Below are positions 1 to 64,000 of a stretch of DNA of 64,000 nucleotides, piece after piece; within the stretch, counting starts at the first letter, position 1; each line of letters begins with the position of its first letter. A program made the translations under genes and the position numbers. The DNA is from an uncultured bacterium. Its GTDB lineage: Bacteria; Vulcanimicrobiota; Xenobia; Xenobiales; Xenobiaceae. The notes below the pieces were generated by a model, which was given only the letters and a program-made list of their open reading frames with translations, was not told the DNA's origin and searched no databases. Location of the stretch: assembly GCA_934644775.1 (NCBI GenBank), contig CAKUDB010000008.1:10459-74458 (forward strand), given 5' to 3'.

Positions 1-2
1 AA

Positions 3-1436
3 AACTCTATCATTCCGCAAATTGGCAGCAACTCGGTAGACGGATGGTTTGCCAGAAATACTTTCGATTACGTTTTTAATAATGACAATTACGGCCAAAT
101 TTTACTCGATTATTACAGCAAAACTGGCATCGGTACTGGAATTAAACATTACTATTCGTTAGGTGATAAAGGTGGAGGGGCTCTTTATTACTACCGTTTA
201 AATGGCGATAAGATCAACTCACGTTACGATTTAAGTAGCAGTATCCATTACGCTTTTGACGATAAAACTGACGTTTCTTGGGAATTTTCTTCCAATCGCT
301 CAGAAACTCCCGGTTTTACTAATGAAAGTCGTATAAATTCCCTCTTTAGCTTCCAGCACCAAGATGAGCGTCAAGATTTGCATTTTTCGCAAAACTATAA
401 TACCAAGGGTAGCGAAAATACCAACAATACTTGGCGCAGTTATTACAGCTTGCAACTTACTCCCGAGTTGTCTACTACTTGGAAGGCCGAGATGTCTACT
501 ATTTCTACGGCCCATCGCACTGCCGATCGTTTTTATTATCAAATAGGTTTGCGCCATACTAGCGAATTGTTCGATAGTGAATTACAAGTAGAAAATACTA
601 ACGGTGCCCGCAATTACAGTCTTAACCGCAATCCTGAATTTACTTTGCGCTCCCATCCTATTTTTATAGGCGACGTTCCGGTACTTACTTCTATTAGCTT
701 AGGCCACGTCACTGAGTCGCCCAGTATGTATTCTACCAATCGTTACGATCTGCGTTTTCAAATTCCCGATCAGTCCTTTGAGTACGATTCGGGACGTTTC
801 TTAGCCGGTGCCGGTTTACGTCAGCTCTTTTACGGAAACGGCCAAAGTATGTATTCCTTGGCCACTCGTTTAGGTTGGATGCAAGAATTGGGCGATATAG
901 GTACTTTGCGTCTAGATTATAATTGGCTCAATCCTCGTGGAGAGACCCCTTTGCAATACGACCATATAGTAGGCTACGAAAATCTTACGGGCGGCGTTGA
1001 GTTTTTTAAAGATGATCTTTTCAATTTATCTGTAATAAGCGGTTATAACCTGAAAACTGATCAATTCCAAAATGTAACTCCGCGCTTGCAATTCCGTCCC
1101 AATAACGATTGGCTTATCGGAGCCAGTTGCAGCTACGATCCCCGTTCCCATTCTTGGAGAAATTTGGATACTAATTTGCGCACCCAGTTATTTTCCGGCT
1201 TGTACGCTAGCCACTGGAGCGTTTACGATCTAGTTAACCATCGCTTTACTTATCAAGACTACCAACTTGATTATGAAACTCACGACTGGATCACTAGCTT
1301 AGTGTACCGCAGTGTCCAAAACGAGCTTTATTTCCAATTTAGCTTGAAGGCCTTCCCTATGCCAGATGTAACTATCGGCCCTAGCTATACTAACGAAATT
1401 ATTCCTAAAAGTAGGCGCAACGCTTTTGTCAAATAA
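3..1436 (+). CDS. Outer-membrane beta-barrel protein, LptD/OstA-C-like, 5'-truncated by the window edge
   Basis: The frame is open from base 3, with no stop before the TTG at 378 where the ORF track begins. The sequence is Tyr/Asn/Ser/Gly-rich with alternating, beta-strand-like character (YYSKTGIGTGIKHYYSLGDKGGGALYYYRLNG). It sits next to the LPS heptose gene hldD. The family call rests on resemblance only. Confidence 0.45.
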   Translation, partial: NSIIPQIGSNSVDGWFARNTFDYVFNNDNYGQILLDYYSKTGIGTGIKHYYSLGDKGGGALYYYRLNGDKINSRYDLSSSIHYAFDDKTDVSWEFSSNRSETPGFTNESRINSLFSFQHQDERQDLHFSQNYNTKGSENTNNTWRSYYSLQLTPELSTTWKAEMSTISTAHRTADRFYYQIGLRHTSELFDSELQVENTNGARNYSLNRNPEFTLRSHPIFIGDVPVLTSISLGHVTESPSMYSTNRYDLRFQIPDQSFEYDSGRFLAGAGLRQLFYGNGQSMYSLATRLGWMQELGDIGTLRLDYNWLNPRGETPLQYDHIVGYENLTGGVEFFKDDLFNLSVISGYNLKTDQFQNVTPRLQFRPNNDWLIGASCSYDPRSHSWRNLDTNLRTQLFSGLYASHWSVYDLVNHRFTYQDYQLDYETHDWITSLVYRSVQNELYFQFSLKAFPMPDVTIGPSYTNEIIPKSRRNAFVK

Positions 1437-1443
1437 CTGAGCT

Positions 1444-1490
1444 AAAAAAATGGGTGCCTATTATAAAATGGAAGAAGACACCCATATTTT
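1444..1490. terminator. Bidirectional Rho-independent terminator between convergent genes
   Basis: Stem ATGGGTG (1450-1456) pairs with CACCCAT (1479-1485). An A-run precedes the stem and ATTTT follows it. Confidence 0.55.
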
Positions 1491-1582
1491 CAGTTCAATC
1501 GCTTTTGGAAAGTTTTTACTCTCTCTCTTTTTTTTGCCCTGTATATACACTTATTTTGTTTTACATCGTCACTCTGGTCAAA

Positions 1583-2557
1583 TCAAACTTGCAAAGCCAA
1601 ATAGTTTTGCACATAATCTCTTATACCATCTTCCAAAGAAGCGAAAGGCTCGGTATACCCTGCTTCATGCAAACGTTTAGTATCGGCACAAGTGTAGTAT
1701 TGATATTTACCTTGCAAATAGTCGGGCATATCGACATAGCGAATATCAACCTTTTTGACCATAGATGTAAATACAGCCTTAGCTAAATCGTTCCAAGAAC
1801 GAGCGATACCGCTACCACAATTGAATAAACCGTGCTTTTCCCTATGTTCAAAGAAATAGAGCATTACTTTAACGGCATCATCGACATAAACAAAGTCGCG
1901 AAGTTGCTGACCGTCTTTATAATGGGGATGGTAAGACTTAAATAACTCCACATAGCCGCGCTCTAAAATTTGATGGAAGGCCTTATAAACGACTGAGCGC
2001 ATATTGCCCTTGTGCTCTTCATGGGGGCCGTAAACATTAAAAAATTTGAGGCCAACTAAATTTTCTTCATATAAACCGTTACCCAGAGCCCATTTGTCGA
2101 AAAGGTGCTTGGACATACCATACATATTGAGAGGCATATACTTGGGAAGTAGAGCCGGATCGTCGCTATAACCTAGGGCACCATTGCCATAGGTAGCGGC
2201 AGAAGAAGCTAAAATCATGGGAATTTGGCGTTCAGAGGTCCACTGAGCCAGCTTCTTAGTGTAGCGGTAATTATTTTCCATTAAAAAGTTAGAATCGGTT
2301 TCAGTAGTGCTACTGCAAGCTCCCAAATGGAACACAGCTTCAACATGGGAAGTCAGGGTATTAGAATCGACTAATTTTATAAAAGCTTCCCGATCTAAAT
2401 AATCGACAAATTCCAAATGGCCGAAATTACGCCATTTATCAGTAGTATTTAAGTGATCGACTAAAAGAAGGTTGGTATAGCCCTTCTTATTTAAAGCTTT
2501 AGTTAAATTTGCGCCAATAAACCCCAAGGCTCCGGTAACGACTATCAGCTTATCCAT
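1583..2557 (-). CDS. hldD: ADP-L-glycero-D-manno-heptose 6-epimerase
   Basis: N-terminal Rossmann motif VTGALGFIGANL. HLGACSSTTE, SSAATYG, YGMSK and FFNVYGPHEEHKG match E. coli HldD/RfaD along the full length. Confidence 0.9.
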   Translation of the reverse strand: MDKLIVVTGALGFIGANLTKALNKKGYTNLLLVDHLNTTDKWRNFGHLEFVDYLDREAFIKLVDSNTLTSHVEAVFHLGACSSTTETDSNFLMENNYRYTKKLAQWTSERQIPMILASSAATYGNGALGYSDDPALLPKYMPLNMYGMSKHLFDKWALGNGLYEENLVGLKFFNVYGPHEEHKGNMRSVVYKAFHQILERGYVELFKSYHPHYKDGQQLRDFVYVDDAVKVMLYFFEHREKHGLFNCGSGIARSWNDLAKAVFTSMVKKVDIRYVDMPDYLQGKYQYYTCADTKRLHEAGYTEPFASLEDGIRDYVQNYLALQV

Positions 2558-2770
2558 AATATTTACTGTTTACTTACTCCTGCCAGAAACTTGGTGGCCA
2601 TTTTTTATCAAAGTAGGCTAAAGCCCTGCCCTACTTTTATGCGAAATAGAGCAAAAAGGGCTTGGATGTAAAAATAACCAATTTTAGGAGGTTCTTAGAG
2701 CTGTTATGCGAAATTTGCCTGGCAGGTGTTATCTACCAAATAGCCCAAAGTGCATTAGGAGTTTTTAGTT

Positions 2771-3199
2771 ATGCAACCTGTGCAAATGAATCCCGCTTCT
2801 CTCAATACTATCGTCGGCCAGACAGCTATAACTACTCCAACTGCAACAGAAGCTCTCAGCAAGGCTTCAGTGTTGGGGATTATGAGTGGAATTACTCAAA
2901 AGCTGGTTAAAAAAAATAACGGCATCAATAAAGATTCTTCTGTAAGTGTCAGCTCTTCCGTGCCTCTTAGTGCAGCTTTGAGTGAATCTATAAACGGTAT
3001 TATGGTTATGGATCCTAATGCTCCTCAAGAAGAATGGATGCAAGAGATTACCTCTTCCTCAACTCCTCAAAATGAAGAAATGCAAGCTATGCAGCAGAGT
3101 TTCCAAAAGAGTCAAGAAGAAATGAATGGCAGGGTATCTTCTTTGGGAGTACCTATTCCCGGTATGGCTTCCGACAATTTGCAAGGACTTATACAGTAG
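2771..3199 (+). CDS. Hypothetical Q/S/M-rich protein
   Basis: ATG is preceded by AGGAG about 10 nt upstream. Low-complexity sequence with no recognisable domain. It lies immediately upstream of the zinc-ribbon protein at 3263. Confidence 0.5.
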   Translation: MQPVQMNPASLNTIVGQTAITTPTATEALSKASVLGIMSGITQKLVKKNNGINKDSSVSVSSSVPLSAALSESINGIMVMDPNAPQEEWMQEITSSSTPQNEEMQAMQQSFQKSQEEMNGRVSSLGVPIPGMASDNLQGLIQ

Positions 3200-3262
3200 C
3201 GATAGTAGCGATACTTTTTTGCCTCTTTATTTCTGTCAAATGCTGGGAATGGAAGTTTTAGT

Positions 3263-4879
3263 ATGATTGGTTATGGCACAACTTTAGAAGGAAATACTCC
3301 AGAGACTTTGTTGCCCCAAGATCTAGTTACCCCTTCATTAACAACCAATCGTTTAATTTTGCTTTGTATAAAAGTTTCTAGAGGGAATGCCGATCCGCGT
3401 GCTTTAGGCATAGTTTTAGAGGCCTACACGAAAGAATTGATTATTTCTAGAGATAATTTTCAAAAGCAAACGGCGACTGTCGCTCAAAGTCCCATTCCGG
3501 CTTTAGCTCAATCGGTTCAAGATGTAATTATTTCATTTGCTCAATATGCCGATATTATAGCCGGAGTGCGTTCTTGGTTTGCTTCTCCAGCTAACTATCC
3601 TTTAGAATCGGCTCCCGAACAAATTTTTGAAGGTTATGCCGAGTTACATAACTGTTTATTAGCTTACGAATGGAATTATCTTTGCCAAGGAGACAATCCC
3701 CATCCAGCTATAAATTTAATGGAAAAAGTTATCCAAGCTACCAAACAAGGAGCTATGGACGATGATAGACTCAGTGAGATCTTTGATCGCCTTTGGGATC
3801 ATTTTGCTAATAGCTTAGATACTTTTGAAAGAGATACCGATTTAGCTAGACGCAATCGCGGTACCGCTGCTATACGCCAAATTATGGCCGGTATCCAGAG
3901 TATGGATACCTATTTTCTCCAGTACGATCTTAACGCCTTAGACGCCGGCTTTATCAAATTTAGTGAAGGTTGCTTGCTATTAGTCGAGCTTATGCAGGAA
4001 AGCACCGGCGAAGCCTTGGCCGATAAGCCCACACCTTCTCCCCAAGTAAACTGGGTTATTCACGCCGCTAGGGCGGTACTTCTCGGACTAGATCCCAAGA
4101 TCTTAGAGCGAGCTCAATCCTGGTTTGAGCCCCAATTAGCCGAAAGCTACTTCCGCTTTGAGCAATGTGCCAACCAAGCCTTGGAAAGTTCTCCCCGTTT
4201 AGCTGAGCAAGTGCCTGTGGCTCGAGATGGTTTCGATCATCTGAACCGCGCTTTGCCCCTCTTGCGTTTAGGCATTAGCCGCCGTCCACTTTTACACAAA
4301 GCTATCCAATATTTGGAAGACGGAGCCAACCTTATTTGCCAAGCCTGGACCGTTTTTACCAAATTTGAAGAAGAAAACAGCAGCATTAGATGTCTACACT
4401 GTGGCTTCGAAAATAAAGCTTACTCTAAAGTTTGCGATCGCTGCGGAGCTCGCTTAGTGCTTCCGGCCAGTTATCAAGATCCGCAAGATGAAGGAGCTAC
4501 GGTGACAAATTATTCGAGCCGAGACGATTCAGAGAATAACGACACTTCAGACCACTTGTCCAGACTTATTGAAGCTTGCGACGCCGCTAAGTTTGGGCGT
4601 ATTGCTAAAGCAGAATTTGTCAGTGTTTTGGCCTGGGGTAAACAGTTACTTCGCTCAGCTTCGGCCAGCTTAAGCAAATTGCCACCTTCTAGCGACGATC
4701 CTAATATTGACAAAGCCCTCCACAGCTTGCACCAAGGTGTAGAAGAATTTAAACAAGGTATAGATGAAATGCAATGGTGGGCCGATACTGGGGCCAATTC
4801 TCACCTGGATATAGCTTCCCATATCCTCTTGCAAGCTTACACCCACTTTGTGGAAGTGCAAGAAATGGCTGGAAACTAA
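3263..4879 (+). CDS. Hypothetical helical-repeat protein with an embedded zinc ribbon (CX2C-X10-CX2C)
   Basis: Long ORF. The zinc ribbon CLHCGFENKAYSKVCDRC is encoded at 4391-4444. The flanking regions are predicted helical and resemble the protein at 58674-59933. Confidence 0.7.
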   Translation: MIGYGTTLEGNTPETLLPQDLVTPSLTTNRLILLCIKVSRGNADPRALGIVLEAYTKELIISRDNFQKQTATVAQSPIPALAQSVQDVIISFAQYADIIAGVRSWFASPANYPLESAPEQIFEGYAELHNCLLAYEWNYLCQGDNPHPAINLMEKVIQATKQGAMDDDRLSEIFDRLWDHFANSLDTFERDTDLARRNRGTAAIRQIMAGIQSMDTYFLQYDLNALDAGFIKFSEGCLLLVELMQESTGEALADKPTPSPQVNWVIHAARAVLLGLDPKILERAQSWFEPQLAESYFRFEQCANQALESSPRLAEQVPVARDGFDHLNRALPLLRLGISRRPLLHKAIQYLEDGANLICQAWTVFTKFEEENSSIRCLHCGFENKAYSKVCDRCGARLVLPASYQDPQDEGATVTNYSSRDDSENNDTSDHLSRLIEACDAAKFGRIAKAEFVSVLAWGKQLLRSASASLSKLPPSSDDPNIDKALHSLHQGVEEFKQGIDEMQWWADTGANSHLDIASHILLQAYTHFVEVQEMAGN

Positions 4880-4920
4880 ATTTAGCCATTTCTTGCCTAC
4901 TATGGGTAGCGGATCGGACG

Positions 4921-5844
4921 TTAATCCTTTACCATTCTGCACCCTAAAGCGATAGAATAGAACTTAGATTCTTCAGAATCGGCTCGACTAGTCAAGACAC
5001 AAGGCACATTGGCTCCAGCTACTATGCCGGCAACTTTAGCTTGAGCCAAAGTTGTACAAGCTTTATAGAAAGCATTGCCAGCTTCTAAGCAATGGAAGAT
5101 AAGTATATCAGCGCTACCTTCGGTAACAGTGGACAGCTTCTTAACTTGGCAACATTGGGGCGAAATGGCTACATCTAAAGCCAGAGGGCCATCTACCAAG
5201 CAAGCACCTAACTGACCACGCTCTCCCATTTTGGCCAAGGCAGCTGCTTCTACACAAGAAGCAATTTTTGGCAATACTTTTTCAGTAGGAGCTATTACGC
5301 CAACTCTAGGAGTTTCTATACCGAAGGAATGGGCTATTTCTACAGTATAGCGAATCATTTTCGCTTTAGTAGCCAAATCGGGAGCCGGAATTATAGCGGC
5401 ATCGCTAGCGAAAAGCAATTGATTATGCAGCTTTTTATATTGGGGGATTTCCAGACAAGTAACGTGGGTCAATACAGCCCCTTTAGGCAAAAGGCTGCGC
5501 TCTTTATCCAAAATTAAGTGCATATACTGATCGGTATTGATCAGCCCCTTCATTAAAACATCGGCCTTGCCTTCAAAAACCATATCGCGAGCGATAACGC
5601 CGGCTCCCCAAGGACTAGCTTCATCTACAATATTAAACAAATCGGAATTTATCGAATATTCTAGACACATCTCCTTTATTTGCTGAGCCTGTCCAACTAA
5701 TATTACTTCAGCGATACCTCTGTCGGCGGCTTGGGCAGCGGCCCTAATAGTACAATGATCGTGACCGGCGGCAACTACCAAACGCTTGAGAGGGTGCCCT
5801 TGTAAACTTTCTACGAGCTGATCTAAACTGCGAATCTGTTCCAA
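4921..5844 (-). CDS. ptb: Phosphate butyryltransferase
   Basis: Full-length similarity to clostridial Ptb (KGLINT, DGPLALDVA, VLTSRADS). The start is moved to the TTG at 5844, which is preceded by GGAGGT with a 6-nt spacer. The track start at 5919 is an upstream TTG with no RBS. Confidence 0.9.
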   Translation of the reverse strand: MEQIRSLDQLVESLQGHPLKRLVVAAGHDHCTIRAAAQAADRGIAEVILVGQAQQIKEMCLEYSINSDLFNIVDEASPWGAGVIARDMVFEGKADVLMKGLINTDQYMHLILDKERSLLPKGAVLTHVTCLEIPQYKKLHNQLLFASDAAIIPAPDLATKAKMIRYTVEIAHSFGIETPRVGVIAPTEKVLPKIASCVEAAALAKMGERGQLGACLVDGPLALDVAISPQCCQVKKLSTVTEGSADILIFHCLEAGNAFYKACTTLAQAKVAGIVAGANVPCVLTSRADSEESKFYSIALGCRMVKD

Positions 5845-5984
5845 ATGTCTACCTCCGAACTTCTTGGCCCCAAAAGAATAAATATACCCACCATAAAAAA
5901 TATGGAGGCCTTCTAACAAGACTAAAAATAAAAGTCAAGCCGACAAATACGTGGTTAAATTCTAGGCTTTAACTCAAGATTCTT

Positions 5985-7187
5985 TTAATTATTGGGAGGA
6001 TAACTCTTTAACTCTTCCTTGCCAGTTAAAACACGCGCCGCCCCACTAGCCAAAGCGACCATTTCTAACTCGCCAGGATAAACTACCACCGGCACATTCG
6101 TTGCAGAAACATATTTTTTAATTTTATCTACAAGCAATTGGCTGCGGGCTGCTCCGCCAGTTAAGATAAGCGCATCTACTTTTTCGCCGTCAAAAGCAGG
6201 CCACATCGCCGTTATATTTTTAGATACAGCATAAGCCATAGCTTCAAAAGCTTCGACAAATTCCGGAACTCCAGCTAAACAACGCGCCTCTATCTCTTTC
6301 ATATCAGCCGTACCCACTAAATTTAACATACCGCCTTTTCCCCTATTGAGACGGCGCAATTCTTCGCGAGTATATTTACCGCTAAAGCAAAGATCGATAA
6401 GCGGCCCCACAGGCAGAGAGCCGCTCCTTTCCGGCGAGAAGGGGCCTTCGCCATCTAAGGCGTTATTGACATCTATATAACGACCATGTTTGTGAGCCCC
6501 TATAGAGATACCGCCTCCTAAATGAGCCACTATTAAATTTAAATCTTGGTAAGTCATACCGATCTCGGCAGCGTAACGACGAGTTTGGGCAAAAGCGTTG
6601 AGTGCATGACTTATGCAACGGCGACGTATCTCTTTAAGTCCGGTAATATAGGCTCGAGGAGGCAATTCGTCAACCACACCGGGATCTACGATATAAGCTG
6701 GGATATTTAATTTTTGGGCAAAAAAACGACCGATCATAGGGCCCAAATTGCAAGGGTGATCTCCCCATTTGGCCTCTTGCAATTCAGCCAACATGGTATC
6801 TGTAATATCATAAGTTCCGTGAGAAATAGGTCTAAGCAAGCCACCGCGACAGGATACGCCATTTAATAAAGTCGCCTCAAAACCACCTTCTTGCAAAGCC
6901 TCAGTGACACAACGGATACGCATATCTAACTGAGCCGAAGCGGGCAAACCGTCGTAAGGAGCTAAATCTTCGACACTGTGCAATAACTCTTTACTTAAAA
7001 TAGGTTTGCTACCATAAAAAACGCTAATTTTAGTAGAAATAGAGCCTGGATTTACGGCCAAAATATAGAGATGCTCAGAAGCTAAATCACAATAAGCTGC
7101 TTCTGCGGCGTCGACTTTGCTACAAGGCGAACTACCAGAAGTCCCGGTGGAAAAAGCGCAACCTGCTTTACGACTTAAATCGGTCAT
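5985..7187 (-). CDS. buk: Butyrate kinase, with a ~40-aa N-terminal extension if the ATG at 7187 is used
   Basis: ILAVNPGSISTK, AYIVDPGVVDEL, NNALDGEGPFSPERSG and LTGG match the Buk family end to end. I saw no convincing internal start codon. Confidence 0.9.
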   Translation of the reverse strand: MTDLSRKAGCAFSTGTSGSSPCSKVDAAEAAYCDLASEHLYILAVNPGSISTKISVFYGSKPILSKELLHSVEDLAPYDGLPASAQLDMRIRCVTEALQEGGFEATLLNGVSCRGGLLRPISHGTYDITDTMLAELQEAKWGDHPCNLGPMIGRFFAQKLNIPAYIVDPGVVDELPPRAYITGLKEIRRRCISHALNAFAQTRRYAAEIGMTYQDLNLIVAHLGGGISIGAHKHGRYIDVNNALDGEGPFSPERSGSLPVGPLIDLCFSGKYTREELRRLNRGKGGMLNLVGTADMKEIEARCLAGVPEFVEAFEAMAYAVSKNITAMWPAFDGEKVDALILTGGAARSQLLVDKIKKYVSATNVPVVVYPGELEMVALASGAARVLTGKEELKSYPPNN

Positions 7188-7261
7188 GTTTTTTTACCTA
7201 CTCTCTATCTGCTAAAATAGCAGCTATATTTTTTGCCAACTATAAGGCAATTTTGTGCAAT

Positions 7262-7636
7262 TTATTTTATAGGAGAAATCACACTTTCTATAACGGAAGG
7301 TTCCGTCTTTTGCTTAAGTAAATCGCGGCGTATATAACCTAAATTGACGAAAATACGCATACCGAAAGTTACAATAGCCGCTTGGTAGATTTCTACCCCC
7401 AAAGCGTCTCCGACCCAAGTTAGACCGGCCGCCAAAAGTAAATTGACGACAAAGCCGCTGGCAAAGACACTAAAATTAAACTTGTTTTCTAAACCTGATC
7501 TGGTGCCACCAACTATAGAGTCTAAACCGGCCAAAAAGGCCACAGACACATACTTAGCAGCGCTGACTGGAATTTGAAAAGGTAAGACCCAGCCAATAAG
7601 TAAACCGACCAGCAACCCTACAATAACCAGGACCAT
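7262..7636 (-). CDS. sbp: Small basic membrane protein (Sbp/DUF1290 family)
   Basis: Similarity to B. subtilis Sbp (LDSIVGG, FASGFVVN, FGMRIFVNLGYIRR). It lies downstream of a DUF881 gene, as in Firmicutes. Confidence 0.85.
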   Translation of the reverse strand: MVLVIVGLLVGLLIGWVLPFQIPVSAAKYVSVAFLAGLDSIVGGTRSGLENKFNFSVFASGFVVNLLLAAGLTWVGDALGVEIYQAAIVTFGMRIFVNLGYIRRDLLKQKTEPSVIESVISPIK

Positions 7637-7739
7637 GAGTTTATACGCCTCTCCTAACTACCTAACTAAGAGACTGACTAAGAGACAGAGCTCCTCATCT
7701 TTGGCTATTCCAAAAATAGCGGTAATCGCTTAGCTAAAA

Positions 7740-8777
7740 CTATTCTTTTTCTTGATCTTTATCAAAGGATTGGCTGTAGCGAAAAGCTATACTGCCTTCA
7801 TAAGGCATAATAATAACTTCATCGACTCGATTGATAGTAACTTGTCCACCATTACTTATCAGGGCAGCCATACTATCGAGGAAACCTCCAGGCATACGCA
7901 AAGCCGTTTCCAAATCGCTCGGGCCAATCCCCTTAACGGTATAAGGAGCAGCAATACGTACACCATTAACCAAAACGGTAGGCCCGACACAACGTATAGA
8001 AGATCTAGTGACGATACGCTGCTCGTTTACCGAAACCGCCTCGGCACCAGCTGACCAGAGCTCGTTGACTAGGGCACTGAGATCGACATCGTGTACAATG
8101 TAAAAGTAAGGATCGGTATTGATCGGCGGAGTGCGTGGAGAATCACTAAGGACAACGACGATCCCCGGCCCCTTCATACCGGTAAGACCCGCTTCAATAC
8201 GCGAATTGGTAAGTTGTTCTTGGATTTGCTTACCCACCACTCCCACTCTGTTGGAGGCCGTCTCCATATCGGAGATACGAGAGCGTAAGTCACTAATTTC
8301 AGTCGACATCCTGTTGCGCTCAGCTTCTAAGGTTCGCACCAACTCCAACATTTTGCGACGATCGTCTACTTGTATAGGCGTACTGGCCGAGTGGGCCCTG
8401 TATTGGAGCCCTACCATTATGCCTAAAACGATACAAGCTATAGCGACAGGTAGTTGCCAAGATTTATTAGGGCCGCCTCCTTTAGATATTTTTCCATTGG
8501 CAATAGATTCGCCCAATATCACTTCGGAATCGACTCTAGCTGAATAATCATTATCACCTTGCCAATTTAAATGAGTGACTAAATAAGCAGGCGCAGGCTC
8601 AAACTCTCCTGCAGAAACTTGAGCTAGCCCCACTTGCCCCGACTTTTTATCAGACGAACCGTCAGAATCGGAATCAGCTTGAGGATCAGCTCCCTCAGAG
8701 GAGTGTTTAGCTTCAGTTTTGCACTCTACACCAACTTTCAAAGTTGTCTTAGAGTTTTTGTCAGCTTGTTTAGACAT
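7740..8777 (-). CDS. DUF881 (YlxW/YlxX-like) membrane protein with a ~105-aa acidic N-terminal extension
   Basis: TM helix, then a coiled coil, then GPGIVVVLSD ... VHDVDL ... LWSAGAEAVSVNEQRIV ... VNGVRIAAPYTVKGIG, which is typical of DUF881. Confidence 0.8.
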   Translation of the reverse strand: MSKQADKNSKTTLKVGVECKTEAKHSSEGADPQADSDSDGSSDKKSGQVGLAQVSAGEFEPAPAYLVTHLNWQGDNDYSARVDSEVILGESIANGKISKGGGPNKSWQLPVAIACIVLGIMVGLQYRAHSASTPIQVDDRRKMLELVRTLEAERNRMSTEISDLRSRISDMETASNRVGVVGKQIQEQLTNSRIEAGLTGMKGPGIVVVLSDSPRTPPINTDPYFYIVHDVDLSALVNELWSAGAEAVSVNEQRIVTRSSIRCVGPTVLVNGVRIAAPYTVKGIGPSDLETALRMPGGFLDSMAALISNGGQVTINRVDEVIIMPYEGSIAFRYSQSFDKDQEKE

Positions 8778-8829
8778 CTATTTTTTTCCGCCAAAATAAG
8801 CGAAGTACAGGCAGCCCAAAAGGGCTTTT

Positions 8830-10374
8830 TTATTCGCCGTAGGTTGTAGCCGTAAAGCGATAAAGCTCCGGTTTCTCCTCCGGAAGTATACCACCTTTTT
8901 GGCAAGCAATATTCAATTGCATGTCAATACTGTCTATGCCTTCCAAATTAGGAAGCAATACTCCACTGCGCCCATCTTTACGCACGATAACACCGTAACG
9001 CTTGGGATCTAACTCCTGAGGCCCCTTAATTTTTACAGGTTCTCCCAAGACATATACTTGATATTGCAATTGATGAAGTTCTTCGGCAGAGACGGCAGGA
9101 AAACGGGGATCCCGACTGCAAGCCAAAATGGCATTGCGCACTATCTCTTTAGCTTGAGTAGTTTCTGTAGGCCTTAAACTACCTATACAACCTCTCAACT
9201 GGCCATCTTTCTTCAAAGTAACAAATACAGCGGCCGGATCTTGTAAAGTCGGATATTCGCCTTCTTTTAAAGACAAACACTCACTGTTAAGCACGTAGTT
9301 TTCTACGCTGCGGCGAGCTAATTGCAAACGCGGCTCAAGTGCACTCTTAGTAGTTTTGCCACTTGTCGAATCAGAAAATTCAACCTTATTAGCTCTGGCT
9401 TGCTTTCGAGCCATACAACTTAACGGAGAAGTAACTTTATTAGCAGTAGCAGCGTTTTTCTCGTCGGCAGCTCCCTTTTCGCCCTTTTCATCCACTTCTT
9501 CACTATCTAATTTATCATCTAATTCAGGCTTATCTCGGTTAGAATTTGTACCCTTAGGCAAATAATAGATAACTGAATATCCTACCCCGTAAGGAGCTTC
9601 ATAAGAGAGATGTTTAAGACAAACTTCATCTTTATTGAGACTGCCTAACAACATAGCAATAGAGTAAAGGCCACATTGAGCAGCTTCGTTTACCTCTTCA
9701 CGGCTAAGCTCAAGTAAAGAATTGGCCTCGGCACCCTCTAATATACGATTTATAGTTTCATCAAACTTAGGACCGTAGGGACTAAAACCATAAGGGCCTG
9801 ACTCCAAAAGCCTATGAGAAAGATCTCCAGAAGCTATAATGGCTGTCTTTTTATCGGTATCTTCCTCAGCAGCCTTTCTAATGATCTTTCCTAATTGAAT
9901 ATACAATTCAGTATGGCTGGGACCATAACCGAGTAGAACTATAGGTATATCTAAACCGACCTCTTTTAAGAAGTACAAGGGGATCAAAGTAGCGTGATCG
10001 AGACTGATGTCCAGGCGATGTTGTTTTATTAAATTGTCATTGACCGTTAGGAGAGGATAATTCTCTTCACGACACAGAACCGACAAGCGCTCAGCAAAAG
10101 TGGTATCACAGTCGACACGCAAAGAGACCTCAGGAGAACCGAATCTCTGCATAGAGCCACTTAAAGAGGGAACAGAAAAGAGCGGCACCGCCGCTGAAGC
10201 AGTCGGCGCATGGGGAGACATAATAACTAAACGGTCGGGATTCTGCTCTTTGAGCTTGAGAGCCCATTGCTTGAATGCAGACGATGTATCCACAACTTTA
10301 TCTTTGGCTGAATCGGCAATACCAGGAATTAAAAGCGGAGGATGCGGGCAGAGCCCCCAGAAAACTATAGACAC
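8830..10374 (-). CDS. Fusion protein: LigB/Memo-fold class III dioxygenase-like domain + low-complexity linker + AMMECR1 domain
   Basis: The N-terminus begins ...CPHPPLLIPG. The C-terminus carries the AMMECR1 hallmark RGCIGSLRP. The start is moved to the GTG at 10374, with AGGAG 9 nt upstream, which removes a 74-nt overlap with truB. Confidence 0.8.
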   Translation of the reverse strand: MSIVFWGLCPHPPLLIPGIADSAKDKVVDTSSAFKQWALKLKEQNPDRLVIMSPHAPTASAAVPLFSVPSLSGSMQRFGSPEVSLRVDCDTTFAERLSVLCREENYPLLTVNDNLIKQHRLDISLDHATLIPLYFLKEVGLDIPIVLLGYGPSHTELYIQLGKIIRKAAEEDTDKKTAIIASGDLSHRLLESGPYGFSPYGPKFDETINRILEGAEANSLLELSREEVNEAAQCGLYSIAMLLGSLNKDEVCLKHLSYEAPYGVGYSVIYYLPKGTNSNRDKPELDDKLDSEEVDEKGEKGAADEKNAATANKVTSPLSCMARKQARANKVEFSDSTSGKTTKSALEPRLQLARRSVENYVLNSECLSLKEGEYPTLQDPAAVFVTLKKDGQLRGCIGSLRPTETTQAKEIVRNAILACSRDPRFPAVSAEELHQLQYQVYVLGEPVKIKGPQELDPKRYGVIVRKDGRSGVLLPNLEGIDSIDMQLNIACQKGGILPEEKPELYRFTATTYGE

Positions 10375-10378
10375 TGCA

Positions 10379-11317
10379 CTAAACTCCTTTCGAATACAAA
10401 CGCTCCAAACGCAGAAACTTATTACTGTCAGCGTTGCCTTCGGCCACAACACCGACGCCTATAAATTCGTTATTGTCAAAATTATACACTGCAAAGTTGT
10501 CGCCAATATTAAATGAATTTAGGTTGATAAGTTGGCCTTGTCCGTCGTAAACTTCGGAGAATTCCTGCCCTCCTTGGAAAAGCTGCCCCTTAATCTGGCC
10601 GAACTTGCCTAAAGATATAGGCAACACTTTATCTACAGGCCACAGACAATAACTCAAACCATGAGAGCGCAAATCCTCAATAGTATATGAGTCTTTCAAC
10701 TTAAAAATACCGCTTTGGGTACGCAGTAAGAAAGACAAATGGCCACCGCAACCCAAAGCCTCGCCGAAGTCTCTAGCTAAAGAACGAATATAGGTTCCGG
10801 CACTACATTCTACCTCGAGTAAAATTTTATTTTCTTCAAGGCGACATAATTGAACTTTGTATAAAGTGACTGGACGTGGAGGCAACTCAAAGTTACAACC
10901 GCTGCGCGAAAGCATATAAGCTCGCTGACCGTCGACATGCAAAGCGCTAACTTGAGGCGGTACTTGCAATTGTTCGCCTTCAAAAGAGCGACATAGCTCC
11001 TCTATTTTATCTAACTGCAACTCAGGAACGGCGGCAGTAGCAGTAATTTGTCCGTGGGCGTCTAAAGTATCGGTCTCTATACCAAAAGTAATTTCCGCCC
11101 GATAGGCCTTGCGATTAGGAGGGAAATATTGAATAGTGCGGGTGGCCCAGCCTACAGCTAAAGGCAAAACTCCGCAAGCTCCAGGATCGAGAGTACCTAA
11201 ATGGCCAACTTTTAGGCCGCGAGGCAATAGACTGCGCACAAAAGCCACCACATTATGCGAACTCATCCCTGGAGGTTTGTTAATATTCAAAAAACCGGCA
11301 CTACTACTACTACTCAA
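10379..11317 (-). CDS. truB: tRNA pseudouridine(55) synthase
   Basis: GFLNINKPPGMSSH and GHLGTLDPGACGVLPLAVG (catalytic Asp motif), followed by a C-terminal PUA-like region. Confidence 0.9.
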   Translation of the reverse strand: MSSSSSAGFLNINKPPGMSSHNVVAFVRSLLPRGLKVGHLGTLDPGACGVLPLAVGWATRTIQYFPPNRKAYRAEITFGIETDTLDAHGQITATAAVPELQLDKIEELCRSFEGEQLQVPPQVSALHVDGQRAYMLSRSGCNFELPPRPVTLYKVQLCRLEENKILLEVECSAGTYIRSLARDFGEALGCGGHLSFLLRTQSGIFKLKDSYTIEDLRSHGLSYCLWPVDKVLPISLGKFGQIKGQLFQGGQEFSEVYDGQGQLINLNSFNIGDNFAVYNFDNNEFIGVGVVAEGNADSNKFLRLERLYSKGV

Positions 11318-11345
11318 GAGCCAATATCCTAACTATCTCTATTAC

Positions 11346-11388
11346 CGAAAAATTGGCTGCAGCCTAACCAACTCCAACTGCAGCCAAT
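11346..11388 (-). terminator. Rho-independent terminator of the gene at 11427-12053
   Basis: Perfect 11-bp stem, ATTGGCTGCAG (11352-11362) with CTGCAGCCAAT (11378-11388), followed by a U-run on the minus strand. Confidence 0.7.
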
Positions 11389-11426
11389 CTCAAAAAAATA
11401 GTATATGCAAACTTAATATAGCCCAA

Positions 11427-12053
11427 CTAGCCTACAGCACTGCTCTTATTATCTTCATCGGCTTTACCGGGCAAAGTAAGATAAATTCTGTCAATCTTGC
11501 CTGGATTATCCTTATCCCAGATAATATAAACACCACGATAGTAATAAATATACATATTACTAACTTCACGCTCAGGCTTTTTCCATTTATCTAAAACATC
11601 AGCAGTTTTTTGACCGATCCTAAAAGGAACGCCAACTAATTCCACATTGTTGCCAAAGACCATAATGCTTTGAACAGCATTGGCTTTATTTATGTTGATA
11701 GTAAAACGATTGCGATAGATAAAATGGATATAATCGTCGTCGGGAGCTTTACTTTTAGCCCGCATAGGCAAAATTTCGTCAGGTGGGCCCGCTACACTAA
11801 AAACGATTTGTAAATCGTCGCCAGGCTGAATTTTGCCCCCCATCTTTATAGCAGAAACAGGATAAGAAGCAGACGTCCCTTTAAGGTTATTTACCTTAGT
11901 TGCAGAAGGGGCACTCTTTTGAGGAGCCGCCTTAGCCAACACAACAGCCCTATTTAAGCAATTTACGGAACTGTCAGGCTCAGCGTTGCCGGGAAGGGAA
12001 CTTCCTAAGCCAAGGGCAGCCGCCAAGACTAACGACAAATAGTTAATCTTCAC
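11427..12053 (-). CDS. Secreted hypothetical protein
   Basis: Signal-peptide-like N-terminus MKINYLSLVLAAALGLGSSLPGNA. No recognisable domain. Confidence 0.6.
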   Translation of the reverse strand: MKINYLSLVLAAALGLGSSLPGNAEPDSSVNCLNRAVVLAKAAPQKSAPSATKVNNLKGTSASYPVSAIKMGGKIQPGDDLQIVFSVAGPPDEILPMRAKSKAPDDDYIHFIYRNRFTININKANAVQSIMVFGNNVELVGVPFRIGQKTADVLDKWKKPEREVSNMYIYYYRGVYIIWDKDNPGKIDRIYLTLPGKADEDNKSSAVG

Positions 12054-12249
12054 AATTTCCTCCTATTTTGGGCAAAAGCCATCACCCGCAGCCCCAAAAT
12101 ATGCGCCGCCTTTTAACAAAGCTGATATAGCCCACCTAGCCAGCAAGCGACACTATATCTTTGGAGACTGAGGCGGCCAATTCAGCGAAAGTTCTTCTAT
12201 ACCTTCCTATTTTTAGCCTCTAAACAGGCACTAAAACAATTAGCCGACA

Positions 12250-13341
12250 CTATTTCTTAGTTTTGATAGGAATAGTCAAGCGTTTGGTAGCTGGGGCTTG
12301 GGACTGGCTTAAAGGAGCAACTGTTTTGCCAACGCTCTGTTGAGTAGCGACAAATTGGTTGGCCGCTGAGGAAACGGCAGGATATTCCGAGCTGGAATAA
12401 GAGGTGGAAGGAGTCGAAGTTGAAAGATCGTCGCTCGTTCTAGTGATACCGCCACCAAGTCGATAATCTTCAGGAGAAGGCTCGCTATAATCGTCGCCCA
12501 TCCACTGCTTCAGTTTTTCTCTATCCTCGGGAGAAAGCTCCTCGTCTTCTTCGGAATCGTTGCCCACAAAGACGCTCACCGCTCCCTCTTCCGGGAAACC
12601 TTGAATTTCGTTAATGCCAACGTTACCCCCTAAATTTCCCCCTTCGTTGGCAACTTCATATTTATGAGTAGGAACAAATAAATTAGCTAAATCTCCCTGA
12701 TCGACATTGTCTACGGGTACAGAGACAATGGAAGGAGCATTGCTGACGTGGCGCGTTTGAGCCAGTTTGGCTGCGGGAGCAGAAGGCAAAGATAAAGCGG
12801 GGGTACTCTGAGTAACGGGACGCTGAGCGCCACTTCCCTTATTACTAGCTGCCGAAGCTGTCGCCGAAGCAGAAATGGCAACATTACCTTCAGTAGAAGC
12901 CGAACTAAGGAAATGTTGGCCAGCTTCTAAAGCCAAGCGGTAGCCATATACTCCCAGGCCGGAGATAGTGCCTACACAAACGGGAGAGATAATAGACTTG
13001 GCTCGCCACTCTTCTCGGGCATAGATATTGCTTAAATGGACTTCAATAACCGGAAGGCCAACACTGACAATGGCATCTCGCAAAGCGTATGAAGTATGGG
13101 TAAAAGCTCCCGGATTGAGCACTATGAAATCGAACTGGCCGTATGAAGCATGGACATAATCTATGATACCGCCCTCGGAGTTGGTTTGAGCATAGCCAAG
13201 TTCCATATCTAATTCTGATGTCCAAAAAGAGATCTGCTCTATAAGCTGATCATAGGACATATTCCCATAAATGCCCGGCTCTCTGGTGCCCAATAAATTC
13301 ATATTAGGGCCGTTCAATACAAATACACGCAACTTCGCCAC
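12250..13341 (-). CDS. aroQ: Type II 3-dehydroquinate dehydratase with a ~215-aa low-complexity C-terminal tail
   Basis: The first ~148 aa match AroQ (LNGPNMNLLGTREPGIYG, NPGAFTHTSYALRDA, EVHLSNI). The remainder is S/A/P/E-rich. Confidence 0.9.
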   Translation of the reverse strand: MAKLRVFVLNGPNMNLLGTREPGIYGNMSYDQLIEQISFWTSELDMELGYAQTNSEGGIIDYVHASYGQFDFIVLNPGAFTHTSYALRDAIVSVGLPVIEVHLSNIYAREEWRAKSIISPVCVGTISGLGVYGYRLALEAGQHFLSSASTEGNVAISASATASAASNKGSGAQRPVTQSTPALSLPSAPAAKLAQTRHVSNAPSIVSVPVDNVDQGDLANLFVPTHKYEVANEGGNLGGNVGINEIQGFPEEGAVSVFVGNDSEEDEELSPEDREKLKQWMGDDYSEPSPEDYRLGGGITRTSDDLSTSTPSTSYSSSEYPAVSSAANQFVATQQSVGKTVAPLSQSQAPATKRLTIPIKTKK

Positions 13342-13360
13342 AGTTAATTTCCTCTCAACC

Positions 13361-14497
13361 TCACAAGCTAGGCCTAGACAAGCTGTCGAAAACTCTCTTT
13401 ATATGGGATAGATCCACCTCTGCACTCTGAATAACTTTACCTCCAGATAAAGGCAAGACGAAGACATTGCGCCCCTTCTGACGTTTTTTATCAGAGCCTA
13501 AATTCTTTGCAAATTCTTCCCACTCCAGTCCCTGAGGAATAGCCGTCGGTAGTCCCCAAAAACAGATTAGCTTTTTCATTCTCGTTATAATCGGTTCCTC
13601 TAAAATTCCTAAACTGTCCGCTAGAAGAAGAGCCCCCATAATTCCTATAGCTACAGCCTCTCCGTGAGCCAACTTATAGCCAGAAGAGACTTCTAAACTG
13701 TGAGCAAAAGTGTGGCCAAGATTTAACTTATATCTTTCTTTTCCAAGATCAAATTTGTCAGATGATATAAGTGAAATTTTCGTTTTAACAGACGACTCTA
13801 TAAGATTATAAAGGAAGTTTTTATCTTTATAAATTGTGATAATTTTTTGACTTAAACTAAAATCATTATTGTGATTATTTCTATAATCGAAGTATCGCTC
13901 ACAAAAAAGCTCAATATTTTTTAATAAAGAGTCAGTATTTAATAGAGCGGTCTTGATTATTTCTGCAAATCCGTTAGCCCATTCTCTTTCAGGCAACGTT
14001 GGCAAAAATTTTATATCAGCTACGATCAGCTTAGGATTATAGAATGTACCTATTAAATTTTTCCCTTCTGGAAGGTCGAATCCGTTTTTACCTCCCAGGG
14101 ATGAATCTACCATAGCTAAAAGGGAAGTCGGCACTTGAATGAGAGGCAATCCCCTCATAAAGGTTGCAGATGCAAAGCCGGCCAAATCTCCAGTAACTCC
14201 GCCCCCTATAGCTATGACGGGAACGCTTCTATCAACTTTGGCCTCTAACATAGCTTGGTAAATTTTTTGTATCTCACTTAGATTTTTATGCTTTTCTCCT
14301 CCGCAAAACTTGTAAAAAACGGCCTGGGAATCGGAAAAAGCCTCTCGTAGATATTCTTCCTGTTTAAGCCAAACTTGTTGATCGACTACAACTAGAGCCC
14401 GACCTTGGCTAGTTGGCCAAATAGGGGCCAAAGTTGATCTTAAATTATCTTCTCCCAAATGATAATTTACTTCAGTATTGATAATTTTATCTAACAT
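13361..14497 (-). CDS. aroB: 3-dehydroquinate synthase
   Basis: GGGVTGDLAGFASATFMRG, DSSLGGKNG and HTFAHSLE motifs. Adjacent to aroQ. Confidence 0.9.
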   Translation of the reverse strand: MLDKIINTEVNYHLGEDNLRSTLAPIWPTSQGRALVVVDQQVWLKQEEYLREAFSDSQAVFYKFCGGEKHKNLSEIQKIYQAMLEAKVDRSVPVIAIGGGVTGDLAGFASATFMRGLPLIQVPTSLLAMVDSSLGGKNGFDLPEGKNLIGTFYNPKLIVADIKFLPTLPEREWANGFAEIIKTALLNTDSLLKNIELFCERYFDYRNNHNNDFSLSQKIITIYKDKNFLYNLIESSVKTKISLISSDKFDLGKERYKLNLGHTFAHSLEVSSGYKLAHGEAVAIGIMGALLLADSLGILEEPIITRMKKLICFWGLPTAIPQGLEWEEFAKNLGSDKKRQKGRNVFVLPLSGGKVIQSAEVDLSHIKRVFDSLSRPSL

Positions 14498-14684
14498 AGG
14501 TAGAAAAAGATGGGCCTCGGCAATAATTTATCGATTCCAATTTTAGGTGGTGCCTTCTTAAGGTGTGGCTAAAAATGTCACCGAGCAAAATTAGAGTCTA
14601 ATACTCTAGCTATTTCTGCTTCGCCGAGGTGGCGGCCTCTTTCAGCAGGGAGCTTCAACTACAAAGGAGAAAAACGGCTGCGGT

Positions 14685-15245
14685 ATGGCTAAGCATAATA
14701 TTTATCTCGTAGGCTTCATGGGAACCGGCAAAAGCACTATAGGGCGTGAATTAGCTAGAGTTATGGGGCGAAAATTTATAGATATAGATCAAGAGCTAGA
14801 AAAACGTCACGGTGGCAGCGTATCAAGCCTTTTCAAAGAGCATGGCGAGCAATGGTTCAGAGAGCGAGAAGAAGAACTTTGTGCCGAATTAGCCCAATCG
14901 AGCAATCGGGTAGTAGCTACTGGTGGTGGATCTTTGATAAATCCGGCCAATTTTGAGGCTTTTCAAAAATCAGGCTTACTCGTTTGCTTATATACCCAAA
15001 GAGATTGTCTAGTAGAGCGTTTAGAGCGCAACGAAAAGCGCCCCTTGTTACAAAATGTAGATGATGTCGGTGAGCGAGTAGATCAACTGTTTCAAGAGAG
15101 GCGATATTTATACGAGCGGATCAAAATACGTATAGATACCACCAATTATACCCCTTTGGAAACAGCTAAGCGTATAGCCGAGCTCCTTAGGACACGTCAG
15201 CGGATCTTAAATAAACTGCGCGATCAATATATCGATTTAAGCTAA
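14685..15245 (+). CDS. aroK: Shikimate kinase
   Basis: P-loop GFMGTGKST, then the ATGGG lid region. Size is typical. Confidence 0.9.
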   Translation: MAKHNIYLVGFMGTGKSTIGRELARVMGRKFIDIDQELEKRHGGSVSSLFKEHGEQWFREREEELCAELAQSSNRVVATGGGSLINPANFEAFQKSGLLVCLYTQRDCLVERLERNEKRPLLQNVDDVGERVDQLFQERRYLYERIKIRIDTTNYTPLETAKRIAELLRTRQRILNKLRDQYIDLS

Positions 15246-15271
15246 TGGACTTAGAACAACCTTACTTAATT

Positions 15272-16390
15272 TTAAAGATATAATCCAGTAAAGCTGTTAA
15301 ACGCCTCTTCTTCCTCGGCTTTTGAAGGACGAAGAGCAAAAAAATCGGCCCTAGATCGATAAGCTTGACCAATAAGCATACCTAAGCCATTCATAGTTTT
15401 AGCTCCGCTCTCTTTAGCCAAACGCAAAAATTCTGTTTGAGCTGGATTGTAAATTAGATCACAAGCTGAAGGCACCACTTGAGCTTGGGCTTTAGTGCTC
15501 TGGTTATAAAAGCTAGTATCATTTTGAATCGAATAGAAAGAAGACTTAGGCCAATTATAAGGGGTTAAATTGGGAAACGCAGAACTGCCAAGCACAGTAG
15601 CTTGAATATATACATAGCCAGGCTTAACAACTTCTGAGTATACTGGAAAGCTTTGCACAGGAATAAAAACTTGGCCAGAATCTTCCCGCCGCTGCCAACT
15701 ATTAAAATCGGCAGCCAGTTTTTCTCCACGCTGTGGAGAATTAACGATTGTGATACTTTTAACTTTTGCTCTAATTAAGGCGTAAACAATAGCTCGAGCG
15801 GCTCCCCCAGCACCAAAAACTACTACATGGCGTCCTGCCAAGTCTTCTCTTATGTAGTGACGCCAAGAAGCCAACCAACCCCACCAGTCGGTATTGTCCC
15901 CATAGATTTGGCCCCCTGAAGTGTAAATTGTATTTACAGCTCCGATAAGGCGAGCTTCTCGACTTAAATTTCCCTGTTTCAGTAAATAACGGAAGGCCCA
16001 TTCCTTAAATGGGCTGGTGACATTAGCTCCCAACAAAGGAAGGGCCAACCAATTATTTAAGATTTGCCTAAATAGACCCTCGCTCTCTACTTGCGTAGGC
16101 AAATACAAACCAAATCGGCTGGGCCTACCTAAATTAAAAAAGTTATGTAAAGCTGGCGACAAGCTGTGACTAATGGGGCAACCAAACAAAACAGCCAACG
16201 GGCCGCTAAAATCTTCCCCCAATTCCCCAAACCTTTGCCTAGTTAAAGTAACTGAAAGAGGGCACTTATTTTGCCTCACAAAAGCTTGCCAAGCTGATGC
16301 TAAGCCCAGTTGGGACAACTCGGGAGAGTTCTTTTCTAAGCCTTCCAGCCAAGCTAGTAAGTTAGTTTTATTGGCCTGGACAATCGACAT
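15272..16390 (-). CDS. aroE: Shikimate dehydrogenase, with an N-terminal extension and internal insertions
   Basis: GCPISHSLSPALHN, NVTSPFK, NTDWWG and GAGGAARA motifs. At 372 aa it is longer than typical AroE. Confidence 0.85.
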   Translation of the reverse strand: MSIVQANKTNLLAWLEGLEKNSPELSQLGLASAWQAFVRQNKCPLSVTLTRQRFGELGEDFSGPLAVLFGCPISHSLSPALHNFFNLGRPSRFGLYLPTQVESEGLFRQILNNWLALPLLGANVTSPFKEWAFRYLLKQGNLSREARLIGAVNTIYTSGGQIYGDNTDWWGWLASWRHYIREDLAGRHVVVFGAGGAARAIVYALIRAKVKSITIVNSPQRGEKLAADFNSWQRREDSGQVFIPVQSFPVYSEVVKPGYVYIQATVLGSSAFPNLTPYNWPKSSFYSIQNDTSFYNQSTKAQAQVVPSACDLIYNPAQTEFLRLAKESGAKTMNGLGMLIGQAYRSRADFFALRPSKAEEEEAFNSFTGLYL

Positions 16391-16393
16391 TTG

Positions 16394-17833
16394 CTAAGCA
16401 AGCTCTGGAGGAGTCATCTTAAAAGCAGAAACGGATCGCAAAATATTCCAAAAACTGGGAAAAGATACGGCACAACACTGAGCTCCCACTATTTTAATGG
16501 GCCGTTTATAAATACAAGCTGCTATACCCAAACTCATAGCCAAGCGGTGATCACTGTGAGCATCTAAAACGATAGGCTCGCTACTTTCAATTTCTTTACC
16601 GGCAGATACTTGATCCCTATTTTCCTTAGATTGCAAACCGATAATATCGAATCCATCTTCGTATTCTTTTGACTTGACTCCAAGTTTTTTTAGCTCATGC
16701 AAAGTCATACTTATACGATCTGATTCCTTCTGACGCAACTGATAAGCGCCTCGCACTCTGGTAATACCATAAGCTTTAGAAGCGATTACTGCCAAAAGTG
16801 GAATTTCGTCTATACATAAGGGAATATCTTTAGGGCGAACGTCGACCCCTTTAAGATGGGAATAATCGACGGTTATACCTCCGACCATTTCGCCATAATT
16901 ATAATTAGAAAATCTTGCACAAATCTTCGCACCCATGCGCCTTAGAACATTAAAAAAGCCTATTCTGGTAGGATTTATAACCAAATGATCAATCACAATA
17001 TGTGAATGAGGTTTCATCACAGCTAAAGCAATTAAAAAGGCCGCCGAAGAGGGGTCGCCATAAACATTATATTGGAACCCTTTTATCCTATTACCATTGG
17101 CAGTAAAGACGATCTTGTGCTGGCCGTCAGGTAGATTTTGCTCTTTAACTTTAAAGCCCAACTTTCTCAGCATAATTTCACTATGGTCGCGACTCTTTAA
17201 GGGTTCAGTTAAAGTCAGCTTCAAGTTTCCCATAGATAGAGCCGCCAATAGAGCAGCCGTCTTTAGCTGAGCGCTGGCACTTTTCGTTTCAATCTCTATA
17301 CAATTGTCTTTTATAGTGCTGTGTTCTTGAGCCCAATCTTGGTTATCAGGATGGAGAGAGCCAGTTATACGTAAAGGAGCACAATGATTTTCTCCCAAAC
17401 ATTCGACTTTAGCGCCGAATTTTTCCAGTACGGCAGCCAACCTATCCATAGGACGCTGGCTTAAACTTTTGTCTCCTACTAAAACATAAACTCCGGAAGA
17501 TACTGCCAAAAGTCCGGCAATAAAACGCATACAAGCCCCAGAATTTCCACAATCTAAAGGAACTTCACTTAAAGCTGGCCCCTTAGCCCCCCAGCCTGTT
17601 ACCGTCGCGATCCTATTATCCTTTATCTCAATAGAAGCCCCTAACTGACGCAAAACATTGACCACGGAAAGGCAGTCGGCAGCATTGGAGATTCCGTTTA
17701 TGACAGATTCGCCTTCGGCCATAGCAGCAAAAATTAGCGCCCTCTGTCCAATTGACTTGTCACCGGGGACAAAAAAGCGCCCCCTAAACGGCTTCTTTGA
17801 CTGGTTATCAATCAACAATAAATCAGCAGACAT
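16394..17833 (-). CDS. aroA: 3-phosphoshikimate 1-carboxyvinyltransferase (EPSP synthase)
   Basis: VPGDKSIGQRAL, LDCGNSGACMRF, LSQRPMDRL and SDHRLAMS motifs. Confidence 0.9.
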   Translation of the reverse strand: MSADLLLIDNQSKKPFRGRFFVPGDKSIGQRALIFAAMAEGESVINGISNAADCLSVVNVLRQLGASIEIKDNRIATVTGWGAKGPALSEVPLDCGNSGACMRFIAGLLAVSSGVYVLVGDKSLSQRPMDRLAAVLEKFGAKVECLGENHCAPLRITGSLHPDNQDWAQEHSTIKDNCIEIETKSASAQLKTAALLAALSMGNLKLTLTEPLKSRDHSEIMLRKLGFKVKEQNLPDGQHKIVFTANGNRIKGFQYNVYGDPSSAAFLIALAVMKPHSHIVIDHLVINPTRIGFFNVLRRMGAKICARFSNYNYGEMVGGITVDYSHLKGVDVRPKDIPLCIDEIPLLAVIASKAYGITRVRGAYQLRQKESDRISMTLHELKKLGVKSKEYEDGFDIIGLQSKENRDQVSAGKEIESSEPIVLDAHSDHRLAMSLGIAACIYKRPIKIVGAQCCAVSFPSFWNILRSVSAFKMTPPELA

Positions 17834-17954
17834 ACCATTTCCCCTATTTTCTAGTTCTGAATGCTAGATATACTAGCCCCGGACAGCGGCCTTAGCAGCC
17901 TAGAGCCGGAGTGAAATCCTTTACTTTTTTTCTAAAATAAGTTCTTATGGGGCA

Positions 17955-18000
17955 GAAAATGATTAAGGCGGAGTTTCTAACCAAAAACTCCACCTTAATC
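17955..18000 (-). terminator. Rho-independent terminator of dapA
   Basis: 16-bp stem (17961-17976 with 17985-18000, one G-U on the minus strand) starting 4 nt after the dapA stop. AUUUUCU follows on the minus strand. Confidence 0.75.
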
Positions 18001-18004
18001 ATAG

Positions 18005-18943
18005 CTACAGAACTCCGGCCTTTTCCATTATACAGCGCAACTGTTTTATTTCATTTTCTGAAGCTCGACGCAATGGCATACGCAACCCGCCCACATCGAA
18101 TCCTTGCAAATGCAAAGCAGCTTTGACGAGAATCGGGTTGGCCACAACGAATAAATCGGTAAATAATGGATATAAACGCAAATGGAGCCGTCTAGCTTTG
18201 GCTATATCACCAGAAAAATAAGCTTCTATCATCTCTTTAACCAAAGAACCGGCTATATGAGAGGTAACGCTGATAACTCCTACACCTCCCACAGCAATCG
18301 TCGGCAATATGGAAGAATCATCGCCGCTGTAAATTTCCATAGCCCGACTCTCTACAAAGCGAGCATATCTTCCAGCCTGTTCCGCCTCGGTCTTTTCCAA
18401 AGCGGAACTAAGCTCGCTGATAGGCTCTAAACTGGACAGCGACTCTTTCACGGCAATTACATTGGGTATAGAAGCGATCTTAGCCAGTGTAGCAGGCTTA
18501 ATTTCCACGCCAGTACGCCCAGGGATATTATAGGCAATAATGGGCAACTCCACCGCCTCAGCTACAGCGCGAAAATGCTCATATAAAGCGTCTTGCGGGG
18601 GCTTATTGTAATAAGGAGCCACCACTAAAAGAGCATCGGCTCCACGTTCTTTCGCTTTTAAGGAAAAATCTATAGTCGCTTGAGTGCTGTTGGTACCGGT
18701 ACCACAGACTAACAATTTATCGCCCAATTCATTTTTAAGCACTTCAAAAAGGCGCAGCTTCTCTTCAGCATTAAGTGTAGGTGCCTCACCGGTAGTAGCG
18801 GCCGCTACTATAGTATCGGTTCCTGAAGCTAGAAGGTGGCGAGCTAATTGGGCAGCTTTTTTATAATCAACTTCTAAAGTGGGAGTAAAAGGCGTTACCA
18901 TAGCGGTTAACAGCCTTCCTAATGCCAATTTACTTTTGCTCAT
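18005..18943 (-). CDS. dapA: 4-hydroxy-tetrahydrodipicolinate synthase
   Basis: TAMVTPF, GTTGE-like TTGEAPTL, YNKP and YNIPGRTG motifs. Length is typical. Confidence 0.9.
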   Translation of the reverse strand: MSKSKLALGRLLTAMVTPFTPTLEVDYKKAAQLARHLLASGTDTIVAAATTGEAPTLNAEEKLRLFEVLKNELGDKLLVCGTGTNSTQATIDFSLKAKERGADALLVVAPYYNKPPQDALYEHFRAVAEAVELPIIAYNIPGRTGVEIKPATLAKIASIPNVIAVKESLSSLEPISELSSALEKTEAEQAGRYARFVESRAMEIYSGDDSSILPTIAVGGVGVISVTSHIAGSLVKEMIEAYFSGDIAKARRLHLRLYPLFTDLFVVANPILVKAALHLQGFDVGGLRMPLRRASENEIKQLRCIMEKAGVL

Positions 18944-19010
18944 TCTATAGAACCTCTATTGGGAAAAAATAACTAAGTTTTTATATTAAAATGTTAGTGT
19001 TATAGAACTT

Positions 19011-19487
19011 TTAATTTTTCTTATCGGCAGATCGATAAGCTTCGCTGGAACGAGCCGCTTCCGGATTCTCGTAACCGGAGGCGCTGCCTAAGTTGCCGTA
19101 ACGGTAATTCTGGAAATTGTCACCATTAGGTTTAGGCTCTGGCTCATGGGTAGTGAAGGTAGAAATATCTTCTTTTAATTCAGCGGTAAAGTCTTGGCTC
19201 TTGCCCTTAGCTACTCCAAGCAAAAAACCCACAGGAATAAATACCAAGCTCAATCCCATGGCGAAGAAGATAAACATAACGGTTCTGGAATCGTCAGGAG
19301 CTAACACCAGACCACTATGACTGACGCAAGCAGCTAAAAAAGTACAAATGGCCACTGCCAAAAGTGCGCCGCGAAAACCGCGAAAAAGTAAAGAAAAGAA
19401 ATCAGACTTAATTCGGTTAGAGAAGGTACCAGACCAAAACCAAAGTCCTCCTATAGAAACAGCACACAGCAAATGAACCGCTATCAT
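19011..19487 (-). CDS. Hypothetical membrane protein with a disordered C-terminus
   Basis: Four hydrophobic segments followed by a polar tail. No recognisable domain. Confidence 0.55.
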   Translation of the reverse strand: MIAVHLLCAVSIGGLWFWSGTFSNRIKSDFFSLLFRGFRGALLAVAICTFLAACVSHSGLVLAPDDSRTVMFIFFAMGLSLVFIPVGFLLGVAKGKSQDFTAELKEDISTFTTHEPEPKPNGDNFQNYRYGNLGSASGYENPEAARSSEAYRSADKKN

Positions 19488-19804
19488 ATATGTCGTCTTC
19501 GCTCTTAAGTTGACTTTCTCCTATAAATGGGCTCCCCTTTTCTTTGCTCAAAATTATGGATTTTTAAGGCATTACCTAAGATAATGCCCAGCTATGATGA
19601 CTTATTCGGCACCAAGCCATTTTTTTAGACTAAAATCGCCAAATCGAACCTTAAAAGTAATTTGACCAAGCAAGGATTTTCTTTTATATCAACAAAAAAC
19701 AGCACCGTAAGTTCAGGTTAGATTAGCGGTAGTAGCTAGAAAAGGTCTTAAAGTTTGCCACCGCACATTTTTGTATAAAGATACTAGAAAGAGACTAAAA
19801 CACT

Positions 19805-21142
19805 ATGTCAGAAAAACAATTGACTCGCGATGATGTGGTAAAGTTAGTTCATGATCTCGACATTAAGTTGTTGCATTTGCAATTTACAGATATTCTCGGC
19901 GGGATGAAGAACGTAGGTATTCCCGGAAGACATATTGAGAGTGTTTTAGATGATGGGGTGCTTTTTGACGGCTCCTCCATAGAAGGCTTCGTGCGCATAG
20001 AAGAATCGGATATGCGCCTTATGGCCGATCCGGCCACTTTTTCTATACTGCCTTGGAAAGACAGTTCGTGCAAAGAAGCTCGCATGATTTGCGACGTGAC
20101 TACTCCTGACGGACGTCCTTTTGCCGGCGATCCGCGTGGTTTCCTCAAAAAGATGATTGCCAAAGCCCATAAGCTTGGCTTGGAAATGATGGCCGGGCCG
20201 GAAGCAGAGTTCTTCCTCTTCGAGCGTGATGAACAAGGACGACCTACGACTAGAACTCACGATAAGGCCGGCTATTTTGATTTAGCTCCGGTAGACAGAG
20301 GCGAATTTGCTCGCCAGCAAATAGTAACTGCGCTTGAAGCTATGGGCTTTTTAATTGAAGCTTCTCACCACGAGTGTGGTTTCGGTCAGCATGAAATCGA
20401 CTTTAAATATGCCGACGCCTTGAAAACTGCCGACCAAGTAGTTACCTTCCGTATGGCCGTAAAGACTGTAGCTATGAATTGCGGCTTACATGCAACCTTT
20501 ATGCCTAAGCCCGTCTACGGTATCGCCGGCTCCGGTATGCACGTTAACCAGTCGATCTTTAAAGATGGAAAGAATCTTTTCTTCGACGAAAAAGCTCCTC
20601 GTCAGCTCTCCGAAACTTGCTTGCACTACATTGGCGGTCTGATGAAACATGCCAGAGCTTTTACCGCTTTTACTAATCCTATTGTTAATTCTTACAAGCG
20701 CCTTGTCCCCGGCCATGAAGCTCCCCTTTATGTCACCTGGGCTGAAAAGAATCGCAGTCCTATGATTCGTATTCCAGCTCCTCGGGGCAAGAGTACCCGT
20801 GTGGAAGTTCGCTCTCCGGATCCTTCATGCAATCCCTATTTAGCTATTGGCCTAATGCTTTGCGCTGGCTTAGACGGTATCGAAAATAGGTTGGATCCAG
20901 GCCCGGCCATGAATTGCAACCTTTACGATCTCAGCCCCGAAGAACTCGAAAAGCGTCAGATTGAAACTCTGCCCACTTCTTTAGAAGAGGCCTTGCAAGC
21001 CTTCCAAGAAGATGATCTCTTGCGCGAAGCTGTCGGCCGTCATATTTGGTCACAGTTCCAGGCGGCTAAGTATCAAGAGTGGGATGCTTACCGCACTCAA
21101 GTACATCCCTGGGAGTTAGATCATTACTTAGGTATTTATTAG
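19805..21142 (+). CDS. glnA: Glutamine synthetase type I
   Basis: FDGSSIEGF, GPEAEFFLF, HHECGFGQHEIDF, KPVYGIAGSGMHVNQS and NSYKRLVPGHEAP motifs. Confidence 0.95.
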   Translation: MSEKQLTRDDVVKLVHDLDIKLLHLQFTDILGGMKNVGIPGRHIESVLDDGVLFDGSSIEGFVRIEESDMRLMADPATFSILPWKDSSCKEARMICDVTTPDGRPFAGDPRGFLKKMIAKAHKLGLEMMAGPEAEFFLFERDEQGRPTTRTHDKAGYFDLAPVDRGEFARQQIVTALEAMGFLIEASHHECGFGQHEIDFKYADALKTADQVVTFRMAVKTVAMNCGLHATFMPKPVYGIAGSGMHVNQSIFKDGKNLFFDEKAPRQLSETCLHYIGGLMKHARAFTAFTNPIVNSYKRLVPGHEAPLYVTWAEKNRSPMIRIPAPRGKSTRVEVRSPDPSCNPYLAIGLMLCAGLDGIENRLDPGPAMNCNLYDLSPEELEKRQIETLPTSLEEALQAFQEDDLLREAVGRHIWSQFQAAKYQEWDAYRTQVHPWELDHYLGIY

Positions 21143-21216
21143 GGTAGACGACAAGTTCCAGCAATTTGCCAAGTTTAGCTAATTGTCTTAAAAAAATCTG
21201 ATACATCCCTAAACTT

Positions 21217-21261
21217 TAGGCGGCCGACAGTATATAATAGGTGCGGTCGCCTAGTTTTTTT
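21217..21261 (+). terminator. Rho-independent terminator of glnA
   Basis: 10-bp stem, TAGGCGGCCG (21217-21226) with CGGTCGCCTA (21244-21253), followed by a T7 run. Confidence 0.75.
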
Positions 21262-21330
21262 GTTCAATTCTGCGGCGCTCCAGCTTAAATGGCGAATTTA
21301 AAATTCCATATTTGTCGGCAAGGAAATACC

Positions 21331-22239
21331 ATGCAAGAATATATCAGACCAAACTTTGTTATCGTTACCGGACTTTCCGGAGCGGGAAAAAGTCAGGTAA
21401 TGAAATGCTTTGAAGATCAAAACTATTATTGTGTAGACAATATTCCTCCGATCTTGATTCCCGACCTGATGAAACTTTGCCATAATTGCGGTATTTTTTA
21501 TTTAGCAGTTGCTCTAGATATTCGCAATAAGGATTTTTTTGCCGATTTAATGCCGGTTTTAAAGCAAACGGAAGAGATGGGCCAAGCGCCTTATATCGTC
21601 TTTTTGGAAGCCTCCAACGAAGTGCTCATCCATCGCTATGCCGAATCGCGCCGTCAACACCCCTTAGCTCCCAATGATAGAGCCGTCAACGGTATCTTGA
21701 AAGAGAGGGAGATGTTGAAGTTTTTGAAAGACAGGGCTTCCTTAGTTCTGGATACTTCCAAAACAACTTCCCATCAGTTGCGAGGCTTGATTTTTCAGTA
21801 TTTTAATTCTAAAGAAGATATTCAAAGCAAACTACACATCGTAAGCTTTGGTTTTAAATACGGTGCGCCGACAGATGTTGATTTAATTTTTGATTGTCGC
21901 TTCTTACCTAACCCTTATTATATCGCTAAATTGCGCCAATTATCGGGATTAGATGAACCGGTGCGAGAATACTTACATAATTTTGAAACTTACCATATCT
22001 TCGCCGATAAAATTATAGACTTACTTACCTTTTTGTTGCCTCAATATCTAAAAGAAGGTAAACCTCAAATAAATGTTGCTTTCGGTTGTACAGGAGGACG
22101 CCATCGCTCTGTAGCTCTAGCTGAAGAAATTGCCCAAGCTATGACCAAGAAACAGTATGAAACTTCAGTAGAGCACCGCGATATTAAGTTATCCACCAGA
22201 AGCAACGATTCTCTTTTAACTCAGCAGCCTCCCCAATAG
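21331..22239 (+). CDS. rapZ: RNase adapter / nucleotide-binding protein RapZ (YvcJ)
   Basis: P-loop GLSGAGKS, FLEASNEVLIHRY and GCTGGRHRSV motifs. The ATG at 21331 has AAGGAAA upstream. The track start at 21289 adds 14 aa. Confidence 0.85.
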   Translation: MQEYIRPNFVIVTGLSGAGKSQVMKCFEDQNYYCVDNIPPILIPDLMKLCHNCGIFYLAVALDIRNKDFFADLMPVLKQTEEMGQAPYIVFLEASNEVLIHRYAESRRQHPLAPNDRAVNGILKEREMLKFLKDRASLVLDTSKTTSHQLRGLIFQYFNSKEDIQSKLHIVSFGFKYGAPTDVDLIFDCRFLPNPYYIAKLRQLSGLDEPVREYLHNFETYHIFADKIIDLLTFLLPQYLKEGKPQINVAFGCTGGRHRSVALAEEIAQAMTKKQYETSVEHRDIKLSTRSNDSLLTQQPPQ

Positions 22240-22249
22240 AAAAGAAAAA

Positions 22250-23614
22250 ATGAAATTATTAAAGCAAATATTCAGCCTATTTAAGTGGCTGCTGCCCGGC
22301 ATGGGAGTAAAGAGGTGGATTTTCTCCTTAGCGGTCGGTTTACTATTTTTTTCCGTCGGCTTAATGTTATTGACAGCCAATAAGACGGCGCTTTTTTTGG
22401 AGCTATCGATCCAAAATATATTACTTAACCGCTTTGGTTTCCAAGTATCTAGTATTGCTATCGATATTTTGATGCTTACAGCCGGTATGTTAATTATGTG
22501 CTGGGCTGCCTGTAAGGTCTTTACAGTTATATATAAAACTAAACAACCTCACGACGACCGAGCTCTAGTCGATTTAATGTATGAGCGCCGCCAGCTTAGT
22601 CACGGCTTAAAGATAGTGGCTGTAGGAGGCGGAACTGGTCTCTCTACGCTCTTACGCGGATTAAAGAGACATACTTCAAATATTACTGCTATTGTAAGTG
22701 TTTCCGATGACGGCGGAAGCTCAGGACGCCTTTCTAAAGAGCTGGGTATTTTGCCTCCGGGTGACTTACGCAACTGCATGACGGCCCTAGCGGACGACGA
22801 AAATTTGCTTAATGAGCTATTTCGTTATCGCTTCAAAAAAGACGGCTCCGGTTTAGGTGGCCATTCCTTTGGCAACTTATTTTTGGCAGCTCTAACCGAT
22901 ATGTATCACAACGATTTTGAAGAAGCCCTACGTAAGGGGAGCCAGATTCTCAATATTAGAGGTATGGTTTTACCTGCAACTTTAACTCCTACTACCCTAT
23001 GTGCCAAGATGCTCGACGGCCGACTCATAAAAGGAGAGAGTGAGATACCGGAAGCTCACGGCCAGATAACCGATATCTTTTTAGAGCCGAGCCATTGCAC
23101 ACCACCAGAAGAAGTATTTAAGGTGATAGCTGAAGCTGATTGTATCGTCCTAGGGCCGGGCAGTTTATATACAAGTGTGATTCCTCCCCTTCTAATCGAC
23201 GGTATTGCCGAAGCCATAAAAAAATCGAAAGCCCCCAAAATTTACGTCTGTAATGTTATGACCCAACCGGGAGAAACGGACAAATATAGCGCTGCCGATC
23301 ACCTACAAGCTATACATCATCATGTAGGCGGCCGTATTGTCGATTATATTGTCGTCAATCTGGCTCCCCCTAATAAGCTGCGTCAAAAATATCAAAAGAC
23401 TGGAGCCCATCCTATAAAAGCCGATTTAGCCAGACTGAGATCTATGCAAGTAACCCCTATCTCAGCTAATTTGGTTAATGAAGAAGTAGTTGTACGTCAC
23501 GATCCAGTCTATTTGGCAGAAACGATTATAGATATTACAGCAGCTCATCGCTCTAAAAGTGGAGAATTTTCCTTACTTCGTTCCCAAAGTTCTGAGCTTA
23601 AAGCTGTCAATTGA
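22250..23614 (+). CDS. yvcK: YvcK/CofD-like gluconeogenesis-factor family protein with an N-terminal TM extension
   Basis: VAVGGGTGLSTLLRGLK, VSVSDDGGSSGRL and GPGSLYTSVIPPLL motifs. About 95 aa of hydrophobic N-terminus. Confidence 0.85.
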   Translation: MKLLKQIFSLFKWLLPGMGVKRWIFSLAVGLLFFSVGLMLLTANKTALFLELSIQNILLNRFGFQVSSIAIDILMLTAGMLIMCWAACKVFTVIYKTKQPHDDRALVDLMYERRQLSHGLKIVAVGGGTGLSTLLRGLKRHTSNITAIVSVSDDGGSSGRLSKELGILPPGDLRNCMTALADDENLLNELFRYRFKKDGSGLGGHSFGNLFLAALTDMYHNDFEEALRKGSQILNIRGMVLPATLTPTTLCAKMLDGRLIKGESEIPEAHGQITDIFLEPSHCTPPEEVFKVIAEADCIVLGPGSLYTSVIPPLLIDGIAEAIKKSKAPKIYVCNVMTQPGETDKYSAADHLQAIHHHVGGRIVDYIVVNLAPPNKLRQKYQKTGAHPIKADLARLRSMQVTPISANLVNEEVVVRHDPVYLAETIIDITAAHRSKSGEFSLLRSQSSELKAVN

Positions 23615-23675
23615 CGAATTAAACTAAGTTTTTTTCTAAGCCTAGCCTATTTTTTAAGGAGTCATAGTTACAAAA

Positions 23676-26300
23676 GTGGCCATATTTAATATCATAAAAT
23701 TTTCCGACAGCACTATCAAAACCAAACAAGATTGGGCCAATGTCGAAAAGCAAATTTACCAATGCCTAAATGCTCACCGCTTACCAGTAGTAATATTTGC
23801 CTCTTCAAAGGAAGCTACTACCTTATTGGAAGAGCTAATCAGTTTTGCTTCTCAAAAAGGCAGCTCTTTGGGTACCCTTTCAGAAACGAACTTAAAGGCT
23901 GGTACAGATCAATTTAAAGATTATTACTATAAGTTGGCCTCCCAACTTTTAGATGGAGATAAAATTTCAGCTTGGGATAATATTTTTTCGGAAATTGATC
24001 GACTCTTATTGGGAATTTCTTTAACTAAAGAAGCTACTGCGCGTCTTAGAGCCCGCCTATTAAGTTTAGCTAAAAGGCTCACTTCTCATATGGGATATGC
24101 CTATTTAAAGCGCCATTTTGCCGATAAAAAGATTTGTTTATGGGAAGCAACTTCTGCCTTACACAGCTCCTTGGCAGATAATCAGCAACCAACCTCAGAA
24201 TATTTGCAAGCTTCCCTGGCCACTTTGGAAGCTGATTCGCAATTACAAAGCCAATTATCTGAATATGATATTATCGTCACTCAAGGGGGTATAGCGACTA
24301 ATCATCAAAATGAACCTGTCTTACTAGGGCGAGACGGGGCAGATTTAAGTGCTGCAGCCTTAGGCTTAAAACTAGAGGCAGAAAAGGTAGATTTTTGGAG
24401 TGATTTGCCCGGTTTTTATACTGCCGATCCCCATTTAATTCCCTCAGCCCGCCTTTTACGCCATTTAGACTATGCCGAAGCTCAGGAGTTAGCTTCGGTC
24501 GGCTTGCCTATAGTGAGTCCTAGAGCTATTTCCTTTCTGGCCCAATCCCACATCCCCATATATGTACGTTGCTCTGAAAAGCCGGAATTAGAAGGGACTT
24601 GCATTAGTGACGATCACTTAGGCGACACTATTTGCGTAAAAGCTCTTACCGCTTCTACGGGAGTCACCTTAGTTTCCCTAGATAATATAAGTATGTGGCA
24701 ACAAGTCGGTTTTTTGGCTAAAATATTCGCTATTTTTGCCAAGCACGACCTTTCTATAGACTTAGTAGCCACTTCTCAAAGCAACGTTACCGTATCTTTA
24801 GATAATTCTACTGATGCAGCTACAACCCATAAATTAAAAGAACTGTTGCCCGATTTGAGCTTGTATTGTTCTCCTAAACTAATTGCTCCCTGTGCAGCTT
24901 TAAGTTTAGTAGGCCGCAAGATGCGTTCCAATTTACATAAACTTGGGCCTACTTTAGAAATATTTGAAGAAGAAAAAGTACACTTGCTCAGTCAAGCTGC
25001 CTCTGACTTAAACTTCACCTTCGTAGTAGACCAAACTCAAGCTGAACGCCTTTTAAAAACTCTACATGCCCAACTTTTTTCTGGCATTCCCGATCCGCAA
25101 GTCTTTGGAGCTAGCTTTAGGCAAGAGTTTCTGGACAATCCTACGCTCCACAATAAGAGGGCCAATTACAATTCTGTTTGGTGGATACAAGAGCGCCAAA
25201 AATTGCTCAATATTGAAAAGACGCCAGCTTACGTATATCATAAGCCAACTTTGGTAGCCAATGCGCAAATGCTACTCAATTTGAGCTCAGTCGATAAGGT
25301 TTTCTTTGCTATAAAGGCCAATAGCAACCGAGAAATACTGAAAGTATTTGCTCAACAGGGATTAGGTTTCGAATGTGTTTCCGTAGGAGAGTTGGAGAGA
25401 GTGCGCAGTCTATTCCCCACTTTACCTACAGATCGCTTACTGTTTACTCCCAACTTTGCTTCGGGTAAAGATTTTTCTTCCGGCTTTAAATTGGGAGCTA
25501 TGGTAACTTTAGACAATATCCAGCCTCTTAAATTATGGCCGGAAATTTTCAAAGGGCGCGAAGTTTTACTGCGTCTCGATTTGGGACACGGTTCGGGCCA
25601 TAGTCGCAAAGTACGTACTGCCGGCAACTTTTCCAAATTTGGTATTCCTCTAACTGAATTATCCGAAGTTAAACAACTTACCCAAGAGTTGGCAATAACT
25701 GTTATCGGTTTGCATTCCCACAGTGGCAGCGGTATCAAAACTCCGGACACTTGGGCCCAAGCGGCTTTACACTTATCAGAATGTGCCGAGCTTTTCCCCG
25801 AAGTAAAATACTTAGATTTAGGTGGCGGCTTAGGGGTGCCGGAGAGGCGTGACTTGGATACTTTAGACTTAAATAGCCTCGATCAGCGTCTACTCTTATT
25901 TAAGAATAGCCATAAGCAGTGCCAAATAATAATCGAGCCGGGTCGCTTTTTAGTAGCTCAAGCCGGTATTATTTTAACTAAAGTAAATCAAACTAAGCGA
26001 AAAGGCGATAAATTATTTATCGGTTGCGACGCCGGAATGCAAACTCTAATTCGTCCGGCCCTTTACGGTGCCTACCACGAGATAGTTAATCTCAGCCGCT
26101 GGGGTGAGCCTAAAAGCGATTTAGCTGATATTGTCGGCCCTATTTGTGAAACTGGCGACACTTTAGGTAGAGATCGCCGTATAGAGCATACAAAAAGTGG
26201 AGATATACTTTTAATCGACACGGCTGGAGCTTACGGATTTACTATGAGCAGTAATTATAACTTGCGACCGCTAGCAGAAGAGCTTATCGTTTCTGAATAA
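23676..26300 (+). CDS. Bifunctional aspartate-kinase-like / diaminopimelate decarboxylase fusion
   Basis: GTG start. The N-terminal half has amino-acid-kinase and ACT features (WSDLPGFYTADP, VTLVSLDN..MWQQVGFLAKIF). The C-terminal half is LysA (FAIKAN PLP lysine, GGGLGV, EPGRFLVA, CETGD). Confidence 0.85.
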   Translation: MAIFNIIKFSDSTIKTKQDWANVEKQIYQCLNAHRLPVVIFASSKEATTLLEELISFASQKGSSLGTLSETNLKAGTDQFKDYYYKLASQLLDGDKISAWDNIFSEIDRLLLGISLTKEATARLRARLLSLAKRLTSHMGYAYLKRHFADKKICLWEATSALHSSLADNQQPTSEYLQASLATLEADSQLQSQLSEYDIIVTQGGIATNHQNEPVLLGRDGADLSAAALGLKLEAEKVDFWSDLPGFYTADPHLIPSARLLRHLDYAEAQELASVGLPIVSPRAISFLAQSHIPIYVRCSEKPELEGTCISDDHLGDTICVKALTASTGVTLVSLDNISMWQQVGFLAKIFAIFAKHDLSIDLVATSQSNVTVSLDNSTDAATTHKLKELLPDLSLYCSPKLIAPCAALSLVGRKMRSNLHKLGPTLEIFEEEKVHLLSQAASDLNFTFVVDQTQAERLLKTLHAQLFSGIPDPQVFGASFRQEFLDNPTLHNKRANYNSVWWIQERQKLLNIEKTPAYVYHKPTLVANAQMLLNLSSVDKVFFAIKANSNREILKVFAQQGLGFECVSVGELERVRSLFPTLPTDRLLFTPNFASGKDFSSGFKLGAMVTLDNIQPLKLWPEIFKGREVLLRLDLGHGSGHSRKVRTAGNFSKFGIPLTELSEVKQLTQELAITVIGLHSHSGSGIKTPDTWAQAALHLSECAELFPEVKYLDLGGGLGVPERRDLDTLDLNSLDQRLLLFKNSHKQCQIIIEPGRFLVAQAGIILTKVNQTKRKGDKLFIGCDAGMQTLIRPALYGAYHEIVNLSRWGEPKSDLADIVGPICETGDTLGRDRRIEHTKSGDILLIDTAGAYGFTMSSNYNLRPLAEELIVSE

Positions 26301-26412
26301 ATTGATTTTTTCTATAAGGCCCAAAAACTATTTTAATGCCTGGCCAATAGGAATTAAAAGGCATATAGAGAACCAATCCAGACTACACAGCGCTTAGAGG
26401 TGTTTTTTCATA

Positions 26413-27879
26413 ATGATTAACAATATCGATCTTACCGTTCATCCCGAGGCTTTGAAACGCACTATTACCAGAGCTCGTGAGAAGCAGATTCGCATTCCTA
26501 CTTTTAAACAGATGCGCAATCCCAAACTCATCCCTGCTGGCATTGTCAAAGCTTTAGAGAACGTCGGCCTTTGGGATGTCAATCCCCTCAACCTTTTCCG
26601 TATTAACTGGCATAACCAGCCCGTCGAAAAAGGCGGCGCTTTCGGCAACGTCAACTATATCGAAATGCCCGAAGCTATTACTGGTGTACCTTGTAAAATT
26701 ATCGGTCTGTGCGGTAAATGGTTCCCTACCGGCGCTCACAAAGTGGGTGCGGCTTTCGGCTGCTTAGTTCCCCGCTTAGTAACAGGTCAGTTCGATCCTA
26801 CTTGCCAGAAGGCCGTTTGGCCCTCTACTGGTAACTACTGCCGAGGTGGTGCTTACGACTCCGCTCTCTTAGGCTGCCAATCTATTGCTATTCTTCCTCA
26901 GGGAATGAGCAAAGAGCGCTTCGATTGGCTCAAAACTGTAGCTGGCGAAATTATTGCTACTCCCGGTTGTGAAAGCAACGTAAAAGAGATCTTCGACAAG
27001 TGCTGGGAGTTGCGTAAATCCGGTGAGAACTTGGTAATTTTCAATCAGTTCGAAGAGTTTGGCAACTACTTATGGCACTATCACGTGACTGGCCCGGCCA
27101 TGGAAGAAGCCGTTAAGTTAGTCGGCGGTCGTTATCGCGGTATGGTTTCGGCTACTGGTTCTGCCGGAACTATCGCTGCTGGTGACTATATGAAAGATCT
27201 CCACCCCGATTCTAAGATTGCCGCTTCTGAAGCTATGCAATGTCCCACCTTACTCATGAACGGCTTCGGCGACCATCGCATTGAAGGTATTGGCGACAAG
27301 CACGTGCCCTGGGTACACAACGTAAAGAATACCGACATGATCGTAGCTATCGACGACGAGGCTCCTTGCACACTCTTGCGCTTGCTCAACGAGCCCATCG
27401 GTATTGAATACCTCAAGTCCTTAGGTGTAAGTGAGGAATTGCTTAGCAAGCTCAGCTGGTTAGGTATCAGCTCTATTTCCAACTTGCTCTCCGCTATCAA
27501 GATGGCTAAATACTACGAGTTCGGCCCCAACGACGTCATCGTCACCATGTTCACCGACTCGGCCGCTATGTACCAGAGTCGTTTACAGGAAATGACCGAG
27601 GCTCGCGGCACTTTCAGCCCCGTCGACGCCGCCGTCGCTTATGCTCGCTACCTGGAAGGCTGTGACACCGACTACATGGCTGAGCTTACCTATCGCGATC
27701 GTAAGCGCGTTCACAACCTCAAATACTACACTTGGGTTGAGCAACAGGGTAAAACCTACAAAGAGATCCAGGAGCAGTGGTACAACGAAGAGTACTGGAC
27801 TTCCTTACACCAGAGCCTCGATCCCTTGGATAAGCTTATCGACGAGTTTAACGCTGCTGTCGGCTTAGAAGAGCTGTAA
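26413..27879 (+). CDS. PLP-dependent enzyme of the tryptophan-synthase-beta-like fold (PALP family), specific function unknown
   Basis: FPTGAHKVGAAFG resembles the TrpB-type PLP-lysine motif (HTGAHK). 488 aa. Strong preference for C/T-ending codons. Confidence 0.65.
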   Translation: MINNIDLTVHPEALKRTITRAREKQIRIPTFKQMRNPKLIPAGIVKALENVGLWDVNPLNLFRINWHNQPVEKGGAFGNVNYIEMPEAITGVPCKIIGLCGKWFPTGAHKVGAAFGCLVPRLVTGQFDPTCQKAVWPSTGNYCRGGAYDSALLGCQSIAILPQGMSKERFDWLKTVAGEIIATPGCESNVKEIFDKCWELRKSGENLVIFNQFEEFGNYLWHYHVTGPAMEEAVKLVGGRYRGMVSATGSAGTIAAGDYMKDLHPDSKIAASEAMQCPTLLMNGFGDHRIEGIGDKHVPWVHNVKNTDMIVAIDDEAPCTLLRLLNEPIGIEYLKSLGVSEELLSKLSWLGISSISNLLSAIKMAKYYEFGPNDVIVTMFTDSAAMYQSRLQEMTEARGTFSPVDAAVAYARYLEGCDTDYMAELTYRDRKRVHNLKYYTWVEQQGKTYKEIQEQWYNEEYWTSLHQSLDPLDKLIDEFNAAVGLEEL

Positions 27880-27950
27880 GTCTCGTATTCTTTGTAGTTC
27901 TGACCCTCTATTTAGAGTAAAGAACTACATAACTAGTAATTTTATTACAT

Positions 27951-27995
27951 AAAAAACTAATGCCGGTAGCTTTTGGGCTGTCGGCATTAGTTTTT
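27951..27995. terminator. Bidirectional Rho-independent terminator
   Basis: 9-bp stem, CTAATGCCG (27957-27965) with CGGCATTAG (27982-27990). A-run upstream and T5 downstream. Confidence 0.75.
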
Positions 27996-28048
27996 ATAAC
28001 GCACCAAATGGTTGGCAACTTTGGCAAGATGGTTGGCAACCGTTTTGG
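27996..28048. repeat. Intergenic repeat, copy A (related to 63493-63544)
   Basis: In my hand alignment, 41 of 53 positions are identical to copy B. Contains TTGGCAA three times. The arms ACCAAATGGTTG and CAACCGTTTTGGT can pair. Confidence 0.5.
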
Positions 28049-28068
28049 TAGCCTTTTAGTTATACAAG

Positions 28069-29484
28069 TTAAGCCGATAATTTTTGAGAGTTTTGGGAGG
28101 CTAACAATTTATCCTTAAGATCTTGGGAGAGCCACCAACCGGCGCAGAACATGGCAAAGATTATACTGCCACCTAAAATAGTTAGTAAGCTTAAAGACCA
28201 CCAAATAGATCTTATACCGTAACCAAAAGTAAAGACCATAGTATAACAAGCTGGTATACGCAATAAAGAGCAAGGGATACTGACACACATAGGAGGCAAA
28301 GTGCGCCCACCACCAGCAAAAACGCCCTCAGCGATACCACATAGGCCTGCAAAAGGCTGAGACCAAGCGATAATTTGCAAATAGCCCACCGCCGTAGTAA
28401 TTACATTCTTATCATTACTAAATAACGAAGCACACAGCTCGGGAAGGGTTAAAAATAATGTACATACAGCGATACTGACACATAAAGCCCAACCCATAGC
28501 CACCCAAGCAATCTTTTTAGCTCTGGCCACTCGTCCTGCTCCCAAATTTTGGCCAATCATAGTAATACAAGCTAAAGAAATACCAGAGCGAATCGTATAA
28601 TTGAGGCTCTCCAATCTGTGACCAATTCCCAAAGCGGCCATAGCTTCAGGGCCAAAATTGCTAATAACTGGGGCTATTGCCATATAGACAATACTAAAGA
28701 CAATAGAAGCTAAAGATAAGGGCAAACCTACAGCAACAACTCTACCTAAATAGTGCCAGTCTATCTTTGCTGCTCTAACTTTGGGTAACATAAAAAGATA
28801 GCCTGGTCGGGTAATCTTTATAATTAACAATATACAAACTACCCCAAAGGAGATATTGGAAGCGATAGCCGCCCCTAGAGCTCCCAATTTAGGTAAACCG
28901 ACTAATCCAAAAATAAATAAGGGATCCAAAATAAAATTCAGTACAAATCCGATAGAATAAATCTTTAAGGGCGTGCGGGTATCTCCATAGGCACGCATAA
29001 CGGCAGAGATACACTCATTGATACATACTGACGGAGCAAAGACGGCCAGCATACCCAAATAAGAATAACCAATATCGATAACTGCTGCAACATCTTCTTT
29101 ATTACCGACCATCCAGCCAAGAATATCGCGACCCCAGAAATATAAAACGACAAATTCCACAAATCCGGTAAAAATTGCCGCCATTAAACTTATTTGCACC
29201 CCTTCCAGGGCTTCTTGAGCTGCTTCCGGCCGTTTAGTCGCTTCTCCAAGTTTATTGGCGATTAAAGAATTGGTGCCGGTAGTGACGATTCCAGAAAGGG
29301 CAAACATAATCCAAATGGCGAAGCTAGACATATTTACAGAAGCTAAAGCCAATACTCCACTATGGCCTACCCAGATAGCATCAACTAAGCTAAACAAAGT
29401 AGAAAGAAACATCGAACCCAAAATAGGAATAGTTAATTTTATAAGAACTTTACTTACTGGGCCGTGCATCAAATCATTTTGCAT
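28069..29484 (-). CDS. MATE family efflux transporter
   Basis: About 12 hydrophobic segments. The N-terminal LIKLTIPILGSMFLSTLFSLVDAIWVG is typical of MatE. Confidence 0.85.
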   Translation of the reverse strand: MQNDLMHGPVSKVLIKLTIPILGSMFLSTLFSLVDAIWVGHSGVLALASVNMSSFAIWIMFALSGIVTTGTNSLIANKLGEATKRPEAAQEALEGVQISLMAAIFTGFVEFVVLYFWGRDILGWMVGNKEDVAAVIDIGYSYLGMLAVFAPSVCINECISAVMRAYGDTRTPLKIYSIGFVLNFILDPLFIFGLVGLPKLGALGAAIASNISFGVVCILLIIKITRPGYLFMLPKVRAAKIDWHYLGRVVAVGLPLSLASIVFSIVYMAIAPVISNFGPEAMAALGIGHRLESLNYTIRSGISLACITMIGQNLGAGRVARAKKIAWVAMGWALCVSIAVCTLFLTLPELCASLFSNDKNVITTAVGYLQIIAWSQPFAGLCGIAEGVFAGGGRTLPPMCVSIPCSLLRIPACYTMVFTFGYGIRSIWWSLSLLTILGGSIIFAMFCAGWWLSQDLKDKLLASQNSQKLSA

Positions 29485-29689
29485 ATAAAAAGACCTTTAA
29501 CCTGGGGAAAAAATCGCCCTAAACCGATAAAAGAAATAGTTTAGATACAAAAAATAAAATGTAACTAAGCCCCACCCCGAGCCCCATTAAACTTGTGATT
29601 ATAAACTCCTGTTGCCAGATTTTTAATGCCAAAACAACATTATAATTTCTAGGGAAAAGTCGCTCAATTTCGAAATATACACCTCAGTT

Positions 29690-30616
29690 ATGTCACTATC
29701 GAGCGCAGAAAAATTTTACATTATAATCAATCCTTCTGCAGGAGCAGGACGCAGTTTACGCAATTTGCCAGCCATTGCCGATTTTGCTCAAAAACATGAC
29801 GGTTCTATTTTAATTAGCCGCTATCCTGGCCATACTATCCAGTTGGCTAAATCAGTAGCTGCTAAAGGTAGACTTGTTTTTGCCGCCGGTGGAGACGATA
29901 CCGTTAGAGAAGTATTACAAGGGACTTATACTAGCAAATCTATTATCGGTATAATCCCCTTAGGAACTTTTAATAATTTAGCTACTAGTTTATATTTGCC
30001 CCCCCACCCTTTGGAATGTTTAAAGCTTTCGCTAGAAGGCGTCAATTGTCTAGTAGATGTAGGTAAAATAGAACAAGGCAAGTTATTCACCGAGAGTATC
30101 GGCATAGGGTTAGATTCATACGCTTGGTCGAAAGCGCCTACCCAAGAGCCGGTAGGTTTGTGGCGCTGGGTTAGGGGCATAAAGATTGGACTCAGTTCAC
30201 TTTTAGATTTTACGCCCCAAAATTATCGCCTAGAAATAGACGGCCGCCTCTTAAAGATGCACGACGTTATGCAAATAACTGTAGCCAACTCGCGCTGTTA
30301 CTGTTCTGGTATCCAGATTGCCCCCAATGCCAAAATGAACGATGGCTTACTCGATATATGTATAATTTCCCGTATGAGTAAATTAAAATTTTTGGCCATG
30401 ACACCTATTTTTTATTTTGGCAAACATATTAACAACTCAACTAGCGTCCATTATATTCAAGCCCACAAAATAGGTATTAGCGGATCCTCTTCAGTGCCCA
30501 TTCGGGTAGATGGTATGCTAACTTCTCAAACTTTGCCTATAAAAGCTACCGCTATTAGTAATAGCCTGACTATACGTATACCTACATTTTGCCGACATAC
30601 GGCCAGCTTGCAGTAA
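29690..30616 (+). CDS. YegS/BmrU-type lipid (diacylglycerol) kinase family protein
   Basis: IIINPSAGAGRS, then AAGGDDTVREV (GGDGT-like motif) and IPLGTFNNLA. Confidence 0.8.
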   Translation: MSLSSAEKFYIIINPSAGAGRSLRNLPAIADFAQKHDGSILISRYPGHTIQLAKSVAAKGRLVFAAGGDDTVREVLQGTYTSKSIIGIIPLGTFNNLATSLYLPPHPLECLKLSLEGVNCLVDVGKIEQGKLFTESIGIGLDSYAWSKAPTQEPVGLWRWVRGIKIGLSSLLDFTPQNYRLEIDGRLLKMHDVMQITVANSRCYCSGIQIAPNAKMNDGLLDICIISRMSKLKFLAMTPIFYFGKHINNSTSVHYIQAHKIGISGSSSVPIRVDGMLTSQTLPIKATAISNSLTIRIPTFCRHTASLQ

Positions 30617-30708
30617 AAATAGACACCACTTGTTAGTAGTTTACTACCTTCTCTGCCTACTGGCCTTACCGTCAAGTTTATATAATTACAAAACTAAATG
30701 TAAAAAAG

Positions 30709-31650
30709 CTAAAGAACTCGCTTAGCTCCCAAATAACGTGCTTTAAAGTAACTCTCTTCCAAGCTGCTGACTCTAACATAGCCTGAAGAAGAAGCGTGAA
30801 TAAATTCACCATTACCCAAATATATGCCCACATGAGAAGCTCCAGGAGCATAAGTTTCGAAAAAGACCATATCGCCAGGAGCTTCACCGCCAAAAGAGAC
30901 GGCCCGCCCTTCATTAAACTGGATATCGGCAGTACGAGGTAAATTTATACCTACTTGTCCATAGACATATTGGACATAGCCAGAGCAATCGAAACCAGAA
31001 GGCGTACTTCCACCCCAAACGTAAGGTACTCCCATATAGCTTCTAGCCTTATTCAAAAGACTATTAACTCTGGCAGAAGAAGGGGTATTAGCCACCATGT
31101 CTTCTTCATCTTCGTCAACGGGAGGAACGTAATTGGGAATTTTGACTACTTTACCGTCAGAACCGATAGCTATACTGTAACTGGGAGCCGGATTGGAAGC
31201 ACGATTGTAAGAGCGACGTTTTTTCTTTTTGGATTTCTGGGCAACTTGATTAGTTTGCTTACTTACAGAAGGGCTAACAGCTAAGAGATCGCTACCATTA
31301 TTGTCAATTTTGACAACTTCAGGAGAAGGAGCACTCTGAGCGACCGCAGTCTCAACTTTAGTAGGCAGAGGCTTAACTTCCGGATCGATAGGAATTAGCA
31401 AAATAGCCCCAGTTTGTAGCCCCTTTTGATCGACAATCGTGTTGGCGTTGATTCGTAGAACTTCTTTAGGGTCGACACTATAACGCGAAGCAATAGAGTA
31501 AATAGTGTCCCCTCTAACTACTTCGTAATATTTATAAACTATGTGCGCTTGCACAGAAGAAGCAGCTAACCCAAAACTTAGGCTACAAATTGCTGCCGCA
31601 GCCAAAGCCCCGCGGCCCGCTCTCTTAAATAAGGAATATACTCTTTCCAT
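30709..31650 (-). CDS. LysM + NlpC/P60 peptidoglycan endopeptidase
   Basis: LysM (YEVVRGDTIYSIASRY) and NlpC/P60 (YVWGGSTPSGFDCSGYV ... HVGIYLGNGEFIHAS). I prefer the ATG at 31650, because the TTG at 31686 lies inside the upstream terminator stem. Confidence 0.85.
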   Translation of the reverse strand: MERVYSLFKRAGRGALAAAAICSLSFGLAASSVQAHIVYKYYEVVRGDTIYSIASRYSVDPKEVLRINANTIVDQKGLQTGAILLIPIDPEVKPLPTKVETAVAQSAPSPEVVKIDNNGSDLLAVSPSVSKQTNQVAQKSKKKKRRSYNRASNPAPSYSIAIGSDGKVVKIPNYVPPVDEDEEDMVANTPSSARVNSLLNKARSYMGVPYVWGGSTPSGFDCSGYVQYVYGQVGINLPRTADIQFNEGRAVSFGGEAPGDMVFFETYAPGASHVGIYLGNGEFIHASSSGYVRVSSLEESYFKARYLGAKRVL

Positions 31651-31671
31651 TATTTGGCTTCTGTCCCTACC

Positions 31672-31738
31672 AAAAAAAATAAGCAAGACCGAAGCTATAA
31701 CGGTTGCTTTAAAGCAACTCGTCTTGAAGCCTCGGTCT
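31672..31738 (-). terminator. Rho-independent terminator after the NfnAB-like pair
   Basis: 10-bp stem (31729-31738 with 31686-31695). It contains a G-U only on the minus strand and a nested GTTGC/GCAAC hairpin. UGCUUAUUUUUUUU follows on the minus strand. Confidence 0.7.
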
Positions 31739-31766
31739 CGGATAGTTCAACTTACTACTAGAGTAA

Positions 31767-33263
31767 CTACTTATTGCTCAATAATTCATTGATGGAGCGA
31801 GCCGCACGACGGCCTTCACCCATAGCCAAAATTACGGTAGCAGCACCCAGAACAATATCTCCTCCAGCGTAAACTTTATCTAAGCTGGTCTTACCGGTAG
31901 CTTCTTCTACGATAACGTTACCCTTCTTGTTAAGCTCTAAACCAGGAGTGGCCGAAGTAAGCAACGGATTAGAGCGGTTGCCAATAGCCACCAAGACGGT
32001 ATCGCACTCTAATTCGTAGGTATCGCCTTCAATCTTGATAGGGCTGCGACGGCCACTAGCATCGGGCTCACCCAATTCGTAGCGCTGTACGGTGACAGAC
32101 TTTACCCGACCTTGCTCGTCGCCATTGATAGCGCAAGCATTTTGCAAGAAGCAAAAACGAATACCCTCTTCAAAGGCGTGCTCAACCTCTTCGCGACGGG
32201 CAGGCATCTCCTGACGGCTGCGGCGATAAAGTACTGTAACCTCTTCAGCTCCGAGCCGCTTAGCCATACGGCAAGAGTCCATAGCCACGTTGCCGCCACC
32301 CAAAACGACAACCTTCTTAGAGTTGTACATAGGAGTATCGTTGCGACCAGGATAGATTCCGCCCATTAAATTGGCTCGAGTTAAGTATTCGTTGGCGGTG
32401 CAAACGCCGATCAAGTCTTCTCCAGGAATACCCATAAAGATAGGCAAACCGGCACCGACGCCAATAAAAGCAGCTTCAAAGCCATCTTTTTCAAAGAGGT
32501 CTTGGATAGTGCGAGTGCGACCGACTACATAATCGGTATGGAATTGGACGCCCATCTTTACCAAAGAGTCGATTTGCTCATCAACTACATGCTTAGGCAA
32601 ACGAAACTCGGGAATACCGTAGCGCAATACGCCGCCCAATTTGTGCAAAGCTTCAAAAACGTGAACTTCATGGCCTTGGCGGCGACAATCGGCAGCTACC
32701 ACCAAACCGGCAGGGCCCGAACCGATAACAGCAACTTTATGGCCGCTTTCAGGCTTAACCTCTAAGGCACCCTCGCTGTGCGAAGTATGCCAGTCGGCTA
32801 AGAAGCGCTCAACTTTACCAATAGAAACGGATTGAGCCACATCTTTGTGGGCTTTACCAATCATACAATTCTGCTGGCACTGACGCTCTTGGGGACAAAC
32901 GCGACCACAAATGGCAGGTAACAAACTCGATTCTTGAATAACAGCAATGGCTTTGTCGAAATTGCCTTCGGCGGCCGCATGGAGGAAGCCGGGAATATCG
33001 ATACCTACAGGGCAACCTTTTACACAATTAGGATTCTTGCACTGCAAACAACGGCGGCTCTCTACTATAGCCTGAGCAGGCGAGAAGGTCTTCTCTACTT
33101 CATCTTGCCACTGGGAGCGCTGCAAAGGATCTAAGACGGCCGGCTTTTGCAAAGGGATAGCCATGCGATCTCTGGGAGTTAAACTTCCCTTCTCTTCCAA
33201 TTTGTGCAAAATATCTAAAGCTTCTTGCTCAAGAATTTGAGGATCTTTATGAAAACGAGGCAT
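31767..33263 (-). CDS. NADPH-dependent oxidoreductase large subunit (GltD/SudA/NfnB family) with two [4Fe-4S] motifs
   Basis: CLQCKNPNCVKGCPV and CGRVCPQERQCQQNC cysteine clusters. GSGPAGL and GGGNVAMD dinucleotide-binding motifs. Confidence 0.8.
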   Translation of the reverse strand: MPRFHKDPQILEQEALDILHKLEEKGSLTPRDRMAIPLQKPAVLDPLQRSQWQDEVEKTFSPAQAIVESRRCLQCKNPNCVKGCPVGIDIPGFLHAAAEGNFDKAIAVIQESSLLPAICGRVCPQERQCQQNCMIGKAHKDVAQSVSIGKVERFLADWHTSHSEGALEVKPESGHKVAVIGSGPAGLVVAADCRRQGHEVHVFEALHKLGGVLRYGIPEFRLPKHVVDEQIDSLVKMGVQFHTDYVVGRTRTIQDLFEKDGFEAAFIGVGAGLPIFMGIPGEDLIGVCTANEYLTRANLMGGIYPGRNDTPMYNSKKVVVLGGGNVAMDSCRMAKRLGAEEVTVLYRRSRQEMPARREEVEHAFEEGIRFCFLQNACAINGDEQGRVKSVTVQRYELGEPDASGRRSPIKIEGDTYELECDTVLVAIGNRSNPLLTSATPGLELNKKGNVIVEEATGKTSLDKVYAGGDIVLGAATVILAMGEGRRAARSINELLSNK

Positions 33264-33344
33264 TATAAACTCTCCTTAGGTGAACTTATTGCTGTATAGG
33301 ACGCCTTCGTATAAGCGAATAGGCGGTTCCAACATCAGAGCCAG

Positions 33345-34259
33345 CTATATTTCCCCGGCTTCATGCATTTCTTTAACTACAGCTCTGAAGCGGCAAGTAT
33401 GCTCTCGAGCTTTAGTCTCTTGCTCTTTAAATGCGTTCAAACGCTTGAGCATATTATCGAAATCTACCAAGTGAGCGTCAAATTCAGGGCCGTCTACGCA
33501 GACAAATTTAATTTGACCATCTACAGTGACGCGGCAGCATCCGCACATACCAGTACCGTCAATCATAATAGTATTGAGACTGACTAAAGTCTTAACATCG
33601 AAAGGCTTGGTAGTTAAAGCACAGAACTTCATCATTACGGGCGGGCCGATAGCGACAACCAAATCCGGCTTCTCTGCCTCGTTGGCACAAAGCTCCTTCA
33701 AAGGCTCAGTAACTAAGGCTTTGCGACCGTAAGAGCCATCGTCGGTGACAACGATATATTCATCGGCTATAGCTTTCATTTCATCTTCCAAGATAAGTAA
33801 GCCCTTGTTGCGAGCTCCGGCAATAACTGTAACATGGTTGCCTAAAGCCTTTAATCCACAAACGATAGGATAGAGAGGGGCTAAACCTATTCCTCCGCCT
33901 ACGGCCACTACCTTACCAAATTTCTCTAAGTCGGTAGGCTTACCGAGAGGGCCAGCAATGACGGGAATATAATCGCCGACTTCAAAATGGCTCAATTCTT
34001 CAGTAGATTTACCTACGACTTGGAAAATTAAAGTAATAGTCCCAGCTTCTTTATCGGTGTCGGCAACGGTTAAAGGTACACGCTCGCCGTAATCGACGTC
34101 GGTTTGCAAAATAATGAACTGGCCCGGCTTATGCTCTTGGGCAATCAGCTCGGCCTCTACGCGCATACGTACAACGTTCTCTGACAAGAACTCTTTATAT
34201 ACAATCTTATGCCCTTTGCGAGGGGCAGCAGAACCGACGATATTAGTCAAATCACTCAT
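33345..34259 (-). CDS. Ferredoxin-NADP reductase-like small subunit (SudB/NfnA family; FAD, [2Fe-2S])
   Basis: PGQFIIL, GGGIGLAPL and a C-terminal CGCCRV cluster motif. Immediately upstream of the large subunit. Confidence 0.8.
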   Translation of the reverse strand: MSDLTNIVGSAAPRKGHKIVYKEFLSENVVRMRVEAELIAQEHKPGQFIILQTDVDYGERVPLTVADTDKEAGTITLIFQVVGKSTEELSHFEVGDYIPVIAGPLGKPTDLEKFGKVVAVGGGIGLAPLYPIVCGLKALGNHVTVIAGARNKGLLILEDEMKAIADEYIVVTDDGSYGRKALVTEPLKELCANEAEKPDLVVAIGPPVMMKFCALTTKPFDVKTLVSLNTIMIDGTGMCGCCRVTVDGQIKFVCVDGPEFDAHLVDFDNMLKRLNAFKEQETKAREHTCRFRAVVKEMHEAGEI

Positions 34260-34420
34260 GCTTTAAATCTCTCAAAACCGCCAAGGTAGAATTAGCAATC
34301 GAATCTCTAAAAACTGCCAAAAGTCAACAGCGCCTAGAGATCCAAACTCCTAACTATTTTGCCAAAAGAGATAAATAGCCTCCTTTTAAGACTTAAGTAT
34401 TAAAAAAACTTAGAATTACA

Positions 34421-34473
34421 AAAAAAAAACGACCTCCGCTTCCTCAAACAATAAAAGTAGAGTAAAAGCGGAG
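34421..34473 (-). terminator. Rho-independent terminator of the SPFH pair
   Basis: Stem CTCCGCTT (34434-34441) with AAGCGGAG (34466-34473), followed by a U10 run on the minus strand. Confidence 0.7.
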
Positions 34474-34517
34474 ATCGCTCTTTAGCTTACGGTTGGCCAG
34501 CAACCTAATAGTAGCTT

Positions 34518-35489
34518 CTAGAAAGTAATTTCCATAGAGCCGGTCTTGGAGTCTTGAGAATTAGCCTTAGGGACGACATAATTGCCACTAATTTGCTTCA
34601 TATTTTCTACAGTCATCATAGAGCGGGCAATATCGGTATTGCTTCCAGCTGGGATAATGGAAATATTGGCCTGACCTTTCAAAATTCTTTCAGTTTCCAA
34701 AATTTCGAAAAGGGCGCTGGCCACTTCGTTGTCTTTAGAAATTTCTTCCAAAGCTTTACCTACAATTTCGGGGCGAATAGCCGCAGCGCGGGCAAATTCG
34801 ATAGCCGATTTGCGATCGGCTTCGGAGCGAATAACGCTGACTCGGTTATTGCCATCTTGTTTAATGGCAGCGGTTACTTGGCGCAGACGATTGACAACTT
34901 TTTCCTCAATTTGGGCAATCATTCTTCTATCGCGGAAATGTACATTACGAATGTAAACAGAACCGAGGCGATACCCCCATTCGTCGGAGCGAGGAGAGAC
35001 TTCCTGACGCACGGCCCGACTCATGGCATGACGATCTTCCATCATATCGGCCAAAGTAAGGTTAGAAAGGCAGCGTACAGTAGCATTGCTGACGTTGGCT
35101 CGCAAAGAACCTTCTGGATCGGTATTTTCGAAGCGATACTTAACAGGATCGGAGACCATCATTTCGTACCAAACACCAATACCCATAGGAGCGCCTTCTT
35201 CGGAGTTTACCGGCAAACTGCGAAGGTAGCATTGGTCTAAACTGGTATCGACTACAATATCCTCACCCACAAAATTAAAAAGAAGAGCATCAACCAAAGA
35301 CATAGATGACACCAAAGCGTGGATACCCGGCTCATCGAAACGAGCCTTAACATCACCGAATAATTTTAAGATGTGAGACTCGCGTTCATTTACGATAACG
35401 TAAGGCCAGAAAAACTTGACTATATAAGGCAACAATTCAAAAAATAAGGCTGAAACGATGAACGCAGCGATGAATGAAGTAAAAAACAC
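34518..35489 (-). CDS. SPFH/band-7 domain membrane protein
   Basis: N-terminal TM segment, then an SPFH-like core and a coiled-coil tail. The GTG at 35489 has AGGAGG 10 nt upstream. The track start is a TTG at 35519 that overlaps the upstream gene. Confidence 0.75.
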   Translation of the reverse strand: MFFTSFIAAFIVSALFFELLPYIVKFFWPYVIVNERESHILKLFGDVKARFDEPGIHALVSSMSLVDALLFNFVGEDIVVDTSLDQCYLRSLPVNSEEGAPMGIGVWYEMMVSDPVKYRFENTDPEGSLRANVSNATVRCLSNLTLADMMEDRHAMSRAVRQEVSPRSDEWGYRLGSVYIRNVHFRDRRMIAQIEEKVVNRLRQVTAAIKQDGNNRVSVIRSEADRKSAIEFARAAAIRPEIVGKALEEISKDNEVASALFEILETERILKGQANISIIPAGSNTDIARSMMTVENMKQISGNYVVPKANSQDSKTGSMEITF

Positions 35490-35496
35490 TCGCCTA

Positions 35497-36489
35497 CTAC
35501 CTCCTGTCTTCCAACACAATATTGCTAGCTCTGCTTAAAAGACCAAGCTTTACATTGCGCAAATAGGCATATAACCCGCCACGGTCACGCAATGACTTGA
35601 GACGAGCAGAAAGCTGGCGCAAAGGCTCAACTTCAGCTTGAGCTTTGAGAGTCTGAATCTCCACAGCTCTCTTAGATTGAACGATAGTCTGGTCGGCATC
35701 GGCTTGAGCGACACTTATATCGGAAGAAACTTCGTTGTGAGCCGTATTGATAGCTGCCAAAGCTTGTTCTACACAATCGGGAGGATCAATATTAGTAATT
35801 AAAGCAGCCTCAAAAACTATACCGTAACGAGAAGCAGAGTCGGCGCACTCCTTCTCCATGTGGTCGTTGATGTCTTGTAAATTTTTACGTAAGTCGTTAA
35901 TAGAAATACCTTCCACATTTTTGTGTAAAGGATCTTCCTCTTCTTCGAGCATAGGATTCTTGGGAGCTTCATAGTTGGCGATCTTTTCACGCAAAACTGA
36001 ATGGAAGAATCCCATTACATGGGCGATAGGATTTCTGATACCGAAAAGATAGGCATAAAGGTTGTCTTCAGAAATACGAAAACGAATCTGACCAGAGATT
36101 CTGGTGTTGAGCTGGTCCTTGGTGACAGCATTTAAAGCAGCACTTTGACTTCTGGGATTAGAAGGATCAAAACCAATATCGACTGTCTGAGTAGCGATAG
36201 AGACCCGCCTTACTTCTTCCCAAGGCCACTTAAAATGGAGTCCAGGCCCTATAACATCTAACTTCGGATATTTATAGCGTTCCTCCTCATTATCTAGATC
36301 GTCTCGTTTGTCAGTACGGGAGAAATCAGTGCTGGCGAAACTACCACCGGCATCATCTCTGCGTCTGGCTCTACCAAAAAATATTTTTACAGCGCGCTCG
36401 TTAGGATCGATAGTATAGACGCCCAAAATAATCTTTATACAAAGATAAGCGACTATACCCAATAATGCGCCCAAACCGGCTTCAAACAT
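35497..36489 (-). CDS. SPFH/band-7 domain membrane protein with an acidic insertion
   Basis: N-terminal TM segment, PNERAVKIFFG, GPGLHFKWPWE, and a C-terminal coiled coil (QADADQTIVQSKRAVEIQTLKAQAE). Confidence 0.75.
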   Translation of the reverse strand: MFEAGLGALLGIVAYLCIKIILGVYTIDPNERAVKIFFGRARRRDDAGGSFASTDFSRTDKRDDLDNEEERYKYPKLDVIGPGLHFKWPWEEVRRVSIATQTVDIGFDPSNPRSQSAALNAVTKDQLNTRISGQIRFRISEDNLYAYLFGIRNPIAHVMGFFHSVLREKIANYEAPKNPMLEEEEDPLHKNVEGISINDLRKNLQDINDHMEKECADSASRYGIVFEAALITNIDPPDCVEQALAAINTAHNEVSSDISVAQADADQTIVQSKRAVEIQTLKAQAEVEPLRQLSARLKSLRDRGGLYAYLRNVKLGLLSRASNIVLEDRR

Positions 36490-36762
36490 TATTTTTCCTC
36501 CTGACCTGAGTTTTAATTATACTGTATTTACAAGTATAGCTTAAATACAAGCGACGATCGCCCTGGGGCCAAAAGCCGCCGTCAGGGCTGCTAACTTGAA
36601 AATAAGGAGACTACACTAATACATTAGAGATATATTAGCAAATTTTTTTAGCTAAAAATAGACCTAAAAAAGGAATTGCCTAACCTTAAACTACTTAGGT
36701 AGGGGAAAAAAGCGGATGTGGCAAACTTACCCAGCCAAGATACCGTTTCATAATGTTGGAGC

Positions 36763-37182
36763 ATGAATAAGTTAAATATGACTATTAAGAATCAAGTCGC
36801 AATTTCTGACAACGAACCTTTGCATATTCAGGAATTAGTTCCGGGATCGGTATGCAGACTGATAATTGCCGCTTACGATCACCGCCACGTCAGTAATGAC
36901 ACGAAAGCTACCCCTAACAAACAAGGCGTAGCCATAGATCAAGCAGAGTTGATCGCCAAAATAACTGCCATGCTGGAAGCCAATGCTATAGAAGTAGCCG
37001 ATATAGAGCTCTTTACCCACACGGACGAAGGCTTTTCAGCTCTTATTTATGCCGATTATCGCATTACCGACAGCCCCGATTTGGCAGCTCTGCGCAGCAA
37101 AATTAAGGAAGAAGGCCATAAGTTAGGCTTGAGTATCAGAATGCAGCGCTCTGAACTATTTTCGTACATGCACCGCATTTAA
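36763..37182 (+). CDS. Hypothetical small protein, possibly ACT-like
   Basis: A beta-alpha-beta-like C-terminal half (FSALIYADYRITDSPDLAALRSKIKEEGHKLGLSIRMQ). The assignment is weak. Confidence 0.4.
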   Translation: MNKLNMTIKNQVAISDNEPLHIQELVPGSVCRLIIAAYDHRHVSNDTKATPNKQGVAIDQAELIAKITAMLEANAIEVADIELFTHTDEGFSALIYADYRITDSPDLAALRSKIKEEGHKLGLSIRMQRSELFSYMHRI

Positions 37183-37192
37183 TCGATCCAGG

Positions 37193-37870
37193 ATGTTAAA
37201 GAATCCACCCAGTTACTTTCCAGCAGAATTTCCCTATTTTAGCGATTCTCAAGTAAAGACTTATCTGGACGATCATGCGGTTAAGCTTTTGCGCGGTATA
37301 GAGGCACCCAGAGCTACTTTACGCCAGTTAAAATGTGGCCTAGTTTCCAAAGACTTTCTAGATTGCTCTCCAATTTATCGAGCAACTTTAGGCTGTTGGC
37401 TCTTACGTAGAGAATTTAATATTTATCAACGACTAAAGGGCATTGATGGTATTGCTCAGCATGTTTCTATGCCTCATAAAAGAGTGTTGTGTATGGATTT
37501 TTTGCAAGGCGGTCGCGATCTTAAAGATATAGCCCCTAATGAATTGCCACTTAGCGCTTTAGCACAGCTAAGCAATATTATTAAAGAGATCCACTCCCGA
37601 GGGGTTATCCATTTTGACATAGGTCATGATAGTAACGGAGAATATGGACGAGAGACTAATATCCTCTGGAAAGATAATAAAATATATATTATCGATTTTG
37701 CCGGCTCAATTTGTGGCTTACCTAAACCGCTATTTGACTTACTAGCCGTTTACGATCTTATGGCTCTAGTTAAGGTGATCCGTAAATTTTTTCCCCAAGA
37801 AAAAATTGATCCTCGTTGGTTGCCTACTCCCCAGCAAGAAAGATGGTTACGCTTTTTACATAAGCTCTAA
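37193..37870 (+). CDS. Small RIO/Kdo-kinase-like protein kinase fold with an atypical catalytic loop
   Basis: VSKDF (beta3 Lys), REFNIYQRL (alphaC Glu), HSRGVIHFDIGHDSNGEYGRETNILW (HxD ... N with an insertion) and YIIDFAGS (DFG-like). Confidence 0.5.
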   Translation: MLKNPPSYFPAEFPYFSDSQVKTYLDDHAVKLLRGIEAPRATLRQLKCGLVSKDFLDCSPIYRATLGCWLLRREFNIYQRLKGIDGIAQHVSMPHKRVLCMDFLQGGRDLKDIAPNELPLSALAQLSNIIKEIHSRGVIHFDIGHDSNGEYGRETNILWKDNKIYIIDFAGSICGLPKPLFDLLAVYDLMALVKVIRKFFPQEKIDPRWLPTPQQERWLRFLHKL

Positions 37871-37904
37871 AAAATCGGGCCTATCTTTCTAAAACTAGCG
37901 CTTT

Positions 37905-37965
37905 TACAAAAAAATAGCCCCTCAAAGTAGCCGATTTAGGCCAAAAAGTGAGGGGCTATTTTTTA
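37905..37965. terminator. Bidirectional Rho-independent terminator
   Basis: 11-bp perfect stem, ATAGCCCCTCA (37914-37924) with TGAGGGGCTAT (37949-37959). A7 upstream and T6 downstream. Confidence 0.8.
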
Positions 37966-37995
37966 GCTAAGCCTTGGCTTTAGACCGAGCTGTCT

Positions 37996-38976
37996 CTAGC
38001 GACGACATTCGCGACAAGGGCGATCCTGGCGCTGGGGACACTGTTTTTCTATTTCGGCCAATTTGGCCCTTTGCTCATCAGTTAAAACAGAAGAGAGCTC
38101 TTTTTTCATCAGTTCTATTTCACTTCTATCGGCATTACGCATAGCCTCAAAGCGTTTTTGATGCTCTTGGCGATATTTTTCGCAAATAGCCTGAACTTGT
38201 TTATCTTGAGCTTCAGAAAGTTGCAACTGTTCCCTTACAAAAGGAGGCCAGCTGCCCATAAAAGGCTCCGAACCGGGGCCAAGCTTCATAGCGCGAGGAC
38301 CTCCCCTATGTTTGCCTTTAGGGCCACGTTTAGGAGCGCCGACACAATCTTTCATAGTGAAAGTGTCAAGTTTGCTCTGTTGCTCGGTACTAAGGATAGG
38401 GCGCAAGTCGGCTTTCAAAGTGGCTAAAGCTTTTTCTCGATCTTGCTGCTCTTGCTGTCTGTACTCAACTAAGGTATCTTTTTGCTCTTGACTAAGCTTA
38501 ATGGGAGTTGGGCGCTCAGCTCGGTTAGGACGAGCCATTTTATCCTGGCGGCCCTCATGGAAACCGTCCTCCGGGCCTAACTTCTTCTGCTCATATTGCT
38601 GTAATTGCTCACGTTGTTCGGGAGTCAAAACTTTTTCAAAGTTGCCTCGCCTACTTTGCTGAACTTTGAGCATGGCGCTGTCAAATTTCTGTAAGCTGGG
38701 GGCAGCCTTAGTGCGCTGCTCTTGAGTCAGTTGCAATTTTCGAGCAACTCTCTCAGATGCACGACAGTTCCTTTTACTGTGGCGACGCGGGCCACATTTT
38801 TTCTTAGCTTGGCCACATTGACTGTCCTTAGACTGAGGACAAGTTACACAAGCTTTGGTGCGGCAAGCTTGGTCTGGACATTTAGTTGAACTGTCAGCCC
38901 AACTGTAGCTAGCTAGACCAAGCAATAAGGAAACACTACATACAGACAAAGTAGTTGTTAAGAAAAATTTCTTCAT
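37996..38976 (-). CDS. Periplasmic Spy/CpxP/ZraP-like protein with six LTxxQ-type motifs and Cys-rich termini
   Basis: Signal peptide. Motifs LTQEQ, LTPEQ, LSQEQ, LSTEQ, LSEAQ and LTDEQ. Seven Cys in the first ~45 mature residues and CPQRQDRPCRECRR at the C-terminus. Confidence 0.6.
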   Translation of the reverse strand: MKKFFLTTTLSVCSVSLLLGLASYSWADSSTKCPDQACRTKACVTCPQSKDSQCGQAKKKCGPRRHSKRNCRASERVARKLQLTQEQRTKAAPSLQKFDSAMLKVQQSRRGNFEKVLTPEQREQLQQYEQKKLGPEDGFHEGRQDKMARPNRAERPTPIKLSQEQKDTLVEYRQQEQQDREKALATLKADLRPILSTEQQSKLDTFTMKDCVGAPKRGPKGKHRGGPRAMKLGPGSEPFMGSWPPFVREQLQLSEAQDKQVQAICEKYRQEHQKRFEAMRNADRSEIELMKKELSSVLTDEQRAKLAEIEKQCPQRQDRPCRECRR

Positions 38977-39108
38977 AATATCGGCCTCCTAGTAGTTATC
39001 CCTAAAGGATTGGGTATCACTTTACTATTTCTTGCTACAGAGGGTTGAATACAAATAGGAATAGATAGTTTTCGTATAGGGGGAATTTTTATTAAAGCTT
39101 AATTAAAA

Positions 39109-39714
39109 CTAAATTCCCAAATCTAAATTTACTCGAGAAGTGAGAGCCATTTCAGCTTCAATTATAGAATTAAAATTGTCAACCGCCTCATCAATATCTT
39201 CGTTAATTACTGTATACTTATATTTATCCATATTTTTCATCTCGGTACGAGCTCGAAGAAGGCGACCGGCCAATTGCTCAGCCGACTCAGTACCCCGTCC
39301 GCGCAACCTCTCTTCCAATACTTCCCAAGAAGGCGGAGCTAAGAAAATACTTACACAATCGGGGACTTGCTGCATAACTTCCGCGCCCCCTTTTACATCT
39401 ATTTCTAAAATGACATGTTTACCTTCACTACGTTTTTGCTCGACAAATTCTTTGGGAGTTCCGTAACAAGCGCTAAAGTGATTGTCCCATTCTAAGAATT
39501 TATTTTGGTTGACCCACTGGTTAAAAGTTTCCAAGGAAATAAAGTGGTAATTTACTCCGTCAACCTCTCCAACACGAGGCTGACGAGTAGTACAAGAAAC
39601 GGACAGAGTACAATCCGAACGTTTTTGCAAAAGGCGACTAACTATCGTACCTTTACCTGCTCCCGAAGGGCCAGAGACGATTAAAAGTAATCCCTGACGT
39701 TTATTATTTTCCAT
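39109..39714 (-). CDS. gmk: Guanylate kinase
   Basis: GPSGAGKGT P-loop, TTRQPRVGEVDGVNYHF and LEIDVKG motifs. I prefer the ATG at 39714 (MENNKRQGLLLIVSGPSGAGKG) over the 16-aa longer track start. Confidence 0.9.
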   Translation of the reverse strand: MENNKRQGLLLIVSGPSGAGKGTIVSRLLQKRSDCTLSVSCTTRQPRVGEVDGVNYHFISLETFNQWVNQNKFLEWDNHFSACYGTPKEFVEQKRSEGKHVILEIDVKGGAEVMQQVPDCVSIFLAPPSWEVLEERLRGRGTESAEQLAGRLLRARTEMKNMDKYKYTVINEDIDEAVDNFNSIIEAEMALTSRVNLDLGI

Positions 39715-39924
39715 AAAAGACACCAACCATTTCCTAAAGCTGAAAAACCAAGGCTTGGCCATTCTCTGCCTAAAAAAAATCGCCTTTCACAAAAAAGATG
39801 ACCTTTACCTGAGCTTGCCTTATATTTCACCCTAAAGGAAACCAAGAGGGAACAAAGGCTCTAAGACTGGTAATATAGAAAAAACGAAAATTATCAGGAT
39901 TTTTTCTATTTTAGGGATTTATTT

Positions 39925-41724
39925 ATGAATTTAGATGCGGTATCTTTAAAAGCTATCGTTAAGGAGTTGACTCCTTTAATTACTGGTGGAGTTATCCAAA
40001 AGATTTCTCAGCTTAGTCGTTTAGATGTAGTTATGCAGATACGCCAACCTGGTATTACCCACAAGTTGCTCTTTCGTTTAGAGCAAGACAACGCTGGATT
40101 GGGACTTACCGAAGCTAAGCTACCACCGGCCGAAGCTCCAACCGGCTTTGTTATGTTGTTACGCAAATATTTACAAGGCAAAAAAATTGCCACTATCGAG
40201 CAAAACGGTTTAGAGAAGATTATAAAACTTAAAATCGACGATAAAATCCTCCTTTTGGAAATGTACGGTCGTAGCAATAATCTGTATTTATTGAGCGAAA
40301 ACGGCAAAATTATGGGTATGTTGGTAAAAGATACCAAGTTAGATGCTCAGCAAGCCGGCAAACTCTACAAAGCCCCAGCTCCTCCCAGTAAACCTGATGC
40401 TTCTCTAGTTTCCTTCCGAGAAATATACAATTTATTACTACCTTTTGTAGGTCAGGCGGCCACAAAAACCTTGCGCTCTGCCCTCTTTGGCCTTTCTGCG
40501 CAGCAAACAGGCTATATATGTAAACTAGCCGGACTTACAGAAAATGATCCAGTTAGCCAAGACAACATAAATAACTTAGCTATAGGGCTCGATCAATGGC
40601 AGATGTTGCTTGAAGAAGAGACTTTTTCTCCAGTTTTAACTTCTAAAGGTAAACTTTCCCCTTGGTCTTTGGAAGAAGATGGAGAACAAGCCTTACCTTC
40701 CATGCTTAAAGCCTTAGATATTCACACCTCAGCTCCTGGTATAGATAACAAACGTCAAATCGTCCAACGCCTACTTCTTAAAGCTAAAGAAAAGGCTCAA
40801 TCTGCTTTACAAAAACGTTTGGAGGCCTTGGAAAGTACCAAGTTCAGCCCTTTAAAACGCTTAGCTGGAGAGCTTATTTTGGCCAATTTAGATAAAATTG
40901 AATCTCGAGCCGACAGCTTAGTTCTAAATGATGATAACCAAGAATTGCCTGCGGAAGCTATAGCCATTTTGGAAGAGCTGGGAAACAAAGATACTCTGGC
41001 TACTTCTGCTCAAAATGGTAAAGGGACTAAACAAGTTAAACGGGGCAAGTTAAATATTGAGCACCGAGAAGGCAAAATTATCGTATATCTCAATCCTTTG
41101 CTCTCAGCTAGTGACAATGCTCAGGCCTACTTTAAAGAATACCATCGTTTAAAAAGGGCAGTAACTTCCGTCCAGGAGCCCATCCAACGAGCCCAAGAAG
41201 AGATCGACTTTTTGGATGAATTGCTCTATTTTGCCGAAAGCGCTTCCGAAGCTCAAGAATTGGAAGATATACGTCGCCAATGGAGCGAATCTAAGAAAGG
41301 CGCTTCTTCATCTCAAGTAAAGAAGACTCGCTCTATACAGACCGGCCCTTTAGGCCCTAAAAAGTTTATCTACAAAAATTTTGTTATTTTGGCTGGACGT
41401 AATCCCAGGCAGAATGATCAAATTACATTCAAAATGGCTGCAGCCGGAGATATTTGGCTACACTCTCAGGGCGCCCCGGGGGCCCACGTAGTAATAAAGA
41501 CCGCTGGAGGCAAAGTTACTCCCGATATTTTAGAAGTTGCCGCAGTGATAGCGGCCCGCAATTGTCGGGTACGTAATTCTACTAAAGTCGATGTGAGTTA
41601 CTGTGATGTTAAGCAAGTAAAAAAGCCTAAGAGCAGTCCGCCAGGCCGCGTTATCTTAAAAAGCTTTAAAACACTTACAGTAAATCCTCATCTGGAAATC
41701 GACCTACTAGAGCAGCAGCGCTAG
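39925..41724 (+). CDS. rqcH: NFACT-family ribosome quality control protein (RqcH / FbpA-like)
   Basis: NFACT-N start (MNLDAVSLKAIVKEL...GGVIQKISQ), central coiled coil, and a DUF814/NFACT-R region (ILAGRNPRQNDQITFKMAAAGDIWLHSQGAPGAHVVIK). Confidence 0.85.
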   Translation: MNLDAVSLKAIVKELTPLITGGVIQKISQLSRLDVVMQIRQPGITHKLLFRLEQDNAGLGLTEAKLPPAEAPTGFVMLLRKYLQGKKIATIEQNGLEKIIKLKIDDKILLLEMYGRSNNLYLLSENGKIMGMLVKDTKLDAQQAGKLYKAPAPPSKPDASLVSFREIYNLLLPFVGQAATKTLRSALFGLSAQQTGYICKLAGLTENDPVSQDNINNLAIGLDQWQMLLEEETFSPVLTSKGKLSPWSLEEDGEQALPSMLKALDIHTSAPGIDNKRQIVQRLLLKAKEKAQSALQKRLEALESTKFSPLKRLAGELILANLDKIESRADSLVLNDDNQELPAEAIAILEELGNKDTLATSAQNGKGTKQVKRGKLNIEHREGKIIVYLNPLLSASDNAQAYFKEYHRLKRAVTSVQEPIQRAQEEIDFLDELLYFAESASEAQELEDIRRQWSESKKGASSSQVKKTRSIQTGPLGPKKFIYKNFVILAGRNPRQNDQITFKMAAAGDIWLHSQGAPGAHVVIKTAGGKVTPDILEVAAVIAARNCRVRNSTKVDVSYCDVKQVKKPKSSPPGRVILKSFKTLTVNPHLEIDLLEQQR

Positions 41725-41755
41725 TTTAACTTTTTTAGCCAAACGGAGAGACGAA

Positions 41756-42334
41756 ATGCTAAACTTCAAAAAATGTTTAAGCCTTGGGGCCTGCGCTTTA
41801 GCACTATTGTTATCGGGTTGTACTTCTTCAATAAACCAACCTACTTCGACTCCGCCAGAAAGAGAATTAAAGAGTGGATCCCTTCCCTCTGTGCGCTCTA
41901 CAGGTAAGCCTATGGCCCTCTTTACGGCCCGAGAGCTTACCTCTGGGAGGGAATTGAGCTTTGCTCCCAAAACGCACCAGCATCTTACCATAATTACCCT
42001 CTGGTCGCCGACTTGGTTCGACGAGCATAAAGCCCAAACTGAAGCCCTGAAGAAAGTAGCTTTACTATACGCCTCTAACTTGCGCATTATTTGCCTAGTT
42101 TACGATACCCCTTTACCTACAGCTAAAAAATTCATAAAAAATGAAAACCTAAATTTTGAAATGGCCTTGGGAGATCAACAGCTTTACCAAAAACTGGGCC
42201 TAAAGTCTATACCTTCCTATTGGTTTTTAGATTCAGATGGAAATTTACTTAAAAGCGTAGAGGGACTTCTTACTTACGAAGATCTGCAAAAGTTGCTGAC
42301 AACTTTCGTCAACGATAATAGCAATATAAAGTGA
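41756..42334 (+). CDS. Thioredoxin-fold (TlpA/redoxin-like) lipoprotein lacking the CXXC motif
   Basis: Lipobox LLLSGC. LTIITLWSPTWFDEHKAQ occupies the position of WxxWCxxC. A LGLKSIPSYWFLDSDGNL cis-Pro loop region is present. Confidence 0.6.
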   Translation: MLNFKKCLSLGACALALLLSGCTSSINQPTSTPPERELKSGSLPSVRSTGKPMALFTARELTSGRELSFAPKTHQHLTIITLWSPTWFDEHKAQTEALKKVALLYASNLRIICLVYDTPLPTAKKFIKNENLNFEMALGDQQLYQKLGLKSIPSYWFLDSDGNLLKSVEGLLTYEDLQKLLTTFVNDNSNIK

Positions 42335-42378
42335 GCTCATTAGAAAGAAGCAAGAAGGTATAAGATAAGGTTGCTTCC

Positions 42379-42996
42379 TTAGTCTTCTTGTAACTTATCG
42401 AGCAATTCTTTAAGGTTTTTAATGCGTTTAAGACGCCAAAGACCGTTTTCCTGGTGCATTTCCAACTGCATTACCAATTCGTTGGTAAAACCACGCGGAT
42501 AGAGGCGCACCCCCATAACGGCAACCTTATTCTCGATAACCGTATATTCTACGACAGCTACCCCGAAACCTAAGCTGTCAAAAAAAGAGAAGTCTATGCT
42601 TTTTAAGCCGGAACGATCGACAAAGTTATCGTCACTATTATCCTCTCCGCTGACATAGCGCCTAATTCTACTTTTAGCCAGCTCTATAGCTTCATTCTTT
42701 ACTAAACTGGTGGCATTTTTAATAAAAGCTTGGCCTTTTACTAACGAAAGGAGATTATTCTTGCCCAATTGTTGCTCAATTAGCGAATCGGCGGCATCGT
42801 CGTAAGCAAACCTAAGAACGCTATCTAAATCGACTCTGGCCTCAAAAGCCTGCCAATCATGGTTTTCAATAGCCGTCTTTACTAAAGTTAAAGAATAGAT
42901 GGGAGTATTTTTCCAATATCCGTAATAAAATGCTAAGAAAGCCAAAAGCAAGGCTACCGCTACTGAACTGGTAATAATGATTGCTTTTTTCTGCAT
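42379..42996 (-). CDS. Membrane-anchored hypothetical protein (DUF2939-like)
   Basis: Single N-terminal TM segment followed by YYGYWKNTPIYSLTLVKTAIENHDWQAFEARVDLDSVL. The pattern recalls DUF2939, but the call is by memory only. Confidence 0.45.
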   Translation of the reverse strand: MQKKAIIITSSVAVALLLAFLAFYYGYWKNTPIYSLTLVKTAIENHDWQAFEARVDLDSVLRFAYDDAADSLIEQQLGKNNLLSLVKGQAFIKNATSLVKNEAIELAKSRIRRYVSGEDNSDDNFVDRSGLKSIDFSFFDSLGFGVAVVEYTVIENKVAVMGVRLYPRGFTNELVMQLEMHQENGLWRLKRIKNLKELLDKLQED

Positions 42997-43104
42997 TAGA
43001 CATTCTCCACTAAAGTATAAAAAAATACTCTATAAAAATAAAAGCAAGCTACCCCAGGTATACAAGATAGCTCGCCATTTTACTTAGTAAATCGACCTCA
43101 AACT

Positions 43105-44307
43105 TTATTTAATAGCAGCCATTTCTTCTCTGATTGAATCACAAAGGACACGTACTCCGTAGCGAACCTTTTCTGGAGGCAAATTAGAGAAGTTAATTCT
43201 GGCCACGTTGGGCTTTTTGGTTATTGAGTAAAAAGCCTCTCCGGGCACAAAAGCTACCTTGTGAGCCAAACAGCGGGCTAAAAGCTTACGGGCATTGATA
43301 TTTTCTGGCAATTCCAACCAAACAAACATTCCACCTCGAGGCCTGGTAAAGCGTACTCCTTGGGGAGCATGGGCTTCCAATTCGCTGAGCATAGCCAGAC
43401 AGCGCTCTTTGTAAATACTGCTGATCAACTTCACCCGCTCGTTAAAATCATTATTGACTAAATAACGGTGAATAATCATTTGATTGAGCAAAGGCGTTTG
43501 CAAGTCGGTAGCTTGTTTCAAAATGACCATTTTACGCACAAATTCTTTGTTACCAGTAAGCCAAGCCACGCGCAAACCGGGACACAATACCTTGGAGAAA
43601 CTGCCTAAATCGACTACCAATCCTTTAGGATCAAAATGGGATAGAGAACAACGCTCCATAGGCTCAAAACAAACTTCATAATAAGCATTGTCTTCAATAA
43701 CCGGAATCTCATACTTGGTCATAAGCTCCATAAAGAGACGCCTTCTCTCCATACTCCAAGTACGACCTGAGGGATTTTGGAAATCGGTAATAACGTATAC
43801 ACACTTAGGCCTATGCAGCTGAATCCTCTCTTCTAAGCCCTCGATAACTGCTCCGTCGTCATCGACTTCCATCTCCTCAAAGTTGGCTCCACACATACGA
43901 AAGGCAGCCAAAGCGGCCATATAAGTGGGAGCTTCCGTCCAGACAAGATCCCCTTCATCTATAAAAAGCTTGGAAACGAGATCTAAACCTGATTGGGAAC
44001 CGCTAGTAATAAGGATATTGTCTAATCCTTCTATATTCATGCCCCAATAACGGTTGAGGCGATCTATAATCCACTCTCTAAGCGGAGTATAACCCTCTGT
44101 AGGGGCATACTGAAGAATGCGCACTCCCTCGTCGTGAAGAAGGGCAGCAGCGTGCTCGGCAATCTCTTTATAAGGGAAAAGCTCAGGAGCAGGGAGACCG
44201 CCGGCAAAGGAGAGAACGTCGGGACGCTCGGTAATTTTAAGTATTTCGCGTACTTCCGAAGCAGACACGAAATTCATACGATTGGCTAAATGGTATTTCA
44301 TGAACAA
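43105..44307 (-). CDS. PLP-dependent aminotransferase, class I/II (AspC/LysN/ARO8-like)
   Basis: LSFAGGLPAPELFP, ITSGSQSGLDL, SFSKVLCPGLRVAW (PLP lysine) and the RINFS tail. Confidence 0.8.
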   Translation of the reverse strand: MFMKYHLANRMNFVSASEVREILKITERPDVLSFAGGLPAPELFPYKEIAEHAAALLHDEGVRILQYAPTEGYTPLREWIIDRLNRYWGMNIEGLDNILITSGSQSGLDLVSKLFIDEGDLVWTEAPTYMAALAAFRMCGANFEEMEVDDDGAVIEGLEERIQLHRPKCVYVITDFQNPSGRTWSMERRRLFMELMTKYEIPVIEDNAYYEVCFEPMERCSLSHFDPKGLVVDLGSFSKVLCPGLRVAWLTGNKEFVRKMVILKQATDLQTPLLNQMIIHRYLVNNDFNERVKLISSIYKERCLAMLSELEAHAPQGVRFTRPRGGMFVWLELPENINARKLLARCLAHKVAFVPGEAFYSITKKPNVARINFSNLPPEKVRYGVRVLCDSIREEMAAIK

Positions 44308-44422
44308 AAAATCAAGACCCCCAAAAGTTATTACCGAAGCTGATACAACCCTCGACTAAGAATTTTGGAAGCCTTGTTTTTTTAGTAGCAAAGTCTAAAA
44401 GAGGTCAATAGCCCAAATCTTT

Positions 44423-46492
44423 CTAAGAAAGAGGATGTTCGAACTTAATCTTAGAGAGATTATCTTTTAAGTGATCGTCTTCCTGCTCAGGTTTGGTAGC
44501 TTCTTCCACTTTTATGGCAGCCTTTACTTTAGCCTCTTCAATTTTTACTTGTTCTAGACCACTAAGAGTCTTGGCAGTATAGAACATACAAGCCAAAGGT
44601 GCCAAAGTAAGCTCTAAAGAGAGCTGGTGAGCCCCCAAAGGCACCGGCTGGGCGGCCAATTCTTCTTCTACTTTGTAGCCGCTGCCTCCGTACTGGGGAT
44701 CGTCAGAATTGAGCTCTAACTTCCAATGGCCTTCTACTTCCATAGGCAAACCGATCCGGTAATTGACACGCGGCACAGGGGTAAAGTTGCAAACAACCAT
44801 AACTACACTGCCCCTGCCTAAAGGATAGCGCACGAAAATAGCTACGCTGTTAAGAGGATCGTCACATTGTAACCAAGTAAAACCGCCCGGACTGTTGTCC
44901 AGCTCCCAAAGTTCGGGATGTTCCTTATAGAAATAGTTGAGAGAACGGCACCACTCTTGCATTTGCTGGTGGGGCTTTTCGTCTAACAAATGCCAGTCTA
45001 AAGACTGATTAAAGTTCCACTCATTCCACTGGGCAAATTCATTGCCCATAAAGCTAAGCTTCTTACCCGGATAGCCAATCATATAACCATACAAAGTGCG
45101 CAAATTGGCATAACTTTGCCACTGGTCGCCGGGCATCTTATTCAGAAGGGAACGCTTACCGTAAACTACTTCATCATGCGAAAAAGGCAGAATAAAATCT
45201 TCGGAATACTGATAAAGCATACCGAAAGTCAACTTATTATAGCTATAACGGCGGTAGATGGGATCGTCGGACATAAACTTGAGAGTATCGTGCATCCAAC
45301 CCATATTCCATTTGAAGGTAAAACCTAAGCCGCCCTCGTCGACAGGGCCAGTTACGTGAGCCCAAGAAGTAGACTCCTCGGCGCAAGTGAAGCAACCGGG
45401 ACACTCTTTAATAACGGCGCTATTAAAATCGCGCAAGAAGGAGACAGCTTCCAAGTTTTCATGGCCGCCATATTTATTGGGAACCCAACCGCCGCTCTGT
45501 TTGCCATAATCTAAGTAAAGCATAGAAGCTACTGCGTCTACTCGGATACCGTCTATATGGTAGCACTCTAACCAAAAGAGACCGGAAGAGATAAGGAAAT
45601 TGCGGACTTCGTTGCGTCCGTAGTTAAAAATATAAGTCCCCCACTGCGGATGACACCCCTGGCGCGGATCTTCATGCTCGTAAAGGCAACTGCCGTCGAA
45701 GCGAGCTAAACTAAAAGCATCTTTAGGGAAATGGGCCGGCACCCAATCCAAAATGACCCCAATCCCGTTACAGTGCAACTCGTCGATAAGGTGCATGAGC
45801 TGCTCGGGAGTGCCGAAACGACTGGTAGGAGCAAAATAACCGGTAGACTGATACCCCCAGGAACCATCGTAAGGATATTCAGTCAAAGGCATAAACTCTA
45901 CATGGGTATAGCCCATCTCTTTGAGATAAGGAACCAACTCTTGAGCAGCTTCTTCGTAAGTAAGGTAATCGGTACCATTTTTGCGACGCCAAGAGGCTAA
46001 ATTACATTCATAAATATTCATAGCCTGACGGCGAATAGAGCTTTGGGCTCTCTGGGCCATCCATTCAGCGTCTCTCCACTGATATTTGCCAATATCCCAA
46101 ATAACGGAAGCTTTTCCCCACTCGCTCCCCGTACGCCTCATCTCGGTGGCAAAAGCGTAAGGATCTGCCTTTTCAAGGATAATGTCCTGGTGAGGCTTAA
46201 TGGCATATTTGTAGCAATCGCCTTCTTTTAAACCAGGGATGAAACCTTGCCAAACACCTGTATCATTATTAAGGATCAAAGGGTTGACGTCGGGAGTCCA
46301 TTTATTTAGATCACAAATAACAGAAACACGCTCGGCATTAGGAGCCCAAACCGCAAAATGAACGCCTTTCTGCCCCTCATAAGTGGCCAAATGGGCACCC
46401 ATACGGCGATAGGCCTTATGATGAGCGGCTTTACACCACAAATAACGATCGTAGGACGTCATGACTGGCAATTTTTCATGAACTTTATCCAT
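44423..46492 (-). CDS. glgB: 1,4-alpha-glucan branching enzyme with a ~60-aa charged C-terminal tail
   Basis: FAVWAPNA, VILDWVPAHF, DGIRVDAVASMLY, FTCAEEST and LPFSHDEVV (GH13 regions I-IV). Confidence 0.95.
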   Translation of the reverse strand: MDKVHEKLPVMTSYDRYLWCKAAHHKAYRRMGAHLATYEGQKGVHFAVWAPNAERVSVICDLNKWTPDVNPLILNNDTGVWQGFIPGLKEGDCYKYAIKPHQDIILEKADPYAFATEMRRTGSEWGKASVIWDIGKYQWRDAEWMAQRAQSSIRRQAMNIYECNLASWRRKNGTDYLTYEEAAQELVPYLKEMGYTHVEFMPLTEYPYDGSWGYQSTGYFAPTSRFGTPEQLMHLIDELHCNGIGVILDWVPAHFPKDAFSLARFDGSCLYEHEDPRQGCHPQWGTYIFNYGRNEVRNFLISSGLFWLECYHIDGIRVDAVASMLYLDYGKQSGGWVPNKYGGHENLEAVSFLRDFNSAVIKECPGCFTCAEESTSWAHVTGPVDEGGLGFTFKWNMGWMHDTLKFMSDDPIYRRYSYNKLTFGMLYQYSEDFILPFSHDEVVYGKRSLLNKMPGDQWQSYANLRTLYGYMIGYPGKKLSFMGNEFAQWNEWNFNQSLDWHLLDEKPHQQMQEWCRSLNYFYKEHPELWELDNSPGGFTWLQCDDPLNSVAIFVRYPLGRGSVVMVVCNFTPVPRVNYRIGLPMEVEGHWKLELNSDDPQYGGSGYKVEEELAAQPVPLGAHQLSLELTLAPLACMFYTAKTLSGLEQVKIEEAKVKAAIKVEEATKPEQEDDHLKDNLSKIKFEHPLS

Positions 46493-46918
46493 ACTTCACA
46501 ACTCCTAATAAAAACAAATCCTGTAAGAAAAAGCGCTAAAAATTACCCCATATATAAGGTAATTCGAGACGCCTTAAGAGTTACCATCATCACCAATAAT
46601 AAACCACATAGAGACGGCACCTCTGTGTATCATACGACAAATAGGCTCTAAGGAATAGGTGAAAAGGAGCCCAAAATAGCTAAAGAGATAAAAATATTTG
46701 TTCCAAACGGTGTATTCTACATCAATAAAGTACCAACATAGGCATATAGCCAATTCACCCCTAAATTATATGTCATATACAACATTTTTACAGCCGACAG
46801 CCCTAAGAAAAGAGATGGCCCTTTTTTGTTACTTTTGGGAAGAATAACAAATCGGGGCCATTACTCATATTGCTCAATATAGAGAGCCATATGGCTACTA
46901 AATTGAGCCTATATATTT

Positions 46919-48031
46919 TTATTCGTAGCTCATAGCACTTTCAAAGTAACGCTGGTTGAGGCTGTGGCAAATTTGCGAAGTTTCGGTTATGCGCTGGGCA
47001 GTCTTCTCACATTGCTCATCTATGGTACCCAAAAAGCCCTTATATTCAAGCTGGAGCTCCATAGGAGGAATGGGAATAGGCAATTCGTTCAAGGAAGACT
47101 TGGGAAGTTTGGGCATAACGCCACCGCGCAAGCTAGAAGTAATATCTAAGCTATTGATAACCATTTCCAAATATTCGGGAATAACGCCAGCATCAGGATT
47201 GATACGTAAAACGTGAACCAGATCGCTAGCCCAAATTTTGCCATGCACAGCTTTGGCAATAGGAGCATCGCCAGAAGTAAGTATCGAACCGACCTTAGCC
47301 ACTAAGAGCAAATCTTCATCGAAAAGGTACTCGTCGACGCTGTCGACAATGTCAATAGAATCGTAATAAGGATATTCGCCGGGCACTCTATCTTTAGCTA
47401 AAAGCGAACGAGACTTCAAACGCTCAGTTAAAGCCCCCAAAGGCTTAACTTCCCAAGCGCGATCGTTGACGTCGACCTGACCGAAGAGTTCGGTAAAGCG
47501 GGCAGCCACCAAATCTTCCGACTTATCCAGCTGTTCAAATTGCAAATTCATTAAGTCGTAAGCATTGCGCAATACATCGGCTATAAGCTCTTGCTCTTTC
47601 AAACTGGGCAGAGGAATGACCGTCTCTTGTAAATCGTCGATAGAAACGTCATCTTCAAGTAAGCCAGCATTTTCATCATCTTCAAGTTTACTGAAGATAT
47701 AAGAGAGAGCGTAAGCCATGTATAAAGGATTTAATTGCTCGGTATCAGGGCATAAACGGCAGAAATGGTGGCTAAAGAGAGCATCTTCACCGTTCCAAGG
47801 CTCGATGGATAAACGATCCGTAAGCGATACTAAATATTCACCGTCGTGGACTAGCTGTTCTTTGGAGTAATCACCGGTATAATAGGTAGAAGCCTGCCCT
47901 TTTTCAATATCACTGTGAAGAATGACAGGAACTCCCTCAGTTCCATCTTCGTTAAGTAGACTGCGATCGATATTTACTCCGCCTTGAAAAGCGCAAACAT
48001 CACCTAAGCGGGTCATTTTATACTCTGACAT
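46919..48031 (-). CDS. hsdS: Type I restriction-modification specificity (HsdS-like) protein, orphan
   Basis: Two target-recognition halves, each ending in a conserved helix: LGDVCAFQGG ... IPLPSLKEQELIADVL, and VKPLGALTE ... LPIPIPPMELQLEY. There is no hsdM or hsdR in the window. Confidence 0.8.
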   Translation of the reverse strand: MSEYKMTRLGDVCAFQGGVNIDRSLLNEDGTEGVPVILHSDIEKGQASTYYTGDYSKEQLVHDGEYLVSLTDRLSIEPWNGEDALFSHHFCRLCPDTEQLNPLYMAYALSYIFSKLEDDENAGLLEDDVSIDDLQETVIPLPSLKEQELIADVLRNAYDLMNLQFEQLDKSEDLVAARFTELFGQVDVNDRAWEVKPLGALTERLKSRSLLAKDRVPGEYPYYDSIDIVDSVDEYLFDEDLLLVAKVGSILTSGDAPIAKAVHGKIWASDLVHVLRINPDAGVIPEYLEMVINSLDITSSLRGGVMPKLPKSSLNELPIPIPPMELQLEYKGFLGTIDEQCEKTAQRITETSQICHSLNQRYFESAMSYE

Positions 48032-48169
48032 ATCGAACCCCTTTCAAGATATCTTATGGCACAACTATTCATTGAACTTCGGTTCCTTCTGTAAAGATTC
48101 AAGATTCTCCCCCTGCCTATTTTCTTTTACCAATCTGACCTTAATAGACCCACAGACTCTCAAATCTGC

Positions 48170-48883
48170 TTATTTTTCTTCAGCAACGATTACTTCTTCG
48201 TTACTTAAAGCCATATTATAAAAAGCCGCTAAGACTCCGCCAATTAGGGGGGCGATAATAAAAACCCAAACTTGAGCTAAAGCTTGGCCTCCTTTAATAC
48301 AGGCCGGAGCTAAACTGCGAGCCGGATTGACCGAAGTGCCGGTTAAAGGTAAGCCGACGATATGGACGACTATTAAACATAAACCTATAACTAAACCAGC
48401 CACATTGGCATACTCAGGTTTGGCAGTAACAAATAGTACAGTAGAAACGAAACAGAATGTAAGTACAACTTCAGTTAAGAAGGCTATAGTAGCGCTAATT
48501 TTGGCGTTGCTGGCATCTTCAAAGCCGTTACAACCAAAGCCTCCGTTGGCCACCCCCAAAACCTCATGGCTACCTATAATAGCATACAAGAGGAAAGCTC
48601 CCACAAAAGCGCCCATAACTTGAGCAACCATATAAGCGATAAAATCTTTAGTTTCCATGCGCCCCTGAATAATCATGGCCAAGGAAACTGCTGGATTGAG
48701 ATGGCAACCTGAAACCGGGCCAATCGAATAAACCATGGCCATAAGTACCAAGCCAAAAGCCACAGCCACCCCCAAATAACCGCAACCCACACTGGAGGTA
48801 GGGACTTTGTGTAAAATGGCGGCACCGCAGCCAAAAAAGACCAACATAGCCGTACCCATAAATTCAGCTAGATATTTTTTCAT
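48170..48883 (-). CDS. aqpZ: Aquaporin Z
   Basis: Two NPA boxes (HLNPAVS, SVNPARS) and six hydrophobic segments. Confidence 0.9.
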   Translation of the reverse strand: MKKYLAEFMGTAMLVFFGCGAAILHKVPTSSVGCGYLGVAVAFGLVLMAMVYSIGPVSGCHLNPAVSLAMIIQGRMETKDFIAYMVAQVMGAFVGAFLLYAIIGSHEVLGVANGGFGCNGFEDASNAKISATIAFLTEVVLTFCFVSTVLFVTAKPEYANVAGLVIGLCLIVVHIVGLPLTGTSVNPARSLAPACIKGGQALAQVWVFIIAPLIGGVLAAFYNMALSNEEVIVAEEK

Positions 48884-48903
48884 AGAGCAACCTCTCCGTC
48901 TGT

Positions 48904-51624
48904 CTAAATATAGTTATCGTTTTGCAAATAAGAAGTCCACAATAATTGCAAAGATTTGCGCAAAAATTCGTCTTTGGCTTGTAAATCAGCATATAAGGCA
49001 CAGAAGCCCTCTTGGGCCAAAATATTGTAGTCGGAGCGCATACCGGCAAATAAACGGGCCAAGCCGTAAGAAGCCTCAGTTATGCCGACAGACTTAGCAG
49101 CAAATCTGTTGGCATCTCCGTCTAATATTGACGTAAAGGGACGCCTAGCAAACAAAAATTCTTTTAAAAGCAAGAAAGGTTCATAATTGGTAATTCGATA
49201 CAAACGGGTAATCGTTTCTGGTATCTTTCGGTAAAGATTGGGAGTATCGGCATCGTAATTGCTAACAACTTTAAGCCAAGGCTCAGCAGCTTCTGTGCCA
49301 CTTTCGACACACATTTTTACTACCGTTTCAAGCAATTTGCACATCATGGTATCGTTTAAGGATAAGCGAGAATACCAAAGTTGCGTATGATTATGGTAAA
49401 GTTGGAAACATTTACGCAAGATAATAAATTGTTGTTCAGCTGGCGTAAGCTGAGCCATCTTGGCATGTAAGATAAAGATCTTACCTTTTTCAAAATTAAA
49501 AGCCTTAATAAAAAATTGCTCTTGTCCGTTGTAATAGCGCAAATCAACATCGGCAAATTTAAAAATACGCGCATTTAAGCGTCCGAAAAGTTCGGCAGGC
49601 TTAAAATTGAAAGGAATAAGTTCAGCTCCTTCAATTATACTATTGAAGCGTTCAGGCCAAGCGGCAGGCTCAATGGCAGCCTCAGGAAAAAGCTTGTTAA
49701 GGATAAAGTCGACCACCTTGCCAGCACTATCCTGGCTATGGTAGCGCTCCATATCGACTGGAGAAATTTGTACAGGTCCCAAAGGTACTAAACTTTCGAT
49801 CTTATCTTCTACAGCTTTGGCTTTATCTTTACTCTCAAGATAGAGCGCCTCAATCATGTCCAAAACTGGTTTATATTTTTTGTTGACAGGATTCTTGGCT
49901 TGCTCAAAAAGTTCGTCAAAAAGTTCGGGACAAGTAGTTATCTCTCGCAATGATTCGACGGTATTATCAATACTAGCGGAAGTCACCCCCACTTTTAATA
50001 AGTAATAATGCAAAGCAGCATCATCGGGAGACTTTACCGATATAGAGGCGGCTAAACGAAGAAACTTGCGAGCGGTAATCGGATATTGGGCGCAAACTAA
50101 AGCCAAAATAAAGAGCACCTTTTTGAGCTTAAGCTCAGAATTGTCGGCAGCCATTTTATTGACGATAGCCTGAACCATATCTTTAGCATAGTTTTCCCAG
50201 TAGTTGGTACGGAAACTGTCATAAAGCAAAGGTAAGCCAGCCTTATAGGCGTCTTCCCAGCGAGCCATATTGATGTAATTATGTAAAATAGCCAAATTGG
50301 GTTGTAAAATATAGCTATCTTGTTTAAGCAATCGGGCCAACTTAGCTAAAGCTAAATCGTATTCGCCATTTTCTGAAAGCTCGAGGCTGGCTTTCACCTC
50401 GTCGAGCACTTGTTGGTCATCGCTGATAGTAAAATGGATATCTTCACCTAATTGGTGAAGCAACTCCAAAGGCGAGAGCTTTTCTGCTCCTTCTGTTTGC
50501 TCGACAATATCGCTTATCGCATCTAATTTATCAGCTAAAGCCGCCTCAAGAGTTAGTTCCAAACGATCTTTAAGCCTGCCGTCAGCAAACATGGGCAACT
50601 TGAGTTTACTATTATTGACAATAGGCTCTTCCTCAAGTTTATCGGCAGCGGGCTCGGTAGCCACTTGGGCAGCAGCTTCGGCGGCAGACTCGGTAGCAGC
50701 AGGTTCTATACTGGCGGAAATTTCCTCAGTGGCAGGCGCTATTAAATTCGGCTCGGCCGCAGCCGGGTCAGGCTTATCGGAATTATCCTCAGAGCTAGAG
50801 GCAGAGTCAGATGAAGGCAACGCTTCAACCGCCACCGTAGCTTTGGCACCAGTCTTTTTCAAGCGTCGCCCGCCGCCAGTTCCTTTTAATCCTTTAGGGC
50901 CACGCCCGGCAGAGATAGAAACTTTCACGAGCTCTCGCAAAGCCGCTTTGGGATCGGCATGTTTAAGCGGCCTTTTAGGTTGGGAGGCAGGCCCGGAGGT
51001 AGGCTGGGCAGCAGCTTCAGCGGTAGGCTCGGCGGCGGCTTCGGCAGCAGGCTCGGCAGCAGCTTCGGCGGTAGGCTGGGCAGCAGCTTCAGCGGTAGGC
51101 TCGGCGGCGGCTTCGGTGGCGGACTCGGCAGCGGCTTCGGTGGCGGACTCGGCAGCGGACTCGGCAGCGGCTTTGGCGGCAGGCTCGGCGGCGACTTCGG
51201 CGGCGGCTTCGGTGGCGGGCTGGGCAGCGGCTTCGGTGGCGGGCTGGGCAGCGGCTTCGGTGGCGAGCTCAACAATGCCGAGCAACTTGGTAAGCTGGCC
51301 GTAATATTGGGCGTATAACTGGGGAGCACATTCTTTCAAGCTGCCGATAGCGGCCACACAGAGACGCTCTATTTTACTCGAGCGCTGCTCTAACTCGGCA
51401 AGTTGGCCTTTAAGCTCTTTGAGCGTTGCATTAGTAGTTAGAGCCCGCTTACGCCAATCGGCGCATTCAGACTTGAGCACACTATTTGCGCCGCGAGCCG
51501 CTTCCAATTCTTCTCGGCTGCCATTATCTACGCTTAAATTCTGTAAAAAAAGATCGGTAGCTTCGACAATACCTTCAAAATGTTCGCGCAAACTAGCGAC
51601 TAAAATCTGACGTTCATCTGCCAT
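48904..51624 (-). CDS. Large hypothetical protein: N-terminal coiled coil, A/E/P octapeptide repeats, TPR-like middle, unknown C-terminal domain
   Basis: A 906-aa uninterrupted ORF that ends 20 nt before the aqpZ start. I could assign no domain with confidence. Confidence 0.75.
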   Translation of the reverse strand: MADERQILVASLREHFEGIVEATDLFLQNLSVDNGSREELEAARGANSVLKSECADWRKRALTTNATLKELKGQLAELEQRSSKIERLCVAAIGSLKECAPQLYAQYYGQLTKLLGIVELATEAAAQPATEAAAQPATEAAAEVAAEPAAKAAAESAAESATEAAAESATEAAAEPTAEAAAQPTAEAAAEPAAEAAAEPTAEAAAQPTSGPASQPKRPLKHADPKAALRELVKVSISAGRGPKGLKGTGGGRRLKKTGAKATVAVEALPSSDSASSSEDNSDKPDPAAAEPNLIAPATEEISASIEPAATESAAEAAAQVATEPAADKLEEEPIVNNSKLKLPMFADGRLKDRLELTLEAALADKLDAISDIVEQTEGAEKLSPLELLHQLGEDIHFTISDDQQVLDEVKASLELSENGEYDLALAKLARLLKQDSYILQPNLAILHNYINMARWEDAYKAGLPLLYDSFRTNYWENYAKDMVQAIVNKMAADNSELKLKKVLFILALVCAQYPITARKFLRLAASISVKSPDDAALHYYLLKVGVTSASIDNTVESLREITTCPELFDELFEQAKNPVNKKYKPVLDMIEALYLESKDKAKAVEDKIESLVPLGPVQISPVDMERYHSQDSAGKVVDFILNKLFPEAAIEPAAWPERFNSIIEGAELIPFNFKPAELFGRLNARIFKFADVDLRYYNGQEQFFIKAFNFEKGKIFILHAKMAQLTPAEQQFIILRKCFQLYHNHTQLWYSRLSLNDTMMCKLLETVVKMCVESGTEAAEPWLKVVSNYDADTPNLYRKIPETITRLYRITNYEPFLLLKEFLFARRPFTSILDGDANRFAAKSVGITEASYGLARLFAGMRSDYNILAQEGFCALYADLQAKDEFLRKSLQLLWTSYLQNDNYI
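50995..51264. repeat. Tandem 24-nt coding repeats (about 11 units) encoding (A/T)EAAA(Q/E)P(A/T)-type octapeptides
   Basis: Repeated gcagcNgcttcNgcggNaggctNggc units are visible on the + strand. They correspond to aa 121-210 of the 906-aa protein. Confidence 0.85.
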
Positions 51625-51860
51625 ATCAGCAACTCCAAACGATTTTTTTATTAGGCTTTACCGCCCCAAAGACAGGGTGACAGAATTGGCTAAAATAACT
51701 GTTTTTACCTGCTTCTAAAGGCCAATGCGCTTTGTGATTAGGAAGTAATTGGCGGCAATTATACCTTAAAAACCAACACTAGAATTTGTCTGCCTTATCG
51801 TTATGTGCTATCATTGGCGGCAACACCAAACTAGGAGCCTTTCCCCGGGCAACAGAACAT

Positions 51861-52445
51861 ATGAATGACGCTTTAGCATTTTTATGCGAATTTTTAAGGA
51901 AACCGACTCAAGTAGGGGCTATTTATCCTAGCTCGCAGGAACTGGCCAGAGAGATTGTCACTCAAGCCAACGTAGAACAAGCCAAAGTGATCGTTGAGTT
52001 TGGAGCCGGCACAGGCGTATTTACCAGAGAAATTATAAAACGCAAACCCGCAGAAGCCTTTTTTTTCTCTATCGAACAAAATAAATCACTCGTAGAAGTG
52101 CTTAAACGCGAATTACCTGGAACTGATATATGTTGTGATTCGGCAGCAGAGCTTCCCCGCCTTTTGCAAGAGCGCCACCTCCAAAGTGTCGACGCCATAG
52201 TGAGCGGACTCCCTTGGGCGGCTTTTGACGAGCAATTGCAAGATTTACTATTGGCTCCAATTCTGCGATACTTGCAACCCGGAGGCAAATTTGTTACTTT
52301 TGCCTATCTCCAAGGCTTACTGCTGCCAGCAGGCCACAGATTTGCCAAAAAAATCCGCTCAAAATTTGCTAGAGTAGAAAAATCGCGTATAGTTTGGGGT
52401 AATTTACCTCCAGCTTTTGTCTATATTTGCACTAAAGAAAAGTAG
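51861..52445 (+). CDS. Class I SAM-dependent methyltransferase (COG3963-like)
   Basis: FLRKPTQVGAIYPSSQELA followed by VIVEFGAGTGVFTREI (motif I). I prefer the ATG at 51861 over the TTG at 51786. Confidence 0.75.
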   Translation: MNDALAFLCEFLRKPTQVGAIYPSSQELAREIVTQANVEQAKVIVEFGAGTGVFTREIIKRKPAEAFFFSIEQNKSLVEVLKRELPGTDICCDSAAELPRLLQERHLQSVDAIVSGLPWAAFDEQLQDLLLAPILRYLQPGGKFVTFAYLQGLLLPAGHRFAKKIRSKFARVEKSRIVWGNLPPAFVYICTKEK

Positions 52446-52475
52446 CTATAAATTTGCGACCAATATACCATACAT

Positions 52476-52660
52476 AAGAAAAAGCCCTCGCAGTGTCAGT
52501 CGAGGCACAAAACACCACCAGAGCTTTTTTCGTTATAGTTGCGCAGAGGTCGCGGGGTCGACACATTCGCCCGCGTGTCGATGGGTAGCCGCCAGAGGTT
52601 TCACTCCCTGAACAAACTACCAAGTTGGCATTGTTTGTTCGCCCGTGCGCTCCTCTGCCC
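52476..52660 (-). ncRNA. Candidate structured small RNA of unknown class (four-helix junction plus intrinsic terminator)
   Basis: A GC-rich island in AT-rich spacer. Four helices are readable by eye. Two A-C mismatches on the + strand become G-U wobbles on the minus strand. On the minus strand there is a downstream GCCUCG/CGAGGGC hairpin followed by UUUUUCUU, and an upstream TATACT. No ORF with an RBS. Confidence 0.45.
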
Positions 52661-52853
52661 TAACAGTATAACAAAATAACGCCTAAAGTGCTATAGTTTT
52701 AGGCTCTTACCAAGCTATTCAAATAAAAAAATAGTAACGGCAGCAGACATAAATATGAGGGAACAGGAAAGGAACAGGCTTTTAACGTAGTCACCCGAGA
52801 TTGTGGTATCTAATTTTAGATTTGGCAAGTTCAATCTTATGGAGGCCAATTTC

Positions 52854-54926
52854 ATGGAAAACAGCAGCTCAAAGCGAATCTTGATATTAGAAGATCAAGA
52901 TGCCAGTCAAAGGCTTATTTGCCGCTATCTTGAGGACAAAGTTTTTGAAACCGTAGCTGCTGATTCTGGCAGTGAAGCTCTAAAAATTATGGAAGAGCAA
53001 CCTGTCGAAGTGCTAATTATGGAAACTCTGACCCCAGATACGGGTGGTCTAAATTTCCTAATTGACCTTAGAAAGCGCCTAAACTTAGCAGAACTCCCCA
53101 TTATTGTTGTCTCTTCTCAGGGAGAGTATGCCGACAAAGTGGCCGCCTGGAATGCCGGAGCCAATTATTACATAATTAAACCTGCTGGTGCAGAAGAACT
53201 TATTGCCAAGGTAAACCTTTGCTTATCTTTACACGACGCTTATAATAAATTGCATATCCAAGAAGAGCGTTTAAACCTAGCAGTCAAAGCCATTAACGGC
53301 GGCGTTTTCGATTGGGATATTCAAACTAATTCTATTATCAATTCCCCCAAAGTATACGAGCTTTTGTGTATAGAGAAAGATTTAGCTGCTCAAGCTACTC
53401 CCCAAGACTGGTTTAAAGCCATACACCCTGAAGATTACGCCACTGTATCAGCCAAGATCAAAGAACATCTGGAAGGCCAAACTCCCTACTTGGAAGTACA
53501 ACATCGCGTCATACGTCCAGATGGTACTCACCGTTGGGTTTTGGTACGAGCTATAGCCGTAGACGACAGCCATGGTAGAGCTCAGCGTTTAGTAGGCATT
53601 ATCAGCGATATAAGCAACTCGTCTTCTTATGATAGCGTAACCGGTTTGCCTGGTCGTCACGTATTTTACGATTTGCTAGAAAGGGCTATGGTACGCTCAA
53701 TTCGCAACGAGAAGTATCTTTTCGGCCTCTTAAACGTAACCGTCCACGATCTTGACCAACTTAAGACTAGTTTTACCGACAGGGAGATAGAAGAGGTTTG
53801 GTCAGCTATCAGCAGGCGCTTGCAACTTTCTTCCCGCGCTTCCGATCTAATTTCCAGAATTGAGCATAATCGTTTTGCCATTCTCTTAGATGATTTGCGC
53901 GAAGTTAGTGACGCTTTGCGCGTAGCTAACCGTATTTCCAAATCGTTGGCTAATCAATTGCACCTCCTGGAGGGGCGAATTAAGGTCAATATTAGTATAG
54001 GCGTAGCTGTATCTTGCGACAATTACGAATCTCCCGAGAGCTTGCTAGACGACGCTTACCAAGCTTCCCTATTAGCTAAAACTTTAGGTGAGAATAAAGC
54101 TCTCATGTGCAACGATAAACATCAAAAGTATTCTCAAGAGCGCCTCACTCTCGAGCAAGAGCTTTATGATGCAGCAGGCGGACGTCAATTTATTCCTCGG
54201 TATTTGCCTATTGTCGATAAACAATATGGCACTATCAAGGGGGTGGAAGTTCTTTTGCGTTGGCGCCATCCTAGCGGCAAAACTCTTATTCCAGAAGAGT
54301 TCCTCGACCTTTGCGATCGCGATCAGCTTATGTTACCTATAGGTTACGAGCTTATCAAAGCTTCTCTTGAGCAAATGAAAAAGCTCAACATATTGAATCC
54401 TCTGCCCCAAGATTTTACTATCAACTTTAATGTTAGCACTCGTCAGTTCTATGATAGCGATCTCCTAGATAATATTTTGCTCAGCTGTCAAGACTTTAAG
54501 TTTGCTCCCGAGCGCATTCGCTTAGAGGTGGGTGAAGATACTCTAGTTAAAGATTTAGCCAAAGCTAAACAAATTATCGATAACTTTGCTAAACATGGTG
54601 TAGGCTGTATTTTAGATCGCTTAGGTAGCGCTTATTTGCCTATGTGCGATATGTTGGATTTAACCTTAAAAGCTGTTAAAAGTAATTATTGGGATCTTAT
54701 TTCCGAGCAACGCAGCGATGAATTAAAAGAGCGCTATGCTAAGATGTGCTTAAAAACTTCCGATTTTTTGGGCTGTCAGTGCATTATTAACGGTATCAAT
54801 AATAAAGAGCAATCCGAATATATGGCTAAAATTGGACTGAATATGCAGGAAGGATACGCCTTTGGGCGTCCTTTTAACTTGCGCGGTCTCGAAGTTTTAG
54901 CTGAAAATGGCTATAAACTGGACTGA
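52854..54926 (+). CDS. REC-PAS-GGDEF-EAL signalling protein with degenerate receiver, GGDEF and EAL motifs
   Basis: The ATG at 52854 has GGAGG 9 nt upstream. REC (ILILEDQD ... IIKP), PAS (HPEDY ... HRVIRPDGTHRWV), GGDEF-like (SRIEHNRFAILL) and EAL-like (GVEVLLRW ... QEGYAFGRP) regions. Confidence 0.85.
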   Translation: MENSSSKRILILEDQDASQRLICRYLEDKVFETVAADSGSEALKIMEEQPVEVLIMETLTPDTGGLNFLIDLRKRLNLAELPIIVVSSQGEYADKVAAWNAGANYYIIKPAGAEELIAKVNLCLSLHDAYNKLHIQEERLNLAVKAINGGVFDWDIQTNSIINSPKVYELLCIEKDLAAQATPQDWFKAIHPEDYATVSAKIKEHLEGQTPYLEVQHRVIRPDGTHRWVLVRAIAVDDSHGRAQRLVGIISDISNSSSYDSVTGLPGRHVFYDLLERAMVRSIRNEKYLFGLLNVTVHDLDQLKTSFTDREIEEVWSAISRRLQLSSRASDLISRIEHNRFAILLDDLREVSDALRVANRISKSLANQLHLLEGRIKVNISIGVAVSCDNYESPESLLDDAYQASLLAKTLGENKALMCNDKHQKYSQERLTLEQELYDAAGGRQFIPRYLPIVDKQYGTIKGVEVLLRWRHPSGKTLIPEEFLDLCDRDQLMLPIGYELIKASLEQMKKLNILNPLPQDFTINFNVSTRQFYDSDLLDNILLSCQDFKFAPERIRLEVGEDTLVKDLAKAKQIIDNFAKHGVGCILDRLGSAYLPMCDMLDLTLKAVKSNYWDLISEQRSDELKERYAKMCLKTSDFLGCQCIINGINNKEQSEYMAKIGLNMQEGYAFGRPFNLRGLEVLAENGYKLD

Positions 54927-54965
54927 TTTATTAAATTAGCTACCTAAAGATATACATATATATAT

Positions 54966-55904
54966 ATGAGTGAACAAGAACTTATTTTAGCCAATCGCCT
55001 CCGTAAGCGATTTAAACATTTTTCCAAATGGGCCCGCCGTCAGAATATCAGTTGCTTTAGGGTTTATGATCATGATATTCCGGAGTTTCCCGTTATTGCC
55101 GACTATTATGAAGGCCAAGTGGCTCTCTGGATTTCCGATCGCACTCGCGACGATTCTCAGGAAGCTCGCCAAGCTTTCCGACAAGAGGCAATAAGGCAAA
55201 CTTTAATCGGTTTAGATCTGAAGGAAGACCATCTTTTTGTCAAGGATCGCCGTCCCGGAGGCCAATATAGACGGCGTAGCCAAGATAAACACGAATTTAT
55301 AGTTCATGAAGGCGGCCATAGCTTTTTAGTTAATTTAAGCGACTACCACGATACCGGACTTTTTTTAGATCATCGTCGTACCCGAGCTCTGGTAGCGGCT
55401 CAAAGCCAAGGGAAAAAGGTACTCAATCTTTTTTGTTATACAGGGAGCTTTACTGTCTATGCCAGCGCTGCCCAAGCTGCCAGTACAGTTTCTGTAGATC
55501 TTTCCGGCCGCTACCTCGACTGGTTGGAGCGCAATTTACAGCTCAACAATTTACAAGATAAGGATAATACCCTGATTGAAGATGACGTAGCCTGTTGGCT
55601 TGAAGATGCTGTCAGAGAAGGAGAGCATTTTGATCTGATAATTTGTGATCCGCCTACCTTTAGCAATTCTAAAATGACTGCTGGTATCTTTGAAGTAGGT
55701 AAAGATCATGTTAAATTGCTTGAAAATTGTCTGAAGCTTCTCTATCCAGGAGGCAAACTCTATTTTAGTACTAATAAACGCAATTTTACTATGCAGGAAA
55801 TCGTCTATCCCCATATGAGCTGGCGGGAAATAACTTCCCAGACAATCTCTCCCGATTTTGCAAATTCTAAAGCTCATCGCTGTTGGCTTTTTGAGCTTAA
55901 CTAA
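54966..55904 (+). CDS. rlmK: 23S rRNA methyltransferase, RlmK-like (homologous to the C-terminal half of E. coli RlmKL)
   Basis: ANRLRKRFKHFSKWARRQNISCFRVYDHDIPEFPV, NLSDYHDTGLFLDHR, LNLFCYTGSFTV and FDLIICDPPTFSNSK closely parallel the RlmKL m7G module as I recall it. Confidence 0.75.
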   Translation: MSEQELILANRLRKRFKHFSKWARRQNISCFRVYDHDIPEFPVIADYYEGQVALWISDRTRDDSQEARQAFRQEAIRQTLIGLDLKEDHLFVKDRRPGGQYRRRSQDKHEFIVHEGGHSFLVNLSDYHDTGLFLDHRRTRALVAAQSQGKKVLNLFCYTGSFTVYASAAQAASTVSVDLSGRYLDWLERNLQLNNLQDKDNTLIEDDVACWLEDAVREGEHFDLIICDPPTFSNSKMTAGIFEVGKDHVKLLENCLKLLYPGGKLYFSTNKRNFTMQEIVYPHMSWREITSQTISPDFANSKAHRCWLFELN

Positions 55905-55921
55905 TTTTCCCCAACCGATCT

Positions 55922-55964
55922 AAAAAATAGCGCCAGAATGATATTATTCCGGCGCTATTTTTTT
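55922..55964. terminator. Bidirectional Rho-independent terminator between rlmK-like and trpS
   Basis: 8-bp stem, ATAGCGCC (55927-55934) with GGCGCTAT (55951-55958). A6 upstream and T7 downstream. Confidence 0.8.
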
Positions 55965-55988
55965 ATTAAAAGCCAAAGGCTCCAACTA

Positions 55989-57050
55989 TTATTTTAGCAA
56001 ATTGTTGCCTTCGAAATAATCAATTTTCATAGCATGGCGCACAGCTCGCAAAGTTTCAGCAGCTTTCTTCTGAGCCTTCTCACTACCTACACGCAAAATT
56101 TCATATACTTCCGGTAAACGTTTTTCCCAAGCTTGGCGACGTTCACGAATAGGCTTAAGCTCGGCTTGCATGACATTGTTGAGGAACTTCTTAACCACTA
56201 CATCACCTAAACCGCCACGCTCGTAGTGAGCTTTCAGTTCGGCTAAATTGGCGTATTCTGGCAAAAACTCAGCGAAATATTCATCGCGACAAAAAGCATC
56301 CAAGTAAATAAATACCGGATTACCTTCAGTATGGCCAGGATCTTCGCGACGTAAATGGGTAGGATCAGTAAACATAGACATTACTTTTTTGCGAATCTCT
56401 TCCGGCTCTTCGGAAAGATAGATACAATTGCCCAGCGATTTACTCATTTTAGCTTTACCATCAATGCCAGGTAAACGCAAACAGGCTTTATTGGAGGGCA
56501 AAATAATTTGCGGCTCTACCAAAGTTTCGCCATAAACAGTATTAAACTTGTGAACAATCTCCCGACACTGTTCTAACATGGGAAGCTGATCTTCGCCTAC
56601 AGGCACAGCTGTAGCCTGGAAAGCGGTAATATCAGAAGCTTGGCTAATAGGATAGCAGAAAAATCCTACCGGAATGCTAGCTTCAAAATTGCGCATTTGG
56701 ATCTCTGCTTTAACGGTAGGATTGCGCTGTACTCGCGAAACGGTCACTAAGTTCATATAATAGAAAGTGAGTTCCGTAAGCTCAGGAATCATAGACTGAA
56801 TGAAAATAGTGGATTTTTCCGGATCGAGACCACAAGCCAAATAGTCTAAAGCCACTTGCATAATGTTCTGACGCACTTTTTCTGGGTGCTCAGCATTATC
56901 AGTTAAAGCCTGAGCGTCGGCAATCATAATATAAATTTCATCAAAACGCCCAGAGTTTTGCAATTGGACACGCTCTTTCAAAGAGCCTACGTAGTGGCCC
57001 ACATGAAGACGACCGGTAGGACGGTCGCCCGTTAGAATAATCTGTTTCAT
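55989..57050 (-). CDS. trpS: Tryptophan--tRNA ligase
   Basis: GDRPTGRLHVGHYVG (HIGH-type) and KMSKS motifs. I prefer the ATG at 57050 (MKQIILTG), with GGAGGAG upstream, over the 18-aa longer track start. Confidence 0.9.
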   Translation of the reverse strand: MKQIILTGDRPTGRLHVGHYVGSLKERVQLQNSGRFDEIYIMIADAQALTDNAEHPEKVRQNIMQVALDYLACGLDPEKSTIFIQSMIPELTELTFYYMNLVTVSRVQRNPTVKAEIQMRNFEASIPVGFFCYPISQASDITAFQATAVPVGEDQLPMLEQCREIVHKFNTVYGETLVEPQIILPSNKACLRLPGIDGKAKMSKSLGNCIYLSEEPEEIRKKVMSMFTDPTHLRREDPGHTEGNPVFIYLDAFCRDEYFAEFLPEYANLAELKAHYERGGLGDVVVKKFLNNVMQAELKPIRERRQAWEKRLPEVYEILRVGSEKAQKKAAETLRAVRHAMKIDYFEGNNLLK

Positions 57051-57168
57051 TTTTATAACTGCTCCTCCGCTAAGCTGGACAGCTCTAAAATATAAGCCAA
57101 CCATACTTTCGGAAATAAACTAGTGAAAATCGGGATCCTGGTTGTTTGGTTGCTAAAGCTGGTTTTCC

Positions 57169-57206
57169 TTCGCTCTAGTAAAATTAAAATTATTGGCCAA
57201 CAAAAA
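57169..57206. repeat. 38-bp direct repeat, copy 1 (trpS-proximal)
   Basis: ttcgctctagtaaaattaaaattAttggccaaCaaaaa. 36 of 38 positions are identical to 58594-58631. Confidence 0.85.
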
Positions 57207-57228
57207 TGTATAACTCCCTCATAATTAC

Positions 57229-58461
57229 TTAACTCAGCCAATCGATCAAGTTGACAACCTTTATACCATTATAAGAACTAATAAAATCTCTATCCATAGA
57301 CAAGACCATCTTTTCATAGTTATCCCTAAGCAATTGTAAAGGACGCAATTCACGCTCTCTAGTTTCAGGTGAGTTTATACTTTCGCTGACTTGAATATAC
57401 AACCTATGTTCAGGTTTTTCAGCTACGAAATCAATTTCCAGCTCTCCTACCTTACCTATGTATACATGATAACCGCGACGCAAAAGTTCAAGAAAAACGA
57501 CATTTTCAAGGATATGTCCCCTATCAGCATTGCGATACCCCAACAACATATTACGGAAGCCCAAGTCGATTATATAATTTTTTTCCAAAGTTTTTAAAAA
57601 CTGTTTTCCTTTTAGATCATAGCGGCCTATAGAATAAAAGAAAAAAGCGTTATGTAACATACTTAAATATTTATTGATAGTTTTGCCAGCAATATTTTTA
57701 TCACGACCAGAGGGCAGATATTTCTCATTGGCCAAATTATTACCAATGCTATTAGGAGAAGTTATACTGCCTATATTAGAGCACAAAAACAGAACTAGCT
57801 TTTGCAATATAGCTTGTTCAACTTGTCCCTGACGTTGTAAAATGTCGCGCAAGATGACAGTCGAGTAAATTCCTTCCATAACTTGATTTATGCGAGCTTC
57901 GTTGAACTTATACTCACGCAAAACAGGCATACCGCCAAATTTTAAGTATTTTTGAAATTTATCATATTTATTATCATCAGAAGAAAATTCGTGAAATATT
58001 AAAAACTCTCTAAATGATAGAGGAAGAACTTTTATTTCTACATATCGTCCCGAAAGCAAAGTGGATAACTCTGTAGAAAGTAGGTAAGCATTGGAGCCGG
58101 TTATATAAATATCAACATCAAAATCTAAACGAAAAGATTCTATAGCTTTTTCCCAATGCTCTACCTCTTGTACCTCATCAAAAATTAAATAATTCTTACC
58201 ATTATCGGAAATTTTAGAAGCTATATAATCATAAAGGGATAAGTAATTAGTTAATTTCCTGTAACGCAGTGATTCAAAATTTATATCGATAATATTTTTC
58301 TCCGCTATGCCATTTCTTAGTAAATAGCGACGAAATAATTCCAACAAAGACGATTTACCACAACGCCTTATACCAGTAATAATTTTTACCAGATCGACAT
58401 CCTTATGTTCTATCAGCTGCTGTAAATAATCATTCCTACCTATTAACTCTACCATTTCCAA
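57229..58461 (-). CDS. AAA-family ATPase with a DUF4143-type C-terminus (COG1373-like)
   Basis: ITGIRRCGKSSLL (Walker A), LIFDEVQEVEHW (Walker B), ITGSNAYLL, LSGRYVEIKVLPLSFREF. The gene is visibly more AT-rich than its neighbours. Confidence 0.85.
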   Translation of the reverse strand: MEMVELIGRNDYLQQLIEHKDVDLVKIITGIRRCGKSSLLELFRRYLLRNGIAEKNIIDINFESLRYRKLTNYLSLYDYIASKISDNGKNYLIFDEVQEVEHWEKAIESFRLDFDVDIYITGSNAYLLSTELSTLLSGRYVEIKVLPLSFREFLIFHEFSSDDNKYDKFQKYLKFGGMPVLREYKFNEARINQVMEGIYSTVILRDILQRQGQVEQAILQKLVLFLCSNIGSITSPNSIGNNLANEKYLPSGRDKNIAGKTINKYLSMLHNAFFFYSIGRYDLKGKQFLKTLEKNYIIDLGFRNMLLGYRNADRGHILENVVFLELLRRGYHVYIGKVGELEIDFVAEKPEHRLYIQVSESINSPETRERELRPLQLLRDNYEKMVLSMDRDFISSYNGIKVVNLIDWLS

Positions 58462-58593
58462 CCTACTTTTGTATTTTACAATAAATTTCCTAAAAATCTG
58501 TCAAAAGTTTTCGACTAAACATACCAAAACTTTCTAAAAAATATAAGTTTTCAAAAAGTTTTTCTAAAACTTATATAAAAAAACCGATTGGCT

Positions 58594-58631
58594 TTCGCTC
58601 TAGTAAAATTAAAATTGTTGGCCAATAAAAA
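58594..58631. repeat. 38-bp direct repeat, copy 2
   Basis: ttcgctctagtaaaattaaaattGttggccaaTaaaaa. It lies 1425 bp from copy 1 in the same orientation. Confidence 0.85.
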
Positions 58632-58673
58632 CTAAAAAAGGTAGTAAATAAATAAGCTAGAAACCATGGCAAC

Positions 58674-59933
58674 ATGGATCCTTTTGAACTTTCTATATCG
58701 CCTGTTTTTAATGAAGTTATTCGAGCTGCCGAATCGGTTTATGAAGCTCCCGACGACCCTTCCGCTAAAGAAGAGCTTTCCCAAACCTTGCGTGATATGG
58801 CAGAATTTACTCAATATTTAGCCGCTTCATTTCAAGAAGCTATAAAGGTTCGCCCCAAAACGGAACTTTCCATTAGAGCTCCGCAAGAATTTGCTGCCGA
58901 GCTAAAAGTTATTACCAATGTTTTGAGCTCTTTGAAACAGAACTTGGGAGACAATAAGACTGAGCCCTTCCCCCAGCTTATAGATCAAGGGCGCAAGGCT
59001 TTGGCCCAAATGTTCGAGATCTTTGAACAAATGAAGAAGGAAGAAGAGTCCTTCCCCGTCTTTTCCAAGTCTCCCTATATTCAAGAGATCGTCCGTATCG
59101 CCACAGGAGTTGCCAAAGGCCAATACAAACCCGAAGTGCTTAAAGATAAGGTAGCTTGGCTGCGCGATCGCTTCTTGGAATTTAAAGATGATTTTGCCAG
59201 TATCAAAGATATTCCCAAGGAAAATGACGAAGTAGAGAAGCTGCTGCCTATTGCCGAACAGGCCTTGCAAAAGATGGGCCAAGCCTTAGACAAGATGACT
59301 CGTTTCCAGAAAAAATACGATAAGAACCTTCTGAAAGAAGGTTGTTCCGAGTTATTACAGAGCAGCGAAGTGCTTATCGCCGTCCAAGAGAGGCTAATGA
59401 AAGCTTCTACCGCCCAGCCTGTCGCTTGTCCTAATTGCGGCGCTATCAATCCCGGCGGAGCCAAGAAATGTCGCGCTTGCAATGGTATTTTGCCTACTAT
59501 TGTCGGCCTGTCGACTCAAACAATGGAAATAAAAGAGAATCTTCCTCTGGAGAATAAAGGGCCGGCCTATACTTATATTGCCAGGCTGGAAGGCTCACTC
59601 AATTCTTATAAGCGCCATCTCTTGGACGAAAAGGATCTTAAGCGTGAAATAGACTTTTTTGCCCAAAAAGTGGCTGACGGTCTGACCCAATTTGGCCAAA
59701 TGAAGAAAAAAGCCGCCACCCAGAGCGAAGGCCAAGAAGGTAACTATGAAGCCATACTTTCCCTCTATAAGGATATGGAAACCGGCTTAAATACTCTCTC
59801 CAGAGGGGTCAAAAAGATGCAAAGCTTCTTTGACAGCCAGGACGACCAAGTCTTAGATGAAGGTTTTGATGTTGTAGTTGCAGGAGCAACCTTAATGATA
59901 GATACCCAAAATAAGGTTGCTGCTGTTAGATAG
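58674..59933 (+). CDS. Hypothetical helical-repeat protein with an embedded zinc ribbon (CX2C-X10-CX2C)
   Basis: The zinc ribbon CPNCGAINPGGAKKCRAC is encoded at 59427-59480. The architecture parallels 3263-4879. Confidence 0.7.
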   Translation: MDPFELSISPVFNEVIRAAESVYEAPDDPSAKEELSQTLRDMAEFTQYLAASFQEAIKVRPKTELSIRAPQEFAAELKVITNVLSSLKQNLGDNKTEPFPQLIDQGRKALAQMFEIFEQMKKEEESFPVFSKSPYIQEIVRIATGVAKGQYKPEVLKDKVAWLRDRFLEFKDDFASIKDIPKENDEVEKLLPIAEQALQKMGQALDKMTRFQKKYDKNLLKEGCSELLQSSEVLIAVQERLMKASTAQPVACPNCGAINPGGAKKCRACNGILPTIVGLSTQTMEIKENLPLENKGPAYTYIARLEGSLNSYKRHLLDEKDLKREIDFFAQKVADGLTQFGQMKKKAATQSEGQEGNYEAILSLYKDMETGLNTLSRGVKKMQSFFDSQDDQVLDEGFDVVVAGATLMIDTQNKVAAVR

Positions 59934-59950
59934 GAGTAGTCTAGCCCAAT

Positions 59951-60586
59951 ATGTCAGAATGTCCCAGATGTCATGCTCAGAATTTGCCCAATTCGACTTA
60001 CTGTGATATGTGTGGCTGTGAGCTAGCCCGAGTCGATAAAGAGGCTGTCACCCCCGAACCGATATTGGCAACCACATCGGAGTCAAGTGCCAGGCCGAGC
60101 GCCGACAAAGGGCAATCTTACCCAGTCGAGCTAGTGCCCAGTGGCCCGAACAACTTAAGTAGCCCAAGTGGCCCAGCTCCAGCCCCTGAGCCTTCTCCTC
60201 AACTCACCCTACCTGTAAGCAACAACAAGGCCGCCTTGCCTACTACCTCTTCACGAGTTCTCAAGGATAATTTGTTAAAACGCAAGGCTGCAGGAGGGAT
60301 CACCTCCAGTAAAAAGATCGGCAATTTCCTTTCCGATTGGCTAAATAGTTGTCAAAAGATACTCTCAGAGGGCGGCTCTTGGCTAAAAAAAGCCAGCAAT
60401 TCTAATAGTAATCAACTGGGCATAACGTCTCTTAAGCCTCCTACCCCTACGGAAAGTAAGGGAAAGGCGCTCTGCAACAAGATCGTAGCCGCCCTCTTAG
60501 GTGTAGGAGTGTTGGCTCTATGTATATTCATGATCGGCAAAAAAATGGCCATTTTTAGTATTTCCACATTTATTAAGCAAAAATAG
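59951..60586 (+). CDS. Tail-anchored membrane protein with an N-terminal zinc ribbon and a P/S-rich linker
   Basis: CPRCHAQNLPNSTYCDMC is encoded at 59960-60013. C-terminal TM helix IVAALLGVGVLALCIFMIG. It starts 17 nt after the preceding gene. Confidence 0.65.
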   Translation: MSECPRCHAQNLPNSTYCDMCGCELARVDKEAVTPEPILATTSESSARPSADKGQSYPVELVPSGPNNLSSPSGPAPAPEPSPQLTLPVSNNKAALPTTSSRVLKDNLLKRKAAGGITSSKKIGNFLSDWLNSCQKILSEGGSWLKKASNSNSNQLGITSLKPPTPTESKGKALCNKIVAALLGVGVLALCIFMIGKKMAIFSISTFIKQK

Positions 60587-60654
60587 GCATTTAATCTGTA
60601 AATATTTTGACCTTCTTTTTTATGTCGAAAGGTATATTCTTGTGCAATTCGAAA

Positions 60655-60708
60655 AGGCGAGCGACCCCTGGATAAGGTGATTTTGCCAAGAGGGGGACGC
60701 CTTTTTTT
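60655..60708 (+). terminator. Rho-independent terminator after the zinc-ribbon gene pair
   Basis: Interrupted hairpin with GGCG/CGCC and CCCCT/AGGGG pairings, followed by T7. Confidence 0.65.
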
Positions 60709-60822
60709 GCCAGTTTTCGACTGTAAAAAACTCAGATCGTATAGACTGCTGAAAAGTCGGTTGGCAGTTCCATAAACAATTTTTTCATCAATTTAATAAG
60801 AAAACATTCGGAGGTTTATACC

Positions 60823-63372
60823 GTGCACATTTTAGGCACCGTAGTAGTTCGTCCCGTTTTGCCCGAGCGCATTGCTGGCTTACAGGAATTGTCCCACAAC
60901 TTGTGGTGGTCTTGGACTCCCGAAGCTCTGGCTCTCTTCTCAAACTTAGATCAAGAGCTCTGGAAGAGCGTAGGTCACAATCCCGTAGCTATTTTAGCTA
61001 ATATCGACCAAACTAAGCTCGAAGAAGCAGCTAAAGACTCCAAGTATTTAAAAGCCTATGATGATGTATATGCAAAATTCAAGGCTTACATGAATCCTAA
61101 GAGCACCCGCTACAGCGAAGCCTTCCCCGAAAGCAAAGATAAAGTCATCGCCTACTTCTCCGCTGAATTTGGTATGCACGAGAGTCTGCCTATTTATTCT
61201 GGTGGTTTAGGCATTTTATCTGGCGATCATATTAAAACCGCTTCCGATATGGGTATCCCTATGATCGGTGTAGGTCTCCTTTACAATCACGGTTACTTCA
61301 TTCAGACCATTAACCAAGACGGTTGGCAAGAGGCTAGCTACAAGCCCTTAGATTTCTCCATGGTTCCTGCCGAAAAAGCTACCGATACTAACGGCAATGA
61401 GATCGTTGTCCAAATTGAAATGCCTGACCGCATCGTCAACGCCCGCGTTTGGATTATCCAAGTCGGTCGCATTAAGCTCTACTTACTTGATACCGATATT
61501 GAGCAAAATTCTGTAGCCGACCGCGGTCTCTCCGCTCGTCTCTACGGTGGCGACAATCAGATGCGCATTGCCCAGGAAAAGATCTTAGGTATCGGCGGTG
61601 TTAAGGCTCTGCGCCGTTTAGGTATCAATCCTTGGGTGTGGCACATGAACGAAGGCCACTCCGCCTTCCTGACTATCGAGCTTATGCGCGAATATGTCAC
61701 TGAAAAAGGCCTCGATTGGCGCCAAGCTATTGAAGCTATTTCTCCGAAAGTGTGCTTCACTACTCACACTCCCGTGCCCGCTGGCCAAGACGCTTTCGGC
61801 AGCGATCTAATGGAAATGCATTTCTGGAAAGTGCGCAACGAGTTGGGCATGTCGCGCAACGAGTTTATGCGCTTAGGTCAGAATCCCGGCCAGCCCGACG
61901 CTCCCTTCAATTTAACTATCTTCTGCCTTAAATTGGCCAGCTTCCGCAACGGTGTAAGTAAGCTGCATGGCGTCGTTTCTCGCCATTTATGGCGCGATGT
62001 TTGGCCAGAAGTTCCCGCTGCCGAAATTCCCATCACTTCAGTTACTAACGGCGTCCATATCGGAACTTGGATCGCTCCAGAGATGGCCAGCCTTTATGAT
62101 AAATACGTTTCCAAAGATTGGCGCATCAATCCTGACAGCCACAAACTTTGGGACAAAGCTAAAATTCCCGCTGGCGACATTTGGTCTGTCCATCAGACTT
62201 TGAAGCAGCGCATGATCGACGGAGTTAGAGCCCGCCATGAGCGCCGTTTGCGTCGCTTGAGCGCCTCTTTATCCGAAATCGAAGGGGCTAAGAAGCTCCT
62301 TTCTCCTAGCGTTCTGACTATCGGTTTTGCTAGACGTTTTGCTACTTACAAGCGAGCTATCTTACTTTTCTCCGATATTGAGCGCCTCAAGAGGATCATG
62401 CTTACTCCCGGTCGCGAAGTGAACTTCGTTTTTGCCGGTAAAGCTCACCCTGCCGACCGTCCTGGTCAAGAGTTCATTAAACGCATTCACGACTACAGCA
62501 AGATGCCAGAATTTAAAGGTCGAATCATTCTCTTAGAAGATTACGATATAAATTTGGCCCGCTACTTAGTACAAGGCGTCGATGTATGGCTCAATAACCC
62601 TCGCCGTCCTTTAGAAGCTTCCGGTACTTCCGGTGAAAAAGCAGCCATGAATGGTGTACTTAACTTCAGTGTCTTAGACGGCTGGTGGGCTGAAGGTTTC
62701 AACGGACAAAACGGTTGGTCTATCGGTGAGGATCGCCATTACAGCAGTAATGAGGAGCAAGACTTAATCGACACCAATTCGCTCTACTCCACTTTGGAAG
62801 AAGAGATTATCCCTGCTTACTACGATGATCGTGACGAAAACGGTATTCCTACCGTGTGGACAGCCATGATGCAGAATGCCGTTCGCACTTTGGTACCCGA
62901 ATATTCTACCCATCGTATGCTTCACGACTACTGCCACGAAATTTACGTACCTGCCGGTATAGCTGGTGAGAGTGCTGGAGAGAACGGTTATGCCAAAGCT
63001 AAAGATTTGGCTAACTGGAAACAATACTTAGAGGACGTATGGAACGACGTCAACTTAGAATCAGAGATACATCAGCGCGGCGAAATTAAACGCGGCCAAG
63101 AGCTCTCTGTTAGCGCCCGCGTCTTCTTGGGTAGAGTCACCCCGCAAGAAGTTGAAGTAGAACTTTACGCTGGCAAGTTGCTCAACTCCGAAATCGTCAA
63201 TCCCCAGGTAGTCAAGCTCAACTACGGCGGCTACCGCGATGGCGCTCATTGCTACGAGGGTAAGATTACTCCCAACGCTACCGGCACTTTCGCCTATTCG
63301 GTAAGAGTAATTCCTACTCACGCCGCTGCCAAGTTCAACGATGTAGTCAACTTTATTTGCTGGTCTCGTTAA
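60823..63372 (+). CDS. glgP: Alpha-glucan (glycogen/maltodextrin) phosphorylase, GT35
   Basis: GTG start with GGAGG 8 nt upstream. GGLGILSGDHIKTASD, FARRFATYKR, FAGKAHPAD and EASGTSGEKAAMNG (PLP lysine region). C-ending codon bias. Confidence 0.9.
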   Translation: MHILGTVVVRPVLPERIAGLQELSHNLWWSWTPEALALFSNLDQELWKSVGHNPVAILANIDQTKLEEAAKDSKYLKAYDDVYAKFKAYMNPKSTRYSEAFPESKDKVIAYFSAEFGMHESLPIYSGGLGILSGDHIKTASDMGIPMIGVGLLYNHGYFIQTINQDGWQEASYKPLDFSMVPAEKATDTNGNEIVVQIEMPDRIVNARVWIIQVGRIKLYLLDTDIEQNSVADRGLSARLYGGDNQMRIAQEKILGIGGVKALRRLGINPWVWHMNEGHSAFLTIELMREYVTEKGLDWRQAIEAISPKVCFTTHTPVPAGQDAFGSDLMEMHFWKVRNELGMSRNEFMRLGQNPGQPDAPFNLTIFCLKLASFRNGVSKLHGVVSRHLWRDVWPEVPAAEIPITSVTNGVHIGTWIAPEMASLYDKYVSKDWRINPDSHKLWDKAKIPAGDIWSVHQTLKQRMIDGVRARHERRLRRLSASLSEIEGAKKLLSPSVLTIGFARRFATYKRAILLFSDIERLKRIMLTPGREVNFVFAGKAHPADRPGQEFIKRIHDYSKMPEFKGRIILLEDYDINLARYLVQGVDVWLNNPRRPLEASGTSGEKAAMNGVLNFSVLDGWWAEGFNGQNGWSIGEDRHYSSNEEQDLIDTNSLYSTLEEEIIPAYYDDRDENGIPTVWTAMMQNAVRTLVPEYSTHRMLHDYCHEIYVPAGIAGESAGENGYAKAKDLANWKQYLEDVWNDVNLESEIHQRGEIKRGQELSVSARVFLGRVTPQEVEVELYAGKLLNSEIVNPQVVKLNYGGYRDGAHCYEGKITPNATGTFAYSVRVIPTHAAAKFNDVVNFICWSR

Positions 63373-63406
63373 TATTTGATAAGTAGATAGAAACTGACTA
63401 GATAAA

Positions 63407-63446
63407 GGGGCCCTCTAAGCTACAAAGTTTAGGGGGCTCCTTTTTT
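63407..63446 (+). terminator. Rho-independent terminator of glgP
   Basis: 12-bp stem (63407-63418 with 63429-63440, two G-U pairs) followed by T6. Confidence 0.75.
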
Positions 63447-63492
63447 ACTTACCTAGATATAAGGCGACGAATAGTTGGCAACTTTTGCCAGT

Positions 63493-63544
63493 ATAATGCG
63501 CCAAATGGTTTGCAATTTTTCCTAGATGATTGGCCACCATCTGG
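63493..63544. repeat. Intergenic repeat, copy B (related to 27996-28048)
   Basis: ataatgcgccaaatggtttgcaatttttcctagatgattggccaccatctgg. 41 identical positions in my hand alignment with copy A. Confidence 0.5.
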
Positions 63545-63720
63545 GGAAGACTTTTTTGTTAAAAATTAAGCTACCAAAGCTGCTAAACTTGCAAAGGCTT
63601 TTTGCCTACTTAATCGAAATATTTGTGGCCATTAGTATGGGACTAGTCTTGGTCCTAAGCTGTCTAAGCATTTCAGAATTTGGCACACACCTCTCCAACG
63701 ATAAAAGGAAGGGCATTACT

Positions 63721-64000
63721 TTGAAATTAGTTACCAAAGCCGAAGCCGGTACCTTAGAATCTGGCGATATCCATATTGAAGTAGAATCTGCCGATACTCC
63801 CGGCGTAGAAGTAGATCTCAGCAGTACAGTTATGAAGCTGTACGGACGCCAAATTACTAAAGTTATCAAAGAAACCGTCGCTGAACTTGGCGTAGACGGT
63901 GTCATTGTCACGGCTGTAGACAAAGGCGCTTTAGATTGCACAGTTAAAGCCAGAGTAAAAACTGCCATTTACAGGGCTTGTCAAAGCAACGAGTATTCTT
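63721..64000 (+). CDS. citD: Citrate lyase acyl carrier protein (gamma subunit), 3' end runs off the window
   Basis: TTG start with AAAAGGAAGGG upstream. AGTLESGD (prosthetic-group Ser) and VDKGALDC match CitD. An in-frame ATG at 63637 would add 28 non-conserved aa. The gene is missing from the ORF track because there is no stop within the window. Confidence 0.85.
   Translation, partial: MKLVTKAEAGTLESGDIHIEVESADTPGVEVDLSSTVMKLYGRQITKVIKETVAELGVDGVIVTAVDKGALDCTVKARVKTAIYRACQSNEYS

Follow-up and report, generated by a model that had tools for sequence, protein, structure and literature searches.

RNAs with complex folds of the sort described here have repeatedly proved to be riboswitches, ribozymes or components of ribonucleoproteins. 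Orphan non-coding RNA motifs, among them the raiA motif and other Breaker/Weinberg candidates, have come from GC-rich islands in AT-rich intergenic regions. Riboswitch-derived RNAs are also found as stand-alone small RNAs, examples being SreA and SreB of Listeria and orphan c-di-GMP-I aptamer transcripts such as the merRNA of Bdellovibrio. We have analysed a GC-rich island in a 64-kb stretch of DNA (referred to here as the window) from the Xenobia, an uncultured group of gut bacteria in the phylum Vulcanimicrobiota (Eremiobacterota). A search of the literature on this lineage found nothing on non-coding RNAs.

The RNA that we predict from this island shares with the raiA-type motifs its discovery as a GC island, the presence of several covarying helices, and the invariance of its loops and junctions. 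It differs from them in that it is not in Rfam 15 and that its sampled distribution is one clade of gut Xenobia. Like SreA, SreB and merRNA, it is predicted to be made as a discrete small RNA, in which an aptamer-like domain is followed by a terminator and no regulated ORF lies downstream, but those RNAs belong to known aptamer classes and the Xenobia RNA matches none. The SAM-I riboswitch (S-box, RF00162) resembles it in size (~100-120 nt), in a closing P1 helix that may lead to a four-way junction, and in a predicted intrinsic terminator placed directly after the domain. In one of the two folds considered below (model A), a pseudoknot from the P2 loop to J3/4 would add to this likeness. However, the Xenobia RNA gave no match to the SAM-I covariance model at E<=10, has no K-turn in P2, carries unrelated conserved junction nucleotides, lacks a same-strand gene downstream in most genomes, and has no conserved antiterminator. 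The likeness to small RNAs of the Hfq/ProQ type consists of a putative promoter of its own, a predicted Rho-independent terminator that ends in a U-tail, the ~180-nt length and perhaps a conserved single-stranded stretch. Unlike in those RNAs, conservation covers the entire 120-nt domain, which has a complex junction, and no complementarity to targets was found in the GGDEF-EAL leader or the start regions of the window.

Results

Genomic context of the GC-rich island

The spacer that contains the island is 408 bp long, and extends from the stop codon of a methyltransferase gene (52445) to the ATG of a gene encoding a REC-PAS-GGDEF-EAL protein, with both genes on the plus strand (Table 1). The 120-nt domain has a GC content of 0.60 and the surrounding spacer is AT-rich; when measured in 100-nt windows, GC was 0.58-0.59 in the island and 0.35-0.44 in its flanks. 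ORFs overlap the island on both strands, none of them with a ribosome-binding site (RBS), and the domain is present as a single copy within the window. The gap, the GC island, the ORFs lacking an RBS and four helices had all been listed in the original prediction, and each of these sequence features was found in place.

Table 1. Positions of the RNA, its predicted elements and neighbouring features. Coordinates are those of the window unless a related locus (L number) is named.
Feature	Position	Strand	Remarks
ORF of 906 aa	48904-51624	minus	no Pfam or PADLOC match
Methyltransferase gene	51861-52445	plus	small class I, SAM-dependent; homologues named phospholipid N-methyltransferase in the sources
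Putative intrinsic terminator	52474-52531	minus	hairpin then UUUUUCUU; predicted fold; counterpart in every orthologue
Structured core of the RNA	52539-52658	minus	120 nt; 8 distinct sequences, 20 loci
P1	52652-52658 with 52543-52549	minus	5' strand GCAGAGG, 3' strand CCUCUGC; includes pair 5/113
P1b	52647-52649 with 52551-52553	minus	5' CGC with GCG; includes pair 10/109
P1c	52642-52644 with 52555-52557	minus	5' GGG with CCC; one G-C to G-U in L024, otherwise invariant
CA-rich segment	52622-52641	minus	CGAACAAACAAUGCCAACUU; 4 substitutions in 8 sequences; bases 52633-52640 are the P2 5' strand in model A
P2	52633-52640 with 52610-52617	minus	GAACAAAC/GUUUGUUC
Long-range helix	52618-52621 with 52584-52587	minus	5' GGUA with 3' UACC; extendable to 52615-52621 with 52584-52590
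P3 hairpin	52594-52609	minus	AGGG-AGUGAAAC-CUCU; two more pairs possible, to 52592-52611
P4 hairpin	52558-52581	minus	UCGACACG-CGGGCGAA-UGUGUCGA; loop with invariant GGCGAA
Putative extended -10	52665-52673	minus	TGTTATACT (TGnTATAMT); 6-7 nt before the first helix (P1)
Upstream hairpin	52681-52704		
Conserved blocks	52780-52838	plus	TTTTAACGTA and ATTTGGCAAGTTCRATCTT
REC-PAS-GGDEF-EAL gene	from 52854	plus	
Inserted paralogues, L003	3657-4782	minus	
Inserted paralogues, L004	3657-5891	minus	
Inserted paralogues, L001	1738-3270	minus	

Conservation and distribution

Orthologues were collected from species-representative genomes, from ENA, Logan and NCBI assemblies and from a metagenome scan; the gut samples that carry these contigs are from baboons or humans (Hadza-type), the DNA runs being SRR30616805, SRR30616829, ERR13966481 and SRR18969901. 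The domain was present in every close relative recovered, all of them gut Xenobia, and the covariance model (R1) scored 135-148 bits across the 20 loci. Identity to the window was 83-98% for the 120-nt core, compared to 47-76% for the spacer between the core and the GGDEF-EAL gene, 62-79% for the GGDEF-EAL coding DNA and 53-80% for the GGDEF-EAL protein, indicating that the RNA core is conserved more strongly than either the neighbouring protein or the spacer. The metagenome scan, performed with three invariant motifs, returned at least 120 loci; among the matches listed, 5 were true, and all of these were near-identical to the L003 type. Collections of plasmids, phages and viral contigs contained no match to the domain.

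In the loci that carry it, the domain always adjoins the GGDEF-EAL gene and lies upstream of it. The other flank varies. No same-strand gene is found downstream of the RNA in the window, L021, L022, L024 and L026, where the next gene is convergent, and in L001-L005 genes on the minus strand, amounting to 1.5-2.7 kb, are inserted between the RNA terminator and the methyltransferase gene, a feature that is derived and limited to one sub-clade. The suggestion in the original prediction that the RNA could be antisense to the methyltransferase has no support in this comparison, since a predicted terminator intervenes, at least five relatives have 1.5-2.7 kb of other genes in between, and the RNA is linked to the GGDEF-EAL side. 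The next-closest lineage (L015-L020) has a GGDEF-EAL orthologue of 49% identity, and the domain is absent at that locus; the RNA is therefore not a universal housekeeping RNA. It is also absent from several loci of more distant methyltransferase homologues and, among the loci of more distant homologues of the neighbouring genes, from L147-156.

Comparison with known RNA families

A search of the whole window against Rfam 15, which covers 6S, SRP, RNase P, 5S and Y RNAs and all riboswitch and ribozyme classes, gave no match at the gathering score. Permissive searches (E<=10) with 461 nt and 141 nt of the locus and with the orthologue of L026, the most divergent one, returned only unrelated fragments (VrrA, CRISPR-DR10, mir-375 and L31 leader), whose scores of 10-14 bits compare with cut-offs of 33-50. 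The view that this is a structured RNA with no known family is thus upheld for Rfam 15. With ARAGORN, the window yielded neither a tRNA nor a tmRNA gene. The models for SAM-I, SAM-IV and SAM-I/IV (RF00162, RF00634 and RF01725) gave no match even at E<=10, nor did the c-di-GMP models GEMM-I (RF01051) and c-di-GMP-II (RF01786) match, and the RNA is on the strand opposite to the GGDEF-EAL gene. Apparent likenesses to the GUGAAA-type loops of FMN and cobalamin riboswitches and of 5S rRNA, and to the CGCAC-GGGC-AAC stretch of the Vc2 c-di-GMP-I aptamer, failed against the Rfam models and were dropped.

Helices and covariation

The minus-strand fold had an energy of -52.5 kcal/mol and a z-score of -2.86, equalled by 1 of 200 shuffles; the z-score of the plus strand was -1.95. 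Across the alignment, 300 of the 304 helix cells hold standard pairs when read on the minus strand (21 G-U), compared to 281 of 304 (2 G-U) on the plus strand. The original prediction had placed the RNA on the minus strand because at two helix positions, 52596/52607 and 52619/52629, the A-C mismatches of the plus strand turn into G-U pairs when the minus strand is read. Both positions are as described, and the minus-strand reading agrees with the pair counts, with an extended -10 that is conserved, and with a hairpin and U-tract in all orthologues.

Six pairs changed on both sides, one each in P1, P1b, P3 and P4 and two in the long-range helix, in an alignment of 8 distinct sequences from one narrow clade in which L026 supplies most of the compensatory changes and each helix has 1-2 events. 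Pair 5/113 of P1 goes from A-U to G-U in L022 and to G-C in L024, and pair 10/109 of P1b from C-G to U-G in L024 and to U-A in L026. Pair 50/66 of P3 is A-U and becomes G-C in L026; in the same hairpin a G-U is replaced by G-C in L022, and A54G adds a pair in L021 and L093. The P4 hairpin of L026 has U-A in place of C-G at pair 83/98, and its closing G-U is changed to A-U. For the long-range helix, pair 40/74 is U-A in four sequences and C-G in four, and pair 39/75 goes from G-C to A-U in L026. All substitutions in P1, P1b, P1c, P3, P4 and the long-range helix (13/13) keep pairing. The covariation counts were equalled by 0-1 of 500 column shuffles, and by 0 with partners slid by 1-3 columns.

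The long-range helix was spotted after inspection of the alignment; an exhaustive scan of all possible 3-5-bp helices, which came later, singled it out as the one helix in which two pairs have changed on both sides. P1, P1b, P1c, P2 and P4 are also predicted, independently, by RNAalifold. The long P3 that it also proposes has one break and no compensation, and is replaced here by the long-range helix. An alternative helix between the P1 5' strand and 52592-52597, with one compensatory event and one break, performed no better than shuffles. With regard to the helices that had been read from the window alone, the closing stem, the short hairpin (P3) and the TCGACAC hairpin (P4) covary in relatives, whereas the GAACAAAC/GTTTGTTC helix does not, both of its substitutions being breaks. 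Nor are the inner pairs that had been proposed for the GAACAAAC hairpin supported, as they break twice and are never compensated; the loop's 3' half (52618-52621) covaries with 52584-52587 instead. Invariant bases cluster in the loops and junctions (CGGGCGAAC, GGCGGCU and GGCGAAU), and it is the helices that covary.

Two alternative folds

P2 is the sole helix that the alignment does not support. Its strands are fully complementary in 6 of 8 sequences, and the two substitutions within it both break pairing, giving U-U in L024 and A-C in L026. Two models of the RNA were compared. Model A keeps P2, which results in a four-way junction with an H-type pseudoknot, and has 99.3% of cells paired. Model B opens P2, extends the long-range helix to 7 bp and P3 to 6 bp in a nested three-way junction, and has 100% of 272 cells paired; the CA-rich 20-mer is left single-stranded. 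All covarying pairs are common to both models, and the pairing of the long-range helix, which covaries, is a pseudoknot if P2 is formed and part of a nested hairpin if P2 is open.

The nested, three-way model B fits the alignment slightly better than model A, and the four-way reading is uncertain. The two models have similar nearest-neighbour energies, in which pseudoknots are ignored, and RNAfold gives model B as the minimum free energy structure of L026 and an A-like one for each of the remaining sequences. In view of the similar energies, the divided RNAfold predictions and the restriction of breaks to P2, the RNA may be bistable, with P2 either closed or open, an idea that draws on two uncompensated substitutions and on energies that take no account of pseudoknots.

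Predicted promoter, terminator and transcript

The TATACT at 52665-52670, noted in the original prediction as a candidate -10, is present, and the TG that precedes it (52672-52673) makes it part of an extended -10 conserved across orthologues. TGnTATAMT is the sole invariant block of the spacer across 7 orthologues, and the perfect TGnTATAAT is found in L021 and L026, the two most divergent. As a motif the -10 is not rare (4 in the window vs 4.9 expected), and the weight that we give to it therefore comes from conservation and fixed position rather than from rarity. A second TGTTATACT, at 28240, is inside a coding gene and was discounted. Transcription would start at about 52658-52661. Another hairpin that had been pointed out further upstream (Table 1) is kept in the closest relatives and is not conserved beyond them.

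The downstream hairpin and UUUUUCUU of the original prediction (52476-52506) are also present, nested inside a longer hairpin. In the same place and on the same strand, a stable hairpin followed by a U-tract is seen in all orthologues, the hairpin sequences being unrelated. The linker between the core and the terminator is short (5-20 nt), A/U-rich and variable between orthologues. In the window and several relatives, the hairpin of the terminator lies between an A-tract and a T-tract. Since the A-tract is on the 5' side of the terminator, the convergent methyltransferase transcript may be stopped there too, so that a single terminator may act on this mRNA as well as on the sRNA. The predicted transcript would run from about 52658 to about 52476, a length of ~180 nt, with the structured domain at its extreme 5' end. 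Judged from sequence, the locus has the make-up of a stand-alone sRNA gene, with its own putative promoter, an intrinsic terminator and no conserved ORF.

Discussion

The computed evidence describes a structured RNA gene on the minus strand, and we consider it highly probable that this gene is real. Transcription from the conserved extended -10 would start at about 52658-52661, and the first 120 nt (52658 down to 52539) would fold into a compact multi-helix domain. The long, interrupted closing stem formed by P1, P1b and P1c would lead into a junction with P4, P3 and the long-range helix, and the variable A/U-rich linker and the intrinsic terminator would end the ~180-nt transcript. In the mechanism that we propose, the function of the RNA would lie in its three-dimensional fold, which would bind a protein or small molecule, and it would not serve as a simple antisense RNA or cis-regulatory element. 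The fold may have two states. In one, the CA-rich segment would be locked in P2 (GAACAAAC/GUUUGUUC), giving the four-way junction and H-type pseudoknot; in the other, P2 would be open, the long-range helix and P3 each extended, and the CA-rich segment single-stranded. Invariant loops and junctions combined with covarying stems form the pattern of tertiary-structure RNAs, and for this reason a role that depends on the fold is favoured. We hold the whole statement, that is, the structured RNA gene together with action through its fold and possibly two states, to be rather probable; the mechanism taken by itself is tentative at best.

It would be safest to regard the RNA as an orphan structured sRNA that belongs to a new family, narrowly distributed in gut Xenobia. 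A bolder reading, which we put forward as a doubtful one, is that the RNA belongs to a new class of sensing RNAs, in which a bistable P2 switch, set by a small molecule or a protein, would expose or hide the CA-rich 20-nt strand. Such an RNA would regulate in trans in the manner of a riboswitch, with an aptamer not described before, which is likewise doubtful. A metabolite or second messenger is plausible as a ligand, given the fixed place of the RNA beside the REC-PAS-GGDEF-EAL gene and a SAM-dependent methyltransferase gene. The computations that we ran identified no ligand, protein partner or target. If the RNA does sense a ligand or bind a protein, it would represent a new RNA class and provide a handle on regulation in a lineage that has not yet been grown; if it is a lineage-specific sRNA, it would still be a clean and testable addition to RNA family databases.

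Alternative explanations

The RNA could instead be an orphan riboswitch or other cis-regulator, in which an aptamer controls read-through of the terminator into the region downstream on the minus strand. Its output would be an antisense RNA against the phospholipid N-methyltransferase in the window, and the inserted paralogous genes in L001-L005. As would suit such a regulator, an aptamer-like junction is found 7-20 nt ahead of a predicted intrinsic terminator, and in at least five relatives same-strand genes do lie 230-350 nt downstream. The pseudoknot model has the topology of SAM-I, in that a four-way junction is combined with a contact between the P2 loop and J3/4, and the convergent gene encodes a SAM-dependent methyltransferase. 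Antisense RNAs under riboswitch control exist, as in the case of the S-box in Clostridium acetobutylicum and the B12 riboswitch in Listeria. However, no conserved antiterminator could be recognised: on inspection, the linker and terminator arms differ completely between orthologues, do not overlap with the P1 3' strand, and share no alternative pairing with P1 of the kind expected of a terminating riboswitch. SAM-I riboswitches have a conserved core sequence and stand in the 5' leaders of methionine, cysteine or SAM genes, and in the window no same-strand gene follows the RNA and the methyltransferase gene is convergent. The next gene is also convergent in L021, L022, L024 and L026, and the hairpin in between looks bidirectional. 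The inserted genes are a derived trait seen in a single sub-clade, it is the GGDEF-EAL side rather than the methyltransferase side to which the RNA remains linked, and none of the three SAM models was matched at the permissive threshold. We regard a riboswitch of this type as unlikely.

Equally unlikely, in our judgement, is a trans-acting base-pairing sRNA in which the CA-rich segment serves as the seed for G/U-rich sites in mRNAs and the rest of the molecule as a scaffold. The segment is nearly invariant and is single-stranded in the best-fitting nested model, and the RNA has its own putative promoter and a terminator with a U-tail, as expected for such an sRNA. Nevertheless, the best duplex among 330 candidate start regions of the window had an energy of -17.4 kcal/mol, compared to a mean best of -16.5 kcal/mol for shuffled seeds, and pairing with the 5' region of the adjacent GGDEF-EAL gene had a z-score of about 0. 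The whole 120 nt is conserved, including loops and junctions far from the seed, which is unusual for sRNAs composed of a seed and a scaffold. UGCCAA matches 6 nt of the conserved TTTGGCA in the GGDEF-EAL leader, but pairing there was rejected, as the match shows no covariation and is lost in L024.

A plus-strand element, either a riboswitch in the 5' leader of the GGDEF-EAL gene (for example, one that senses c-di-GMP) or a structure in the 3'-UTR of the methyltransferase mRNA, is very improbable. The domain is always upstream of the GGDEF-EAL gene, the leaders of c-di-GMP turnover genes are a classic location for riboswitches, and L026 has two substitutions that, on the plus strand, give G-U pairs. 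Set against this, 23 of the 304 helix cells are mismatched on that strand vs 4 on the minus strand, and three more invariant U-G pairs become A-C if model B is used. The terminator-like hairpin is immediately upstream on the plus strand, with no conserved promoter left; 195-245 nt of unconserved spacer separate the domain from the start codon; and neither GEMM-I nor c-di-GMP-II was matched.

It is scarcely credible that the island is not an RNA at all, and represents a small protein gene, a conserved site in the DNA, the remnant of a mobile element or a GC island that arose by chance. Although ORFs cross it on both strands, they have no RBS and their frames are broken by a frameshifting 1-nt insertion in L021 and by in-frame stops in L024, which rules out coding. 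The substitutions are compensatory for RNA helices, and a repeat or mobile element was rejected since the window holds a single copy and searches of plasmids, phages and viral contigs gave no match.

Other features of the locus

Two short sequences each occur twice in the RNA. GGGCGAA is found at positions 15-21, in the junction, and at 87-93, in the P4 loop. ACCUCUG(G/C) is found at positions 60-67, in the P3 3' strand, and at 109-116, in the P1 3' strand, and with these two copies the P1 5' strand could pair with either, the covariation for the alternative being not significant.

The two blocks TTTTAACGTA and ATTTGGCAAGTTCRATCTT lie between the putative sRNA promoter and the start codon of the GGDEF-EAL gene. 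They are kept in orthologues of at least ~72% protein identity (altered in L024 and L157) and are not kept in L021 and L026; this gene probably has its promoter or leader there. Two relatives, L158 (1391-3211) and L159 (825-2645), have a 606-aa variant of the signalling protein, a REC-GGDEF-EAL with no PAS family on record; the sRNA core of both is identical to the L003 type.

The inserted genes in five species-level relatives are 1-3 tandem paralogues that encode proteins of 216-249 aa starting with MPVREKSYLT... or MNMPY..., and match no Pfam or PADLOC family. Since the copy number of these paralogues varies between genomes, the 3' flank of the RNA gene is a variable spot. The position of the 906-aa ORF upstream of the methyltransferase gene is kept in L021, L022 and L024, where the orthologues are 929-988 aa long and likewise have no recorded family. 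Public labels of the relatives are inconsistent, with 'UBP9' or 'Candidatus Riflebacteria' used for L001 and L002 and Candidatus Bruticola (Xenobiaceae, Vulcanimicrobiota) for orthologous NCBI loci. The close relatives of the flanking genes are metagenome-assembled genomes from the gut, among which the label 'uncultured bacterium' is also in use. In L021, the phospholipid N-methyltransferase-like gene is tandemly duplicated (4359-5610), the two copies encoding proteins of 202 and 193 aa.

Follow-up and report, generated by a model that had tools for sequence, protein, structure and literature searches.

A PDC-S01-type ATPase gene between 38-bp direct repeats upstream of trpS in an uncultured gut Xenobiaceae bacterium

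How a single gene of a candidate defence family comes to lie between two housekeeping genes, bracketed by two copies of a 38-bp sequence, is the question raised by a locus of an uncultured gut bacterium. The host lineage is a Candidatus Bruticola-like member of the Xenobiaceae, whose phylum, Vulcanimicrobiota in NCBI taxonomy, is the same as Eremiobacterota. We followed up the locus in a stretch of 64,000 nucleotides (the window), asking whether the repeats are the scar of an insertion or a regulatory element, what the gene encodes, and where it may have come from.

The repeats, the insert and the empty site

The direct repeats (TTCGCTCTAGTAAAATTAAAATTRTTGGCCAAYAAAAA) occupy positions 57169–57206 and 58594–58631 in like orientation, 1425 bp apart and identical at 36 of 38 positions, confirming the original prediction in position, orientation, spacing and identity. 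None of 100 shuffles of the sequence yielded a repeat match. No further copies of the 38-mer exist in the 2.36-Mb genome (up to three mismatches), so the reading of it as a dispersed regulatory motif, which had been set against the prediction, fails; a short-word blastn search with the 38-mer found elsewhere just 12–20-nt AT-rich chance matches, several apparently within coding sequence. A 52-nt repeat, obtained by extension at 85% identity, was rejected, as the added outer 14 nt match at only 8/14 positions and, by hand alignment, the outer part in other cassette-bearing lineages matches at 8/21 and is not convincingly similar. The repeat length was taken as 38–41 bp.

The target is a divergent spacer of about 200 bp between trpS (55989–57050, minus strand; tryptophan--tRNA ligase, Pfam tRNA-synt_1b, E 7e-54) and the gene for a helical zinc-ribbon protein of 419 aa that is conserved through the family and order (58674–59933, plus strand). 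Empty-site alignment shows the left repeat copy running on from the conserved trpS-side spacer (GTTTGGTTGCTAAAG..GTTTTCC). The right copy runs into AAAAAAGGTAGTAAATAAATAAGCTAGAAAC (58634–58664, plus strand), a block just upstream of the zinc-ribbon gene start that is conserved genus-wide in our alignments and forms the right edge of the target. The most conserved part of the spacer, the core AATTAAAA, lies inside the duplicated segment and is invariant across the genus, and between species the 38-mer homologues drift freely except in AATTAAAA and TTYGCT. The palindrome TTGGCCAA and the TACTAG "-10" that had been noted in the repeats do exist as species-specific features, but they are not conserved in congeners. 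The Rfam search of the whole window matched no family, and thus no T-box or other leader is indicated at trpS.

Between the repeats lies an insert of 1387 bp (57207–58593, minus strand), which is absent from five congeners and comprises a short 3' tail, the ATPase gene and the gene's own upstream regulatory region. As predicted, the repeats enclose exactly one gene, the only open reading frame of the insert with a Pfam match. The AT-richness noted by eye was borne out by both measures of composition: the GC content of 0.323, against a genome mean of 0.452, falls in the lowest 0.04% of equal-sized windows, and the tetranucleotide distance from the genome falls in the top 0.9%. Neither terminal inverted repeats nor a conserved cassette end was found at the cassette ends. 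An approach to these ends through DNA homology with Clostridia loci was abandoned, since the coding region alone aligns (65–69%). No tyrosine or serine recombinase is encoded by the genes up to about 5 kb to the left or right; those nearby are trpS, a methyltransferase gene, a GGDEF-EAL protein gene, genes for two zinc-ribbon proteins and glgP. By inspection the repeats have no inverted arms of a dif/Xer site, and GC skew keeps its sign here.

Five congeners, all Candidatus Bruticola-like Xenobiaceae from guts (G001, G005, G007, G008 and G002), carry the empty site: trpS, syntenic in all five, adjoins the zinc-ribbon gene, with one homologue of the 38-mer and no ATPase. This comparison supports the first of the two predicted origins, cassette insertion with duplication of the target. 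G008 and G002 form the outgroup in the tree of trpS and the zinc-ribbon gene, which makes the empty state the ancestral one. Three further lineages have the cassette, namely G004 (L025/L036), the P0010-type (L097) and the P0008-type (L103), all at this site, in this orientation and with identical boundaries of the repeats. The window's species, which occurs in gut metagenomes including Hadza samples, yielded no empty-site allele. Some Logan contigs stop at position 3 of the right repeat; we do not take them as empty alleles, because a strain variant shares 32 identical bases between the copies and so breaks the 31-mer assembly graph there.

The ATPase, its regulatory region and its source

The inserted gene (57229–58455, minus strand) encodes an ATPase of 408 aa with AAA_14 (PF13173, E 3.6e-34) and DUF4143 (PF13635, E 1.5e-16) domains, identified by Pfam, PADLOC and alignment as a PADLOC PDC-S01 candidate. 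The start had been placed at a TTG at 58461; the ATG at 58455 is likelier and is the one called on 23 public contigs. The PDC-S01 profile PDLC04787 matches residues 3–407 of 408 (E 5.9e-155), and six more PDC-S01 profiles match as well. Walker A (G28–K34) and Walker B (D93–E94) are intact, with G28, G33, K34, D93 and E94 invariant among 35 homologues. In the C-terminal nuclease-like domain, E317, E340, D342, R368 and E369 are invariant and Q355 is nearly invariant in the homologue alignment. The AlphaFold2 (AF2) model (pLDDT 89) lays this domain out as alpha-beta-beta-beta-alpha-beta, and its third predicted nuclease motif reads Q-V-S instead of (D/E)-x-K, with no assignable lysine. The best whole-protein structural matches are ATPases, including the Pyrococcus abyssi Walker ATPase 2qen, Orc1/Cdc6 and Apaf-1/CED-4; a sequence search of the PDB gave no match, and PHROGs and NCBIfam searches gave nothing useful. 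Family membership suggests that the protein is an ORC/STAND-like, NTP-dependent ATPase carrying a winged helix and a putative nuclease domain of PD-(D/E)XK type. DUF4143 is listed among the PD-(D/E)XK families (PMC3424549).

The full-length profile match and the AAA_14 plus DUF4143/PD-(D/E)XK architecture (COG1373) liken the protein to PDC-S01, and the suggested link to defence holds in this respect; it does not extend to the neighbourhood, which contains no defence system. PDC-S01 was proposed from its embedding in, or proximity to, defence systems, whereas this ATPase sits between housekeeping genes. One relative, P0007, does adjoin AbiEii, UvrD and ResIII genes. The ATPase also resembles PDC-S01 as a single-gene unit with a patchy distribution and transfers between phyla, all three of which have been described for that family (PMC12988326). 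PDC-S01 is a candidate with unvalidated defence activity (PMC12988326), and neither 10.1101/2024.01.29.577857 nor PMC12988326 describes flanking duplications or an insertion mechanism for it. Judged solely by its family membership, the ATPase is most likely a single-gene defence directed at foreign nucleic acid and, by the same token, is probably autoregulated at the inverted repeats upstream of it.

These inverted repeats belong to a regulatory region of the cassette's own. On the ATPase strand (minus), a promoter-like pair at 58473–58504 consists of TTGACA (58499–58504) and TAAAAT (58473–58478). Its spacer is 20 nt here versus about 15–16 nt in Lachnospiraceae homologues (hand count), and a consensus promoter scan missed the pair because of this long spacer. 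A motif search placed one operator-like inverted repeat, AAGTTTT-N14-AAAACTT, directly against TTGACA (58505–58532) and a second of the same form 40 nt from the first (58545–58572). The pattern AAGTTTY-N14-RAAACTT occurs twice in the genome, both times in the cassette, against 0.22 occurrences expected by chance. A homologous inverted repeat stands upstream of the ATPase gene in G004, the P0010-type, the P0008-type, L037 and L038, which span two phyla. The proposal that the duplicated trpS-side sequence serves as the ATPase promoter is thus superseded, as the gene has its own upstream region, conserved in the Lachnospiraceae homologues.

Judging by its composition and phylogeny, the gene is foreign and was most likely acquired from gut Clostridia. 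The four Bruticola alleles form a monophyletic group (SH-aLRT 99) and have as their sister a Lachnospiraceae/Blautia clade (SH-aLRT 99; 72–75% amino acid identity). Together they sit inside an otherwise almost purely Clostridia clade, and the remaining Xenobia paralogues are scattered over several other clades.

Allele divergence and repeats at related loci

The history of the cassette since its arrival appears complex. Between lineages its alleles differ by about 18% at the nucleotide level, whereas the two repeat copies of a species hardly differ. Between the window's ATPase and the G004 allele, dN is 0.068, dS 1.27 and dN/dS 0.05; by this measure the ATPase is under purifying selection. Similar dS between G000 and G004 suggested simple co-divergence of cassette and flanks, which we rejected: the flanks of G004, the P0010-type and the P0008-type are 91–95% identical, and the G004 allele is only 81–84% identical to the other two. 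As far as such divergences can date it, the insertion is not recent in a simple sense.

The repeats also carry traces of exchange. In the P0010-type the left arm is G004-like in the left copy and G001-like in the right copy, and the pair shares an identical centre of about 19 nt, a mosaic such as crossing over inside the repeat would produce. Strains of the window species (99.6–99.8% identical) vary at three repeat positions, and at position 24 of the left copy and position 33 of the right copy some strains carry the other copy's base; the pair was probably perfect in a recent ancestor of these strains. Diverged alleles together with species-specific or mosaic repeats point to recombination both between the copies and between lineages. 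Compared with every other lineage, the two copies of the window species have many species-specific changes in common; this would need complete homogenisation, and a fresh, independent insertion is an equally good reading of it.

Bracketing is not confined to this locus. Direct repeats of 23–165 nt, unique or largely unique to their locus, bracket the gene at 5 of 75 other PDC-S01 loci, compared with 8 of 1184 ordinary genes in this genome (Fisher p 6e-4) and none of 70 local control intervals. They are 165 nt long at L044, 78 nt at L148, 42 nt at L136, 42 nt at L140 (42/42 identical) and 23 nt at L142 (23/23). An empty site is confirmed for one of the five, L044, by G042; for the L140 insertion (G010), the comparison with G014 yielded no recoverable synteny. 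The repeats at these loci do not resemble one another in sequence, and a comparison of the bracketed loci revealed neither conserved termini nor inverted repeats. About 90% of the examined PDC-S01 loci have no bracketing repeats. G010 and G015 have 12–14 matches to the family apiece. Bracketing of this kind also affects two genes of the window's genome that belong to an unrelated family, SLFN_AlbA_2/HATPase_c_4. That bracketing recurs at PDC-S01 loci is a hint that the mechanism is tied to the family and was not a single accident.

Explanations for the bracketed cassette

The account that we consider probable is a single insertion followed by persistence, exchange between congeners and homogenisation of the repeats. 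A single event is suggested by the four carrier lineages, which have the site, the orientation and the boundaries of the repeats in common and whose ATPases group in one clade. The cassette would then have been kept as a presence/absence polymorphism under purifying selection and passed among congeners by homologous recombination, while recombination between the copies kept them alike within species. The latter may have been gene conversion, or looping out of a circle with one repeat followed by Campbell-type reintegration into a relative's empty site. Campbell-type recombination would account for the repeats as the segment of homology, for precise loss to one copy, for the mosaics, and for both copies coming to match the native sequence of the recipient; it leaves the first duplication unexplained. 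A length of 38 bp is close to the lower limit for RecA-dependent exchange. Because the spacer core was duplicated, the upstream signals of both neighbours were probably left in place, and this would explain the survival of the insertion.

The first duplication does not fit the familiar routes. Like insertion sequences, transposons and casposons, the cassette has a target duplication around it and empty sites in relatives, but it contains no transposase, Cas1 or terminal inverted repeats. A duplication of 38–41 bp is too long for known transposase staggers; it is several times the length of typical target-site duplications, and at the other bracketed loci of the family the length varies from 23 to 165 nt. 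An integron cassette would have an integrase nearby and a cassette-borne, imperfectly palindromic attC, whereas here there is no nearby integrase and the repeats copy the target. One alternative, which we judge unlikely, is an active mobile unit, site-specific or target-duplicating, that entered each lineage separately and made a fresh long duplication on every occasion; the machinery would come from the ATPase-nuclease or be provided in trans. It would accommodate species-specific repeat pairs alongside an 18% difference between the cassette alleles of different lineages, the excess of bracketed PDC-S01 genes (5/75 against 8/1184 and 0/70), and the 12–14 family matches in G010 and in G015. 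However, some 90% of examined loci lack such repeats, lengths of 23–165 nt are unlike any fixed stagger, and conserved termini or inverted repeats were not found. Moreover, the four alleles are monophyletic and occur at one site only, and the P0010-type mosaic suits homologous crossover better than fresh duplication. The bracketing of the unrelated SLFN_AlbA_2/HATPase_c_4 genes counts against the ATPase itself encoding the mechanism.

The repeats might also be attL and attR of an element whose integrase was lost or acts in trans, such as a cis-mobilisable remnant or an Xer-dependent module. Small foreign DNA between direct repeats of tens of bp, with a single-copy empty site, is typical of integrative elements and their integrase-less remnants, and the hybrid arms and identical centre in the one P0010-type lineage resemble BOP'/POB' hybrids. 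Against these likenesses, which leave this explanation very unlikely in our view, neither the cassette nor its neighbours encode a recombinase, and the repeat drifts between species outside AATTAAAA and TTYGCT, which seems unlike a conserved recombinase core. The repeats at other PDC-S01 loci are unrelated in sequence and range from 23 to 165 nt. Known pdif modules are flanked by inverted Xer sites and lie on plasmids; here dif-like inverted arms are missing and the sign of GC skew does not change. Almost no weight remains for the view that the 38-mers are an operator or promoter shared by many genes, regulatory rather than a scar. Each copy does lie upstream of a minus-strand gene, and the core AATTAAAA is invariant in the genus, but a shared operator is refuted by the two-copy count in 2.36 Mb and by the ATPase-less relatives, which have a single copy, and the ATPase already has its own conserved upstream region.

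Beyond the single insertion favoured for this locus lies a wider idea that we hold only tentatively and regard as rather improbable: single-gene defence-type cassettes, PDC-S01 and perhaps SLFN_AlbA_2/HATPase_c_4, would spread by a recurrent, undescribed route that leaves variable, locus-specific target duplications of 23–165 bp. The duplications often span hairpins, terminators or promoter cores, and the repeats would make the gene a self-contained unit that can loop out as a circle and re-enter the empty sites of relatives.

We know of no route by which a PDC-S01 gene lands singly between unrelated genes. The family is reported to be among the commonest candidate defence genes in prokaryotes, with about 39,000 loci in complete genomes (PMC12988326). 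The locus offers a clean natural experiment, with sister species that have or lack the insert, junctions known exactly, a probable donor clade, cassette-borne operator-like repeats and diverged alleles at one site. The gene family is already known; what is modestly new is the lead given by the recurrence of long flanking duplications. If such duplications are not general, the locus is a well-documented but ordinary horizontal gain of an accessory gene. If they are general, they would provide a sequence-level handle for finding such cassettes and testing their movement, and a recurrent route, if true, would account for defence-type genes embedded singly between or inside other genes.

A single-gene cassette between trpS and a zinc-ribbon gene

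The bracketing noted for the cassette at 57207–58593 (1387 bp), between trpS (55989–57050) and a zinc-ribbon gene (58674–59933), was reproduced in full: coordinates, direct orientation, 1425-bp spacing and 36/38 identity of two 38-mers, at 57169–57206 and 58594–58631, all agree, and exactly one gene, encoding AAA_14 and DUF4143 domains, lies between them on the minus strand. Shuffled sequence gave no matches to the pair. In the whole 2.36-Mb assembly (G000), of which the window covers contig C8:10459–74458, just these two copies occur with up to three mismatches allowed, which argues against a dispersed motif, and a sensitive blastn search for further 38-mers returned only AT-rich chance matches of 12–20 nt, several apparently within coding sequence. 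The suspected AT-richness of the insert was also borne out: its GC content of 32.3% falls in the bottom 0.04% of windows of that size (the genome averages 45.3%), and its tetranucleotide composition is among the most deviant 0.9%.

The host tryptophanyl-tRNA synthetase matches proteins annotated as 'Candidatus Bruticola sp.' or 'bacterium UBP9_UBA11836' at 93–98% identity. NCBI classifies Candidatus Bruticola under Xenobiaceae in the phylum Vulcanimicrobiota (= Eremiobacterota), and the locus sits on contigs from gut metagenomes of humans and animals. The zinc-ribbon neighbour is kept in 41/41 relatives searched. In five congeners (G001, G005, G007, G008, and G002) trpS directly adjoins it, and the spacer holds one 38-mer homologue without the ATPase, an empty site as the original prediction had anticipated. 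In the window, the left 38-mer runs on into the conserved trpS-side spacer and the right one is followed by a conserved block that precedes the zinc-ribbon gene; the doubled segment has sharp ends and measures 38–41 bp. Insertion with target duplication thus stands, on the empty and filled sites and the continuity of both copies with the target. Because G008 and G002, both empty, form the outgroup in the tree of trpS and the zinc-ribbon gene, the empty state is ancestral. The congener G004 and two further lineages found via public contigs (P0010-type and P0008-type) carry the cassette with the same site, orientation, and repeat boundaries, and 23 of 23 contigs of the window's species are filled; the cassette is fixed in this species but polymorphic within the genus. 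Immediately before the start of the zinc-ribbon gene, the block AAAAAAGGTAGTAAATAARTAAGCTAGAAAC (58634–58664) hardly varies among seven Bruticola species, its conservation far above that of the remaining spacer, and may represent a promoter, leader, or binding site.

Source of the cassette and history of its repeats

The nearest ATPase relatives outside the genus belong to gut Lachnospiraceae and Blautia (72–75% identity), where the gene adjoins lon in an IS-rich region. In the maximum-likelihood tree, the four Bruticola alleles form one clade (SH-aLRT 99), sister (99) to the Lachnospiraceae group and nested within an otherwise almost purely Clostridia clade, while other Xenobia paralogues are spread over several other clades. 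The ATPase tree and the low GC content support one acquisition from Clostridia. In the gut Lachnospiraceae contigs (L107–L112), the region around lon and the closest non-Bruticola homologue (about 75% at the amino acid level), which are neighbours, is variable and contains IS605 OrfB/TnpB and DDE transposases; one contig also has a serine recombinase with VapE.

The ATPase and the flanks show the same dS when G000 is compared with G004. The flanks of G004, P0010-type, and P0008-type are 91–95% identical, but the G004 cassette allele is only 81–84% identical to the P0010-type and P0008-type alleles; therefore, cassette and flanks differ in history. The repeat pair of G000 is specific to its species, that of G004 only in part. 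In P0010-type, the left arm is G004-like in the left copy and G001-like in the right copy around an identical centre, and the left copy of P0008-type is G005-like. Such mosaics are the expected product of crossover inside the repeat, via homologous replacement or Campbell-type entry of a one-repeat circle. Three repeat positions vary among strains of the window's species, which are 99.6–99.8% identical; at position 24 of the left copy and position 33 of the right copy, some strains carry the other copy's base. The two copies were thus either alike in the strains' recent ancestor or are still exchanging sequence. We favour a single insertion event followed by homologous exchange as the probable history, ahead of the main rival, an active target-duplicating element, which we consider rather unlikely.

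The ATPase and its control region

The ATPase belongs to PDC-S01, a candidate defence family of PADLOC (full-length match, E 5.9e-155), which answers the earlier question of a defence association at the level of family membership; a defence role is a candidate one. PDC-S01 was proposed as single-gene defence since such genes occur inside known defence systems (bioRxiv 10.1101/2024.01.29.577857). The family is reported to be very abundant and to join an ATPase to a PD-(D/E)XK domain, with validation pending (PMC12988326), and DUF4143 is counted among PD-(D/E)XK families (PMC3424549). The residues of Walker A and B as well as E317, E340, D342, R368, and E369 do not vary among 35 homologues, and Q355 is nearly invariant; no canonical lysine of the putative nuclease motif could be assigned. 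The N-terminal part of the AlphaFold model (pLDDT 89) resembles the Pyrococcus abyssi Walker ATPase 2qen, Orc1/Cdc6, and Apaf-1/CED-4. The dN/dS of 0.05 against the G004 allele indicates that the gene is maintained. A 571-aa relative, P0007 (L105; GCA_029782595.1, contig JARCCX010006611.1), is surrounded by genes for AbiEii, a UvrD-like helicase, ResIII, and AEP-TOTE, a defence-island-like setting, unlike that of the window. Elsewhere in G000, C12:57539–57889 encodes a C-terminal piece (117 residues) of another DUF4143 ATPase, 44% identical to that of the window and probably a paralogue in decay; apart from it, G000 has none of the ATPase paralogues that its congeners carry.

The 38-mer had been noted to contain a promoter-like arrangement upstream of the ATPase start; as the ATPase promoter it is dispensable because the cassette has its own conserved upstream region. 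On the ATPase strand, TTGACA and TAAAAT precede the ATG with a spacer of 20 nt (about 15–16 nt in the Lachnospiraceae genes, counted by hand), and two copies of the inverted repeat AAGTTTT-N14-AAAACTT lie upstream at 58505–58532 and 58545–58572, its only occurrences in the genome. G004, P0010-type, P0008-type, and two Lachnospiraceae loci have the same inverted repeat (≤2 mismatches) upstream of their ATPase genes, at distances of 67–121 nt. The TTGGCCAA and TACTAG elements ascribed to the 38-mer are present in the window's species but are species-specific, not conserved in congeners. In P0010-type and P0008-type (L097 and L103), the edge of the right repeat that faces the cassette forms a 9-bp stem, TATAGCAAG-N11-CTTGCTATA, followed by a T-run on the ATPase strand; this terminator-like hairpin could shield the cassette from the trpS-side sequence that was duplicated.

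Bracketing repeats at other loci

When the two 600-nt flanks of each of 75 other PDC-S01 genes were compared for their best ungapped direct repeat, 5 of the 75 loci scored at least 20, the majority being without repeats. An Oscillospiraceae MAG (L044) has a repeat of about 165 nt, unique as a pair save for a dispersed hairpin core, and an empty site in its relative G042. Repeats at L140 (genome G010; 42/42) and L142 (genome G015; 23/23) exist in two copies only; L148 (G015) has a 78-nt repeat around a dispersed element, and L136 (G010) a 42-nt hairpin that occurs three times, the third copy shortly before a truncated ATPase. A sixth locus, L065, scored marginally; in this uncultured Bacteroidales (2700–5152), a 45-nt element occurs three times at spacings of 1605 and 803 nt, so that the ATPase and, after it, a second short segment are bracketed in an array-like arrangement. 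Conserved cassette ends were not found.

Outside the window, the genome-wide scan of G000 for bracketed genes matched two low-GC (0.38–0.39) single genes with SLFN_AlbA_2, HATPase_c_4, and wHTH domains (C12:67927–69680 and C26:2395–3915), whose direct repeats are each found as that pair alone (47 nt at 46/47; a 38-nt terminator-like hairpin at 37/38). The C12 repeat looks as if the gene upstream had its 3' coding end duplicated. The remaining strong matches were a gene for a 1095-aa secreted protein between perfect 149-nt direct repeats (C1:53613–56897) and two tandem lipoprotein paralogues with repeated spacers of 73–252 nt (C18:2600–6256).

Shifted intervals at the same PDC-S01 loci gave 0/70 above a score of 15, and 8 of 1184 other genes of G000 reached at least 20 (Fisher p = 6e-4 against the 5/75). 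Since two of these eight background genes are low-GC SLFN_AlbA_2/HATPase_c_4/wHTH genes bracketed alike, the pattern may be a general trait of small accessory cassettes rather than of the ATPase in particular.
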